DNA of 64,000 nt from Cetorhinus maximus (taxonomy: Eukaryota), in contig NC_135883.1 of assembly GCF_964194155.1 (NCBI RefSeq), positions 52,328,001 to 52,392,000 of the forward strand, read 5' to 3'. Under the pieces are notes generated by a model. The model saw only the letters and a program-made list of their open reading frames with translations. It was not told where the DNA came from and ran no database searches. A program made the position numbers and the translations under genes. This document shows positions 1-64,000 of this stretch, piece after piece. Position 1 is the stretch's first letter. Each line of letters begins with the position of its first letter.

Positions 1-427
1 TTAAGTTTAGAGTAAATGAAAGAGGTCATGTGACCTGTTCTGCGGTTTGCCTGACAGTAAGCCTGGGTGGTTTATTATATTGTTAGAGATCAAAGGAAGA
101 CTTAAATTGTTTTACTGAGAAGATAGTTGGAGATGTGGCAGCAGTCTGAGTTTGCAAAGATAGACACCGAGTCTCCCAAAGTCCCAGAAAGTTGCTATAG
201 GTATCTGGCTGTAAACAGTTGTACTGTATACTATCATTCACTTCTAGGATGAAAGGGAGTTGGGATAAAATATAGCTGATCAGCATTTCTACCTGGATAC
301 AAGGCTAATGTGTTTCACATTGTCGTGGGGAAGAGGGCAGAGAAAGCCATTTTTAAGATCAGGTGACAGGCTGCTCTAGGCATCAAGGAATGTCACAGAC
401 AGACAGCAACAGTTCTGTGTGAAATAA

Positions 428-986
428 TAAAAACAGAAAAAGCTGGAACAACTCAGCAGGTCTGACAGCTTCTATGGAGAGAGAAACAGAGTTAACATTG
501 AGTCCATATGACTTCTTCAGAGCTGGAGAGAAGTGGAAATGTGATGGATTTTATATTGTTTGAGAGGGGGTGGAGCAAGGTAGAAGGTCAGGGGCAAGTG
601 GGAGCTAAGGAGAGATTGACAAAAATGTCATGGACAAAAGACAAAGGGAATGTTAATGGTAGTGGTAAAGACGAAAGAAGGTGCTGATAGTGGCATAAAG
701 GTAGGAAAGGAGAATGTGTTAATTGCAGAGCAAGAGTCAGCACTCTGTGAAAGCACAACATAGAAACAAGTGGCTCTGTGTTGGTGGGCCCAGGGTGGAG
801 TTGGGGAAGAAGAATAAAAATAAAGAAATCAATGAAAAGAAAACATTTGGATTAAAAAGGGGGCAAAGATGGAGGGGAGAGCTCATGGTCTAAAGTTGTT
901 GAACTCAGTGTTAAGCCCAGAAGGCTGTAAAGTGCCTAATCGGAAGTTGAGATGTTGTTCCTCCAGTTCATATTGGGCTTCACTGG
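428..986 (-). mobile_element. Penelope-like element, 3' fragment (GIY-YIG C-terminus, 3' UTR/pLTR)
   Basis: Minus ORF ends ...LEEQHLNFRLGTLQPSGLNTEFNNF, the PLE GIY-YIG C-terminus; terminal sequence resembles the larger PLE at 48390-50925. Confidence 0.85.
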
Positions 987-1013
987 AGGAGTTGGGGGTG
1001 ACGGAGGAGTGGA

Positions 1014-1635
1014 CCCCCAACTCCTCATCCCCTTCCCACAGCACCTTCCCATGCAATCGCAGAAGATGCAACATCAGCCCCTTTACCTCCTCCCTCCTCA
1101 GTGTTCAAGGCCCAAAACACTCCTTTCAGGTGCAGCAGTGCTTCACTTGCACCTCCTTCAATTTGGTCTATTGCATTTGCTGCTCCCAATGCATTCTCCT
1201 CTGCACTGGGGACTAAACGTAGACTGGGTGACTGCTTTGCGGAACACTTTCACTCAGTCCTTAAGCATGACCTAGACATCCCAGTCGCTTGCCATTTCAA
1301 CACACACCATCTTGCTGTCATGTCCACATGTACGTCCTTCCCCAACCTCACCTCCCCACAGGGTCATCTGTCGCTTATTTCTTTGTTGTGCTTTCACAGA
1401 GCACTGACCCTTATTCTCCAATTAACACATCCTGCTTTCTTAACTTTATGCTACAATCAGCACCTTCTTTAGTCTTTACCACTGCCATTAACATTCCCCT
1501 TGTCTTGTATCTATGACATCTTTGTCAATCTCTCCCTGGCTGTCACCTATCCCTGTCATTCTACCTTGCTGCACCTGCTCCACCCCCTCTTAAACAGTAT
1601 AAAATCCATCACATTTCTTCTTCTCTTTAGCTCTG
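1014..1635 (+). mobile_element. Penelope-like element, 3' fragment (GIY-YIG), inverted relative to 428-986
   Basis: Encodes FQVQQCFTCTSFNLVYCICCSQC and TKRRLGDCFAEH across frameshifts; its 3' UTR is the approximate reverse complement of 517-770. Confidence 0.85.
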
Positions 1636-2588
1636 GGCCGACACACCACACTCTAACACCAGGTGACAGATGCCACCTCAGCCAGATGCAATGGATCTCT
1701 CCTCAACTTCCCCCAGATGTTTCTCTCACTGTGAGCCAACCAGTCTTGCTGAACTCTGTTTTTCACATGAGGGCTTCTGATCTCCACTTTCCAAGAACTC
1801 ACCTTGAAATCTTCTCCCAACTGACTTTTTCTTTCAGATGCTTTCCGCAAGGGTTCACCTCCAGGGTTTTGAACTCTCCTTCTGATGTTCTTCTCCCCTG
1901 GGTCACCACATGCATTCAAGCTGCCTTCCACACACACTCTCTCATTGACTCAGCCGATAATAGTACACTGGTTCACATGCCCATAGCAAAGAGTTACAGA
2001 ACTTCAGTTGTCTCTTTGTACCTTTTTCCCTCTTGCAAGCTGTTCTCACTTTAAACCTGCTTTCTGCAGCTTTTGTTTCTTTAAATCTGAAGCTTGGAGC
2101 CTTTCTCTCTGCCCCTCACTCTTAACTTCACTTGAAGGACCTTTTCCAGGTTCCTGTCCTTCCTTTGACAAAAGATCTGCTTGGGACTTACCCCAAATCC
2201 AGGGGAACAGGGGAATTTTCATTAGCTTGGGCTTGCTATCTGTCCCTTTTGCTCCAGTTTCTTTCTGGCAGCTACTCAGCTGAACTCAAACAGCTTCCAG
2301 AATCAAACTGCTGTTTCTCTTTTCCTGTGTGCGTCTGTGGGAGGGACCTGCCTCTCTGGGCCCCTGTTGCTAGGCAACAGCACTTTTTTTCTACTCTTGT
2401 TTGTTTAACTTAGCTTACAGTCGTAAAACTCTCATGAGAAATGCAAGTACCTTTAAAGTGAAACAAACTTAACTTGACCTCAACACACGTACAGAAAAAC
2501 AATCAAACTTAAACATTAAAGCTAAAACTCATTCCTAACGCCTACAAATACCAATATAACGTACCTAAACTATCTCTATTTCCCAACA
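1636..2588 (-). mobile_element. Partial LTR-like element
   Basis: Ends in ...TCCCAACA (TG start on the minus strand); 1640-1830 resembles the reverse complement of 45680-45870 in the TG...CA element at 45057-46242. Confidence 0.55.
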
Positions 2589-3730
2589 GTACTATGTACA
2601 ATATTGGTTTCCTTATTTAAGGAAATATGTAAATACATTGGAAGTAGTTCAGAAAAGGTTTACCAGATTAATACCCTGAATGGGTGGGCTGTCTTATGAA
2701 GAAAGGCTGGACAGGCAAAGCTTGTATCCATTGGAGTTTAGAAGAGTAAGAGGCGACTTGATTGAAGCGTATAAGTTCCTGAGGGGTGTTGACAGGGTGG
2801 ATGTGGAGAGGATGTTCCTTCTTAGTGAGTCTAGAACTAGGGGTCACTGTTTAAAAATAAGGGATCACCCATTTAAGGCAGATGAGGGAAAAAGCTTTTC
2901 TCTTAGGGTTGTGAGACTTTGGAATGCTATTCCACAAAAGGTGGTTGAGACAGAGTCTTGGGGCAGGACTTACCCTCCATTGCGGGAGATGTGCGGGAGC
3001 GGGCGTGGGCAGGCAGGTTCCTGATTGGCACCCCCGGTTGGGGGCACGCCACCATTTTTCATGGGCAGGCCAATTAAGGCTGAGTGCTCCCTGTGCGGGT
3101 GGGGGGGATTCCCTAAGCCGAGTGTGCGCTCTTTCGCACATGCGCATGAAAGAGCGCACTCATCTCCCCGAGGCTAAGTGCTGCCTCAGGCAGATCGTTG
3201 GGAGTTTAAAACATTTTTTCAAGGACACGAAAAATTTTCCTGACATGTTCCCTCGTGTGACATGTCAATTTCTTTTATTTAAACATTTCATACAAATTTT
3301 AAAACCCTCATGAAACCTCATCCTGCCTGTGGATGAGGTTTCATATTTTTTCTGAAGGCCGCCAGGGCTCCCGACCTGCCCTCCAACCTTAAGGTTGGAT
3401 GGGCAGGTCCATTAATTGTTTTAATTACTTTCTTAAAGGCCTTAAGTGGCTGTTGACAGTTCAGCGGGTGCGCAGCCAAGTTGGCTGCGCGCCCGCCGAA
3501 CTGAAAACCTAAATGATGCAGGCTGACGTCGGGACACACACCCCCGCTCGCCGACCAGAAGATGCAGCCCTTTGAATATCTTTAAGGCAGAGGTAGGTAG
3601 ATTCTTGATAAGCAAGGGGGTGAAAGGTTATTGGCAATAGGAAAGAATGTGATATTGAGGTTAAAATTTGATCTTATTGAATGGCAGAGGAGATTTGAGG
3701 GGCTGAGTGGCCTACTCCTCCTAATTCGTA
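2589..3730 (+). mobile_element. CR1 LINE 3' fragment interrupted by a MITE
   Basis: LSYEERLDR..LYPLEFRRVRGDLIEAYK is the CR1 ORF2 C-terminus; CR1 tail GGGGCTGAGTGGCCTACTCCT at about 3700-3720. Confidence 0.9.
2961..3570. mobile_element. PIF/Harbinger-type MITE
   Basis: Termini GGGCAGGACTT...AAGATGCAGCCC, imperfect 3-bp TSD (TTG/TTT); splits a CR1; body shared with copies at 3827, 6060, 41359 and 62292. Confidence 0.8.
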
Positions 3731-3826
3731 AGTGCATTGAAGAATTATCAGAGCAGGCTTTACTGTTGGGGATGAATTTAGGGAACTCTCAGAAAACTGA
3801 GAAAAGCATTTGAAGATGCTCACTTG

Positions 3827-4304
3827 GGGGAGAATTTTCAGGGGTGTGCGGTGGTTGGGCGGGAGTGGGCGCAGGTGAGAATGCAGCTGATTGCCGCCTG
3901 CGATTGGCTGGGTGCTGCCATTTTGCGTGGGCGGGTTAATTAAGGCCCGCCCAGTGTGACGTGCAACCAGAAGCGCTGAGCACTCCCTGTGTGGGCAGGG
4001 GGAAGAGGGAGAGTCAGGGCCTGTGCTCTTATAATAATTATAATAAAATTATAATAAAGAAAAAAAAATTTTTAAGGCATGCCCCCCTCATGTGACAGTG
4101 TCACATGAGCTGGGACATGTCAATGAATTTTAATTAAAAAATTTATTTAATTTATAAACCCTTCGTGAAACCTCATCCCGCCTGCCAAACTGAGACCTGA
4201 ATGATGTGCGGTGACGTCAGGACGCACGCCTGTCCTCACCGCACACCATTTTACGCATCGGTAAGCAGGGCCTGCCCCCACTCGCTGACTCGAAGATTCT
4301 GCCC
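3827..4304. mobile_element. PIF/Harbinger-type MITE, internally deleted
   Basis: TIRs GGGGAGAATTTT / AAGATTCTGCCC with perfect TSD TTG (3824-3826, 4305-4307). Confidence 0.85.
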
Positions 4305-6012
4305 TTGAAGTTATTAGTTGGCTAAAAGGATATATTGGAACCCATTGGAAGCTGCAAGCAAAATGTAGACTATTTAGTACAAGGACTGTAATTCCATGGA
4401 ACGTGTGTTGAGTGCAAAAGGGAATGTTCATCTCTGTAGTTTGAAGTATAAGTTGCCTACAGAAATAAAATAATATTTAGTTAAGAGTGCTTTTATAAAC
4501 AAGGAACAGGAGTACACTATTCGGCCCCTCGAGCCTGCTCTGCCATTTAATAAGATCATGGCTGATCTGATAGTAACCTGAAATCTGCTTTTGCCTATGT
4601 ATGACAGCCTATCACCCCCTTCCTTACCAAGAAACGATCCATATCTACCTTAAAAATAGTCAAAGATCCTGCTTCCACCACCTTTTCAGGAAGAGAGTTC
4701 CAAAGACTTGCGACCATCTGGAAAAAAAAATTTTCGCCTCATCTCCATTATAAATGGGCAATGCCTTATTTTTAAACAGTGACCCCTAGTTCTAGATTCT
4801 GCCACAAGAGGAAACATCATCTCCGCACCTTGTCAAGACCCCTCAGGATCTTGTGTTTCAATCAAATTACCTCTTTACTCTTCTAAACTCCAGTGGATAC
4901 AAGCCTAGCCCTGTCCAACCTTTGATCATAAGACAACCCACCCATTCCAGGTATTAGTCTGGTAAACCTTCTCTGAACTGCTTCCAATGCATTTACATCC
5001 TTCCTTAAATAAGGTGACACAGTACTCCAGATGTGGTCTTACGAGTGCTCTGTATATCTGAAGCATAACCTCCCTACTTTTGTATTCAGTTTCCCTTGCA
5101 ATAACTGATAACATTCTATTAGTTTTCCTAATTACTTGCTGTACCTGCATACTAGCTTTTTGCAATTCATGCACTAAGGCACCCAGATCCTTCTGCATCT
5201 CAGCTCTGCAGTCTCTCACCATTTAGATAATATGTATCTATTTTATTCTTGCAGCCAAAATGGACAATTTCATATTTTCCCACATTATACTCCATTTGCC
5301 AGATCCTTGCCCACTCACTTATCCTATCTATATCTTTTTGTAGCCTCCTTATGTCCTCTTCACAACTTATTTTCCTACCTATCTTTGTGTCATCAGCAAA
5401 TTTGGCAACCATCACATCCATCCTTTCATCCAAGTCATTTATATATAACTTGTAAACAGTTAAGGTCCCAGCACTTATCCCTGTGGCACACCATTCATTA
5501 CATCTTGCAAACCTGAAAGACCCATTATGCCTACTCTTAGCTTCCTGTTAGCAAGCCAATCTTCTTTCCATTGTTATGACGCGACAGATGATGTGTGCCA
5601 GGCGGATCAAATCCACAAGGGAATCTTGATCATGCAGTCACAACAATTTTGCGATTTGTATTTTATTTCGAGATATGTGCCCTGACTTCAGTAGTAATAA
5701 ATCTACCAATACTGTAGAGATTTTTTACAGAACTGAATTAAACATTTATTAACAAAAAAAAATTTCAAGCACATACATGAGTCTACAAATTACTACTATA
5801 ATAACTCTTAAAACCCCTAATTAATCTGGCTTCGAGTTACGCCCCCCCCCCCCCCCCCCCCCCCATTAAGGCAATGGTAAAAAAATCGATTTAAACAGAT
5901 CCAGGCAAGTCAACACAATACCCTGGGCAGTAGAATTCAAAGTGGTTTTTCCCAGCTTTGGTTTCTGTAGACAGCAGCTTAATGCACAAATACTGGAGGC
6001 TTATAACACTTC

Positions 6013-7117
6013 TGGGCCAAGCACAAACTTCGCGCATACGCGCGAGTAAGTGCTTCATAGGGAAGAATTTTCCCCTCATCGGGGGGGGAGGTTCAGGAGC
6101 GGGCACGCCTCCAATCAGCGCCCCTGATTGGGGATATGCCGCCATTTTATGTGGGCAGGCCAATTAAGGCAATGCACTCCCTGTGTGGGCGGTGGGGGGG
6201 GGCTGGTGGGATTCCCTGAGCCAGGAGTGCGCTCTTTCGCGCATGCGCACGAAAGAGTGCACTCATCTCCCTGAGGCTAAGTGCTGCATTGAGTTGGGAC
6301 ATGTCCATCACTTTTAAGTAAACTTCTAATAAATTTTTAAAAACCTACATGAAACCTCATCCCGCCCGTGGATGAGGTTTCATGCTTTTTCTGAAGCCCA
6401 CCAGGGCTCCTGGCCTGCCAACCAACCTTAAGGTTGGACAGGCAGGTTCATTAACTAGTCTAATTACTTTTTAAATGGCCTCAATTAGCTGTTGACAGGT
6501 CGGCAGGCGCACAGCTGATTCAGCTGCGCCCCCGCCGACCTGAAAATTGAAATGACGCGGGGTGACATCGGGAGTTGCACCCGATGTCATCCCGCATCAT
6601 TTTGCGTGTCGGCAAGAGGGCCCCACCCCCCCGCTCACCGACCTCAATATTCTGCCCATAGTCTTTGAGGCACAGAGCTGCTTCCGAGGCGAAGAGATAT
6701 GAAAAAAAATTGAAAAAATTAAAATGTAATGAAACAGGCCCAATCATGCGACTCTGTCACGTGAGCAGGGACGTGTTACTAATGAAAAATTAAAGTGTTT
6801 ATTTTATTTTTATTTGCCTTTGGAAACCTCATCCTGTCTGTGGATGAGGTTTCCAAAGAAATGCAACGGCCTTTTTGCCTGCCCACCAACCATTAGGTTG
6901 GACGGGCAGTGAAAAATTTAAGTTAATTGATGACTTAATGGCCTTAACAGGCCTTTTAATTGTCGGCGGGCGCGCTGCCGGCTCTGGCGAGTGTCCACTG
7001 ACTGAACTATAGCGCGACTGCAAGTTGACGTCAGCACACTTGGCCGGCGTCAACGCGCGTCATTTCATGCTTGAGCAGGTTGGGTGCAGCCCACCTACTG
7101 AGTGAAAATTTCTGCCC
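6013..7117. mobile_element. Harbinger-type MITE (outer; left end missing)
   Basis: Right TIR AAAATTTCTGCCC ends at 7117; carries the family hairpin GGAAACCTCATCC-N7-GGATGAGGTTTCC. Confidence 0.7.
6060..6657. mobile_element. Harbinger-type MITE (inner)
   Basis: TIRs GGGAAGAATTTT / AATATTCTGCCC with perfect TSD ATA (6057-6059, 6658-6660). Confidence 0.88.
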
Positions 7118-7791
7118 ATAGCCTTTTCTCCTGTATACACGTTTCTCTCTTTTAATGCAAATTCCATTTTTCCCATATGTCTTTGGAACTTTACCTTTCT
7201 CATAATATAAATCTTTTCATGGTGCTAATATTATCAGTAACCTTTCGGGGGGGGAAAAAAACATACTGCTTGACCTAGCTTCTCTGGCTAGGTGTAACAT
7301 CCTACCATCTCTTTGAAATTCAAACTAGCCTGATTTATCTACAAGTGCAAATTCTCCTTAACTCACATTCTAAAACTTCAGCCATGTTTATGTATTTAGC
7401 TTATCAAACTTAGCTTTTTTTGATGAGTCAAAGGCCCCAGGCCAACTAAATAATTATACTTTCATGACACCATGCCAATATGTTACCCCCTATACCATGA
7501 GCTTTTATTTTCAACAATAACCTTTGGTGTGGCACTTTATTAAATGCCTTCTGGAAATCTAAGTACAGTACGTCCTCTGATTTCCCTTTATCCACAGTAC
7601 GTTACTTTCTCAAAGAAAAGTTGGTTAAATATGATTTCCCTTTCACAAATCCATGTTGACTCTGCCTAATTACCTTGAACTTATCCAAGTGCCCTGCTAT
7701 AGCTTCTTTAATAATTGCTTCTAACATTTTCCCTATAACAGATGTAAAGCTAACTGGCCTGTAGTTTCCTACTTTCTGTCTCCTTCATTAT

Positions 7792-8125
7792 GGGGAGGCG
7801 GTGGCATAATGGTATTGTCACTGGACTAATATTCCAGAGGCTCAGGGTAATACTTTGGGGACCATCGGCAGATGGCGAAATTTGAATTCAATAAAAATCC
7901 AGAATTATAAGTCTGATGATGACCATGAAACCATTGCTGATTGTTGTAAAAACCCATCTGGTTCACTAATGTCCTTTAGGGAAGGAAATCTGCTGTCCTT
8001 GCCTGGTCTGGCCTACATGTGACTCCAGACCCACAGCAATGTGGTTGACTCTTAACTGCCCTCTGAACAAGGACAACTAGGGATGGGCACTCATGCCTAG
8101 CCAGCCATGAACGAATAATTTTTTT
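7792..8125 (+). mobile_element. tRNA-headed SINE sharing both head and tail with the LINE at 58025-61058
   Basis: A-box-like TGGCATAATGG; body matches the reverse complement of 60820-61058; tail CAACTAGGGATGGGCA..CCAGCCATGAACGAATAA matches the LINE 3' end. Confidence 0.85.
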
Positions 8126-9906
8126 TAAAAATCAAGAAGTGGAGTTAAATTTAATATCTTCTAATCTAATCTCTGCATCTAGGGAGTCTCAGAAAATTAA
8201 TCAACTATCTCACTAACCATTTCTTTTAAGACCCTAGGATGAAGTCCATTAGGACCCGGGCACATGCTCCAACAATTTACTCAGTACCATTTCTCTTGTG
8301 ATTGTAATTTTCCTGAGTCCCTCCCTAGCTTTTGTTTCCTGGTTCTAGGATGTTACTTGTATCTTCTAAAGCAAAGAGTGATGATGAAAGATTTTAAAAT
8401 ATTTATGGAAACTCTTACTATCTGTTCTTATATTTCTGATTAGCTTTCTCTTGTACTCTAATTTTTTCCTCCTCATTAATCTTTTAGTCATCCTTTGCTG
8501 TTATATTCTGTCCAATCTTCTGGCCTTCCACCTATCTTTGCACAATTATATACTTTTTCTTTAAGTTTGATGCTATCTTTAACCCACAGATGGAGTGTCC
8601 TTCCTTTCGACTTTTTCTTACTCGTTGGTATGTATATATTCTGTACATTCTGAAATGTCCCCGTAAATGTTTGCCATTGCATCTCTTTTGATCTATCCCT
8701 TAATCTAACTTGCCAGTTCACTTTAGCCAGCTCTGCTTTCATGCTCTCATAATTGCCCATTAAGTTTGAATACATAGTCTCGGACCCACTCCTCTCCCTC
8801 AAACTGAATGTAAAATTCAATCATATTATGGTTGCTGCTACCCCAGGGTGCCTTCACTATGAGATCATTAATTAATCCCATCCTGTTGCACAATACCAGG
8901 TCTAGTATAGCCTGCTCTCTGGTTGGCTCCAGAACGTGCTGTTCTAAGAAACTATCCCGAAAACATTCTATGAACTTCTTATCCAGGCTACCTTTGCCCA
9001 TTTGACTTATCCAGTCTATATGCAGATTAAAATCTCCCATGGTTATCGCTGCAGCTTCCTGACAAGCTCCCATTATTTCTTCCTTTATGCTCCATCCTAC
9101 CATGTGGTTACTATTAGGGGGCCTGTACACGACTCCCATAAGTGACTTCTTGCCTTTACAATTTCTCATCTCTACCCAAACCGTTTCCACATCCTGGTCT
9201 CCTGGACTTATGTCATTCCCCCTCTATTATGCTAACACCATCATTAACTAACAGAGCCACCTTTTCCTTGCTTCCTGTCCTTCCTAAATGTCCTATACCC
9301 TTTAATATTCAGGTCCCAATCCATGTCCTCCTGCAGCCATGTCTCTGTAATGGCTATCAAATTGTACCTATTTATTTCTGTGCGCTCTCTAAAACAGAAT
9401 GCTTCGTGCATTCAGATTCAGAGCGTTTAATTTCATCCTTTTATTCTTTTTATAACCTCCACCTGTTCTGTTGATTTACTATTAGATTTGTACTCTCTAT
9501 CCCTTCCTGTCACGGTCTGCTTTTCATTTTCCGTAACAATACCTTTCTCTTTTGCCTTGTCCCTACCTTTTGATTTAGCATATCTTCCCAAATTTGTACC
9601 TTTGCCCCCAGTATTAGTTTTAAACCATCTTTACTTCCCTTGTCATGCGGCTCACAAGAGCACCAATCCCAGCATGGTTCAGGTGTAGACCATCCCAACA
9701 GTACAGATCCCACTTTCCCCAGTATTGGTTCCATTGCCCCATGAACCAGAACCCACTTCTCCCACACCAGGCTTTGAACCACGCGTTCATCCCCCTAGTC
9801 TGATTTGCCCTATGCCAATTTGCATGTGGCTCGGATAATGATCCAGAGATTATGACCTTTGAGATTCTGCTTCTCCATTTGGTGTCAAGCTCCTCATACT
9901 GACTAT

Positions 9907-10820
9907 TGTTATGATATGGCAGATGATGTGTGTCAGGCGGACTAAATCCACAAGGGAAACTTGGCCACGCTATCACAACAGTTTTGTAATTTGTATTTAT
10001 TATGAGAACATGTGTACACTCAATTCAGAAGGAATGAGTCCACCAAGATCTCTAGAGATTTTAAAAATTAAATTAAAATGTTTTTAAAAGAAAAGATTTC
10101 AAGCACATACATAAGACTACAATTACTTAATACTATAACAAATGCTAAAATTCCTAATTAACCTGATTCCCCCTTTAAGGCAACAGTCCAAATAGATTTG
10201 AGATTTAAAAAAACCCCAGCAAGTTAACACAGTACCCACTCGACAGTGGAATTACAAATGGCTTCCTCCAAGTTAATTACTGGACACAACAGACTTATGC
10301 ACAAATGGCTGGAGGCTTCTTCAAGGCAACACACTCCTGTTAGATCTTACATGGCCTCCAACATTGCCTTTCATTCTCCTTAATATATGTTTCTCTCTCT
10401 TTAATATGTAAATTCCATTGTTCCATATATCTTTGGAACTGTACCTTTCCCTTAACATAAAAACTTGCATGTTGCCAATATTGTCAGTAACCTTTGGGAA
10501 AAATAAACACACTCCTTAACCTTGCTTATCTGGCTAGTTGTAAACAGACCAACATCCCTTTGAAATCCAAACAATCCCTTCACTTATCTAAAAACGCAAA
10601 TTCTCTTCACACCTTGCATGCTAAGACAGCATCCATGTTTACTCATCAGCATTTCAAGTACATTTCTACACTTAGCTTCTTTTGATAATTTCAAGCTTGC
10701 AGTCTACCTGACTCCAAACGTAATTAAATCACACAGACAGAACTATCTACACTTACACCCATAAATCTACTTTACAACAAACCAGAATAATATTATGAAA
10801 ATTATTATACTTTTCTAACA
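9907..10820 (-). mobile_element. Solo LTR, same family as 5572-7469
   Basis: TGTTATGA...CTAACA termini, 4-bp TSD CTAT/CAAT; interrupts CR1 ORF1. Confidence 0.85.
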
Positions 10821-12029
10821 CAATGCAGAACTTCCTTCTTTGTCCTACCTATGTTGTTGGTACCAACATGGACCACGACAACTGGGTCATCCCCTTCCCA
10901 ATGCAAGTTCCTCCCCAGCCCCTAGCAGATGTCCTGAACCCTGGCATCAGGCAGGCAACACAGCCATTGGGACTCATGCTCTTTGCTGTAGAGAACAGTA
11001 TCAATCCCTCTTTGACTATACTGTCCCCTACTACCACTACATTCCTTGTAACTCCCCTCACTTGAATGGCTTGCTGTCACACTGTGCCATGCCCAGTTAG
11101 CTCATCACCCTGCAGCCCCCATTCTCATCCAAACAAGCTGAAAAAAACTTAAACCTGTTGGACAATTGCAAGGGCTGAGGCTTGTGCACTCCATCCCTCT
11201 GGGTCCCCTTACCTGCCTCATTTGCAGTCACACTCTTCTTTCCCTGACCACTGACCAAACCAGAAGACCCTATCCTAAGGGGTGTGGCTGCCTCCTGGAA
11301 TAAAGTGTCCAAGTAACTTCCCCCTTCCTGATGTGCTGCAGTGTCTGCAGTTCGGCCTCCAGCTCAATAACTCGGAGCCGAAGTTCCTGCAACCGCAAAC
11401 ACTTATTGCAGATGTGTTTGCCCTGGATCCCATGAGTATCCAGAAGGTCCCACACCCTGCAATTGCAGCACATCACCTGCCCTGCCATCTCCAATAGGTG
11501 TTAATTAATTAATAATTGCTAATTAATTATAATTAATAAAGCCTACACCTCCCAATAGGTTTTGGCACTGTCAGTGAACTTTACAATACTGACAAAACAA
11601 TACAGTACATACAATGCTGATTGAACTAATAATACCAGCTAATGGTTTACCTGCTTCTGCTGCACCAAAGTGGAAATCAAATACTGGAGGCTGAAAAGAA
11701 TAGAAGAAAAAATCACCTCTTCCCTGCCCTTCACTGAACTCTCTACTCAGCACACTTCTTGCAGTGAACCTTACTTAAAGCACCTCTTTCCCCTATGCAC
11801 TGAACTCCCACTTTGAACCAAATTCCCAGATATACTCACTCGGTCTCTGCCTCAGTCAGGCCAAAGTTTCCCCTCACTGACCGTGCGCCTCTTACTAACT
11901 TACTCTTAGTCATTTGTTATAATAAAAGTTTTAAAATGTGAAATCATGTGTTATTCTACTTGTGTCTCAACTGGAAGTTCGAATCCCTTTTAAAAGTTAA
12001 TAGGTTTCCATGGGCATCGTATCAAGATA

Positions 12030-13120
12030 GCAAAAGGATTTCAACAATGGTGTGAATAAAGTGAGAGTAGAGACAGGTCATGTTCAAGTGAAGCAAGTGG
12101 TCTTGGTGATGGATACACAGAGAGTATGAAGCTCAGTTCTGAAAAGAACACTGAGATTATGTGTCATTTGGCTCAACTTGAGCAAGAAGCTTATGGATTT
12201 GGTGTTGATAGCATGGTATAGAGTTTCTGACAGGGTCAGAAAATACTTTGATGGTGAGCAAGGGAAAATGTTGAGTGGTCTAAAGTTGGGTAGGGAGAGG
12301 GTTGAAGGAGCAAAATGAATCCTAGTAGAATAGTTGAAACTGGTATTCGTGGAGGAGGGAATGAGGGAGAAGCTATAGACAGAGGGTCAGGGCTAAGTTG
12401 AGAAAAGGACTGAGGGTGGGTGGGTAGTTGATGGAGATGATGTTGATATCGATTCCAAGTTTGCTCTACTTTTCAAAAGACGTTCAGATTGAACAAATGC
12501 TACTCGCAATTCATCAATATCAACTTACATTTAAATTACATTTTAAATAGTGGTTTGGTAGTGCAGAACTTGAGTATCGCTAATAAAGATATTTTGTTGA
12601 AGCTTTTCACCTTGCACTCATCAGGACAATCACAAGAATACCAATGTTAGGGGAAGCAACAACAGGCTCACGTTTAAATAGTGCCTTTAATGTAGTAAAC
12701 ATAGAATTGGAAGTGCACAGATATCTCAGATATTTGTAGGGCTGTAAGAGGTTACAGAGATATGGAAGAATGAGGTCAAGGAGACATTTGAAACAAAGAT
12801 ATTAATTTTAAAATCAAGGCATTGCTGGACAAGGAGTCAGTATAGGTCGGGGAGTACAGGTTTGATTAGTGAACTAGACTATTGAGTTGAGAAATGGAGT
12901 TTTGGATGAGATCAAAGGAGGAAATATTGAGGCGAGATTTGCCAAAAGTTTGATGAATTTTAAGAGGGTCTTAGAAGAGGAGAGGGAGATGGAAAGAGAA
13001 GCAAGTTTGAAGAAGGAGCTCCATTGTGAAACCACTGAGTGCATGGCTACAGGTGATGGGGTGAAGGGAAGGAGGAAGGGATGCGCAAGGGATTAGAATT
13101 GCAGGAACGTAGAGTTCAGG
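12030..13120 (-). mobile_element. Decayed L2-like LINE fragments
   Basis: Purine-rich segments similar to those at 14430-14650 and 61915-64000; family assignment is from memory of shark L2 3' ends. Confidence 0.55.
12594..12630 (-). ncRNA. Degenerate minimal type I hammerhead ribozyme motif (PLE-associated type)
   Basis: Minus strand reads UUGUC-CUGAUGA-GUGCAAGGU-GAAA-AGCUUC-AACAA: intact core and palindromic AAGCUU helix III, with weakened helices I and II. Confidence 0.55.
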
Positions 13121-14429
13121 CATTGTGTCTTTGTTTTGTTATGGCTTTGCAATCGGAATGAATGTAAATACTCTGTTTCTCATTTTCTACCTTTCCCTCC
13201 CCCTCCGCATTCCAGTTCATGTTCTGAATACAGAAAATCCTGACTTCTTTGATACATCTGGGTTCAACATTATTCTACATACATCCTTTCTATTTCCGGC
13301 CAAGTGGAAAGTTTTCCAACTGCAAAATGGTTTAGCCATTTATCAAATGCAAGCAGGTTCTTGGCTGTGATTTACTCAAAAGTAGTGGGACTGTGACTGC
13401 AGCTGCATTTTTTAAAAAAATTAAATATTCAGTGCAAGAAATGTTAAATAATTTAGTGTTTAGAAAAAGTAACGAAATATTGCAAGCTGGTCAGTATCTG
13501 TAAAGGTAAAGGGCAGTTTTTAATGTTTAGGGTCAGATCTCTTTTCAGAGCTTCTTGTCTCTCAAGTTATCTTTTGTGTATTTGTTTATTAAAGTACTTG
13601 TGGGCTAGAACACAGAAGGGTCTTATTTACCCCAGGAATAAGCAAAATGTTCTCACTTTTCTCAGCTAGAATCGTTATCGTTCTGACTTTCTCTAGAATC
13701 ATTTGGTCAAAAAATTCCTGCTTTTAAATATAATTGTGACATTTTCCTTTAATATAGTTGTATAACTGTTCATTCCTAATGTACTTTGTCATCTTATTGT
13801 AATCTAGGCAAGTTTCTAACATTGAAATGAAAAAAAATTGAGGTGAGATAGTGTTGCATTCGTCTGTGTGAATTTGCTGGCAGACTGGAATGATTTCCAT
13901 TCATTCAGCCTTGCTTGGACATTGTCTAGACAAATGGACTGTAGCTGTTACTTCTGTTTGTGTTCACTAGTTCAGAAGGAGCCAGTATTCTCGTCTGAAA
14001 TTGCAGATGTCTTAAATTAAAGGCACAGCCAAAAGTGATAGAATTTTTTGAGAGTTGCGCAAAATTCAATTTCAACTGGCACAACTTGGTCATATCTTCG
14101 TATTCAGGTTGAAAAGAATTTTCCTAAAGTTGTTGAATTTTTGTTTTAGTTCCAGTGCACTACTTTTTGCCTCAAGGATATGAAATGAGAGCTATTGCCT
14201 CTGTGATAACCCAATAGAAGTCTGGGTCATAAAGTCATAAGAATGTCAACCAGAAGGAAAGCTGGATGTGGCCAATAGAGGTGTTAGTCAAAAGAGCAGC
14301 AACAGTGGTAGCAATATTTTATGTCAACAAAGAACCACCTAATCATGTGGCTCTGGTCACACAATGAAGTAACAAAGTCGATAAATTATTGATGTATCGG
14401 GCTTCATGAAGGAGCAAATCGTACTTCTA

Positions 14430-14650
14430 CGATGGAAACAACTTGCATTTATATAGCCACTTTAACATGGTGATACTCTGAAAGAGTGTTGCCAATCAAA
14501 ACTTAGCACCAAGGAGATATTACTAAAGGCTCAGTCAAAGAGAAAGGTTTTAAGGAACCTCTTAAAGAGAGAAAAGAGAGGTGACAAGGTTGAGGGAGAG
14601 AATTTCTAAGCTTAGGACCCATGCCACCAATGGAGTGGCACTGAAAAATG
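14430..14650 (-). mobile_element. L2-like 3' end fragment
   Basis: ACTTGCATTTATATAGC tail signature and similarity to 61915-62290. Confidence 0.55.
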
Positions 14651-14859
14651 TTTGTTAATATGATTAAAACTTTTGGTTTATATGAACAAAAGTTATTTAT
14701 GACCAAGATCAATATTATTCCTTACATTTTTTATGCATCCATGGGATATGGGCATTGCCCCCTAAAGTCTTTCAAAATGCATTTCTGCACTCTTTCAAAA
14801 TATACTTTCAAATTGGGTCGATCTGTGATTCCCCAGTACTTTTTAGTATTTGTTTTTCT

Positions 14860-15590
14860 TAATATATTTTTTAGTATTTGGGCATTGCTGGAAAGACAGC
14901 ATTTATTATCCTTGAGAAGATGGTTTGTCATTTTCTTGAACTGTTGCAGCCTGTGAGATGAAGGTGCAACCACATTACTGTTAGGGATGAAGTTGCAGAT
15001 TTTTGGCCCAGCGATGATGAAGGTAATGTATTCCATATATTCCCAAGCCAGGATGCTATGCCAATCAAGTGGGCTGTTTTGTCCTGGATGATGTCAGGCT
15101 TCTTGAGTGTTGTTGGAACTGCACTCATCCAGAGTGAAGAATATTCCATCACACTCCTGACTTGTGCCTTTATAGATGGTATACAGGCTTTGAAGTGTCA
15201 CTGGGTGAGCTATTTGCCACAGAATTCCAACCTCTGACCTGTTCCTGTAGCCACATTAATAATATGGCTGGTCGAGTTAACTTTTTGACCAAAGGATGCC
15301 CTCAGGAAGTTGATAGTGGGGAATTCAACAATGGTAATGCCATTGAATCTTAAGATGAGATGGTGAGACTCTCCATTGGCGATAGTCATTGCCTAGCAAT
15401 TTTTACTTACCATTTATTAGCCCAGGCCTGAATAATGTCTGGGGCTTGCTGTACGGGGGTTCAGACTGCTTCAAGATCTGAGCAGGTGCAATTGAAACCG
15501 AATACTGTGCAATCATCAAGTGAACTTCCATGGTTCTGAAGGAGGGAAGGTCGTTGAAGCAGCTGAAAATGATCCAGTTATCCTGACCCT
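14860..15590 (-). mobile_element. 3' fragment of the tRNA-headed LINE family
   Basis: MMEYSSLWMSAVPTTLKKPDIIQDKTAHLIG; colinear with 58050-58980. Confidence 0.8.
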
Positions 15591-15593
15591 TTA

Positions 15594-16293
15594 AGCAGAA
15601 TTTTACACTTCCCTCCGTTGGGGATTAGTAGGCAGGGAGTGGCAGTAAAATTTCTTGGAAGACCTTTCCACTGGATTCCTGCCCCAATCTCTCCTCAATT
15701 TTACGCCGGGACAGAGGAGACCTAGGCCAGCCAACCCACCCTTGGCCCAGTTGAGGTCCTTAAGTGGCCAATCATTAACTACTTAAGGGCCGGTTACCTC
15801 CCAGTCAAAATTTTCAGGCTGGCGGGAAGAGTTCGAGGGGAGTGAGGAAGCCTGAAAAGCGGTGCCTCAGCAGCCTCCTTTTAAAATCAGGCATCCCCTG
15901 CAAAAAGGACTGGCCCCTGCAGGTCCTCCCTTCCACCACCCCGAACTCTTCATCCAACTTCCCCACCCCTGGGCCTCACCTCGCCATCCTGCCCTAAGAC
16001 CCCCAAAACTTAGTTGCGTCTGGTCTCCCAGGACTTAGGCTCTGGGAACTCCTTGCAATCCCAGTCCTGTCTGCTGCAGCTTCTGGTGCTGCAGGAACTG
16101 GAGAGGTGCTGGCCAATCAGATTGGTCAGCAGCTCTCTGAAGTGGGACTTCCTCCCAAGTGAGGGGCGAAGTCCCACCTCCAGCCAATTATGCTTGTCGG
16201 AGTGTTAAATGGCAGTGGGGCAGGCAGTACCATGTTCTCTGCCGCCAACTCAGATGGCGGAAAGGGAAACCCCACCATCCTAAAACTCAGGCC
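15594..16293. mobile_element. Older Harbinger-type MITE
   Basis: Degenerate ends AGCAGAATTTTAC / CTAAAACTCAGGCC; internal CTTAAGTGGCCAAT motif shared with 52655-54090. Confidence 0.5.
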
Positions 16294-16295
16294 TC

Positions 16296-17690
16296 TGTTT
16301 CCTGTCAGCTAATCCTCTTTCCATCTTAATATATAACCCCCAACACCATGAGCTCTGATTTTGTACAGTAACCTTTTATGTGGCACATTATCAAATGCCT
16401 TTTGAAAATCTAAATACACTACATCTGCTGGTTCCCCTTTATCCACTCTGCTTGTCGGGTCCTCAAAGAACTCCAATAAATTTATCAAACATGATTTCCC
16501 TTCACAAATCATGTTGACTCTGCCTGATTGAATCCTGATTTTCTAAATGCCCTGCTACTACTTCGTTAACAATGGATTGCAGCCTTTTCCCAATGACAGA
16601 TGTTAGGTGAACTGACCTATCGTTTCCTGCTTTCTGTCTCTCTCCTTTGTTGAACAGAGGTGTTACATTTGTGATTTTCCAATATGCTGGGACCTTTCCA
16701 GAATCTAGGGGATATTTGAAGATTAGAACCAATATATCCACTATCTCAGCAGCAACTTCTTTTAAGATTTTAGGATGTAGGCCATCAGGCCCAGGGGACT
16801 TGTCAGCCTTTGGCCCATTAGCTTTCCTAGTACTTTTTATTGAGTGATTTTAATTGTTTTAAGTTCCCCTCCCCTTTTTGCCCCCCTGCTTTTCTGCTAT
16901 TCTTGGGATGATTTTTTTGTGTCTTCTACTGTGAAGACAGACACAAAATACTTGTTCAAAGTCTCTGCCATTCCCTTGTTTCCCATTATTAATTCCACAG
17001 TCTCATCTTCTGAGGGACCAACACTCACTTTAGCTACTCTTTTCATTTTTATATGTTTGTAGAAGCTTTTACTGCCTGTTTTTATATTCCTTGCTAGCAT
17101 TCCCTCATACTCCGATTTCTCACTTTTTTGTTACCCTTTGCTGGTTTCCAAAATGTTCCCAACCGTCTAGCCTCCACTAATCTTTGCAGCACTGTATGTC
17201 TTTTCTTCTCAATTTGAAACCATCCTTAACTTCTTAAACTAGCCACAGATGATATCTCCTTCTCGTCATCTTTCTTTCTCAATAGAATATATCTTTGAGA
17301 GTTATGAAATATATCCTCAAATGCCTGCCACTGTTCTGTGCCATCTTACCTTTTAACCAATTTTCCCATTATACTTTAACAAACTGTCTTCATACCTTAT
17401 AATTGCCTTGTTAAAGTTTTAGTCTCTAGTTTCAGACCCACATTTCACACCTTCAAACTGAATGTGAAATTCTATCATGTTATGATCACTTTTACCCCAT
17501 GAGGATCCTTTACTTTGAAGTCATCAGTTAATCCTGTTTCATTACAGATTACCAGGTCCATTGGTTGGTTCCAGAACATATTGTTCTAAGAAACTGCCCT
17601 CCATATACTCTATGAGCATTACCTCCAGACCATCTTTGCCAATTTGATTCATTCAATCCATATGCAGTTAAAATCTTCCATGATTATTGC
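16296..17690 (-). mobile_element. CR1 ORF2 fragment
   Basis: GKSCLINLLEFFE..VVYLDFQKAFDNVPH; WKITNVTPLF. Confidence 0.9.
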
Positions 17691-17696
17691 TAACTC

Positions 17697-19255
17697 TAGG
17701 ACACAAGTCCTCAGCATACAACTGGGATGTTGTTGGAACCTATTGCCTTTGCTGTATCCGCTGCCAATGGCCGTTTCTTGACATCGTGTGTAGTGATTCA
17801 ATTTGTCTGAAGACTGGCTTTTGTGATGTCTGGGACCTCAGGCGGACTCAGTCATGGAGCACTCTCTTGGCACTTCCAGCTGAAGTTGGCTGCAAATGCT
17901 TCAGCCTTGACTTGTGCGCTCAGGCACTGGGCTCCCCATCATTGAGCATGGGGGTGCTCGTTGAGCTGCCTCCTCCAATTAGTTGTTTAATTGCCCACTA
18001 CTTGGATTTGGTTGGGCTCCAGTGTTTCACCAGGTTTCTGCTTTTTAAGTATGTTTGTTGCTTCCCTTGGTAAGCTGTTCAACACTATTCATTGAACCGG
18101 CATTGGTCCGTGTCTTGATGGTAAAGTGAGGGATATGCTGAGCAATGAGCTTGCAGATTGTAGTGGAATATAATTCTGCTGATGCTAATTACCCACAACA
18201 CTTCATGGAGTCCCAGCTTTGTGCTGAGAGCTTTTGAAACTATCCCAGTTAGCACAGTGGCTGTGCGACACGTGATGGAAGGTGTCCTCAGTGTGGAAGT
18301 GGGAACTCTGCCTCTGCAAGGTGGTCACTCTTGCCAATACTGTCATGGACAGATGCATCTGTGACAGATAGATTAGTGAAAATGAAAACAAGTAAGTTTT
18401 TTTCCTCTCGTTAGTTCTTTCACTGTCTTCCCTGCGCAGGCCCAGTATGACAGCTGCGAGCTTCAGGACGAGGCCAGTTCAGCCAGTAGTAGTGCTACTG
18501 TGTCATTCTTGGTGATCGGCTTCGAAGTCCCCTACATTTTGTACCCTTGATGCCCCCAGTGCTTCTTTCAGAGGGTACTCAAAATGGAGGAGCACTGATT
18601 TATCAGCTAAGGGAGGGCAGTAAATAGGAATGAGCAGGAGGTTTCCTTGCCCAGGCTTAGCCTGATACCACAAGACTTGATAGGGCCTGTAGTCAGGGAC
18701 ACTCCCTTCTGACTGTGTAACTCTTGCTGTCACTGGCTTGGCTGATAACTATGATTCTGTGGGTAGGACTATGTCAGGCTGTCGCTTGCTCTGTGAGAAA
18801 GCTCTTGGTACAACTTTTGGTATAAATCTCCAGATGTTAGTGAGGAAGACTGAGTGTGCCTTCACTGTGTCTGAGTCCAGTGCCTAGGTTAATGCTAGGT
18901 GGTCCATCTGGTTTTATTCCTGTTATACTTTGTCGAAACAGTTTCGTGCAACTGAGTGGTTTGCCAAGCCGTTTCAGAGGGCAGTTAAGAGTCGGTCAGT
19001 CTGGTGTCACGTATAGGCTTGAGTAAGAGCAGAAGATTTCTTTCCCTAAAGAGCATTAAAGAACCAGGTGCATTTTTACAACAATCAGTAGTTACATGGT
19101 TGTCATTACTGCTTTTTATTCTGGATTTTAAAAAAATTAATTGAATTTAAATTTCCGAGTTGCTGTTTCAGGCTTTGAACTCATGACTCCAGATCATTAG
19201 TCCAAGTCTCTGGATTACTAGTCCACCGATATTATCAGCATGCTATCATACCCCG
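17697..19255 (-). mobile_element. 5' half (tRNA-like head + APE domain) of the tRNA-headed LINE family, older copy
   Basis: Colinear with 59500-61058, including the head (GGACTAGTAATCCAGAGAC, B-box-like GAGTTCAAAGCC on minus); APE-like GNLLLIPIYCPP..GDF. Confidence 0.8.
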
Positions 19256-20179
19256 TTAACTTCATGATTTCATGGAGAGTTACTGTAGATAATGTGGTGC
19301 ATTGTAAAATCCCTTGATACACTGCAGCTGAGATAATCTAACTGAGAATGTATTGGGAATTGAAACTAGAATGTTTCTTGTTTGTACGGCTTAGTTGCAT
19401 GCTAAGTAGTGTCTTTGCCAACTATTAGAGGAGCTACAATTTGAATTTCTTTCTCTGTTGGATGTTTGTGGAAGCTATGGTTTTACTAGTCATGACTAGA
19501 TTTGAATTCCTGGGAACTGCTTTATATAGGTGTTATACTGCAGCCAACAAGATATTACCTCATAGCCAGACTACCACTTTGGATAGACTCCATTGTAGTT
19601 TGAATTGTTTTTGGCAATCTGATAATAGGATTTTTCGTACCATTACTGCATATGACAACAGTTGCTAGGTAGTAACTCATGGGAGTCTATTAAGTTAGTG
19701 CAATCAGCTACTTCTATGACAAAGTCCCTCAGTTTATCAAATTGTAGTGCATTAACCACATGTAGCTTTGCTTGGTTGCTTACAGCTTTTACTATAACAT
19801 TAAATTATTAGCCCTTGAGTCCAAAAACACTTGGTCCATTAAAAAGAAATGATATGAAACTTGAAAATAAGAAAAGATGAGCTTTCTCCATAATTTAATT
19901 AATTAGATAAGGAGATTTATTGCAGATTTGTCACTTGGGGTTGACACCTTCCATTTCTTTTAGGGGTACTGCTGTGGAAATTTTGAACTTGATATTCTGG
20001 AAAATTTCAAAATGTAAACCAGATACTAATATCTGTGAGGCTGTTATAAACATCTTGTTGATGATAATTCCGAGAAATAAATATTTCCTTAGACTGGATT
20101 TTTTTTAACTAGTGCTGAAATAACAATGAGTATCACGTTTGATTTAACTCCTGGGAAGTCAGCTTTAACTTCATTATTA

Positions 20180-20695
20180 AAGAAAAGAAAGAACTTGCAT
20201 TTACACAGCGCCTTTCATACCCTCTGGATTTTCTAAAGCACCTGACAACCAATAAAGTGCTTTTGAAGTGGCGTAGGTGACGTAATTTAAGGAATTATGG
20301 TGTCTAATTTGTGCAGTGTGATCCCAGAAAAAGCTGTGGTGATAAATTACTGGATAATCTTGTTTTTGCATTTGTTCAGGGATAAATGTTGGCTAGAATT
20401 CCAGGAGAAAATCCTTGCTCCTTTTCAAATAATAGTTGAGGTCATTTACATCCAAGTGAAAGAAAACAAGGCCTTTCTCAAATCAGTTCGATGGCTCACT
20501 TGAAAAATGGCATTTCCAACAACACATCCCCTCAGTCCTGCATTGAAGTGTCAGCCGAGTTTATGTGCTCAATTCTCGCTCGTGGGGATTGTGCCTCGAT
20601 GGGCCAAATGGTTTCCTTTTGTGCCGTTATGACTCTCTGAGCCCATGACTTTCAAATTCAAGAGGTGGGAGTATGATCACTGAGTCAAGGCTGGC
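20180..20695 (-). mobile_element. Deu-domain SINE (SacSINE1/AmnSINE-like)
   Basis: Reverse complement resembles 44315-44760; tail TGTAAATGCAAGTTCTTTCTTTTC; a short CR1 tail is inserted at about 20598-20637. Confidence 0.7.
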
Positions 20696-21576
20696 CTTTT
20701 GTGATTGTAATATTAACCCTGTAGAACTAAATATATTATCTTTAAAGCATAATTTTAATTATTTTTTAATTTTAATGCTTTGGTTTACATGCCTTGCAAC
20801 TGACGTGGGATGCATGCAACACTTTTAAATATGAAAGTTTCTTTAGTATCAAAACTCAAAAGCACTGTACCCATAAGTGCTGCCAGAGCTTGATGACACC
20901 AAGAGAAGTAAATAGTATATGCTCAGAGGTCAACATAGTTTATTTTGAGAGTTCTTACATCAGGTGCAGCTAAAGCCAGGATTCCATCCCTTTTTTTGAC
21001 TCTATGCATCCCCTGTTCAAGTTTGAGCTTTGAGGAGTAGAGGGAGTGGCATAGAGATGCCAATCTTTCTTATTCCCCCAAAGATCAGTGGAAGATTGAT
21101 TAGATCATAATATTTTGACGTCTCTTCTGATGACTTTGCCAAAGAAGAATCTTGGTGTTGTTAGTTCACAAGGGGTTAAATTCACAGACACGCAATTCTA
21201 GGGATGTGGATTAGGGTTCAGATAAAGCATCCATCCAATGCTTGCGACAATGGAAGTTTGTTTGAAATTATAGTGATCACCCCACACCTATTACTTTTGG
21301 GCAGGACTGACGCATTCTGGAGCAGCTTGAGAGAGCTGCTGCTGATCCTCTAAGCAATGGAGCAGTTAAAACTAATTTGCTAATTTATGTTGCCCCAATC
21401 ACTCTGAAGCGTTGTTCAAACTGCCTTTCAAAAAATTGGAGAAGGGCACATGGAGGCACGTTTGCAATTACAGTGACAATTTTAAGCAGGTTTCATTGTG
21501 GCCCTCCCTGGTTCCTGATTATCTTTGGGCAGCAACAATAAACTCCTGATCATAAGAAATGTGGGATCTGCTTTGG

Positions 21577-21717
21577 AGAGAAAAACAAAAAACTACTGCG
21601 GATGCTGGAAATCCAAAACAAAAACAAAATTACCTGGAAAAACTCAGCAGGTCTGGCAGCATCGGTGGAGAAGAAAAGAGATGACGTTTCGAGTCCTCAT
21701 GACCCTTCAGCAGAACT
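21577..21717 (-). mobile_element. Short Penelope terminal (pLTR) fragment
   Basis: Close match to 48390-48521; contains the hammerhead-like CUGCUGA-AGGGUC-AUGAG-GACUC-GAAACGUC on minus. Confidence 0.8.
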
Positions 21718-21783
21718 GACAGACCCTTCAGTTTCTTTGAACGCTTGTTTATTAGTTATAAAAATATTGGAGCTGAGATTGAA

Positions 21784-22380
21784 GGGCTGGATTTTCAATT
21801 GCCAACAGGATTGGGGCCTGGAGTGCGGCAATTTAAAAATCACTTTCCCGGAGGGCGTCTCTGTACCTGGACGCCTCCAGGATGCACCACAATTTTCACA
21901 TGGAGTTTCTAATTAACAGCCCATTAAGTTCCCTGAGGGGCATTTTAACAGAACGGGGAGGGTAATTTTCAATGTAGAACTTGGCGAGCCCAAGCAGTCT
22001 GGCCCATATTAATGCACATCTATTGAGCCCAGTGTGAGGGGAACTGAAAATTTGTTTTTATTCGATGAAAAGGATATGACACTGTACGCTTTACCTTCAT
22101 TTAGGCTGTGGCCACTTTCCTTTGTGTTAATGCTTCTGACCCTGGAGGTGCTGCCTTCTCTCTTTGGCAAGGCAGTGGCAGGCCCCATCATGGCTGTCAT
22201 CTGTCTTTGCCACTGGCGCTGTGCAGGCAGCTCCCGCCTCCTGGAGATGCTTGGCGCCGTTAATTAGGCGATGAGCTTGCCTCCTTCCTGATTAGGGCAT
22301 TGACAGAGTAGCAGCATGGGGTCAGGACCAGGAAATTATCTGGATGTTGTCTTCCCAATCTTGCTTTGAAAATCCGACCC
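21784..22380. mobile_element. Harbinger-type MITE, older subfamily
   Basis: TIRs GGGCTGGATTTTCAA / TTGAAAATCCGACCC; no clean TSD. Confidence 0.65.
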
Positions 22381-23335
22381 AACGAGTATAGTTGCTTTGC
22401 AATAGCCTAGGAAGGCAGGTTGTTGTGAGAATGGATGCGTCAATGACCAATGGCAGGAATTTGGGCACAGAGTGGTCGAAGGTAGGAAGTCATGTAATGA
22501 AACCTCCAGTATACATCAAGCCAGAGTTGGTAACCATAGAGACACTGAGATCGAGAGAATATCTAGAACTATACAATCAAACTGTCAAAACATTAGATTT
22601 GCTACCACAGTACCATTTCAAAGTATTTGTAGATAGGATTAATGGCATTTTAATGTCTGCCATTTTTTTGAGTAATGGGTTGAATGCTATAAAATGGAGT
22701 TATTGCCTTCCAGTATGGCCTCAATCAACAAGCTGAAGCAGTCCAAAACCTGAATTCACTTTGTTTTTTGTTGGGTAGGTTTTTAAAGAACTTTCTGTGT
22801 TGTGCATAGCTTGTGTATGAATTTTACACAGAGATGTAATTGTTTAGTGCATAAGTTATCTTGAGAGATATATTTTAAGTTTGTTTATTTGGTTGTCTAG
22901 TCATCATCTGGCACTTGCTTAGGGTATGGCTGACAAAAGATGTAAAGAAATTTGTCTGGGTTTCCCATGGTTGCTATGGAAGCTTAGATTTTTTCTCCAG
23001 ATTGTTCTTTAGAATGGGGCTATTTATTTATTGGATTTTCAGATATGTCAGATTTATTTGGTTGATGAAAGCAGCTGGACAGTGTGCATCTGTGTGGGTG
23101 ATGAAAGGGAAATATGTTTGAAATGTGCTATACAGAGGTGCTTGCACTGACTGACATTGCTATGGCTTGCCTGCAAAACAAAGAAACTGCAGGGAAGTGT
23201 TTGTGTCAGTTTCCCTGTAATGAATTAGGGTATGAATTAAACGTGTATGGATCCTCAAAATGCGCATTTGTCATTCTTGACATAAATGCCTAAAGAATAA
23301 ATATGAACAGACGGCGTTTATAAATTAAAATCATT

Positions 23336-24178
23336 GGCTCTATATTTGCAGGGAGGTAGCAAGGGTGCGGGGCAAGCTTTGTGAGGCCAGGGCATGGAGG
23401 TCCTGCCAAATTTCATGACAGGCCCTCATTAAAATGTTTTTCTTCCATTTCCTGTACAGAAGCTGGCCCGATTTACAGGCTGGTCAGCTGCTAGACTGGA
23501 AAACTGGTGGTCAGGTCACAACCTTGAGGACCCTTTGGGACGAGATGGAATGGTCCCCAGCAATCATGATTGTGGGGCAGGCTGCGGATCAGGGAGTTGT
23601 TGGGGGTGGTGGGGGAGGGGTTTTTGGAGAAGGGGGTCAATTGCAGGGCAGGTCACAGTGGGGATTGGAAAGTGAGGGTGGTCAGTTGTAGGGTGGGTTG
23701 GATGTGGGGTAGGCTGGAGATCAGGTGTTGGGAGGGGGAAAAGTCACCCATTGTGGGGCAGAGCTTGGTGTGGAGGTGATGGGGATCAGGTGTGATCGGA
23801 TTGTGGCAGGCAGTGGGTTGATGAGAGAAGAGGCTCAATTAAGTGGAGAGGTTGAAGGGTGAAGGAGCAGCACACCTCCTCCTGGTACACGAGGAATGCA
23901 ACAAAAATCACTTACCTTCTGGAGCCGGTTCACTGCCAGGTTTACCAGGCCCTAGGAACCCCAACCATCAACTATTTAATTTATATCAGGCTCTGTTATG
24001 AGAGCTTTGGGTTTAGCATGTTAATGAAGAGTCTCTATCTCCAAACTGGGACAGCCGCACAACATGCTACTCACCAAAGTGAAAATGTAAACGTGCACTT
24101 GCTGCTGGGTTGAGGACTCATATATTTTAGGATTTAACCCCCTCCCTCTCATCATGTAAAGGGCTTAATATTCACCCC
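23336..24178. mobile_element. Possible old MITE-like insertion
   Basis: GC/G-rich island in an AT-rich intron, flanked by ATT/ATT; terminal inverted similarity is weak. Confidence 0.35.
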
Positions 24179-27100
24179 ATTTTATGTTTTATCTGAAAAG
24201 TATCTGTGGTCTAATTTATCTCTCTTATTCCTGCCAAAGGTTAGTTGCTCATTTCTTATTGCCTATTCTTCATCCAACCAGTAACTCTACGTGATAGAAA
24301 TAAGCTGGTTGGCCAACATCTAAAGTGGAAGCACAGGTCAACATTTCAGAACTTCCCTTTCTGAAGCGTTCTGAATTTCTGGCTTTTATTACATAAAACA
24401 TTCTATTTCCCAGGATTCGCCTCTTGTTTTTGCTTCCGTAACACACTGCAAGTACTGTTTCTAAAGCGTTTCTGGTACAGGCAATGAACCCAGATCTACT
24501 GACCACAAATACTTCCCATGACTAACATTCCATTTTAATGTTCTGCCAAAGGCTGACCAAGTTTCTTTCTTTCCCACACCTCAACCTGAATAATGATCAT
24601 TTCAAGGTCACAACTAAGAATTCATGCCATTTGCCATAGTCATTGTCTGGTGGTGTTGTCTCAAGTAACAATGTCCTATGAATTTGGACATTTGTGAATG
24701 CAGGACTTGCTTTGTTGTAAAGAAAAAAGTGACATTGAACTAACCCACTCTCTAGTAAAGTTTAATTTTACTTCCAACCTTGTATAACATTAATGAGATC
24801 TGGAAATGCACGGGATTTGAAAGCCAGATGCACTTTCAAGCACTTTAATTTGTCAAAAGAGAAGCCAACTCTCAAAGAACCATTGTGTTAAGTATGCCAG
24901 GCATTTAGTTTGTTTCTAAATCTGTTTAAAAATCATATTTTATCACTTCCTATCATGAGCCTCTACAGAGTCCATTGGATGTATGAAACGTTAGCATTCC
25001 CAATTCATATATAGTCACATTGTCTATTCTCTCCCCACTTGTCCTTCCTCATTCTAGACTTGATGCTTCACAGTACTTCTCTTTAAGCCTCTCCCAGTTT
25101 TCCTTTTCCAGAAGGCACAAACTTATGCTGGGGTAAGATTCCAAAATAACCAGATCTCCTCTTGATAACTTGTCTTGGTGACCTCCTTGTATGTGTGACC
25201 CTGGACAGTGGGCGTTCACAGGCTATTCAAGCAGGATGGTAGGGAAGGAAGACACCCACAGTTAAATGCATTCAAATACTCAACTGACATCCACACGTGG
25301 TGTTTTAGCAAAGGTCTATCATAGTGATTAGGAGTGGGAAACTTAGCAAATATCCAGGAGACCGTTATTAATTCTAGAAATCCAGCACTGCCTTGGCCGA
25401 GATGAGTAACATAGCACAGTTCAAGAAATGAATCTGCAACTTTTCCCACCTGTTTGCCTTTCTGTGCATTCCAGTTACCAATTAAGTTACCAAGCTTCAA
25501 GGATGCCAGGTGTATGAAATGCTGGCACAGCAGGAGGGTTGAACTCAATCCTGGGGTTGGGTAGAGGATGTTATACTTTTCAAAAACCCATCCTATGACA
25601 AACACCAGGAGCAAAAGATGGAATAACATTCACACTACTGTTTCATGAGAATAACTCCCAACATTTTTCTATTTGTGTTAATTGCTCAGTTGCTAACAAT
25701 TTTAAAAATGCTTTAGAAAGCTCCATTATTTTCCTTTTGCCGCCGAGAAAGTTGCTTATACCAGAAAATGTTGGCCACCATTTTTTTAATGCCCCCACTG
25801 TGTAAAAATTATGCATTTCTAAAAACCATTTTTACCACACGAACGTGTTCAAACTTGTGTGCTCCCTGGTGCCCTATTTTAAAACCATTTGGCAGCTAGG
25901 CCAGCCCCACTTCTGGCTGAGTCCAGTTTTGCAGTTGACGGCACAAATACCCCATACTTCTCATAAAGGAGATTCCAGCAGACCCCTGATCTTTTATTCG
26001 CTTCAAAATCTGACTCAGATTTAACTGGGATCTAACTAAAATCACCTTGCATTCAGCTGCAAGAGATGTTGTGCAAGAAGGACATTCATTATTGAACTAC
26101 AGGAAGGTTTTGATGCCAAAGTTAAAAAAGCAATCATTAACATTTGAGATGTTAGGCCAAGTGAATAAATAACTTATGGGAAAACCATTCATGTTAAAAG
26201 GACAGGATAAAATAACTAAAAGTAAAGGAGTCATTTTCAAGTGAAGATATAGAACAGTGAGTAACTTCAATAATCCTGTGCTGATGTATTTTATACACCA
26301 TGAACAAAACACTTTATGGTTGTGTTTCAAAAAGGTACTTAACATACCTTAGACTCCTTTTAAACCAGAAGTATTCAAGCTAACTTTCAAGCTAACTATT
26401 CAGTCTCACTTTGAAAGTGAAAGTGACTGGTAAATTAAGGAAAATGTCTAAATTTCCTGGTCTGATTACGTTTTTGATTTACCAGAAATCATATTAATGT
26501 TATTAATACAATTAATTTATTCACAAGAAGTTACTTAACACCCTTTTGAAAGGCTCTAATCATACATTAATTATTGAACTTATCTTAAATTATTGCATCT
26601 TGGCCAAAGCGCATTTAAATTAGTGCATTTCAGTGCAAGCAAACTTATTTTGTCTAAATGATTAGTCTTCGGCTATTGTATTGATTTAACATACAGGAAG
26701 ATTTGAACTGGAAAGATATAAAAGTCATGATTGTATGGTAAAGAGAGACTTCAAATGTTGCTTTCTAGTTTGTCAAAGGCAAATGATAAATGAGCTATTA
26801 TGAAGTAATTCCATCAAACTATGACCATATTGTTACTTTTGAGGCCAAACTGCATGTTTGTTTGCATGTTTTATGACTTAAAGGACTGACAATTCAAGAT
26901 TGAGAGAGCCAAAACAGCAGGCAACAGTATTTTGTTTTATAAAAGCTGGCTGACGTGAAAGGAGAGGTAAACACTTAAAATTAAGATTTCTTTAAAGTAA
27001 GCTATAATCTTTTTTCAGAATGGCTATTTAGCCCTTAACACGTAGCCTAGAATTAGAAATTTTAACAACCCCAGTTGTAATTCAGGAGATTAATAAAGGA

Positions 27101-27202
27101 TTATTATTTCTGAATCTGGCACAATATTAAATGACTATTATTACAAGCGCATCTTTTTTATTAACCCAGTATTTTAACAGAATATTTTACTTTATTCTCC
27201 AG

Positions 27203-27323
27203 ACTGCAGGACCAGAGGGCAATTCAATGCACTGTCACACCATTTCCGTGGCAGACGTTCACCTGAATACAGCTTCCGGGATGAGCCACCTTTAAGAAAA
27301 TTGAAAAGCCTGACACGTTCCAG
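27203..27323 (+). CDS. PXDN: Peroxidasin (PXDN/PXDNL) coding exon with proprotein-convertase site
   Basis: Acceptor TTTATTCTCCAG; 121 nt, phase 1/2; (D)[39 protein letters not shown] matches human [24 protein letters not shown] as I recall it; donor AG|GTTCAT. Paralog identity is not resolved. Confidence 0.93.
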
Positions 27324-27560
27324 GTTCATTTCAGTTGACAACTGGGTTCTGTTGCATAATCTGTTCATTTTCATATGGGGAGGTTGTCAGAAATTGAGAA
27401 TCAATTGTAAAACATTTCAAATATCTTAACAAAGGCTGGAGGTTAATAAAGTAACAGCAGTGGACTTTGAAGAGCCTCAAATTAACAATGTTTGGTTTAT
27501 AATCCTAAAATAGTCTTGAGTTTAACTTTACAGATAATCTATTTTTTTAGATCACTGTTA

Positions 27561-28543
27561 GGTTATGATATGGCAGGTGGTATTTGTCAGGCTGACCAAA
27601 TCCCAAAGGGAAACTTGACTATGTTATCACTAAGATTTTGCAATTTGTATTTATTACAAGAAGGTTTGTGCACTGAAGTCAGAAGGAAGGAAGGAGAGAT
27701 TTTAAAGATTCAATTAAAATATCTGTTAACAAAAGAAAAGAAAACTTAAACACACAAGACAACAGTTACACAGTTACATTTAGTTTTATAACAATGTTCT
27801 CAAGATTTCTACTTAACTAAACTCCCAGCTATACTCTCCTTCCAGGCAACACTCCAAATAGATTCTTAATCTATAAAACATCCAGCAATATTACCACAAG
27901 CACGCACTGTTGCTATAAGGGAGGTATTTCACAGTTTTTTTTCCCCTCTCAGTCGACAATGGAACTCCAAAGGCTTTTAACAAAACCTTAGTTACTGGAT
28001 CAGCAAACTTCTCCAGTGTGGCTAGAAGCTTTTCACAGGTCTGTTTCACACAGTGCACCTTCCAAGATCTCACATGGCCACATGCCACACAGCTTTATAT
28101 CTTTCTTTAAAATATTTCTCTCTTTTGATCTGTAAATCCCATTGTTTCAGCCTGTCTTTGAAGTTACTTTTACTAGAATATAAAAATCTTTCATGTTGCC
28201 ATTATGGCCAACACTTTTGGGAAAAATAAACTTAATAACTTTGCCTTATTTATCTGGCCAGTTGTAAGCATCTTATCATGTCCCTTTGAAAATCAAACTA
28301 CCTCTCAACTTATCTTAAAATGCAAATTCCATTCACATTGTATCTGCTGAAACTTCATCCTAGCTTACCCATCTCCATTTCAAATGCCTGTTTTACACCT
28401 AAACCCTTTTGATGATTCAAACCTTGCAGTCTGACTGTCTGCAGTTTAAATGAACTAGACACAGACACAAACATACACGCAACACAAGTCTGCTTTAAAG
28501 TATCCCACAGTAATATTAGGGGAAAAATGATCTTTCCTTTACA
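27561..28543 (-). mobile_element. Solo LTR, older copy of the 9907-10820 family, intronic
   Basis: GGTTATGATATGGCAGGTGG..AAATCCCAAAGGGAAACTTG start and colinear body; TSD is degenerate. Confidence 0.75.
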
Positions 28544-29169
28544 AATAACTTTTTAATATTTTTATGGGGATGTTCACTGTGCAAAGGTGGTGGACCTTCC
28601 TCCTTGAGCTGGTGATCTGTTTTCTTTGATCTGTAATTTTTGAAAATTATAAGACTCCTGAAAGTGTATCAGTTTAGATTATCCCTGGTGCTATGCCATT
28701 GGGTGTAGCCATGAAGGGAGTTGGGGAATGGTGTGCTTGTAGGGCTTAAAGGTATTAGTTGCCTTTAAAGGGAAATTATTATTTTGGTTAGCCCATTTTA
28801 AAACAGCAGCTGATAAGTATTAGAGAGTCGTGAAATCCATTTTCGTTCATTAGAGCCGCAAATTGCATTTATTTCTTAGTACCTGTGTCATCCCCGTGAG
28901 TGAGTGCAAACTGCTCTGATATTGCTAGGATGGCTCCACTACCCCATGCAGGAGTCTGGATGCTGTTATAATTTGCTACGGAGGGAATTCATAAAAGGGT
29001 AGCACCATAGTTATCAGCAGTAGGTAAAGGTACAAGATGAGAAAGCAAATGTGAAGAATGTTGCAAGAGGAGCATGCTGGTTTAACAACTGTAATACTTA
29101 CCTCTTAATTCAAGATAGCATGGAGAAGGATGCATGGTTAGTGGAGAAACTGATTTTAGAAATCAGTAA

Positions 29170-30810
29170 AGAATGACTAAAAAAACAAAATGACGGAGAA
29201 ATTAAACTATGAGAGAAAGTTAGCTAGAAATTAAAACAGATAGTAACAGTTTCTGCAAGTATTTAAAAAGGAAAAGAGTAACTAGAGTGAGCGTTGGTCC
29301 CTTAAAGGGTGAGGCTGCAGAACTAATAATGGGAATTAAGGAAATAGCAGAAGCGTTGAACAGATATTTTGCAACTGTCTTCATTGTAGAAGACAAAAAC
29401 ATCCCAAGAGTACTTGACAATCGAGAGTTAAAACGGAGGGAGGAACTTGAAACAATCACAATCACGTTGGAAAAGGTTTGGGAAAATTATTGGAAGTAAA
29501 GGTTGACAAGTCCCGTGGACCTGATGGCTATCATCCTAGAGTCTTAAAAGAAGTGGCTGCAGAAATAGTAGATGCATTCATGTGATCTTCCAAAATTCCC
29601 TAGATGCTGGAAAAGTCCCAGCAGATTGGAAAATCACTAATGTAACACTTCTATTCAAGAAAGACGGGCGATAGAAAGGAGGCCAGTTAATCCAAATCTG
29701 TCATAGGGAAAATACTAAAATCCATTATTAAGGAAGTAATAGTAGGGCATTTAGAAAATCATAATATAACCATGCAAAGCCAACATGGTTTTGTGAGAGG
29801 GAAATCATGTTTGACAAATTTATTAAAATTCTTTGAGGAAGTAACAAGCAACGTGAATAAAGGTCAATCTGTAGATGTGGTATACTTGGGATTTACAAAA
29901 GGCATTTGATAAACTGCCGCATCAAAAGTTACTTCGCAAAATAAGAGCCCGTGGTGTCAGGGTAATATATTATCATGGATTGAGGATTGGTTAGCTAACA
30001 GGAAACAGTAGGGATAAATCAGTATTTTTCGGGTAGGTAAGCTTTAGTACTGAGGTGCCATAGGAATCAGTACTGGGCTCTCAACTATTTACAATCTACA
30101 GTCATCCAATGACTTGGATGAAAAAGAATTATACCAATTTGCTGATGCAGCAAGTGATTAGGAAGGCAAATGGAATTTTGTCATTTATTGCAAGGGGAAT
30201 TAAATATAAAAGTATGCAAATTATGCTACTGTTGTACAGGGTGTTGGTGAGACCACATCTAGAGTATTGTGTACAGTTTTGGTCTCCTTACTTAAGAGAG
30301 GATATAATTGCATTAGCAGCAATTCAACGAAAGTTCACTCAACTAATTCCTGGGATGAAAGGGTTACCTTATGAGGAAATGTTGAATAGGTTGGGTCAAT
30401 ACCCATTGAAGTTTAGAAGCATGGGAGGTGATCTGATTGAAACATATAAGATCCTGAGAGAACTTGACAGGATGGATGTTAAGAGGATGTTTCCCCTTGT
30501 GGGCGGAGTCTCGAACCAGGGGTCACAGTTTAAAAATTAGGGGTCTTGCATTAAAGGAGGAGATAAGGAGATTTTTTTTTCTCTGAGGGTCATTTGCCTG
30601 TGGAATTTTCTTCCCCAGAGGGCAATGGAGACTGGGCCATTGAACGTTTTCAAGGCCAAATTCGATTTTTGATCAGCAAGGGAATCAACAGTTATGGCCG
30701 ACACAGGAAAGTGGAGTTGAGGCCACAACCTGGTCAACCATGATCTTACCAAACTGCAAAGTAGGCCTGAGGGGCTGAATGGCCTACTCCTCCTAATTCT
30801 TTTGTTAAAT
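29170..30810 (+). mobile_element. CR1 ORF2/3' fragment, intronic
   Basis: VRPHLEYCVQFWSPYL..GDLIETYKIL; CR1 tail GGGGCTGAATGGCCTACTCCT. Confidence 0.9.
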
Positions 30811-31443
30811 TCAGGCAACCTTTGTTAATGGCCCAGAAGAGAGCCATACAAATGTCTTTAGAAATTGTCGAGGGGATTGATGTTGTTCCCTCTCATCTGC
30901 CTCTAATGAAGCCATGTTGCAAAGGAAATCTTCCACAGAAGGTTCCAATCTAGTATTCCTGACATGAATTTAAATATTTTGATGCTGTCGGCAAGTGTCC
31001 TTTTGTTTAGTTTCTTTCACCGGGTCATCATTGTCGATCAATGGGTTCCTCATGCTTTGTGACCACAATTTTGAATGAATTTATTGATTCTTTCCTTGAT
31101 TTGATTGCAGCAATAACTTGCATCATCCACAATGGCGCACACAATGGAATTTCAATTATGGACAAGATTAGCCCTGTGCAAGGATGAAATGCAGATGTAT
31201 GATAGCATTTGGTTATTTTCCAATAGATGCAGCAGTGTGGGGAACCTTAAGGTTTTTCTGGTTGAACAAACTAATATGGATGAAATGACCTTCATCATCT
31301 CGAATTATCCTACTCTATGAAATTGATCAGTACAGTTGTGAATATATTTTAAGTAGCTGCAAATAGCAAAATTAGTGATGCACAATATGCTTTGTTTACA
31401 TATGATTGATACTAATATAATTTATTTTAAAATGTCCTTGCAG

Positions 31444-31582
31444 TTCTCTGGTGAATGCATTTCGCAATGAAAATGTAACCATGTCATTAAAATCTGCCTC
31501 TGAAAAAGATGATGCTGTCATAAATGATTTCCAGGAATTTATGACTGAAATACAGAAAACCATTGCTGGTCTTCAAAATCAG
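31444..31582 (+). CDS. PXDN: Peroxidasin coding exon (linker/coiled segment)
   Basis: Acceptor TCCTTGCAG, donor CAG|GTGGGA; 139 nt, phase 2/0, in frame with the previous exon; NDFQEFMTEIQKTIAGLQNQ resembles PXDN [20 protein letters not shown]. Confidence 0.92.
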
Positions 31583-32964
31583 GTGGGAATACATTTAGAG
31601 ATAAAAGGGTTTTCATTTTCCTTAGCCTTCATTTTAATAACCGGTTTGGAGATGCGCACAATAGGAAACATAATTAGGTTTGTTGAAACCAAATTGGAGG
31701 ACATAATAAATTGTGAGGAAGATGCAGGAGGTGATAAAAGGTTAATAGGGTGAGAAGCTAGTACAAACAACTCTGTGCAGATAAATGTGTAACAGTATAT
31801 TTGGGGAGAAAAGAAACCATGAAAGAAAGTATATATTGAATGTTTACGATTTTTAAAAGTGAAGGAACAGAGATCTAGGAGAGCAGATAAATGAAGGGGA
31901 GAAGTTGGTTCACATCACACACGCTTTTTTGGTACGAAAATAATATTGGGACACCAATTTCCAAATTGGCAACAGCAACTTCCACGTACTCAGGTTGACT
32001 GCCCAGTACTGGCTTTGGGCTCCTTAAATATGCTAATCAAATGACCAATGCGCAGGTAATAACCCCAGTGCCAAATGTGGCTAAATAATTAGGAGCAGAA
32101 AGGTGAAGAAACATTCTCCCTATCCCTGCCCTGCCCCCTTCACCACCTTCTTAAAGGGCCCCCTTCCGAAGTTGGTGCTTGTGCCCATAGATTTCTGGAG
32201 GCCATCTCAATATTCCTCAACTGTCGTATAATCAGTACAGTTAAACTAAAGGAATGAACTGTATTCTTTAATAGCCCGACAATAAGGATGACATTGGCAA
32301 TGGTCTTCCCTCGCTGAGCATTGTGACACTATGCAGCAATTGCTTGCAATGCAAGCGTGTCAAAAGCAGGCTTTGATACTTAGATCTAGATGTTGCAGCA
32401 GGCAATATCAGCAGCCAGATGTTTACTGATTCCATATAAGATTCCCTCTCATCTGCTACTTTAAAAGATGTTAACACATTTTACAAGAAGTGTATTAAGC
32501 ATATGTCCACTAAGATGGCCAGCAGTGATATTTGGGTCTAACACATTGACATTGTTTTCAGTTAACCCCTGTGCATGTCTTTATTTTCAAATACTGTCTT
32601 TTTTTCTAATAACCAAACCTTGACTGGCAAAACATTACAGATATTGAAAAATGAGTTTAGCAACAAAACTGTCAAGTAAAATAATGATTTTGATGTCTAG
32701 TTTTGTGAGTATGGGGAAATAGATGTTCATCCAAGCATGGATGATTGCAAAGGGAAATAAATAATTTTCTTTGTTGGACCCATAATGCTGTATGACACTT
32801 CTAACATGCATGATGTGCCACAATAGTGTTCCTTTGCTACACAAGCAAGACATTGTATTGTCCCAATTTTCTGGTCTCTTGGGTTATGGCTGATTAGTGG
32901 CAGATAGTGATCATTGTACTTTTAATCATGACCTTTATTGCCTATTTCGTATTTTTCCCCACAG

Positions 32965-33078
32965 ATTAAAAAACTTGAAGGGCAACTCAGTAAATCTGGA
33001 TGCACTGATGGAAAGGCACGAGAACGCTCCAACAAAGAGGAGTGGAAGGAGGACTCCTGCACCACCTGTAAATGCAAG
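32965..33078 (+). CDS. PXDN: Peroxidasin coding exon (start of VWC domain)
   Basis: Acceptor TTTTTCCCCACAG, donor AAG|GTATGA; 114 nt; IKKLEGQLSKSGCTDGKARERSNKEEWKEDSCTTCKCK has the VWC W-x2-D-x-C-x2-C-x-C pattern. Confidence 0.94.
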
Positions 33079-33580
33079 GTATGACTGCAGATGTGTGATG
33101 GCAGCAATAATACCATTTAAATCAATGAAACTTGAGGTAGTGAACAATATATTCCAACACATAGCCCTCAAATTGCATTCAGTTCTTCAGAAAGAGACTT
33201 GTACAAAATAATCTGGATTTATTATGATGTTTTGCTTGATTTGTGCATTTTTCATTTGACTGTATTGGTCTGTTTATTTTTGTTTTAAAAGCCGAACAAC
33301 ATGTCTTTTCACTTATTTTCCAGCCTTTTTAGTAAAGCCTGCAGTGCATTCGTACATTGGCATGATAAAGAAGTGAAAATTTGTTCAAAAAAGCCTTAAT
33401 TGATGTTAGCCGGAGGTTATGGCCTGATTGATATTAAATTCCTGTGAGAAAGCAGATAATTGAAAACAGTAAGAGACTAGTTGCACTTCAGGGGGTCCTC
33501 ACTGTACAGCTGGGATGCAGCGCTTGATTTACTTTCAGTCGTACTTGAAACAAAATCTTTTTTTCTGTCTTGTATTTCAG

Positions 33581-33706
33581 GCAGGACAGCTTACCTGCTT
33601 CGTTGAAACATGTCCACCAACCAGTTGTGCTAATCCTGTGAAGATGGAGGGAGCTTGCTGTCCAGTCTGTGCAGAACAAACCTTGAAACAAGATGAGAGG
33701 TCCTAA
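33581..33706 (+). CDS. PXDN: Peroxidasin last coding exon (VWC C-terminus, stop)
   Basis: Acceptor TGTATTTCAG; AGQLTCFVETCPPTSCANPVKMEGACCPVCAEQTLKQDERS*, with the VWC CCPxC motif. Confidence 0.95.
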   Translation, partial: AGQLTCFVETCPPTSCANPVKMEGACCPVCAEQTLKQDERS

Positions 33707-35750
33707 ACCTTCATTGCAAGACTGGAGGGGATGTGCTGTCCTTTTATTTGTACAGTGAATTATGATGTCTGGATGTCAGTGTGCTTTCAAAACTACCCAT
33801 GAGTATTCAGTCAGAATTGCAAAGAAAACGTCAATTTGAAAAAATCCCACGAAATAGTAAAAGAAAATGCTCAAATGCATGCTTCACATTAACTGATTTT
33901 TAAATCAGCAACCCAGTTAAAATATTTTATGTGCATGTACCATGAGTGTACTGTCAAAGAAAACCACAATGCAAAAGTGTTGAAAGGGAAGAAATGTGTT
34001 TTATGACAGGGTGATTTCAATTTGTCTGTCAATGTTTTCCTGGTAAGAAGCTTCTCAGGTTAGAAATGCCAAAATGAAAATTGGTGCTACATGTAATTTC
34101 TTTTATATGACACTATAGTGAATAACAGGAGGTAACATACCTTAATATTTCCAAACGACTTTATTTGTTTTAAGGCAAAAACTATCTCAAGAACTCCTCT
34201 AGCTCAACATATATATTTTTATGTGCTGGTTTTTCTTTTGAATGACTGAGGGAAAATGTTTCGGAGGAGGAAGAAAACCCATCAAAACAGTGGTTTTATA
34301 TATTTCACTCCTTCTAGAACCCCAGGTATTTTGTGTTTTAAAAACCTAAAGGCTTTCACTCTCCCAAGGTGTTGAGACTTGTATGCAGGCTGTTCTTGTA
34401 GTTACTAATGTGAAGATGTTATTCATACCTGTTTGGACGTTTGATACATAGATGCCTACTAATTTGCAGACTGGTGTACATACTACATTGAAAAAGTGCC
34501 CGTGCTGTTTCACGAATTGGCACAATATGTCAGCGTTCTCACACAATGAGTAAGATTGACAATTATTTGTCAATCTAGATCAGAGCATTCAAAAAGAAAT
34601 CTGTTATTTTGTTTTGTCTTTGTGGCCTGGCTACTGAATTTACAGCTCTAACCATTACACCTTATTGGATTTATGGCATTTTGCACTTCTTAATTTTTTG
34701 ATTACTGTTTTTATGTACTAGTAGTTTTTTACATTGTAGTAATTTGTTACTGTATACAGACATAAGAAATGGTGGGGGTGGGGAGGGAGGTCCATGAAAG
34801 GGGTTTCTTGCTCCCTGATTATCCATTGAAAAGCTATGCTAACCAGTGAAACAGTATTAAATGCCATTTAACATTTCTAACCATTGTTTCTTTATTGTTG
34901 GGAAGATTTTTTTATTTATTTACTCAGTCAGATGTTAATTGGTCACTTTTAACCATCAATGAAGGACATCTAATAACTTTTTTTTAAAAAATCATCATAC
35001 CTCAACCTTTCATTTATGGTGCTATTTGATTTTAAGGCAACATTCTCATGTTACTTTAAAAAAAGTAACCATATTTTTTATGTGCCAACCTCTTAAATCT
35101 AAGTTTTTTCTTTAACATTCACAAAAGATTTGGGGTAGAGAAAGATCAGTGCATCACAGCAGCAATAAAACCTCACGTGATTTAAGATTTATTTTTAAGT
35201 ATGTCTTGGCAAAAATGATGAGATGCCAACTATTTACAAGAGAAGTTGAATTTCATGGCATTCAACATAAAGTTACTGACCATTTTTTTCAGGGGCTCTA
35301 GGATATAAAGGAGCAATGTAGTATTTTGAAAAATATTTAAGTATTGCTCTGCTTTTTAAAAAGAAAAGTCACCTAGATTTCATTTTTGTTTGCATGTCTG
35401 TTTTATTTTTCTTGCAAGCAGGCAAAGGTGCACATTGGACCAAATGGCCTCATTCTGTGCCGTATGATTCTATACAGACCCTGACACTGATAAATGGATT
35501 GTTCTGCCAGAACAGCATAAGGCTATTCTACTGCTTTGTTTCGCAATTTTTTTCTCTCATAACAGCAGTGCTGATTTAGTTTTTATACTGACTATTGTCG
35601 TCTTTGTATTTGTACACATTTGTGCTGAGACTGAGTGTCTTGATAGCCATATTGCTTTAATGAGACAGAACAGGAACATAGCATAAAACAATAAATTCAC
35701 CAAAGAGATGTTTGCACTGTGTATTTGTATGAACCAAATTAAACTGACCA
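33707..35750 (+). other. Probable peroxidasin 3' UTR with candidate polyA signals
   Basis: AT-rich, nearly repeat-free sequence after the stop; AATAAA at 35164-35169 and 35690-35695. The true end is unknown. Confidence 0.55.
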
Positions 35751-36379
35751 CATTATCTGACATATGCAGTGTCGTTTTCCTAGTGTCACTCAGTTACACT
35801 TAGCACATAAGCAGTTCATTTACAGGTACCAGTGGAATAACCAATCTGCTTTATTTTCAGATGGTGTTTGTTGGCAATCTGTTTCATTCAACATCATTCA
35901 CGATATTATTTACACAGCACTTGTGGAGTAACCAGTGTGGGGTGTGGGATATCTCAGTATATCAAGGAGATCGGAAAGGTTTTACACACCAGAAGAGCAA
36001 ATTGTGGATTTCCTTTGTCACGTTAAATATATTCTGCTGCTTGCAACTGAGTATTTCTTTTGATTTGAGTCACCAAGGTGAGTAGATAAAATCCCAGAGA
36101 GCATCATCAAAGTAAGGCGATGAGGTGAATCAGGTAATAATAATTGAGTGATACGAAACCTGGGTTAAAAACCTGAATAATGTCAGAAAAGAATAAGAAA
36201 TTCAATATTTTTAAGGCCCTGGGAAAGATTGGCTGCGATTTTACCTGCAGGGGCAAGCCCCGATGTTGGGATCAAATGTGGCTGCAGCTGGTGGCTTCCT
36301 GATAGGCAGCTGCTCTGCCACCAGCAAAATGCCTGCGGCCTTCTGCCTCCATCAATAAATCTCAATTTTGGCCCCTAAT

Positions 36380-36930
36380 CTACCCCACCCTCTGACAACA
36401 TTTTTACTGTTAATATGCATAAAGAAGACCTTTATGCTGTCTCTTTGCATCTCTTATTTCCTTTTTCACTTCTCACTACTTTCAATATTCAGTCTGATTC
36501 TTCCTTATTATCAAGCTGACATCTGACATATGCCCCCCTTTTCTGCTTCATCCTATTCTCTAACACCTTTGTCACCCAGGGAGCTCTGGCTTTGGTTTCC
36601 CTCAATTGTAGTAAAATAACAACTGGATGCAAACCATCTTTTTAAAGGCTGCCCATTGCTACAATAAAATCCTCCTCCTCCTTATTCTTCCAATTTATCT
36701 GGTTAGATCTCTCTTTAATTTGCTGAAGTTAGCACTCCTGTAGTTAAATATTTCCATTTCGATCGCTCCTTTTCCTTTCTGATAGCTAATCTAAATTTTA
36801 TGGTACTATGGTTACTACAACTGAAATGATCCCACACTGTGGCATTCTCCAGTTGACCCACTTCATTCCCAAGCACTAGATCCAACCATTATTTCTTCCT
36901 ATTTATGCAGGAAGTATACTGGTCAAGATG
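36380..36930 (-). mobile_element. Very decayed CR1 ORF2 fragment
   Basis: Weak colinearity with the CR1 APE/linker region at 8400-8900. Confidence 0.45.
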
Positions 36931-38817
36931 TAGATTTATTGACCGACTATCTTTTAGGGATTGGCGTATGTAACAATATGATGGAAGAGTTGCATAAATC
37001 TGTAATTTTGTCTTAGTCTAGAATAAAACGTTGTAACCACATTACTAAGGAGTCAATTTTTCAATGGGTTGTGAATCTGTATGTCATTGACAACCAGCCA
37101 GTTCAAAACTATCAGTAATTAAAGCATAAAGCTAGTTCCACCCAAACTATGGCCATCTGATGCCAAAAAAATACTCTGGACTCTATTCCATGTAGTCACT
37201 TTATGAATAATTTTCAACACGCTGTTGCCTGGACTTCCAAAAAGCTTAAGACAATTTGGTGACTTCACCTTCATTGCTGATCTCCTTAAGACCTCCCTAT
37301 TACTTTGTCTCAGCTTTGCAATACATTCAAATCAATGTAGAGGATTGATGGAAGAACAAGGCAGAAAGTAAGGATGTCTTCATTTTAGTTTCTGAAAGGA
37401 ATTTATTTTCCACATATGTCACCGCTGCCATTCTCCCTATCATTTCAAACTGGGTTGAAGTAGTTGAACAATTTCATTATGATTCATCGCTTTATAACTT
37501 TTCTCTTATAATTATTACTACCTTGATCAAAATGGATGTGGGATTGGTTTGGGTGGAGCCAATATGCAGTGTGGGAATGAAAGAAAATCCCATGATTCCT
37601 GCATTGATTGTAGAGGGTACAAAACCCCTCAAAGAGCACTCCAATTATCTACCCAACCTGGATGATGAAAACTGAACATTTGAAGAATACATAACTTTCT
37701 GAAGGAAAAATAGTGATTTATAATCACAGAATTCTTCAATTTTAGTTTTATTTTTGTGAAAAATTTGTGATTTTTTTAATGTTTAATGTTGGGTGAATTG
37801 GAGAAACAAATGTGAAAGTTTTAGATAAATGGGTAGAAATTGTACTTTGCTGTGCCTGCCTTGTGAGCATTAAACAGAAACAACATGGACCAATTTAAGT
37901 ACCAAGGCCCCATGTGAAAAGATGCCTGGGTCAATATTGGGTCAGACCATTTGACCCAAGTCATGGTTTAAAACAGGTATTAGGTCTCTCCCATACCTAA
38001 ATGAAGGGCCTAACGTTGGTTTTAGGCCACCTGACAGGGGTGAGCCTTCTCCATTCAGGATTCTTTATGGCAGCCACCAGCAAAAGGTAAGCCATGTTCT
38101 CAAACTCATTAAAAATTGTTCATGTGACATAAGGAGGAGAAGCAGGAGTGCTCCCCTGCCCCACCCCCTGTGGGAAGATGGGAATTGGCCATTGAGAACA
38201 ATTGGTCTTGTGTCAATTGCCATTTGTGGAAAGAGTTCCAAACTTCTTATAGCCTTTGCATTTAGCAGTGTTTCCACAGACTGCATAGCTTTGCAATCAA
38301 ACCCCAACTACCATCCCAATCCTACCATTTGGTCATAACTTAGGGCCACTACCAGCCAAGGAAGCAACCTGAAATTGAAAAAGCTGAAATGGACAAGCTA
38401 CCAGAGCTTGAGAGCTGGATGAAGTTGAAGCCCAAGGTCTGAACACTGATTTGGGACCCAAAAATGGGCCCAATTTTCATCCCCGCTCTCTCCCACCGCG
38501 CTCCCACCACTCTCTCTCTTCCCCCCCACCCAAAAAAATTTTCATCCCTGCTCTCCTCCTCACCCCTAAGCATTTATTTGAAAGACAGCAGCGTTGATGT
38601 TATCAGTATTCAATGTTTTTGAGGGCATTTAAAGAAGGAATATTACACGAGGACTTCTCACTAGTTGAAATACAAAAAGAGGAAATGCAGCTTTTTAAAA
38701 AGCTAGGAGAATTTTTTCCAATTCAATTCCCAAGTAACAAATGAAAAGGATGGATTTTCAAGAGATAATAAAAGAACATCAGCAAATTCTGAACAAATGA
38801 GTCAAAATCAGGTGATA

Positions 38818-39571
38818 TGTTATGAGTAATGCGGTTGGTAAAGCACAATTATTTAAAATTCCCAGAGAGGAAACAACTATCATAACCTATAATTTTAAGT
38901 GTTATATTTGAGCAACTCTAAATTCAGGAATCAGACCACCAGTTCTCGAGCCTTTACATTAAACTGAATGAAACATTTTATTAATTTACATAGGTTACAA
39001 TATATATACACAAGGCTTCAAATTACTGCTATCACAACTTTGAACAAATTCCCAAACTAATCTGCATTAAGGTAGCAGCAACCTTAATGTTGTTTAAGAC
39101 TTAACCAAACACCAGGCAAAGCATTTTCACCTTACAAATTCAAAATAAGGTTCTTTTCACTTTGGTTCCTGTGGAGACCGTTGGAGGCTTACAGGTGCCT
39201 TTTGATCTCTCATAGCTTCTGCCCTGCACACATAAAACTGCCACCCCCATTGAATGTAAATTCTCATTGTATCATCAACCTCTGAACTAAACCTCTCTAA
39301 CAATAAAACCCCTTTTGTAGTACCAATTTTATTAGTAATATAAACACATTGCTTGGTATCTGCTAGATAGGTGTCAGCTTTCACCCCACTTCTTGAATGC
39401 TTTATTCAAAAAATGCAAATATACTCTACCTCTCTGTTTACGTCTCAAAACTAGTACATACCAAAGCACCCAGACTTAGCTAGGTTTAATCCAATTAAGA
39501 CACACCCACAGACTAAACCTCTATTTTAAAAAAACATTTCCAATAATAATATACACAATAGCTTCATGACG
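38818..39571 (-). mobile_element. Solo LTR
   Basis: TGTTATGA...TCATGACG termini, perfect 4-bp TSD GATA (38814-38817, 39572-39575); distantly similar to the 5572 and 9907 copies. Confidence 0.82.
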
Positions 39572-41358
39572 GATAACTGATGTGGAATCATATGGTTAAT
39601 TTTAAACATAAAGCTTTCATTTATAAAGTTGCTGAAATAATGGATCCATCTGCTGGGATGACTTTAAAAAGCTTTATTTGCCCAGGCTGTAAAATATGTA
39701 GTTTTTTTAAACATTAAATTATGCAACATATAAAGAAGAAAAATCTAACAATGTGTATGCAACTCAACGGTAGACCTCCTATTGGAAATAAATTCGGTCC
39801 AAATCCATGCACAGAGCATTCTCAAATGGTTCAAAGATTGAGATTTACTTTTTAAAAATTAACAATCAATCTCAAGTCAATTGCTGATTGCAGAAGAGCG
39901 TTCCAAACTTCTACTAGCCTTTATGTGTAGAAGTACTTCCACAGGCCCCACCTATCACTGGACCACTCCCCCCCCCCCCCCCCCCCAATCTCCTATCAGG
40001 GCCTCTACCAACCAAGCAAGCCGAAGTTGGGAAAAGTTGAAATGGGCAAGCTGCCAGCACTTGAGCATAGCCCAAAGACCTCAGCACTGATTTTGGGACC
40101 TGAAAATGGACGCTGATAAATTTTGCTCCCCGCCACCAGCCAAAACATGTTATTTGTTTTGTAAAATCATGTTCATGTTATCACCATTCAAGAGCTGTCC
40201 TGCTTACTCATCTTTTCAGTGGAGCTGACTTTAGAATTTGGATTGACATATTTGAGTGGAGTCAATATTGCTTTGAACTTTCTGTAACTTGGTACTTTTA
40301 TAAATTTAATGTGCCTGTATCTGGTTTAAATCTGAATCTGTTATTTCCTGGTTATGATGTAAACACTGACACTTCCAACAGAAAATGTGAATGTTTTTTG
40401 AAAGTCAAGTAATGTGTTTGCTGTGGCAACCTGTCACTGATTCAGGACCAAAATTGGTTTGAACTGAAAGTGCTTTACATTTAAGTAGTGTTACATTTTA
40501 CATCACAGAAGATACCGAAAGCACTGGCAAAATTGAACCTCAAGAAACCAAGACAAATGAGCAAAATTATCCAGATTACATTGTCAGTGGATGGCCGAGC
40601 ATTCTCTCTCTCTGTTTCCAGAACCTAATTTTTTCAGTCAAAAAATGCTCCATTAAACTTAACCATAGAGTAACCTTTTCTTTGTGGCACTCTTGCACCT
40701 ATCACTCACAATTTAATGGTCAATTACCTCATACCAAAAACTTTTGATGGCATAATCTTGTAACAAGCAACAGTCTGAGCTTTGTAATGGATCACATTGG
40801 AAACATTCAAGAGATTATTCTCCAAGTCTGAGAACAGTTAATATTCTTGGGACATGAGGAGGAGGAAACTTCAAGTAGGCTTCATTAAAACTTCCTAAGA
40901 TAATTTGACCTGAGTGAGACCATCTGTAAATGTGGGCAATATTAGGATTTTGCCCCACACAGTTGATCTTGACAGTATCTTTAATGCTTGGCAAGCAAGA
41001 TGGGGGAAAAAAAACTTTAGGGGTTTGCTATTTTTGAAGGTTTGTATTGTTTTATTGGTGACCAGATTTTGAACAATTTTGGAGTGTTTCACATTCCATT
41101 ACTTCTGACACTTGAGCCTGTTTCCCTCTCATGTACTACTGCTAGTTGGATTTACTCATCCCCCTCAGTGCGCAATGTCACAAAAATACGCACAACTATG
41201 CTTGCAAACTCCATGTACTCTTGCGCTGCTTCAAACCCTGTAGGACAAACATACAGTCACAAATATGTAAAATGTGGCAATGTAACAATATAGTCTAATA
41301 GAACTGAAAGAAAATTGGTAAAGAAAAGAAAGGTAGACATTTACCTTGTAGAAGTTAA

Positions 41359-42030
41359 GGGCAGAATTTTGCGCTTGATGGGTGGGCGGGCCCCACCGGC
41401 TCAGCAGCGGGCGGGCAGCCGATTGTCGCCGCCGAAACGAGCCCTGCCGCCATTTTAAGTGGGCGGGCCAATTAAGGCTCATCCAATGGGCCGCCTGACG
41501 GGAAGTGCTATCCGCTTCCTGTGTGCTGGGGTAGGGTGGGTGGGTGGGGGGGGAATTCCCCAACTGTCAGCATGAAAGAGCGCACATCTCCCTGAGGCAA
41601 AGTGCTGCCTCAGGGAGATCGCTGAAAGGCTGGCAAATATAAAAAATAGAACAATAAAAAAATCATTAACATGTCCCCCTCATGTGAAAATGCCACACGA
41701 GATGGGACATGTTAATGAAATAAACAAAAACTTTATTAAACATTTTTAAAACCACTATCAAACCTCATCCTGCCACTGGGTGAGGTTTGTAAAAAAACGC
41801 CTACCTGTTGGGCCCGTGCCTCGAGCTGAAGTTCGCATGGGCCCCTCAAAATCGTCGACGATTGGTAAGTTAAGGGCCTTAACGAGGCCTTTAATTAATG
41901 GCGGGCGTGCGTCCCACTGCATAGTGCGCCCGCCGACCGAAATATCACGATGCCGTGCGCTGACGTCGGAATATTTTAAGCGCTGGCGTGTGGGGTCCGC
42001 CACCCATGCGCCAGCCAGAAGATTCTGCCC
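41359..42030. mobile_element. PIF/Harbinger-type MITE
   Basis: TIRs GGGCAGAATTTT / AAGATTCTGCCC with canonical Harbinger TSD TAA (41356-41358, 42031-42033). Confidence 0.92.
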
Positions 42031-42234
42031 TAAGAAACCGTCACCCAATGAAGAACGGCAGCTGATTACAGATAGCTCCAGATGCTGAGAATTGTTCCTG
42101 GTGAACTAGTACGTGATATATTTTTCTGAATTAATTACAGCCGTATTTCTTGCAGTTCACAATGGTACAGACGTGAGAGGCCCCAAAGAAATGAATCTTA
42201 ATTTTCTAGTTTTCAGTGCATGTGAAAACATTGC

Positions 42235-42365
42235 AAACGCAAAATATGCTGGAAATATCCAGCAGGTCAAGTAGCATCTGTGGAAAGAGAAACTTAGTTA
42301 ACGTTTCGAGTCAATAACTTTTCATCAGATGTTGCCTGACCTGAGTATTTCCAGCATTTTCTGTG
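42235..42365. mobile_element. Palindromic mini-element derived from Penelope termini, with hammerhead core
   Basis: Arms ATGCTGGAAATA..CAGGTCA..GCATCTG and CAGATGTTG..TGACCTG..TATTTCCAGCAT; minus strand reads CUGAUGA..GAAACGUUA. Confidence 0.7.
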
Positions 42366-42638
42366 CATTGATACTGCAGTTAACTTCTCTGGAATTGAAT
42401 TATTTGTTACAGTCTAATAACTTTGCTACAGCATTATTGGTCCTTTCCTATTTCAATTAAAAGATTTTGCCAATTTTCTTGCACTCCATTTTGGAACTCA
42501 TTATAAGACATTACTAAACAAAAATATCTAAATTTTTCTTTCTTTGGTGATGTACATTTTTATCAACTGTCATGCACAGTACAGGCATGATGATATTACA
42601 AATTTTAAAGCTTTTTTTTTAACATGGATCCGATGAAC

Positions 42639-43620
42639 TGTTACGGTGGCTGACAAGGGGATCAGGTGATGTTTGCAACTTCAACACAGACTATCAAGCT
42701 TCCAGAAAGATCCAAATTGAATCATAATGGTTTGAGGTGTACCCCATGAATGGACATACCTAAACAGAACTCTTTTGTGGAATTCTTGCCTGCCATTGTT
42801 GAAGCTTACCCCAAAACACAGAGTCAATGGATTCCTAGACTCTGTCTCCAGGTTTGCAAAGTAACAAAGGAAAGCTGACTAGACCAGTTATCCACAAGCT
42901 AAGTGTGAAAGATCACCATTTACTTTCCATTGAAAATCAATGGTTGTTGACCATATTGAAACTGGTTCTCTGATACTGAAATCCTTTTGTTCCAGAACTC
43001 GGAAGAGACCTGGGGTAGACTGCAGAATAACACTGACAAGACAACAGCTGTAGAGAAAAGCTGCGTCACCTTTGCCTTCCAAGAACCAAGAGGCTTTAAA
43101 GTCTTTTTAAAAGCCTCCCAGTCTGATTCCAAAACATGGAGTTCACTTGTAAAGAAATTGGATCTCCTGATACAACAGCCATGAATGCCTGACTACATGA
43201 CCTGTTCAACAGTCTTCTCTTCAAAGGAACCCTGCTATTAATCCAGATATCCGGTCCCAGCTATTTGAACTTATCAGAAATATAATTCAAGAGTGGAAAA
43301 GCTTTTTTCACTGGACTCTCAAAGACATGTGAATTGTTAATTATTCCTTTGGTTTAATATTTGTAGAAGTGCAATACCTTCTTTAATTGTATCTTGACTC
43401 TGTGGTGTGTGACTGACTTAGCAATTGATCTTGCAGGGTGTGTGAATAAACAATCCTCTTTGTTTAAAGTAACTAAAATCTGCTGCAAGTACTCTAAATT
43501 GACCACACACTATTAGGGTTTTAGAAACACACACCTTTTCAAACGTAAACCACACTGATTAGGGAGAGATGGAGAGGAAATTGGGCATTTCCACTTACCT
43601 CTCCCCCACTGTCCATAACA
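42639..43620 (+). mobile_element. Solo LTR-like element
   Basis: TGTTACGG...CCATAACA termini and AATAAA at about 43445; TSD is poor. Confidence 0.6.
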
Positions 43621-44314
43621 AAAGCCAGAGTTATGTTATTGTACATGATTGTGACATTTTTGTGGAGATTCACATTGATACATTGTTAATACTTTAACTT
43701 AAATCAGCAAAATACATTTAAAAACTGCTTTGTTGCTATCAGAATCTAGGACTTCCAGATCAGAAGTATTATGGGTTACTTGAAGAGTAAAGCTTCCTTT
43801 TATCCTGATTCACAATGTGCCTAAATCCCAACCTAAGGCATACACCATCCATGCAACATTTTGATCTCTTGCCTCTGAACATTTGCCAATGATTTATCAC
43901 TGTGAGCCCTTGCCCAATAAAACACATTTTCTTTAGGATCTTTGGAGAGAAAATCTTAAACTGCAGATCCAAAGCTAGAGGAATTAACTCATCCTGATTC
44001 CAACACGAGACAACAGGATCTTAAGTTTACCTCCATGTGAGAGAGAAAGCAAAGATGCATTGTCTAGTAAAGCTGTCCTCTGTCTTATGAATGTGCCATG
44101 ATGTGAGTTGTAGAAAATTGTGACTATGTAACTGTTGCACCAAACTAATGTACAAGGAAGCGCAGAAGTTTCTGGAAAGGACAATTAGAATTGGGCCTAG
44201 CAAGAAAAACTTGCATTTACATCACAAAACCTTATCGCTGAGGAAGATAATTCATTTTATGTTTGTTCATCCATTCAGAAACGCTCTAAAATCCACCTCC
44301 CACTCCATTACTGA

Positions 44315-44760
44315 CCGTTTCTCAGTGGTAACACTTTTATCCCTGAGGCAGAAGGTTGTCGGTTCAATTTCCATTCCAAAGATGAACAGATAATCTTGAC
44401 GGACACCTCAGGCCAGCAGTAAGGTAACAACGAGGTGTTGGAGCTGCTGTCCTTACATATAACATAAAATGTTAAATGGAGCCTTTGTCTGTCCTCTCTA
44501 ATGAACATAAAAGATCCTGTGGCACTAATTGAAGAGGAGGAGGTAGTTCTGGTACCTAGCCAATACTTATCCTTCAACCAACAAATCATCTAGTTATTTA
44601 TCTCATTCCTGTTCATAGGACTTTTCTGCGTACACATTGTCTGCTGTGTTTCTCTTTTTACAACAGTAATTGATTGCACTTCAAATATTTATGTGAAGCA
44701 TACTGGAATATCTTGAGGTCATAAAATATTCTATGTAAATGAAAGCTTTTTGTTCTTTCT
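44315..44760 (+). mobile_element. Deu-domain SINE (SacSINE1/AmnSINE-like)
   Basis: tRNA-like head (CTCAGTGG..GGTTCAATTTCC), Deu-like core TAAAAGATCCTGTGGCACTAATTGAAGA, tail TGTAAATGAAAGCTTTTTG. Confidence 0.75.
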
Positions 44761-44835
44761 GCCCTTTCTTCCAAAATGCATTGCTTTGAAGATATCAATG
44801 GATCAGGTGGGCAGGAACATGCCAAATCAAATTCA

Positions 44836-46352
44836 ATCTGGAGAACTGTGAAGTAATGCATTTGAGGAGGGCAACCAAAGCAAGGGCCTACACAATAAAT
44901 GGTAGGACACTGTACTTAGGTGTATAGAGGAACAGGAGGGATCTTGTAGTGCATGTCCACAGATCCCTGAAGGTAGATAAGCTGGTTAAGAAGGCTCGCA
45001 GGATACTTTCCGTCATTAGCCCAGACATGGAATTTAAAAACAGGGAGATTATTCAATGTTAAGAAATACAAATACTTAACTCTGAGGTCAGAATCTCCAA
45101 TTCCCAGCGGGCCTTGGGCCTTCTGTGCATGCAGGCACCCAGCCCCGCACACATGCGCAGAAGAAAAGAAGTGAAACAGCGTGAAAGTGGAGGTCAGGTG
45201 ACCTGAACAGGAGTGCCATTTGAGAGAAGGTGCCCCAGGGAGTAGGACACGGGGAGGAGGACAGGGAGAAAGTCCTGGACCCCAAGAAGAAGATCCCAAC
45301 CAGGGATTGGAACAGGAGGTCCCAGAAGACAGTCCCAGGTGAGGGACAAGGGTAGAGATGGGAAACATATCCTGTTGAGTAAAGTTGAGAGAAAGGAGCA
45401 GAGAAAAAAGCTCCAGGTTAAAGAAAGCTCTGCGAGGAGCAGACTTGAAGTGAAATGATCTTGAGAGAAGCCCTGAAGATCTGAGAGGGTAGCCAAATGT
45501 TGGTGACTCCGTAAGAGCAACCATTTTGGAGCAGTGGTGTTCTGCTTGGCATAGCCATAGATCTGAAAGTGTGCTTGGAAGGTGAAACTTGAGTGTATGC
45601 AGAGATCCAGAGGAAAGAATCTCAGAAGGCAAGATTGAAACTCTGGAGATACATCCTTGTTAAGCTGTTTGAGTGGGAGCAATGTTTGAAGAGAATTCCA
45701 AGGCAAGATCTTCAAATGTAGAAATTGGAAACCCTTGTGAGAAGGAAAGAGTTTCAGTGAGACCAGTTGGCTCAGTGTGACAAGCGTCTGGGTGGGTTGT
45801 TGAGAAATCTATAGAATCTGCTTTGATCACATCTGTCATTTACTTTGGAGTGTGGTGTGGCTGACCACAGTTCACCAGTTGATTCACAGTACCACATAGT
45901 TACCCTGAATATTAGAGTATCAGACAGATATGGTAAATTGTTTTAACTTTCCTAATTTGTACGTGTCTGTAAAGATATAACTGGGGTGAAGGAATTGTGA
46001 GTATTTGAATCATTTTCTTGTGTTTGTATTGAAATTTTTCCAACCTTTTTGCCTGGTGTAATATTCATTTTTCCTGTTTAATATATGTTTCATTCTTTGT
46101 GTTAAAAGTTCATTAGCAGACTCCTGTGAATTTGTTCAGGAACTTATCTCCACAGTTTCTAAAAAAAAGTTAGGATCTATCAAGCCAGGTTCCACTCTGG
46201 GATCTGACTTGTCCAGTGGTAACATCAGCTGGGATCGTAACAAGCAGAACTGTATAAAACATTAGTTAGGCCACAACTAGCTGTGTGCAGTTCTGGTTGC
46301 CACATTACAGGAAGGATGTGGTCACACTAGAGAGGGTACAGAGGAGATTTAA
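44836..46352 (+). mobile_element. CR1 ORF2 fragment split by an LTR-like element
   Basis: 44836-45056 and 46243-46352 are colinear with the CR1 at 53120-53455. Confidence 0.75.
45057..46242 (+). mobile_element. Solo LTR-like element
   Basis: TGTTAAGA...TCGTAACA termini; interrupts a CR1; homologous to 1636-2588. Confidence 0.65.
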
Positions 46353-48389
46353 CATACTTTAATGTAGTTTAAAGCCACATGGAGAGATGTAAAAAATACG
46401 TTTGATAAAGCTCCAGCATTTTGAAGCTAACTTATGAACCAGAAGGCATAACAGCACTCCTGAATCACAGAAGGCTATTTGCTGGCATATTTAAAGTGCC
46501 ACTGCTGTACTTGATACACAAGTTGTTTTTTAGGAATATAGATTTGTGGTTAATATTGATGTTTCTGTTGAAATTCAACTTTATGCATTTTGATGTGACA
46601 TCTGACAAAAGCCTGCTTTAAGTGTTCAAAATATAAATGTGAAAGGATTAATTCACATGCAGCTCATAAACATCTAAATCATTATGGTTTGGGTGGCAAA
46701 TCCAGTGAGAATATTTTACTCATGGTTTTGAGGCTGCTGCAAACTGCTAAATGAAATGTTTAATTGAAGGACAACAAAATCTATTTCTGACGTCACAGGA
46801 AGCAAATTTTGCATTTTAAAGGAATGTTAGCCTTTCCACATCTTTGCGGTTGACTCAACACTTGGCCAGATCATCCCTACTATATATTTGGATTAATCAA
46901 AAAGCACATTCTTGTCTCAGTAAAGCAAAGCTAAAATAGTGCAGCGTGCAACTGGTATTCATAATTGCTTCTCTCACATGCAACAGGCATTGAAACTCAA
47001 ATTCTACTCATTTGCTCCACATTATGATTGCACAATACAAATATAGATAAGGGAGGAGATTCAACACATCTTAACTCATCCATCAAGGAGGAAAATTTAG
47101 GGCAGGACCTTAAATGACAAAGCGGAGTGGGCTCGGGTGTTAAATTCCCCCCCCCAAAATGCTAGCGAGACAAAAATCCAACGTGACCCAGCTCATTTCC
47201 ACCTTTTACTGGGGCATGTTTGGAGCTGTGCAGGATATTCCTTTGGAGATGTCAGGTCTGTAATTTAAATATGTTGAGAGCCAATTAAGACTTTAACCCA
47301 GAATTCTGGCTTTAATAGCCAGCACATGGGCTTCCCAAACTGTGTGAAACTTGTCAGGATCAACAAGGCGAGAGCAAAGCAGTGTTTAATTGCTTAATGA
47401 AATCAACAGTTTGTAGATCGACACTGCACAGCTGTTTCCCTGCCTATGTGAAAGGTGCTACTAATAGAACTTGTTCTCAGTGTGCTTTCACCACATCACA
47501 GGTGATTTCCAACATTTTGGAAGTCAGTTCACCTCTCTTGAACTTCCCGCCTGTCTACCTTCACTACAGCATGACAGCAATTTATACACTTGGATCTCTG
47601 ATGAGGAACAAATCGAACAGCAGTGGGAGCAACACCCCCAGCTTCAGTTACCTTCTCTAAATCTACATGCACTCCACAGGACGGAGGGGCGTACACAGAG
47701 TTCCAGTTCAAAGAATGTGATACTTTCCCCACAAGAATTTTTTTATTCATTTATGTGAGCATCGCTGGTAAGATCAGCATTTATTGCCAATCCCTAATTG
47801 CAATTGAGAAGATGGTGATGAGCTGGGTTCTTGAACCACTGCAGTTCAAGTGGTGTTGGTACACCCACAGTGCTGATAGGGAGAGAGTTCCAAAATTTTG
47901 ACCTAGCGATAGTGAAAGAATGGCGATATAGTTCAAAGCCTGGATGGTGTGTGGCTTGGAGATCTTGCAGGTGGTGGTGTTCCCATGTACCTGCTGTTCT
48001 TGTTCTTCGATGTGGGAGAGGTTGTGGGTTTGGAGGGTGTTATTGAAGGAGCCTTGGAGAGTTGTTGCAGTGCATCTTGTATATAGTACACACTGCTGCC
48101 ACTGTGCATAATAATGGAAGGAGTGAATGTTTAAGCTGGTGGATGGGTACTGATCAAGCAGGCTGCTTTATACTGTATGGTGTCAAGCTTCTTGAGTGTT
48201 GTTGCAGCTACACTCAATCAGGCAAGCAGAAAGTATTCCATCACACTCCAGATTTGTGCCTTATAGATGGTGGACAGGCTTTAGGGAGTTTGAAGGTCAA
48301 CCACTCTGTCCAGAATTCCCAGCCTCTGACCTGCTCTTATAGCCACAGTATTTATATGGCTTGACCAGTTAGTTTATGGTAAATGGTGA

Positions 48390-50925
48390 AAGCAAAAAAC
48401 TGCGGATGCTGGAAATCCAAAACAAAAACAAAAATACCTGGAAAAACTCAGCAGGTCTGGCAACATCTGCGGAGAGGAGCACTGTTAATGTTTTGAGTCC
48501 GAGTGACCCTTCAACAGAACTAAGTAAAAATAGGAGAGGTGAAATATAAGCTGGTTTAGGGTGGGGTGGGGGGGTGCGGGGGTGGGTGGTACAAGAAGAG
48601 CTGGATAGAAGACCAGTGATAGGTGGAGATAACCAAAAGATGTCACAGACAAAAGGCCAAAGAGGTGTTGAAGGTGGTGATATTATCTAAAGGAATGTGC
48701 TAATTAAGGGTAGAAAGCAGGACGAGCAAGGTACAGATAGCCCTAGTGGGGGTGGGGGGAAGGGATCGAAATAGGCTATAAGGTAAAGATAAAACAATGG
48801 ATGGAAATACACTTAAAAATAATGGAAGTAGGTAGGAAAAGAAAAATCTATATAAATTATTGGGAAAAACAAAAAGGAGGGGGAAAATTGGAAAGGGGGT
48901 GGGGATGGAGGAGAGAGTTCATGATCTAAAATTGTTGAACTCAATATTCAGTCCGGAAGGCTGTAAAGTGCCTAGTCGGAAGATGAGGTGCTGTTCCTCC
49001 AGTTTGTGTTGAGCTTCACTGGAACAATGCAGTAAACCAAGGACGGACATCTGGGCATGAGAGCAGGGTGGAGTGTTGAAATGGCAAGCGACAGGGAGGT
49101 CTGGGTCATGCTTGGGACAGACCGAAGGTGTTCTGCAAAGCGGTCACCCAGTCTGCGTTTGGTCTCTCCAATGTAGAGGAAACCGCATTGGGAGCAACGA
49201 ATGCAGTAGACTAAGTTGAGGGAAGTGCAAGTGAAATGCTACTTCACTTGAAAGGAGTGTTTGGGCCCTTGGACGGTGAAGAGAGGGGAAGTAAAGGGGC
49301 AGGTGTTGCACCTTCTGCGGTTGCATGGGAAGGTGCCGTGGGAGGGGGTTGAGGTATAGGGGGTGATGGAGGAGTGGACCAGGGTGTCCCGGAGGGAATG
49401 ATCCCCGCGGAATGCCGCTGGGGGGGGTGAAGGGAAGATGTGTTTGGTGGTGTCATCATGCTGGAGTTGGCGGAAATGGCGGAGAATGATCTTTGAATGC
49501 GAAGGCTGGTGGGGTGATAAGTGAGGACAAGGGGGACCCTATCATGTTTCTGGGAGGGAGAAGAAGGTGTGAGGGTGGATGCGCGGGAGATGGGCCGGAC
49601 ACGGTTGAGGGCCCTGTCAACCACCGTGGGTGGAAAACCTCGGTTAAGGAAGAAGGAGGACATGTCAGAGGAACTCTTTTTGAAAGTGGCATCATCAGAA
49701 CAGATGCGACAGAGGCGAAGGAACTGAGAGAATGGGGTAGAGTCCTTACAGGAAGTGGGGTGTGAGGAGCTGTAGTCGAGGTAGCTGTGGGAGTTGGTAG
49801 GCTTGTAATGGATATTGGTGGACAGTCTATCACCAGAAATTGAGACGGAGAGGTCAAGGAAGGGAAGGAAAGTGTCAGAGATGGACCATGTAAAAATGAT
49901 GGAGGGGTGGAAATTGGAAGCAAAATTAATAAATTTTTTCAGGTCCGGACGAGAGCATGAAGCAGCACCGAAGTAATCATCGATGTACCGGAGAAAGAGT
50001 TGTGGGAGGGGGCCAGAGTAGGACTGGAACAAGGAATGTTCCACATACCCCATAAAGAGACAGACATAGCTGGGGCCCATGTGGGTACCCATAGCCACAC
50101 CTTTTATTTGGAGGAAGTGAGAGGAGTTTAAGGAGAAATTGTTCAGTGTGAGAACAAGTTCAGCCAGACGGAGGAGAGTAGTGGTGGATGGGGATTGTTT
50201 GGGCCTCTGTTTGAGGAAGAAGCTAAGAGCCCTCAAACCATCCTGGTGGGGGATGGAGGTGTAGAGGGATTGGACGTCCATGGTGAAGAGGAGGCAGTTG
50301 GGGCCAGGGAACTATAAATTGTTGATATGATGTAGGGTGTCAGAGGAATCACGGATGTAGGTGGGAAGGGACTGGACAAGGGGAGAGAGAATGGAGTTAA
50401 GATAGCAAGAAATGAGTTCCGTGGGGCAGGAGCAGGCTGACAAGATCGGTCTGCCGGGACAGTCCTGTTTGTGGATTTTGGGTAGGAGGTAGAAGCGGGC
50501 TGTCCGAGGTTGGGAGACTATCAGGTTGGAAGCTGTGGAAGGAAGATCTCCAGAGGAGATGAGGTCAGTAACAGTCCTGGAAACAATAACTTGATGTTCA
50601 GTGGTGGGGTCATGGTCCAGGGAGAGGTAGGAGGAAGTGTCTGCGAGTTGACGCTCAGCCTCTGCGAGGTAGAGGTCAGTGCGCCTGACAATGTCAGGGT
50701 TGGACCTGAGAGAACGGAGTGCAGCAAGTTCAGAAAGAGACAGGTTAGAGTGGGTGAGAGCAGCAGAGAAATTGAGACGACTAATATCACGCCGACAGTT
50801 CTCAATGACAAGATCAAGAGAAGGTAAGAATCCAGAGGGAGGGGTCCAGGTGGAGGGAGAATATTGGAGGTGGGTAAAAGGATCCGTTGAATGGGGAGAG
50901 GACTCCTGCCCAAAGAAGTGAGCAC
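48390..50925 (-). mobile_element. 5'-truncated Penelope-like retroelement (RT + GIY-YIG)
   Basis: 345-aa ORF 49244-50281 with MDVQSLYTSIP, GVAMGTHMGPS and RYIDD; GIY-YIG follows after a frameshift; approximate 12-bp TSD GGTAAATGGTGA / GGTAAACGGTAA. Confidence 0.93.
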
Positions 50926-51830
50926 GGTAAACGGTAAGCCGCTAGAATGGTGATGGCGAGGGAGTCATCACTGGCTGTCTTTGAGTTTCATGGGGAAGTG
51001 GTTGGATTTTGTCTATTTGGAGATGCTCATTGCCTGCCACTTGTATAGTGCGAATGTTACTAGCTACTTAAATCAGCCTGAGACTGAATGTTGTCCAGGC
51101 CTTGCTGCACTTGGGCACGATTGTTTCAGTATCTGAAGAGTTGCAAACGATACCGAACATTGTGCAGTCATCAGTGGAAATTCCCACTTCTGACCTTATG
51201 TTAGGGGGGAGGTCATTGAGGAACTCCTGCAGCATGTCCTGGGACTGAGATGATTGGCCTCCAACGGCAACAGCCGCTTTCCTTTGTGCTAGATATGACT
51301 CTAATCAGTGGAGAGTTTTTCCCCTGATCCATGTTGCTAGGGCTCCTTGATGCCACACTCAGTCAAATGCTGCCTTGATCTTAAGGGCAGTCACTCTCAC
51401 CTCATCTCCTGGGTTCAGCTCTTTTTTCCATGTTTGAACCAAAGCTGTAATGAGGCCAGGACCTGAGTGACCCTGGAAGAACTCAAACTGAGTGAGCAGG
51501 TTATTGCTAAGCAAGTGCGGCTTGATAGGACTATTGATGACCGCTTCCATCACTTTAACATTTGAGAGTAGACTAATGGGGTGGTAATTGGCCAGATTGG
51601 ATTTATCTTGCCTTTTGTGGACAGGACATAGCTGGGCAATTTTCCACAATGTTGATAGATGCCTATATTATAGCTGTGCTGGAACAGCTTGGCTAGAGGC
51701 AGGCTAGTTCTGGAGCACAAGCCTTCAGTAATACAAACAGGATTTTGTTGTGACCCATAGCTTTTGCAGTATGCAGTGCCTTCAGCCATTTAATGATATC
51801 GTGTGGAGTGAATCAAATTGCCTGAAGACT

Positions 51831-52022
51831 AGAATTAAAACAGAAAAAGCCTGCAATACTCAGCAGATCTGACAGCATCTGAGAAGAGAGAAACAGAGTT
51901 AACATTTCAGGTTGATGAGCTTTAAAGGGCACCTCTCTCCATCGATGCCAGACCTGCTTATTATTTCCAGCATTTTCTGGTGTTATTTCAAATTTCCAAC
52001 ATTTGCAGTATTTTGCTTTTGT
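51831..52022. mobile_element. Palindromic Penelope-derived mini-element
   Basis: Inverted pLTR ends; 9-bp TSD CTGAAGACT (51822-51830, 52023-52031). Confidence 0.75.
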
Positions 52023-52189
52023 CTGAAGACTGCCTTCTGTTATAGTGGGGACCTGGGGAAGGGGCTTAGATGGATTACAGGCATAGATGGATTACAGGCA
52101 GAGACTCTCTCAATATGATGAAGTAACAATTCCTCAGGCAGCTCAGGATTTCTCAGCAGGTTGCTGCTGACATCTGTAGCCTCCTGGAA

Positions 52190-52570
52190 CAAAATCTGTT
52201 TCCTAGGTGGGCACACATTGCCAGTGGCCTTCAGGGTCAGCATTGCCCCAAATTTCTTCACTTCTGACTCATCCTGGGGGTCTGATGGTGACATCTCCAG
52301 GATTTCACAATCAACTGTCCACAAGTGCTTCTCCTAAGTGATCGATGCCATGTTTGCCAAGGCTGTTACTTTGCCCACTTTGCCACTGACAAGGCCAGTC
52401 AGAACCAGAGGGCTCTTGCATTTGCTGCAGTGCCTGGATTTCTCACAGGTACAGACAGATATAGGCTACAGATGTGTGGCAATCAAGATGCACTCAGATC
52501 AACCAAAAGTCTTTGTCAATCAGAAGGGATTCCACTGCCTAGAATGTTCAGCTGGTATGTAGTCACTGGA
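52190..52570 (+). pseudogene. Decayed PIF/Harbinger (HARBI1-like, DDE_Tnp_4) transposase fragment
   Basis: Across frameshifts: LPVAFRVSIAPNFFTS..GDISRISQSTVHKC..VIDAMF..FAAVPGF..QVQ..VAIK..FVNQKGFH..NVQLVC, matching the Harbinger GFPxVxGxID / NRKGxHSxNVQ motifs. Confidence 0.8.
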
Positions 52571-52654
52571 AAGTGAAACAAGTGGTGACAGCAAATTCAA
52601 CATCAGTGATTGTTATGTGCTAAGAGTCAGTGCGGTATCTAATTCTGTCACTAG

Positions 52655-54090
52655 GGTCTGGATTTTACAGCCCCTGCTGGGTTTGTTTTCATTGTGGGGG
52701 GGTGGGGGGGGTGGTTGGTGGGGCAGGGGGTTTGGTGGGGGGGTGGGCAGGGGGTTTGGGGGAGGGGGGCAGGGGTTTTGGCGGGGGGGGGCAGGGGTTT
52801 GGGGGTGGGGGTGGGGGGCCAGGGGGTGCACATAAAATATGCCCAGTGCCTTCCCACCAAGCCCCCGGCTTGGTCCCCATAATATGGGAGTTGGTAAGGC
52901 ACCCACTAGCCCGCCTGCATGTACACCTGTTGAGGCTCTTAAGTGGCCAATAATGGTCACTTACAGTCCTCAATCAGCCTCCACTGCCATAATACGCTGG
53001 GCAGTGGAAGGCGGGGGAGAGTGGGAAGGCCACTTACAGCGAGGAAGGCTTTCAAAGCTTGCAGAGAGATCTGGACCAACTGGAAAAATGGGCCAGAAAA
53101 TGGCAGATGGAATTTAATCCGGAAAAGTGAGAGGTGTTACATTTTGGAAGGTCAAACCAAGGTAGGACATACACAGTAAATGGTAGGGCACTGAGGAGTG
53201 CGGAGGAACAAAGGGATCTGGGAGTTCAGATATATAATTCCCTGAAAGTGGCGTCACAGGTAGACAAGGTTGTAAAGAAAGCTTTTGGCATACTGGCCTT
53301 CATAAATCAAAGTATTGAGTATAGGAGTTGGGATGTTATGGTGAGGTTGTATAAGACATTGGTGAGGCCAACTTTGGAGTATTGTGTGCAGTTCTGGTCG
53401 CCTAACTTCAGGAAAGATATCAGTAAGATTGAGAGAGTGCAGAGAAGATTTACTAGGATGTTGCTGGGTCTTAAGGAGTTGAGTTATAGGGAAAGATTAA
53501 ACAGGTTAGGACTTTATTCCTTGGAGCGTAGAAGAATGAGGGGAGATGTGATAGAAGTTTACAAAATTGTGAGGGGTATAGACAGAGTAAATGCGAGTAG
53601 GCTCTTTCCACTTAGATTAGGAGAAATAAACACAAGAGGATATGGCTTTAGGGTGAAAGGGGAAAGGTTTAGGGGGAACATTAGGGGGAACTTCTTCACT
53701 CAGAGAGTGGTGAGAGTGTGGAACGAGCTACCATCTGACGTGGTAAATGTAGGCTCACTCTTAAGTTTTAAGAATAAATTAGATAGATACATGGATGGGA
53801 GAGGTCTGGAGGGTTATGGACTAGGTGCAGGTCAATGGAACTAGCGGAATAATATTTCGGCACAGACTAGAAGGGCCGAACGGCCTGTTTTCTGTGCTGT
53901 AGTGTTCTATGGTTCTATGGTTCATATTTGTATCCAAGTTGGTGAAAAGGCAAGAAGGAAGGTTTGGGTACATCATTTGGAAGGGATCCCAGTGGACATT
54001 GGGGGCAACACCCACCCCCCGCCCCACCCCCCGACCCCCGTAAGATTGTACTCCACCTGGCCTCCTGGCTGCCCCTGTAAAATTCAGCCC
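52655..54090. mobile_element. Harbinger-type MITE containing a CR1 insertion and a G-rich tract
   Basis: TIRs GGTCTGGATTTTACAG / CTGTAAAATTCAGCCC, TSD TAG/CAG. Confidence 0.7.
53036..53923 (+). mobile_element. Relatively young 5'-truncated CR1 (HER1-like)
   Basis: Uninterrupted 236-aa ORF2 C-terminus (53134-53844); tail GGGCCGAACGGCCTGTTTTCTGTGCTGTAGTG followed by TTCTATGG repeats. Confidence 0.95.
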
Positions 54091-54124
54091 CAGATATATG
54101 TGAGACCCCCATCTCTGCATCGCT

Positions 54125-54540
54125 AATGGTCATGCATGCACCACCCTGCTGCTCTCCAAGGCCTCCTCTTCCAAAGTGGTTAGGGTGGCTATCACTGGAG
54201 GGTAACCCCCGTCTCTCTGCCTCTCCCTGGATTTCTGCACTCTCTTCCCCTGCAAGGAGAGAAAGAAGAGAGATTTGAGTATAAGAAATGGAGTGTATGG
54301 AGAGGATGGAATGACAGCATTTATGGATTGTGACTGTGAGGGATGAGTATGAGATGTCGATAAGATGAGGGTAAGTGTCAGTGTTGGCTACTGTCCATTG
54401 CATCTACCACTTCATCTCTGTCCACTTGCCCTGTGAGGGCCTTCTTCCTCCTCAGAGGGAAGCAATATTTCAACTGTGGGCCCTTAGCAGGACTAAACAT
54501 TGGGGTAGCCTTCTCACATTGCATTTCAATTTCTGTGTTT
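54125..54540 (-). pseudogene. Probable decayed Harbinger Myb/SANT-like partner gene, spliced
   Basis: Minus-strand acceptor CTTTCTCTCCTTGCAG followed by GKRVQKSRERQRDGGYPPVIATLTTLEEEALES, resembling the 'RE..TGGGP..LT..EE..LE' motif of Harbinger Myb/SANT proteins. Confidence 0.55.
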
Positions 54541-55309
54541 GAGGAAGCCTCACTAACTGATGCAGAATGCAGCCATTCTGACCCCTGCAGCAGTGGTCCC
54601 TTTAATTAGACATCCTTCCATTGACAGGTGCAGGTCATGATCACAGCAAGGGTCTGTGATTGGTCAGGAAACCTGGAAGCAAGATGCTAATGCCATGTCT
54701 AAATTAAACAGCCATGGCAAAACCCACTCCGCAAAAGATTGAGTTCCTTAAGTTTCCACACCACCCATCAGAGCACCCAACTTTTCTAAGGTCAATGGAT
54801 TTTGACTTTTCCTTCATCCACTTGAAGTTGACTTTTTCAGATCTGTATTCTTGGCTGTTGAATACTATATCAAATTGAACTTTGTAAATGAGAAGGCTGA
54901 TGCTATTTATAACTTGATGAATAGTGAATGCTTTATGGATAAGTCTGTTGTCAATGAAAGTCTTTCTGGGTGGATGGGTAGGATGTCAACAACTGGCAAT
55001 AATGGCCAGAATAAATGAACCTGCAGTGAAACACTTTTGATTATGTTAGGTACAGGAGGAAAACAGTTCTGTTGTTTGCAGTTAATCTTTGTCTTTGAAA
55101 AAAAATTGTTTTGATGGTGCATAGCATGTGTGAAATATGGTATGATTGACTGAGTTTGTTCAAAGTTGTGATCGCAAGGAAATCAAATATGCAATGTTGT
55201 CCAGTCTTGCCTGTTTCTAAAAGAGTTTTGACTGAATAAAGTAATTTCAGTGTTTCATAATGGCTGACGGAACAATTAAAAAGTTATTGAAAGCACAGCA
55301 CCACTAGTA

Positions 55310-56585
55310 TGTCTTGAGATTAGAAGGTTTTTTGAGCTTAGAAGGTTGAAGGTTGACTAAAATGATAAAAAGATTTGATAGGGTACAGTCAGAGAAATTA
55401 TTTCCCCCACTGGGGAAACCCAGAACAACAAAGCACAATCTTATGGTTAGAGCTAAGCTATGTAGGAGTGAAATCAGTGGTGTTTTTCATACAAAGTGTG
55501 GAAATATGGAACTCTGCTCCTCAGATGCTGGGTCAATTGAAATATCTAAGTCTGAGATTGGCATAGTTTTTTTTAGGTAAGGGTATTGAGGGATGTAGAA
55601 TCATAAAAAATAAAGAACAGCATATTGTACCTGTGCCTGCTGTTTGGAAAAGCTATCCAATTAGTTCTGCTCCCCTACTCTTTTCCCCATAGCCTGCATA
55701 CTTACCTCCTTCAATTATCCAATTCCTCTTTGAAAGTTACTATTGAATCTGTTTCCATCATCCTTACAGGCAGTACATTCTTGATTGTAACAATTTACTG
55801 TATAAACTATTTTTGCCCTTGTGTTGCCTCTGGTTCTGTTGTCACTTACCTTAAATCTGTGTCCTTTCAGTATTGAGCTTTCTCCACTGGAAACAACTTC
55901 TCCTTATTTACTCTATTAGACTCTTCATGGTTTTGAGCATCTCCATTAAATCTCTCTTCCACTCTTCCTGCCCTAAGGAGAACAATGCCAGCTGTTCATA
56001 TAACTGAAGTCCCCCATCCTTGCTACCATTCTATTAAATCTCTGTACCACTCGCCAAGGTTTGACATCCTTCCTAAATCCTGGTGCCCAGAATTGCACTT
56101 GATTCTCCAGCTGGGTCCTAACCAGTGTTTTGTCAAGATTAGATATATTGCCTCACCTCATTCTTCCTCTCAAAATGAATCACTTCATATTTCTCTGTGT
56201 GTTCAAATGCATCAGTTGTGTTTCTATTCAGTTTATCTGTCTGCCCATGGCATCCTGAAGTCTGGTACTATCCGATCACTGTTTACTATTGTGTTTCATG
56301 TCAAACTTCAAAATGATCTCCTGTATCCTCAAGTCCAGATCATTAATATATATCCATATATAAAATATATACTTTCCTCCAGTCTGAAAAATTAACATTC
56401 ACAACTACTCTCTGCTTTCTGTCCCTGAGCCAATTTCCTTTCTATGTAGTAACAGCTCTTTTAATCCCATAGGCATCAATGGATCAACAGCAGGCAATGA
56501 GTTGAAGTACAGGTCAGCCATGATCTAACTGAATGGTGGAACAGGCTCGAGGGGTGAAAGGCCTATTCCTGTTCCTATATTCCTC
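55310..56585. mobile_element. Decayed CR1 3' end (+) split by an antisense CR1 fragment (about 55600-56478, -)
   Basis: CR1 ORF2 C-terminal remnants on both strands; + strand tail GGCTCGAGGGGTGAAAGGCCTATTCCTGTTCC at about 56545-56580. Confidence 0.7.
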
Positions 56586-58024
56586 TCTGTGAGTCACCTA
56601 TAATGTTACTTGAAAAATGAGTAGATTTAATTAGCGAAAAAGCCATCACAAAGAAAAAGTAATTACATACAGAATGGTTTTAGGGTGAAAACTAATGTTT
56701 ACATCGACCCCAACACATTGTTTCTGCCAGTATTACTGTTAGTGACATAAAACACCTCTTCTTTAAACATTTTGGGGAGTATTTTTGTATGAGGGATGAC
56801 AGCTGGAGATCACAAAATTATTTCAGATTGGGCTCAAATTGCAAAAATTTTGCATCTCCAGCCCAAGTGTAGGCTGGATCAGATAAAGCTCTTGCTCTGT
56901 GCCAACAATGCACTTAGAAAAATATAAGGGAAGGCAGAAATAAAAACAAAGGTCATTTGGTCCTTGAAAGCTTTTAATTCTGATGTATTAACTCCCCATC
57001 ATTGTGTGAGTCCTTGTTCACTTTGATAAGTTTTATCAAATACTCAATCATTTTTAAGCTTACAGAATGGGTGTTTTACATTGAGTAGGCACACAAGTTT
57101 TGTCTTGACAAGGCTGCGTTGCTATATTTGGAAATGAGATTCCAATTCCCGCTGCACCAGTGTGAGACATTAATTTCCTACATTGTCCATCCTTCTAGAT
57201 CTGAGTGACATTTCCAACTTATTAACAATCATTGCTGAATTGTGTTTCAATTTGTATTGTGAACTCAGGCTGACTAGAAACTGTCTAAAAATAATTTTGC
57301 TTAGGACTCATACAGAGGAAGGAAACCTCAGGGATTTAAATTCAGACTATTCTAGATTGGTAGAGCGAGGGCTTTTATTCTATCAATCAACCATTTGATC
57401 AACTCCAGCCGTCAGTCCATTCCTAAACGTAAATTTAGCGAGCTCCCTATCAGGGAATTGACTGAGAGCATTGTTGGTCGTCAATTCCACTTATCAAATA
57501 ATCTGTGGGGTATCTTGTAACTTTAACCTTGCTTGAAACACATTAATTTCATGCTTTTGACTGACAGTTGTGCACTGTCCAAGCTGAATAGCTTGTTCAT
57601 TGTTTCCATGCCCATCATTCTAAAAGCCCACATCTAAAGCTGGAGTCTTCTCCACGTTCCCAACAGAAATGGTGTGGGTTGCTGGTGGAAAATGGAGCAG
57701 AATTTGGCAATGAAGTGCATCGCTACCTCAACATCTTGATGTGGATTTCCTGCCACAACTGGAACCTGCGACATGTAACAATGTGATGGGGTAGTGTCCC
57801 AGGAGGATTTGCCTGACCCAAATATTGCTGATTTATGGGGCTGCCATGGGGAAGGTGGTGATCCCCCAGTTTAGGGGCTGAGCTTTGTAGCATTCTCCCT
57901 TCTCTCCACTCTGGCCCACACTTACCTTTCTAAATATGCCTCCATCGCAGTCAATAACTGGCTGCTGAATCCATGATCTAAGGCTCTTCCACCACTTCAA
58001 TGCCCACTGCTTCCTCTAGTACTG

Positions 58025-61000
58025 TTTTTATTTTGATTCATTCACGGGATGTGGGCTTCACTGGCTGAGCCAGTATTTATTGCCCATCCCTAATTTCCCT
58101 GAGAAGGTGGTGGTGAGCAGTCTTCTTGAACCGCTTCAATCCATGTGGTGTAGTTACACCCACGGTGCTGTGAGGGAGGGAGTTCCAGGGTTTTGACCCA
58201 TTGACAGTGAAGGAAAGGTGATATTTCCAGTCAGGATGTTGAGTGGCTTGGAGGGGAACTTCCAGGTGGTGGAGTTCCCATCTATCTGCTGCCCTTGTCC
58301 TTTTAGATGGTAGTTGTCGTGGTTTTGGAAAGTGCTGTATGAGGAGCCTTAGTGAGTTTCTGCAGTGCATCTTGTAGATGGTACACACTGCTGCTACTGT
58401 GCTTTGGTGGTGCAGGGAGTGAATATTTATGGATAGGGTGCCAATCAAGCGGGCTGATTTGTTCTGGATGGTGTCAAGCTTCTTGAGTGTTTTTGAGCTG
58501 CAGTCATCCAGGCAAGTGGAGAGTATTCCATCACACTCCTGACTTGTGCCTTGTAGATGGTGGACAGGCTTTGGGGAGTCAGGATGTAAGTTACTTGTCA
58601 CAGGATTCCTAGCCTCCAGCCTGCTGTTGTAGTTAATAGTATTTATATGGCTAGTCCAATTCAGCTTCTGGTCAATGGTAACCCCAGGATGTTGATAGTA
58701 CAGGATTCAGTGATAGCTATGCTATTGAATGTCAAGGGGTGATGATCAGATTCTTTCTTGTTGGAGATGGTCATTGCCTGGCACTTGTGTGGCACGAATG
58801 TTACTTGCCACTTGTCAGCCCAAGCCTGGGTAATATCCAGGACTTGCTGCATTTGGACATGGGACTGCTTCGGTATCGAGGAGTCACGAATGGTGCTGAA
58901 CATTGTGCAATCAGCGAACATCCCCACTTCTGACCTTATGATGGAGGGAAAGTCATTGATGAAGCAGCTAAAGATGGTTGGGCCTAGGACACAACCCTGA
59001 GGAACTCTTGCAGTGATGTCCTGGAACTGTGATGACTGACCTCCAACAACCACAGCCATCTTCCTTTGTGCTAGGTATGACTCCAAGTAGTGAAGAGTTT
59101 TCCCCTGATTCCCATTGGCTCCAGTTTTGCTCGGGCTCCTTCATACCACACTCGGTCAAATGCAGCCATGCTGTCAAGGGCAGTCAATCTCACCTCACCT
59201 TGGGTGTTCAGTCTTTTTTCCATGTTTGAACCAAGGCTGTAATGAGGTCAGGAGCTAAATGGCCCTGGCAGAACCCAAACTGGGCATCAGTGAGCAGGTT
59301 ATTGCTAATCAAGTGCAGCTTGATGGCACTGTTGATGACCCCTCCCATTAATTCACTGATGATCAAGAGTAGACTGATGGAGTGGTAGTTGGCCAGGTTG
59401 GATTTGTCCTGCTTTTTGTGTACAGGACATACCTGGGCAATTTTCCATATTGCTAGGTAGATGCCAGTGTTGTAGCTGTACTGGAATAGCTTGGCTAGGG
59501 ACGCGGCAAGTCTTCAGCACTATTGTCGGAATATTGTCAGGACCCATAGCCTTTGCAATATCCAGTGCCTCCAGACGTTTCTTGATATCAGGTGGAGTAA
59601 ATCGAATTGGCTAAAGACTGGCATCTGTGATGCTGGGGACCTCCAGGAGAGGTTGAGATGGATCATCCACTCGTCATTTGTGCCTGAAGATTGTAGCAAG
59701 TGCTTCAGCCTTATCTTTTGCACTGATGTGCTGGGCTCCCCCATCATTGACAGTCAGGATGTATGCTGATCTTCCTCCTCTAGTGAATTGCTTAATTGGC
59801 CAACACCATTCAAGACTGGATATGACAGGACTGCAGAGCTTAGATGAGGTCTGTTGGTTGTGGAACCGCTTAGCTCCGTCTATCACTTGCTGTTTATGCG
59901 GTTTGGTACTCAAGGAGTCCTGTGTTGTAGCTTCACCAGGTTGACACCTCATTTTAGGTATGCCTGGTGCTGCTCCTGGCATGTCTTCCTGCTCTCTTTA
60001 TTGAACCAGGGTTGATCCCCTGGTTTGGTGGTAACGGTAGAGTGGGGGATATGCCGGGCCATGAGGTTGCAATTGTGATTGAGTACAGTTCTGGTGCTGC
60101 TGATGGCCTGCAGCTCCTCACAGTTGCCCAGTCTTGAGTTGCTAGATCTGTTCTAAATCTATCCCATTTAGCAAGGCTACACAACATGATGGAAGGTATC
60201 CTCAATGTGAAGACAGGACTTTGTCTCCACAAGGACTATGCATTGATCACTCCTACCAATACTGCCATGACACATGCATCTGCGGCAGGCAGGTTGGTGA
60301 GAATGAGGTCAAGTATGTTTATCCCTCTTGTTGGTTCCCTCACCACCTGCCACAGACCCAGCTATGTCCTTTAGGACTCGGCCAGCAGTGGTGCTACCGA
60401 GCCACTCTCGGTGATGGACATTGAATTCCCACACCTAGAGTACCTTCTGCACCCTTGCCACCCTCAGTGCTTCCTCCAAATGGTGTTCAACATGGAGGAG
60501 CACTGAGTCTTCAGATGAGGGGTTGGGGGGAGGGGAGGAGGGCGGTACTTGGTAATCAGCAGCAAGTTTCCTTGCCCATGTTTGGCCTGATGCCATGAGA
60601 CTGGAGTCAATGTTGAGGACTCCTAGGGTAACTTCCTACCGACTGGATACCACCTCTGCTGGGCCTGTCCTGCTGTTGGGACAGGACATACCTGGTGATG
60701 GTGGAGTCTGGGACATTGTCTGTAAGGTATGATAGGTCGGTCCATCTGGTTTCATTGTTTCGTTTCTTTGAGACTTTTTAGCGGCTTGATACAACTGAAT
60801 GGCATGCTAGGCCATTTCAGAGTCAACCACATTCCTGTGGGGTCTGGAGTCACATATAGGCCAGACTAAAGGACATTAGTGAACCAGATGGGTTTTTACG
60901 ACAATTGACAATGGTTTTGTAGTCATCATTAGACTCTTAGCTCCAGATTTGAATTGAATTCAAATTCCACCATCTGTGGTGGTGGGATTTGAACCAGCAT

Positions 61001-61058
61001 TACCCTGGGTCTCTGGATTAGTAGTCTAGTGACAATACCACTCTGCCACCACCTCCCC
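58025..61058 (-). mobile_element. Near full-length single-ORF LINE (APE+RT, CR1/Jockey group, possibly Zenon-like) with tRNA-like Pol III head
   Basis: RT VPQGCVLGPTIFSCFINDF..MFADC (58661-59086), C-terminal HSLHHQSTVAAVCTIYKMHC, APE remnants 60100-60730, A-rich tail at 58025-58045, head at 60820-61058. Confidence 0.9.
60985..61048 (-). promoter_or_regulatory. Type 2 RNA polymerase III internal promoter (A and B boxes)
   Basis: Minus-strand A box TGGCAGAGTGG (61038-61048) and B box GGTTCAAATCC (60985-60995), 42 nt apart, starting about 10 nt inside the element's 5' end. Confidence 0.75.
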
Positions 61059-62291
61059 TTTCATGGTAGTCCTACTGCAGTATTGTTTAGATTTCATGAC
61101 TGGAAAATAAGTGGGTTCTCTCATGCTCGTGGGAATTCTGCTGAGAACCTGCCATGCATCTCCAATGGCCATTGATCCATTGAAATGGATCAGATTTGGG
61201 GCAGAATCCAAGCGCAGGCAAAAGTACTGCCTTGTCAGAACTCAACCTTGAAGAGGAGGATCCTGCCTCTGCTTTCCATCCACCTTTTGCAATGAAAGAA
61301 ACCTTGGGCATGAATCTATTACTGACTTTAACAAAATACGCAATGGCGGCAAAGCAAGTTACATTACAATTATCCATTAATCCCATTCCATTTTCGATTA
61401 AAGCAAACATTTGCATGAGCATGCGAAGCTTGGTTGATCTAAACTTGCAATTACATGACCTGTAAGATACCTGAATTTGTACAAACATTCTTTACTCATT
61501 AGCTAGCATATTGGCAGTGGGAACTGCCAGTTTCTACTCATCATGCTTACATACATCTTATCGTGCCAGATACATGATGAGTCAATGTTGTTCTAATCTT
61601 TACAGTTTAGCGCAGTTCCAGTTTTTATTAGTAGGACGGTTAAAAGCTGCACTGTTAAGTGGACTACTTGTTCAGTTTGAAGGTCAAATTCCAATCAAAC
61701 TGGGTAATTTCCTGTAAACTGAGATTTGAATAAAAATAAGTAAAGATGGCATATTCATCACCTCTTTGGGTGCAGCTAGGCATTGTTCAACATTTTTCTG
61801 CCAACTCACATGCCAGAAGACTCGTACAGCATTTGAACCCACTATCTATTCCAAATGGTGAGGTCAAAGCAAAGTGATATCGAGCAGCATTGACTTTATT
61901 CTAAGTCCTAATTAACGACAACATAGATTTATTCAGGTGCATTTAATATAGAAATGAAACACCTCAAGCAGCTTCAAAGGGGTTTAAGGAAAGAAATAGC
62001 TGTGTGTAAAAAGATTAGGGATTATAAGGAGTGACCAAAGGCTTGGTCAGAGCGATGAGTTTTTAAGAGGATTTTAAAGAAGTGTAGTCAAAGGGTTTAG
62101 AGAAGGAATTCCAGGGCATTGTACTCAGGCAGTTGGAGGCGTGGCTGACAATTAAGGGAAGGGAAACTGCACAAGGGACCAGAGTCAGAGGAATGGTGGG
62201 TGTGTGTTAGGTGGGGAATTTAGGGTTGAAGAGAAAGGAAGGAGAACAGCATGCAGAAATTTGCACACAAGGATAAAAATTCAAACTTAAG

Positions 62292-63060
62292 GGGCAGAAT
62301 TTTCCCCCCGTTGGGGGGGATGTTGATGGGTGGGCGCTTGTGGGCGCGCTTCCGATCGGTGCATATTATGTGGGCGGGCCAATTAAGGCCCGCCCAGCGT
62401 GATGTCTGCAGGGAAGCGCTATGCACTCCCTGTGCGGGCAGGGGGGGATTCCCAAAATCGAGAGTGCGATCTTTCGCACATGCGCACGCAAGAGCGCACT
62501 CATCTCCCTGAGGCTAAGTGTAGCCTCAGGGAGATCACCTCTACTTTTAAAAATATTAAAAATAGAAAAAAAAATTCCCTTACATGGCCCCTCATGTGAC
62601 AATGTCACATGGGTTAGGACATGTTCATAATTTCTAAGAAAACTTTATTAAAATTTTTAAAATCCTACATGAAACCTCATCCCACCTATGCATGAGGTTT
62701 CATGTTTTTTCTAGTTGCCGCTGGGGCTCCTGGCCTGTCTGCCAACCTTAAGGTAATGATTACCACCCCTGCCTCTTCATCACTTCTCTCAACTCCTCCC
62801 ACTGTCTTTGTCTTGCCAAATTGTTTGTTCAACATCTAGCCTTGGATGAGCCATCCTCCTTACTTTAATTGATCTGTCAATGACCTCAATTGGCCATCGA
62901 CAGGTCGGCAGGTGCACAGTTAATTTTGCTGCGCCCCCGCCTTCCTGAAAATTTAAATCGAGTGCGGTGATGTCGGGAGTTCTGCCTGATGTCACCGCGC
63001 GTCATTTTACGCATCAGCGAGCGGGCTCCGACCCCGCTCACCGACGGTAAAATCCTGCCC
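62292..63060. mobile_element. PIF/Harbinger-type MITE
   Basis: TIRs GGGCAGAATTTT / AAAATCCTGCCC with perfect TSD AAG (62289-62291, 63061-63063). Confidence 0.9.
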
Positions 63061-63287
63061 AAGGTGTTAGGCCAACAAAAAGTCAATGTAGGTCAGCAAG
63101 GATACAAGTGAGGTCTTGTGCATAATCAGATACTGGCAGGAGAGTTTTAGATGTGCTGTAGCTTATGAAGGGTGGGGAGGAGGATGGCTCATCCAAGGCT
63201 AGATGTTGAACAAACAATTTGGCAAGACAAAGACAGTGGGAGGAGTTGAGAAAAGTGATGAAGAGGCAGGGGTGGTAATCATTACCT
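62751..63287. repeat. 110-bp inverted repeat (62751-62860 and 63178-63287)
   Basis: Arms are reverse complements with one mismatch (CTTCTCTC vs GAAAAG); spacer 317 bp. Confidence 0.93.
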
Positions 63288-64000
63288 ATGTCTGGTAATG
63301 GCTCTGGAAGGGACTGATGATGAAGTTTATTGGGGAGAAGGGTAATGATCATGGTTTTGAAAAGAGAACCATGTTGGCAAAAGGAGATTATGTGGCAGAG
63401 ATTTAATGGGAACAGAAATCAAGGAAGCAGGAGATTGGTCTCATTGGTGAGATGTGCTTGCTGAGGGCTTGGAGGTGTTGGGAGAGAGATGAAGGTTCTA
63501 GGTTAGGATAGGAAGTAGCCTAGTGTTGGGAAGGTTTGGTGGAAGGACCAGAGTAGAAGATGTTACCAGACAGTTGTTGTAGTGCATAGAAACATGGAAA
63601 TATTCTTGCCCTCCAGGATGATCATAGAGTGGTGGGTCCCTTTGGCAGTAGAGGGCAAAGTCCAATAGAGGTTGATGTGATTGAATTGCTGAGGGAATGA
63701 TATGCCACATATACATCCATTGCATCTGCAAAAGTGAAAACAGAAGTCATGCCGAGTGACTGACAGGGTAAAACATTATGAAAGTTTCGTTGGACATGCA
63801 GGTGAGTTTGCCAGTGATGACAGGATGACGGAAAATGCAAACGGTTCAGCCTAATATTTGTCAGTGCAATTTGCACTTCCCTCCCCAACCAGGATTGTTG
63901 CTTGCCTCTCCTTCCCCAAACTGCATGCAAGTGATAGCTAGAGTGTTGGGGCCTGGTTTCCTTCAGCTAACCAGAGAAGAGGATTGCAATTTTGGTTCGC

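Follow-up and report, generated by a model that had tools for sequence, protein, structure and literature searches.

By the textbook division, LINEs are coding elements made by Pol II and SINEs are non-coding elements made by Pol III, a polymerase normally restricted to short non-coding RNAs; the reason is that this enzyme terminates at runs of T and leaves its transcripts uncapped. A 64-kb stretch of the Cetorhinus maximus genome (hereafter the window; the host genome comprises 3.99 Gb) contains an element that is a LINE by its protein and a SINE by its promoter. It raises the question of whether a vertebrate LINE can be transcribed by Pol III and still serve as its own mRNA. An earlier note, based on the letters of the window, had proposed it as a candidate of this kind, with a coding sequence purged of Pol III terminators.

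The element at 58025..61058 (minus strand) is a decayed, near-full-length copy of an abundant ~3.28-kb shark LINE family with a single ORF, and deviates by 9.4% from the column-majority letters of the family alignment. Family members consist, in this order, of a tRNA-like A/B-box head, a leader of ~290 nt, a single APE-RT frame, AATAAA and an A-tail. The window copy starts with GGGGAGG at its 5' end. Its tRNA-derived head (60974..61056, minus strand) received a tRNA-like call from ARAGORN; a less decayed copy is called as tRNA-Thr(AGT), a call obtained at one of 13 loci scanned. Sequence and column counts place the A box TGGCAGAGTGG at 61038..61048 and the B box GGTTCAAATCC at 60985..60995 (both minus strand), 53 nt past the A box here and 64 nt past it in undeleted copies. 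The leader body, common to LINE and SINE (60816..60973, minus strand), is rich in upstream AUGs and is followed by ATG GCC TAG (60807..60815, minus strand), an in-frame AUG at the SINE junction whose frame is closed by a stop in most copies. Downstream of a deletion of about 160 nt in the 5' ORF near 60735 lie the remains of the APE endonuclease domain (60095..60733, minus strand; PF14529 in copy L081) and of the reverse transcriptase domain (58664..59534, minus strand; PF00078). AATAAA (58076..58081, minus strand) precedes the A-rich tail (58025..58035, minus strand) by ~40 nt.

Further family members are found in the window. An older copy at 17702..19251 (minus strand) comprises a head (18938-19251) and 5' ORF (17702-19225) and holds a few sense T4 runs (A4 on the plus strand at 18379, 18385, 18581 and 19130). 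An internal RT fragment (50926..51830, minus strand) is free of sense T4, and two 3' fragments lie at 47753..48387 and, with an internal deletion, at 14910..15571 (both minus strand). A companion SINE at 7793..8128 (plus strand) joins family columns 1-293, that is head and leader, to columns 3218-3284, the last 67 nt of the LINE. Canonical CR1-type LINE fragments are also present (53036-53923, 16295-17121, 29196-30791 and 7458-9363). Most of what the earlier note had read from these letters holds, namely the A and B boxes at the 5' end, the same head on an independent copy, which continues into the 5' ORF, the head-plus-tail SINE derivative near 7792, the absence of sense T4 from 50940-51830 (no plus-strand A4 between 50876 and 51837), and four sense T4 runs in the CR1 fragment at 53036-53923 (sense plus; 53142, 53283, 53766 and 53888).

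A search with a 311-nt piece of the 5' ORF yielded more than 10,000 first-look candidates for the family (10,162). For an alignment we took the window copy together with 43 of 59 fetched stretches, picked by length; these 44 copies give a unit of ~3,284 columns and lie 4.6-12.6% from the column majority. One frame, about 968 codons long, is free of shared stops between columns ~320 and 3228 (other two frames: 46 and 65) and encodes both APE endonuclease and RT, with PF14529 and PF00078 over cut-off; an ORF1 would not fit into the 290-nt leader. Among shared non-CpG variants, 21 are synonymous and 12 non-synonymous, compared with 466:1398 among singletons (P=4e-6), and the source copies were therefore under selection for protein: purifying selection on the family frame is shown. 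Given that copies are 4.6-12.6% diverged and that the 134 RT matches scored include no intact one, the family looks extinct or inactive in this genome as far as sampled; the 99 fetched stretches likewise held no intact copy. Copies are dispersed and 3'-anchored with an A-tail, and most of 22 copies examined display no clear target-site duplication, with one 21-nt candidate. In a 53-copy alignment, 33 shared non-CpG ORF alleles assort almost freely, forming a mosaic without clean subfamilies in which no head subfamily could be linked to an ORF subfamily. The pattern suggests that source elements often recombined or switched templates.

Protein matches at 77-80% identity named Heterodontus and Rhincodon, which indicates a shark, and no relative of the family was found in viral contigs. 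Contigs from RNA-type runs cover the whole element and indicate neither start, strand nor level. Two metatranscriptome runs, one labelled coral metagenome, also contain the family, at a profile matching that of shark-type runs; this is explained most simply by contamination, and these runs are not evidence of habitat.

To judge the association of head and LINE, we considered 40 copies chosen by RT similarity alone. Of these, 22 are truncated within the ORF, four begin at about the ORF start, four within the leader and ten are full length. All ten full-length copies bear the tRNA head and start at the identical base about 11 nt before the A box, and no alternative shared 5' end exists among the 40, showing that the head belongs to the LINE family. 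Head majority letters are TGGCGTAGTGG and GGTTCAAATCC/GGTTCGAATCC, usually 64 nt apart. One head queried against Rfam had no real match. Many copies, SINEs above all, have lost the B box through recurrent deletions between short direct repeats in head columns 60-110; it is retained in 10 of 27 SINE heads and 37 of 50 LINE heads, the SINE set being biased by a query without a B box. An older variant of the head, which differs in the segment past the B box, is carried by LINE and SINE copies alike (L226, L262, L004, L025, L018 and 18938-19251 of the window).

The companion SINE, which carries the family head, is abundant as well, with 5,820 first-look candidates. Of 25 loci fetched, 23 were inspected, and 21 of the 23 show the junction seen in the window, columns 1-293 plus 3218-3284; one was a LINE and one was incomplete. 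At 360 nt, this SINE lacks the ORF from its AUG to 10 nt before its stop. LINE and SINE heads differ at six diagnostic sites (Fisher P 1e-3 to 5e-6), with some mixing of head alleles, which means that LINE heads are not mere copies of SINE RNA acquired with every insertion.

Is the coding sequence compatible with Pol III? The window copy contains no sense T4 and 16 sense A4, two of them in the tail; the earlier note was thus right about the missing plus-strand AAAA and too low with about a dozen plus-strand TTTT. For this single copy, the absence of T4 is only suggestive (P=0.004 versus mononucleotide and P=0.07 versus dinucleotide shuffles), and four T in 5 nt occur 3 times versus 14.1 expected (P=0.002). 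Across the family, depletion of T-clusters is strong. Column-majority letters of the 44 copies include T4 0, A4 14, C4 11 and G4 9 times, and TTT 6 times compared with 32 AAA, 40 CCC and 31 GGG. We permuted the ORF synonymously in 2000 shuffles that retain its low T content. T4 alone (0 vs 2.1 expected) is not significant (P~0.08), and to this extent the purge as first claimed is not supported; the broader depletion is, with 4 runs of T3+ versus 12.3 expected (none of the 2000 shuffles as low) and a single site of four T in 5 nt, a class that covers canonical and non-canonical Pol III stop signals, versus 8.8 (P=0.001). TT (77 vs 95) and TA (100 vs 116) are both low, and A-, C- and pyrimidine-run controls are normal. 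Dinucleotide shuffles of the family confirm the deficit of four T in 5 nt (2 vs 8.9, P=0.009).

The signal is located in codon junctions, low Phe content and weaker T-clusters. T-run-forming codon pairs, which the earlier note had proposed to test, are avoided, with TTN after T at 0 of 28 and NTT before T at 0 of 42 junctions, and the preference of TTC over TTT is mild only (14:4). Phe amounts to 1.9% in the family compared with 3.8 +/- 1.0% in 57 long protein matches, one of which is lower; the related proteins P0036 and P0009 are low in Phe, too (1.5% and 2.3%). In 26 natural open stretches, which are not independent, T4 occurs 7 times versus 37.4 expected. Natural copies average 0.58 T4/kb (44 copies, eight without any) and RT-selected copies 0.30 T4/kb (35 of 40 copies), compared with about 4.3 A4/kb. 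The sole recurrent T4 site, in 11 of 44 copies, arose by CpG decay after insertion (TTTCG to TTTTG). Human Pol III also terminates at T3VT, TVT3 and T2VT2, T2GT2 being very poor (PMC3141230); the two remaining sites of four T in 5 nt in the element are both TTGTT.

The depletion is not shared by other LINEs compared. In the same genome, one Tx1 and two CR1 families served as controls: a young Tx1-like ORF has 16 T4 in 1252 codons, the CR1 ORFs have 10 in 849 and 9 in 788 codons, and T3+ is near expectation in all of them. A young Tx1/L1-like element with an intact 1303-codon frame forms tandem arrays at ~7.3-kb spacing on many contigs (L090-L119; for example G000:C2:163816707-163864629), as an element that targets a specific, repeated locus would be expected to do. 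Among relatives, which come from other organisms with other base composition, 71 of 80 metagenome loci hold an ORF of at least 300 codons, and all 71 contain T4. The lowest observed/expected ratios in 65 related ORFs of at least 500 codons are 0.74 for T3+ and 0.69 for four T in 5 nt, versus 0.32 and 0.11 in the family. None of the 71 ORFs is accompanied by an A and B box pair, and a profile search of the metagenome loci found no match to the family head. Relaxed ARAGORN calls at 6 of the 80 loci vanished or were off-position, with none of five persisting at default settings. An RT tree of 48 rows puts the family apart from shark CR1, to whose RT it is 31% identical, on a separate branch beside sponge-type and metagenome elements with open support; its nearest proteins are Sycon ciliatum elements and metagenome ORFs (37-47% in RT). 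Taken together, these comparisons support a family-specific purge restricted to T and to the sense strand, beyond codon and dinucleotide controls. Of the findings that would have spoken against the earlier note, neither sense T4 in the majority letters nor full-length copies lacking the head turned up.

An uncapped mRNA would need an unusual start of translation. Leaders contain a median of 8 AUGs (40 copies), and scanning from the 5' end is therefore unlikely, whatever the polymerase. The in-frame AUG exactly at the SINE junction meets a stop at codon 3 or 9 in most of 68 copies and is open in about 12 of them, the next in-frame Met that copies have in common comes at codon 285, beyond most of the endonuclease, and an out-of-frame AUG opens an overlapping uORF of 35 codons. 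From the leader AUGs, the mostly closed in-frame AUG and the distant next Met, we infer internal initiation on the leader, which may be non-AUG. The AUG lies in a hairpin with a 7-nt loop, CUAGCAA, which we take to resemble an anticodon loop in shape, and 17 nt downstream lies an in-frame GCU(A) with which four loop bases could pair. This hairpin shows no covariation and a fold z of -0.65, and the other IGR-IRES domains (PKII/PKIII) were not identified. PKI of dicistrovirus IGR IRESs requires at least four pairs (PMC4132737), and IGR-type IRESs in non-LTR elements have been raised as a possibility (PMC3894237); we give low weight to the analogy between PKI and the putative CUAGCAA:GCU(A) pairing. 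A consensus fold of 24 heads (9 pairs) yielded no useful covariation support in the leader. The first ~165-171 nt of one copy (L073:405-575) are predicted to form a stable long rod instead of a cloverleaf (z -4.3), in which the 5' end pairs to sequence near +160; such a rod could shield an uncapped 5' end.

At the 3' end, AATAAA is present in 53 of 80 LINE and SINE tails and at least four T precede the A-run in 18 of 80. These T-runs were considered as terminators and are not separable from the genome background, in which T-runs before A-runs are also common; they may reflect only the general TnAn mutation bias of the genome.

We consider it likely, and the most parsimonious interpretation, that Pol III transcribes the whole element, whether or not the same RNA is translated. 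The favored reading, which we hold with somewhat more than even confidence, is an autonomous LINE transcribed by Pol III whose RNA is at the same time its mRNA, probably translated cap-independently. An ancestral CR1-group LINE would have exchanged its own 5' end for a SINE-type head, and Pol III terminators, canonical and non-canonical alike, would then have been purged from 3.2 kb by selection on source copies, acting through the choice of codon junctions and low Phe. Pol III would transcribe the element end to end and stop at a T-run in or past the tail, AATAAA would permit polyadenylation as in T+ SINEs, and the leader, with its upstream AUGs and its mostly stop-closed terminal AUG, would deliver ribosomes internally onto uncapped RNA. 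The companion SINE would be the same RNA minus the ORF. The more specific proposal, that the leader of a 3.3-kb Pol III mRNA attracts ribosomes cap-independently, possibly to a non-AUG codon by means of a tRNA-mimic hairpin, is tentative and falls a little short of an even chance.

In the main alternative, though in our view unlikely, Pol III makes only template RNA and the protein derives from capped Pol II read-through transcripts, the frame being kept intact by frequent recombination among source copies. Such split transcription explains the T-cluster purge equally well, as it does the stop after the AUG in most inserted copies and the mosaic ORF variants without clean subfamilies, and in the L1 system Pol III RNAs need no ORF1 (PMC2666806). 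Non-coding templates should lose their frame, yet ~968 codons are free of shared stops and shared variants are mostly synonymous; a capped RNA would, moreover, still confront the same median of 8 upstream AUGs.

Could the polymerase be Pol II after all? An ordinary Pol II LINE with an acquired SINE for its 5' UTR, its T-poverty being due to avoidance of U-rich sensing or nucleases or to compositional drift, is a quite unlikely explanation. A U-directed nuclease or another form of U-avoidance could lower TT and TA, which are indeed both low, and the absence of T4 alone is marginal; however, the depletion exceeds dinucleotide shuffles, pyrimidine tracts are not depleted and CR1 and Tx1 of the same genome are not affected. 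A tRNA-like sequence has already been noted in the LINE RTE-1_DAn (PMC5786205), but in the shark family the boxes keep the tRNA consensus and all full-length copies share their start base. The idea that every insertion gains its head anew from SINE RNA by a template switch, in the manner of U6/L1 chimeras, is highly improbable and already largely refuted, since the abundance of a SINE with the same head and some mixing of head alleles are outweighed by a single fixed junction in all copies, the six LINE/SINE head differences and the lack of any other shared 5' end among 40 copies, and the ORF purge would remain unexplained.

How does the favored Pol III-transcribed LINE relate to known systems? 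Like a Pol III unit, the family has no internal terminator in its column-majority letters. It shares A and B boxes with tRNA-derived SINEs (SINE2), but at 3.28 kb with a selected ORF it is neither short nor non-coding, as only the 360-nt derivative is. It falls outside the canonical vertebrate CR1 clade (HER1-like), with a separate RT and no ORF1. With single-ORF APE LINEs of the broadly defined CR1 group it has in common an APE-RT frame of ~970 codons with a short basic N-terminus, the absence of ORF1 and a short 3' UTR; these relatives differ in lacking a tRNA head and in their ordinary T-run content, and the shark family stands apart from canonical shark CR1.

Bipartite SINE2 likewise combine a tRNA head with A and B boxes, a body and a LINE 3' tail, and the companion SINE is an exact 5'+3' derivative as in bipartite LINE-derived SINEs (PMC5786205), whose sources, as listed there, are only RTE, Ingi, Vingi and R2 (Kojima 2018, PMC5786205). 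SINEs are described in the same source as unable to encode protein; in bipartite SINEs the tRNA head joins a non-coding derivative, whereas in the shark family the coding endonuclease-RT element itself bears the head. RTE-1_DAn and related elements are, as here, LINEs with tRNA-like sequence, but belong to the RTE clade, and the passage of PMC5786205 devoted to them gives no promoter role, position or terminator purge. The T+ SINEs B2, Dip and Ves carry AATAAA, a variable T-run and a short A-tail (PMC8466645), an arrangement whose T-run may be due, in the family, only to the TnAn bias of the genome. The 18 of 80 family tails with at least four T compare with 23-48% reported there for T+ SINE tails of A5-10; unlike the family, these SINEs are short, non-coding and mammalian. 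HE1/HER1 (V-SINE) and SacSINE1/L2-2_CM (Deu-SINE) are shark tRNA-headed SINEs with a LINE tail, whose partner LINEs are not described as head-bearing in the parts of these sources that treat them (PMC3747384, PMC5499810). TRIMp3 Cassandra, Helenus and Ajax are retrotransposons whose Pol III promoter derives from a small RNA gene, but, unlike the shark family, are non-autonomous LTR elements without coding capacity (PMC10886601).

Short-motif tests of the leader body against the SINE domains V, Deu, CORE and Meta identified none of them. HE1 was represented by two V core motifs (from PMC5804259), which occurred in none of 79 copies; Deu motifs, taken from PMC7245038 and not from SacSINE1 itself, occurred in 0/79 and 2/79, which is chance level. 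The family is therefore not filed under HE1/HER1 or SacSINE1 (PMC5499810, PMC3747384, PMC6887750). A tRNA-headed, terminator-free coding LINE is not described in the literature searched, including the abstract of PMC10572872; Repbase and Dfam were outside this search, and a consensus deposited there is quite possible.

If the favored reading is true, vertebrates would possess a natural Pol III mRNA, and LINEs and SINEs would no longer be separated by the coding/non-coding line. It would then be shown that such a long mRNA made by Pol III is workable in nature, and in a very successful vertebrate LINE. The purged sequence would provide a natural list of those T-clusters that matter in vivo, and the leader would be a pointer to a cap-independent translation element. 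Deletion of the ORF, finally, would constitute a direct route to the birth of a SINE.
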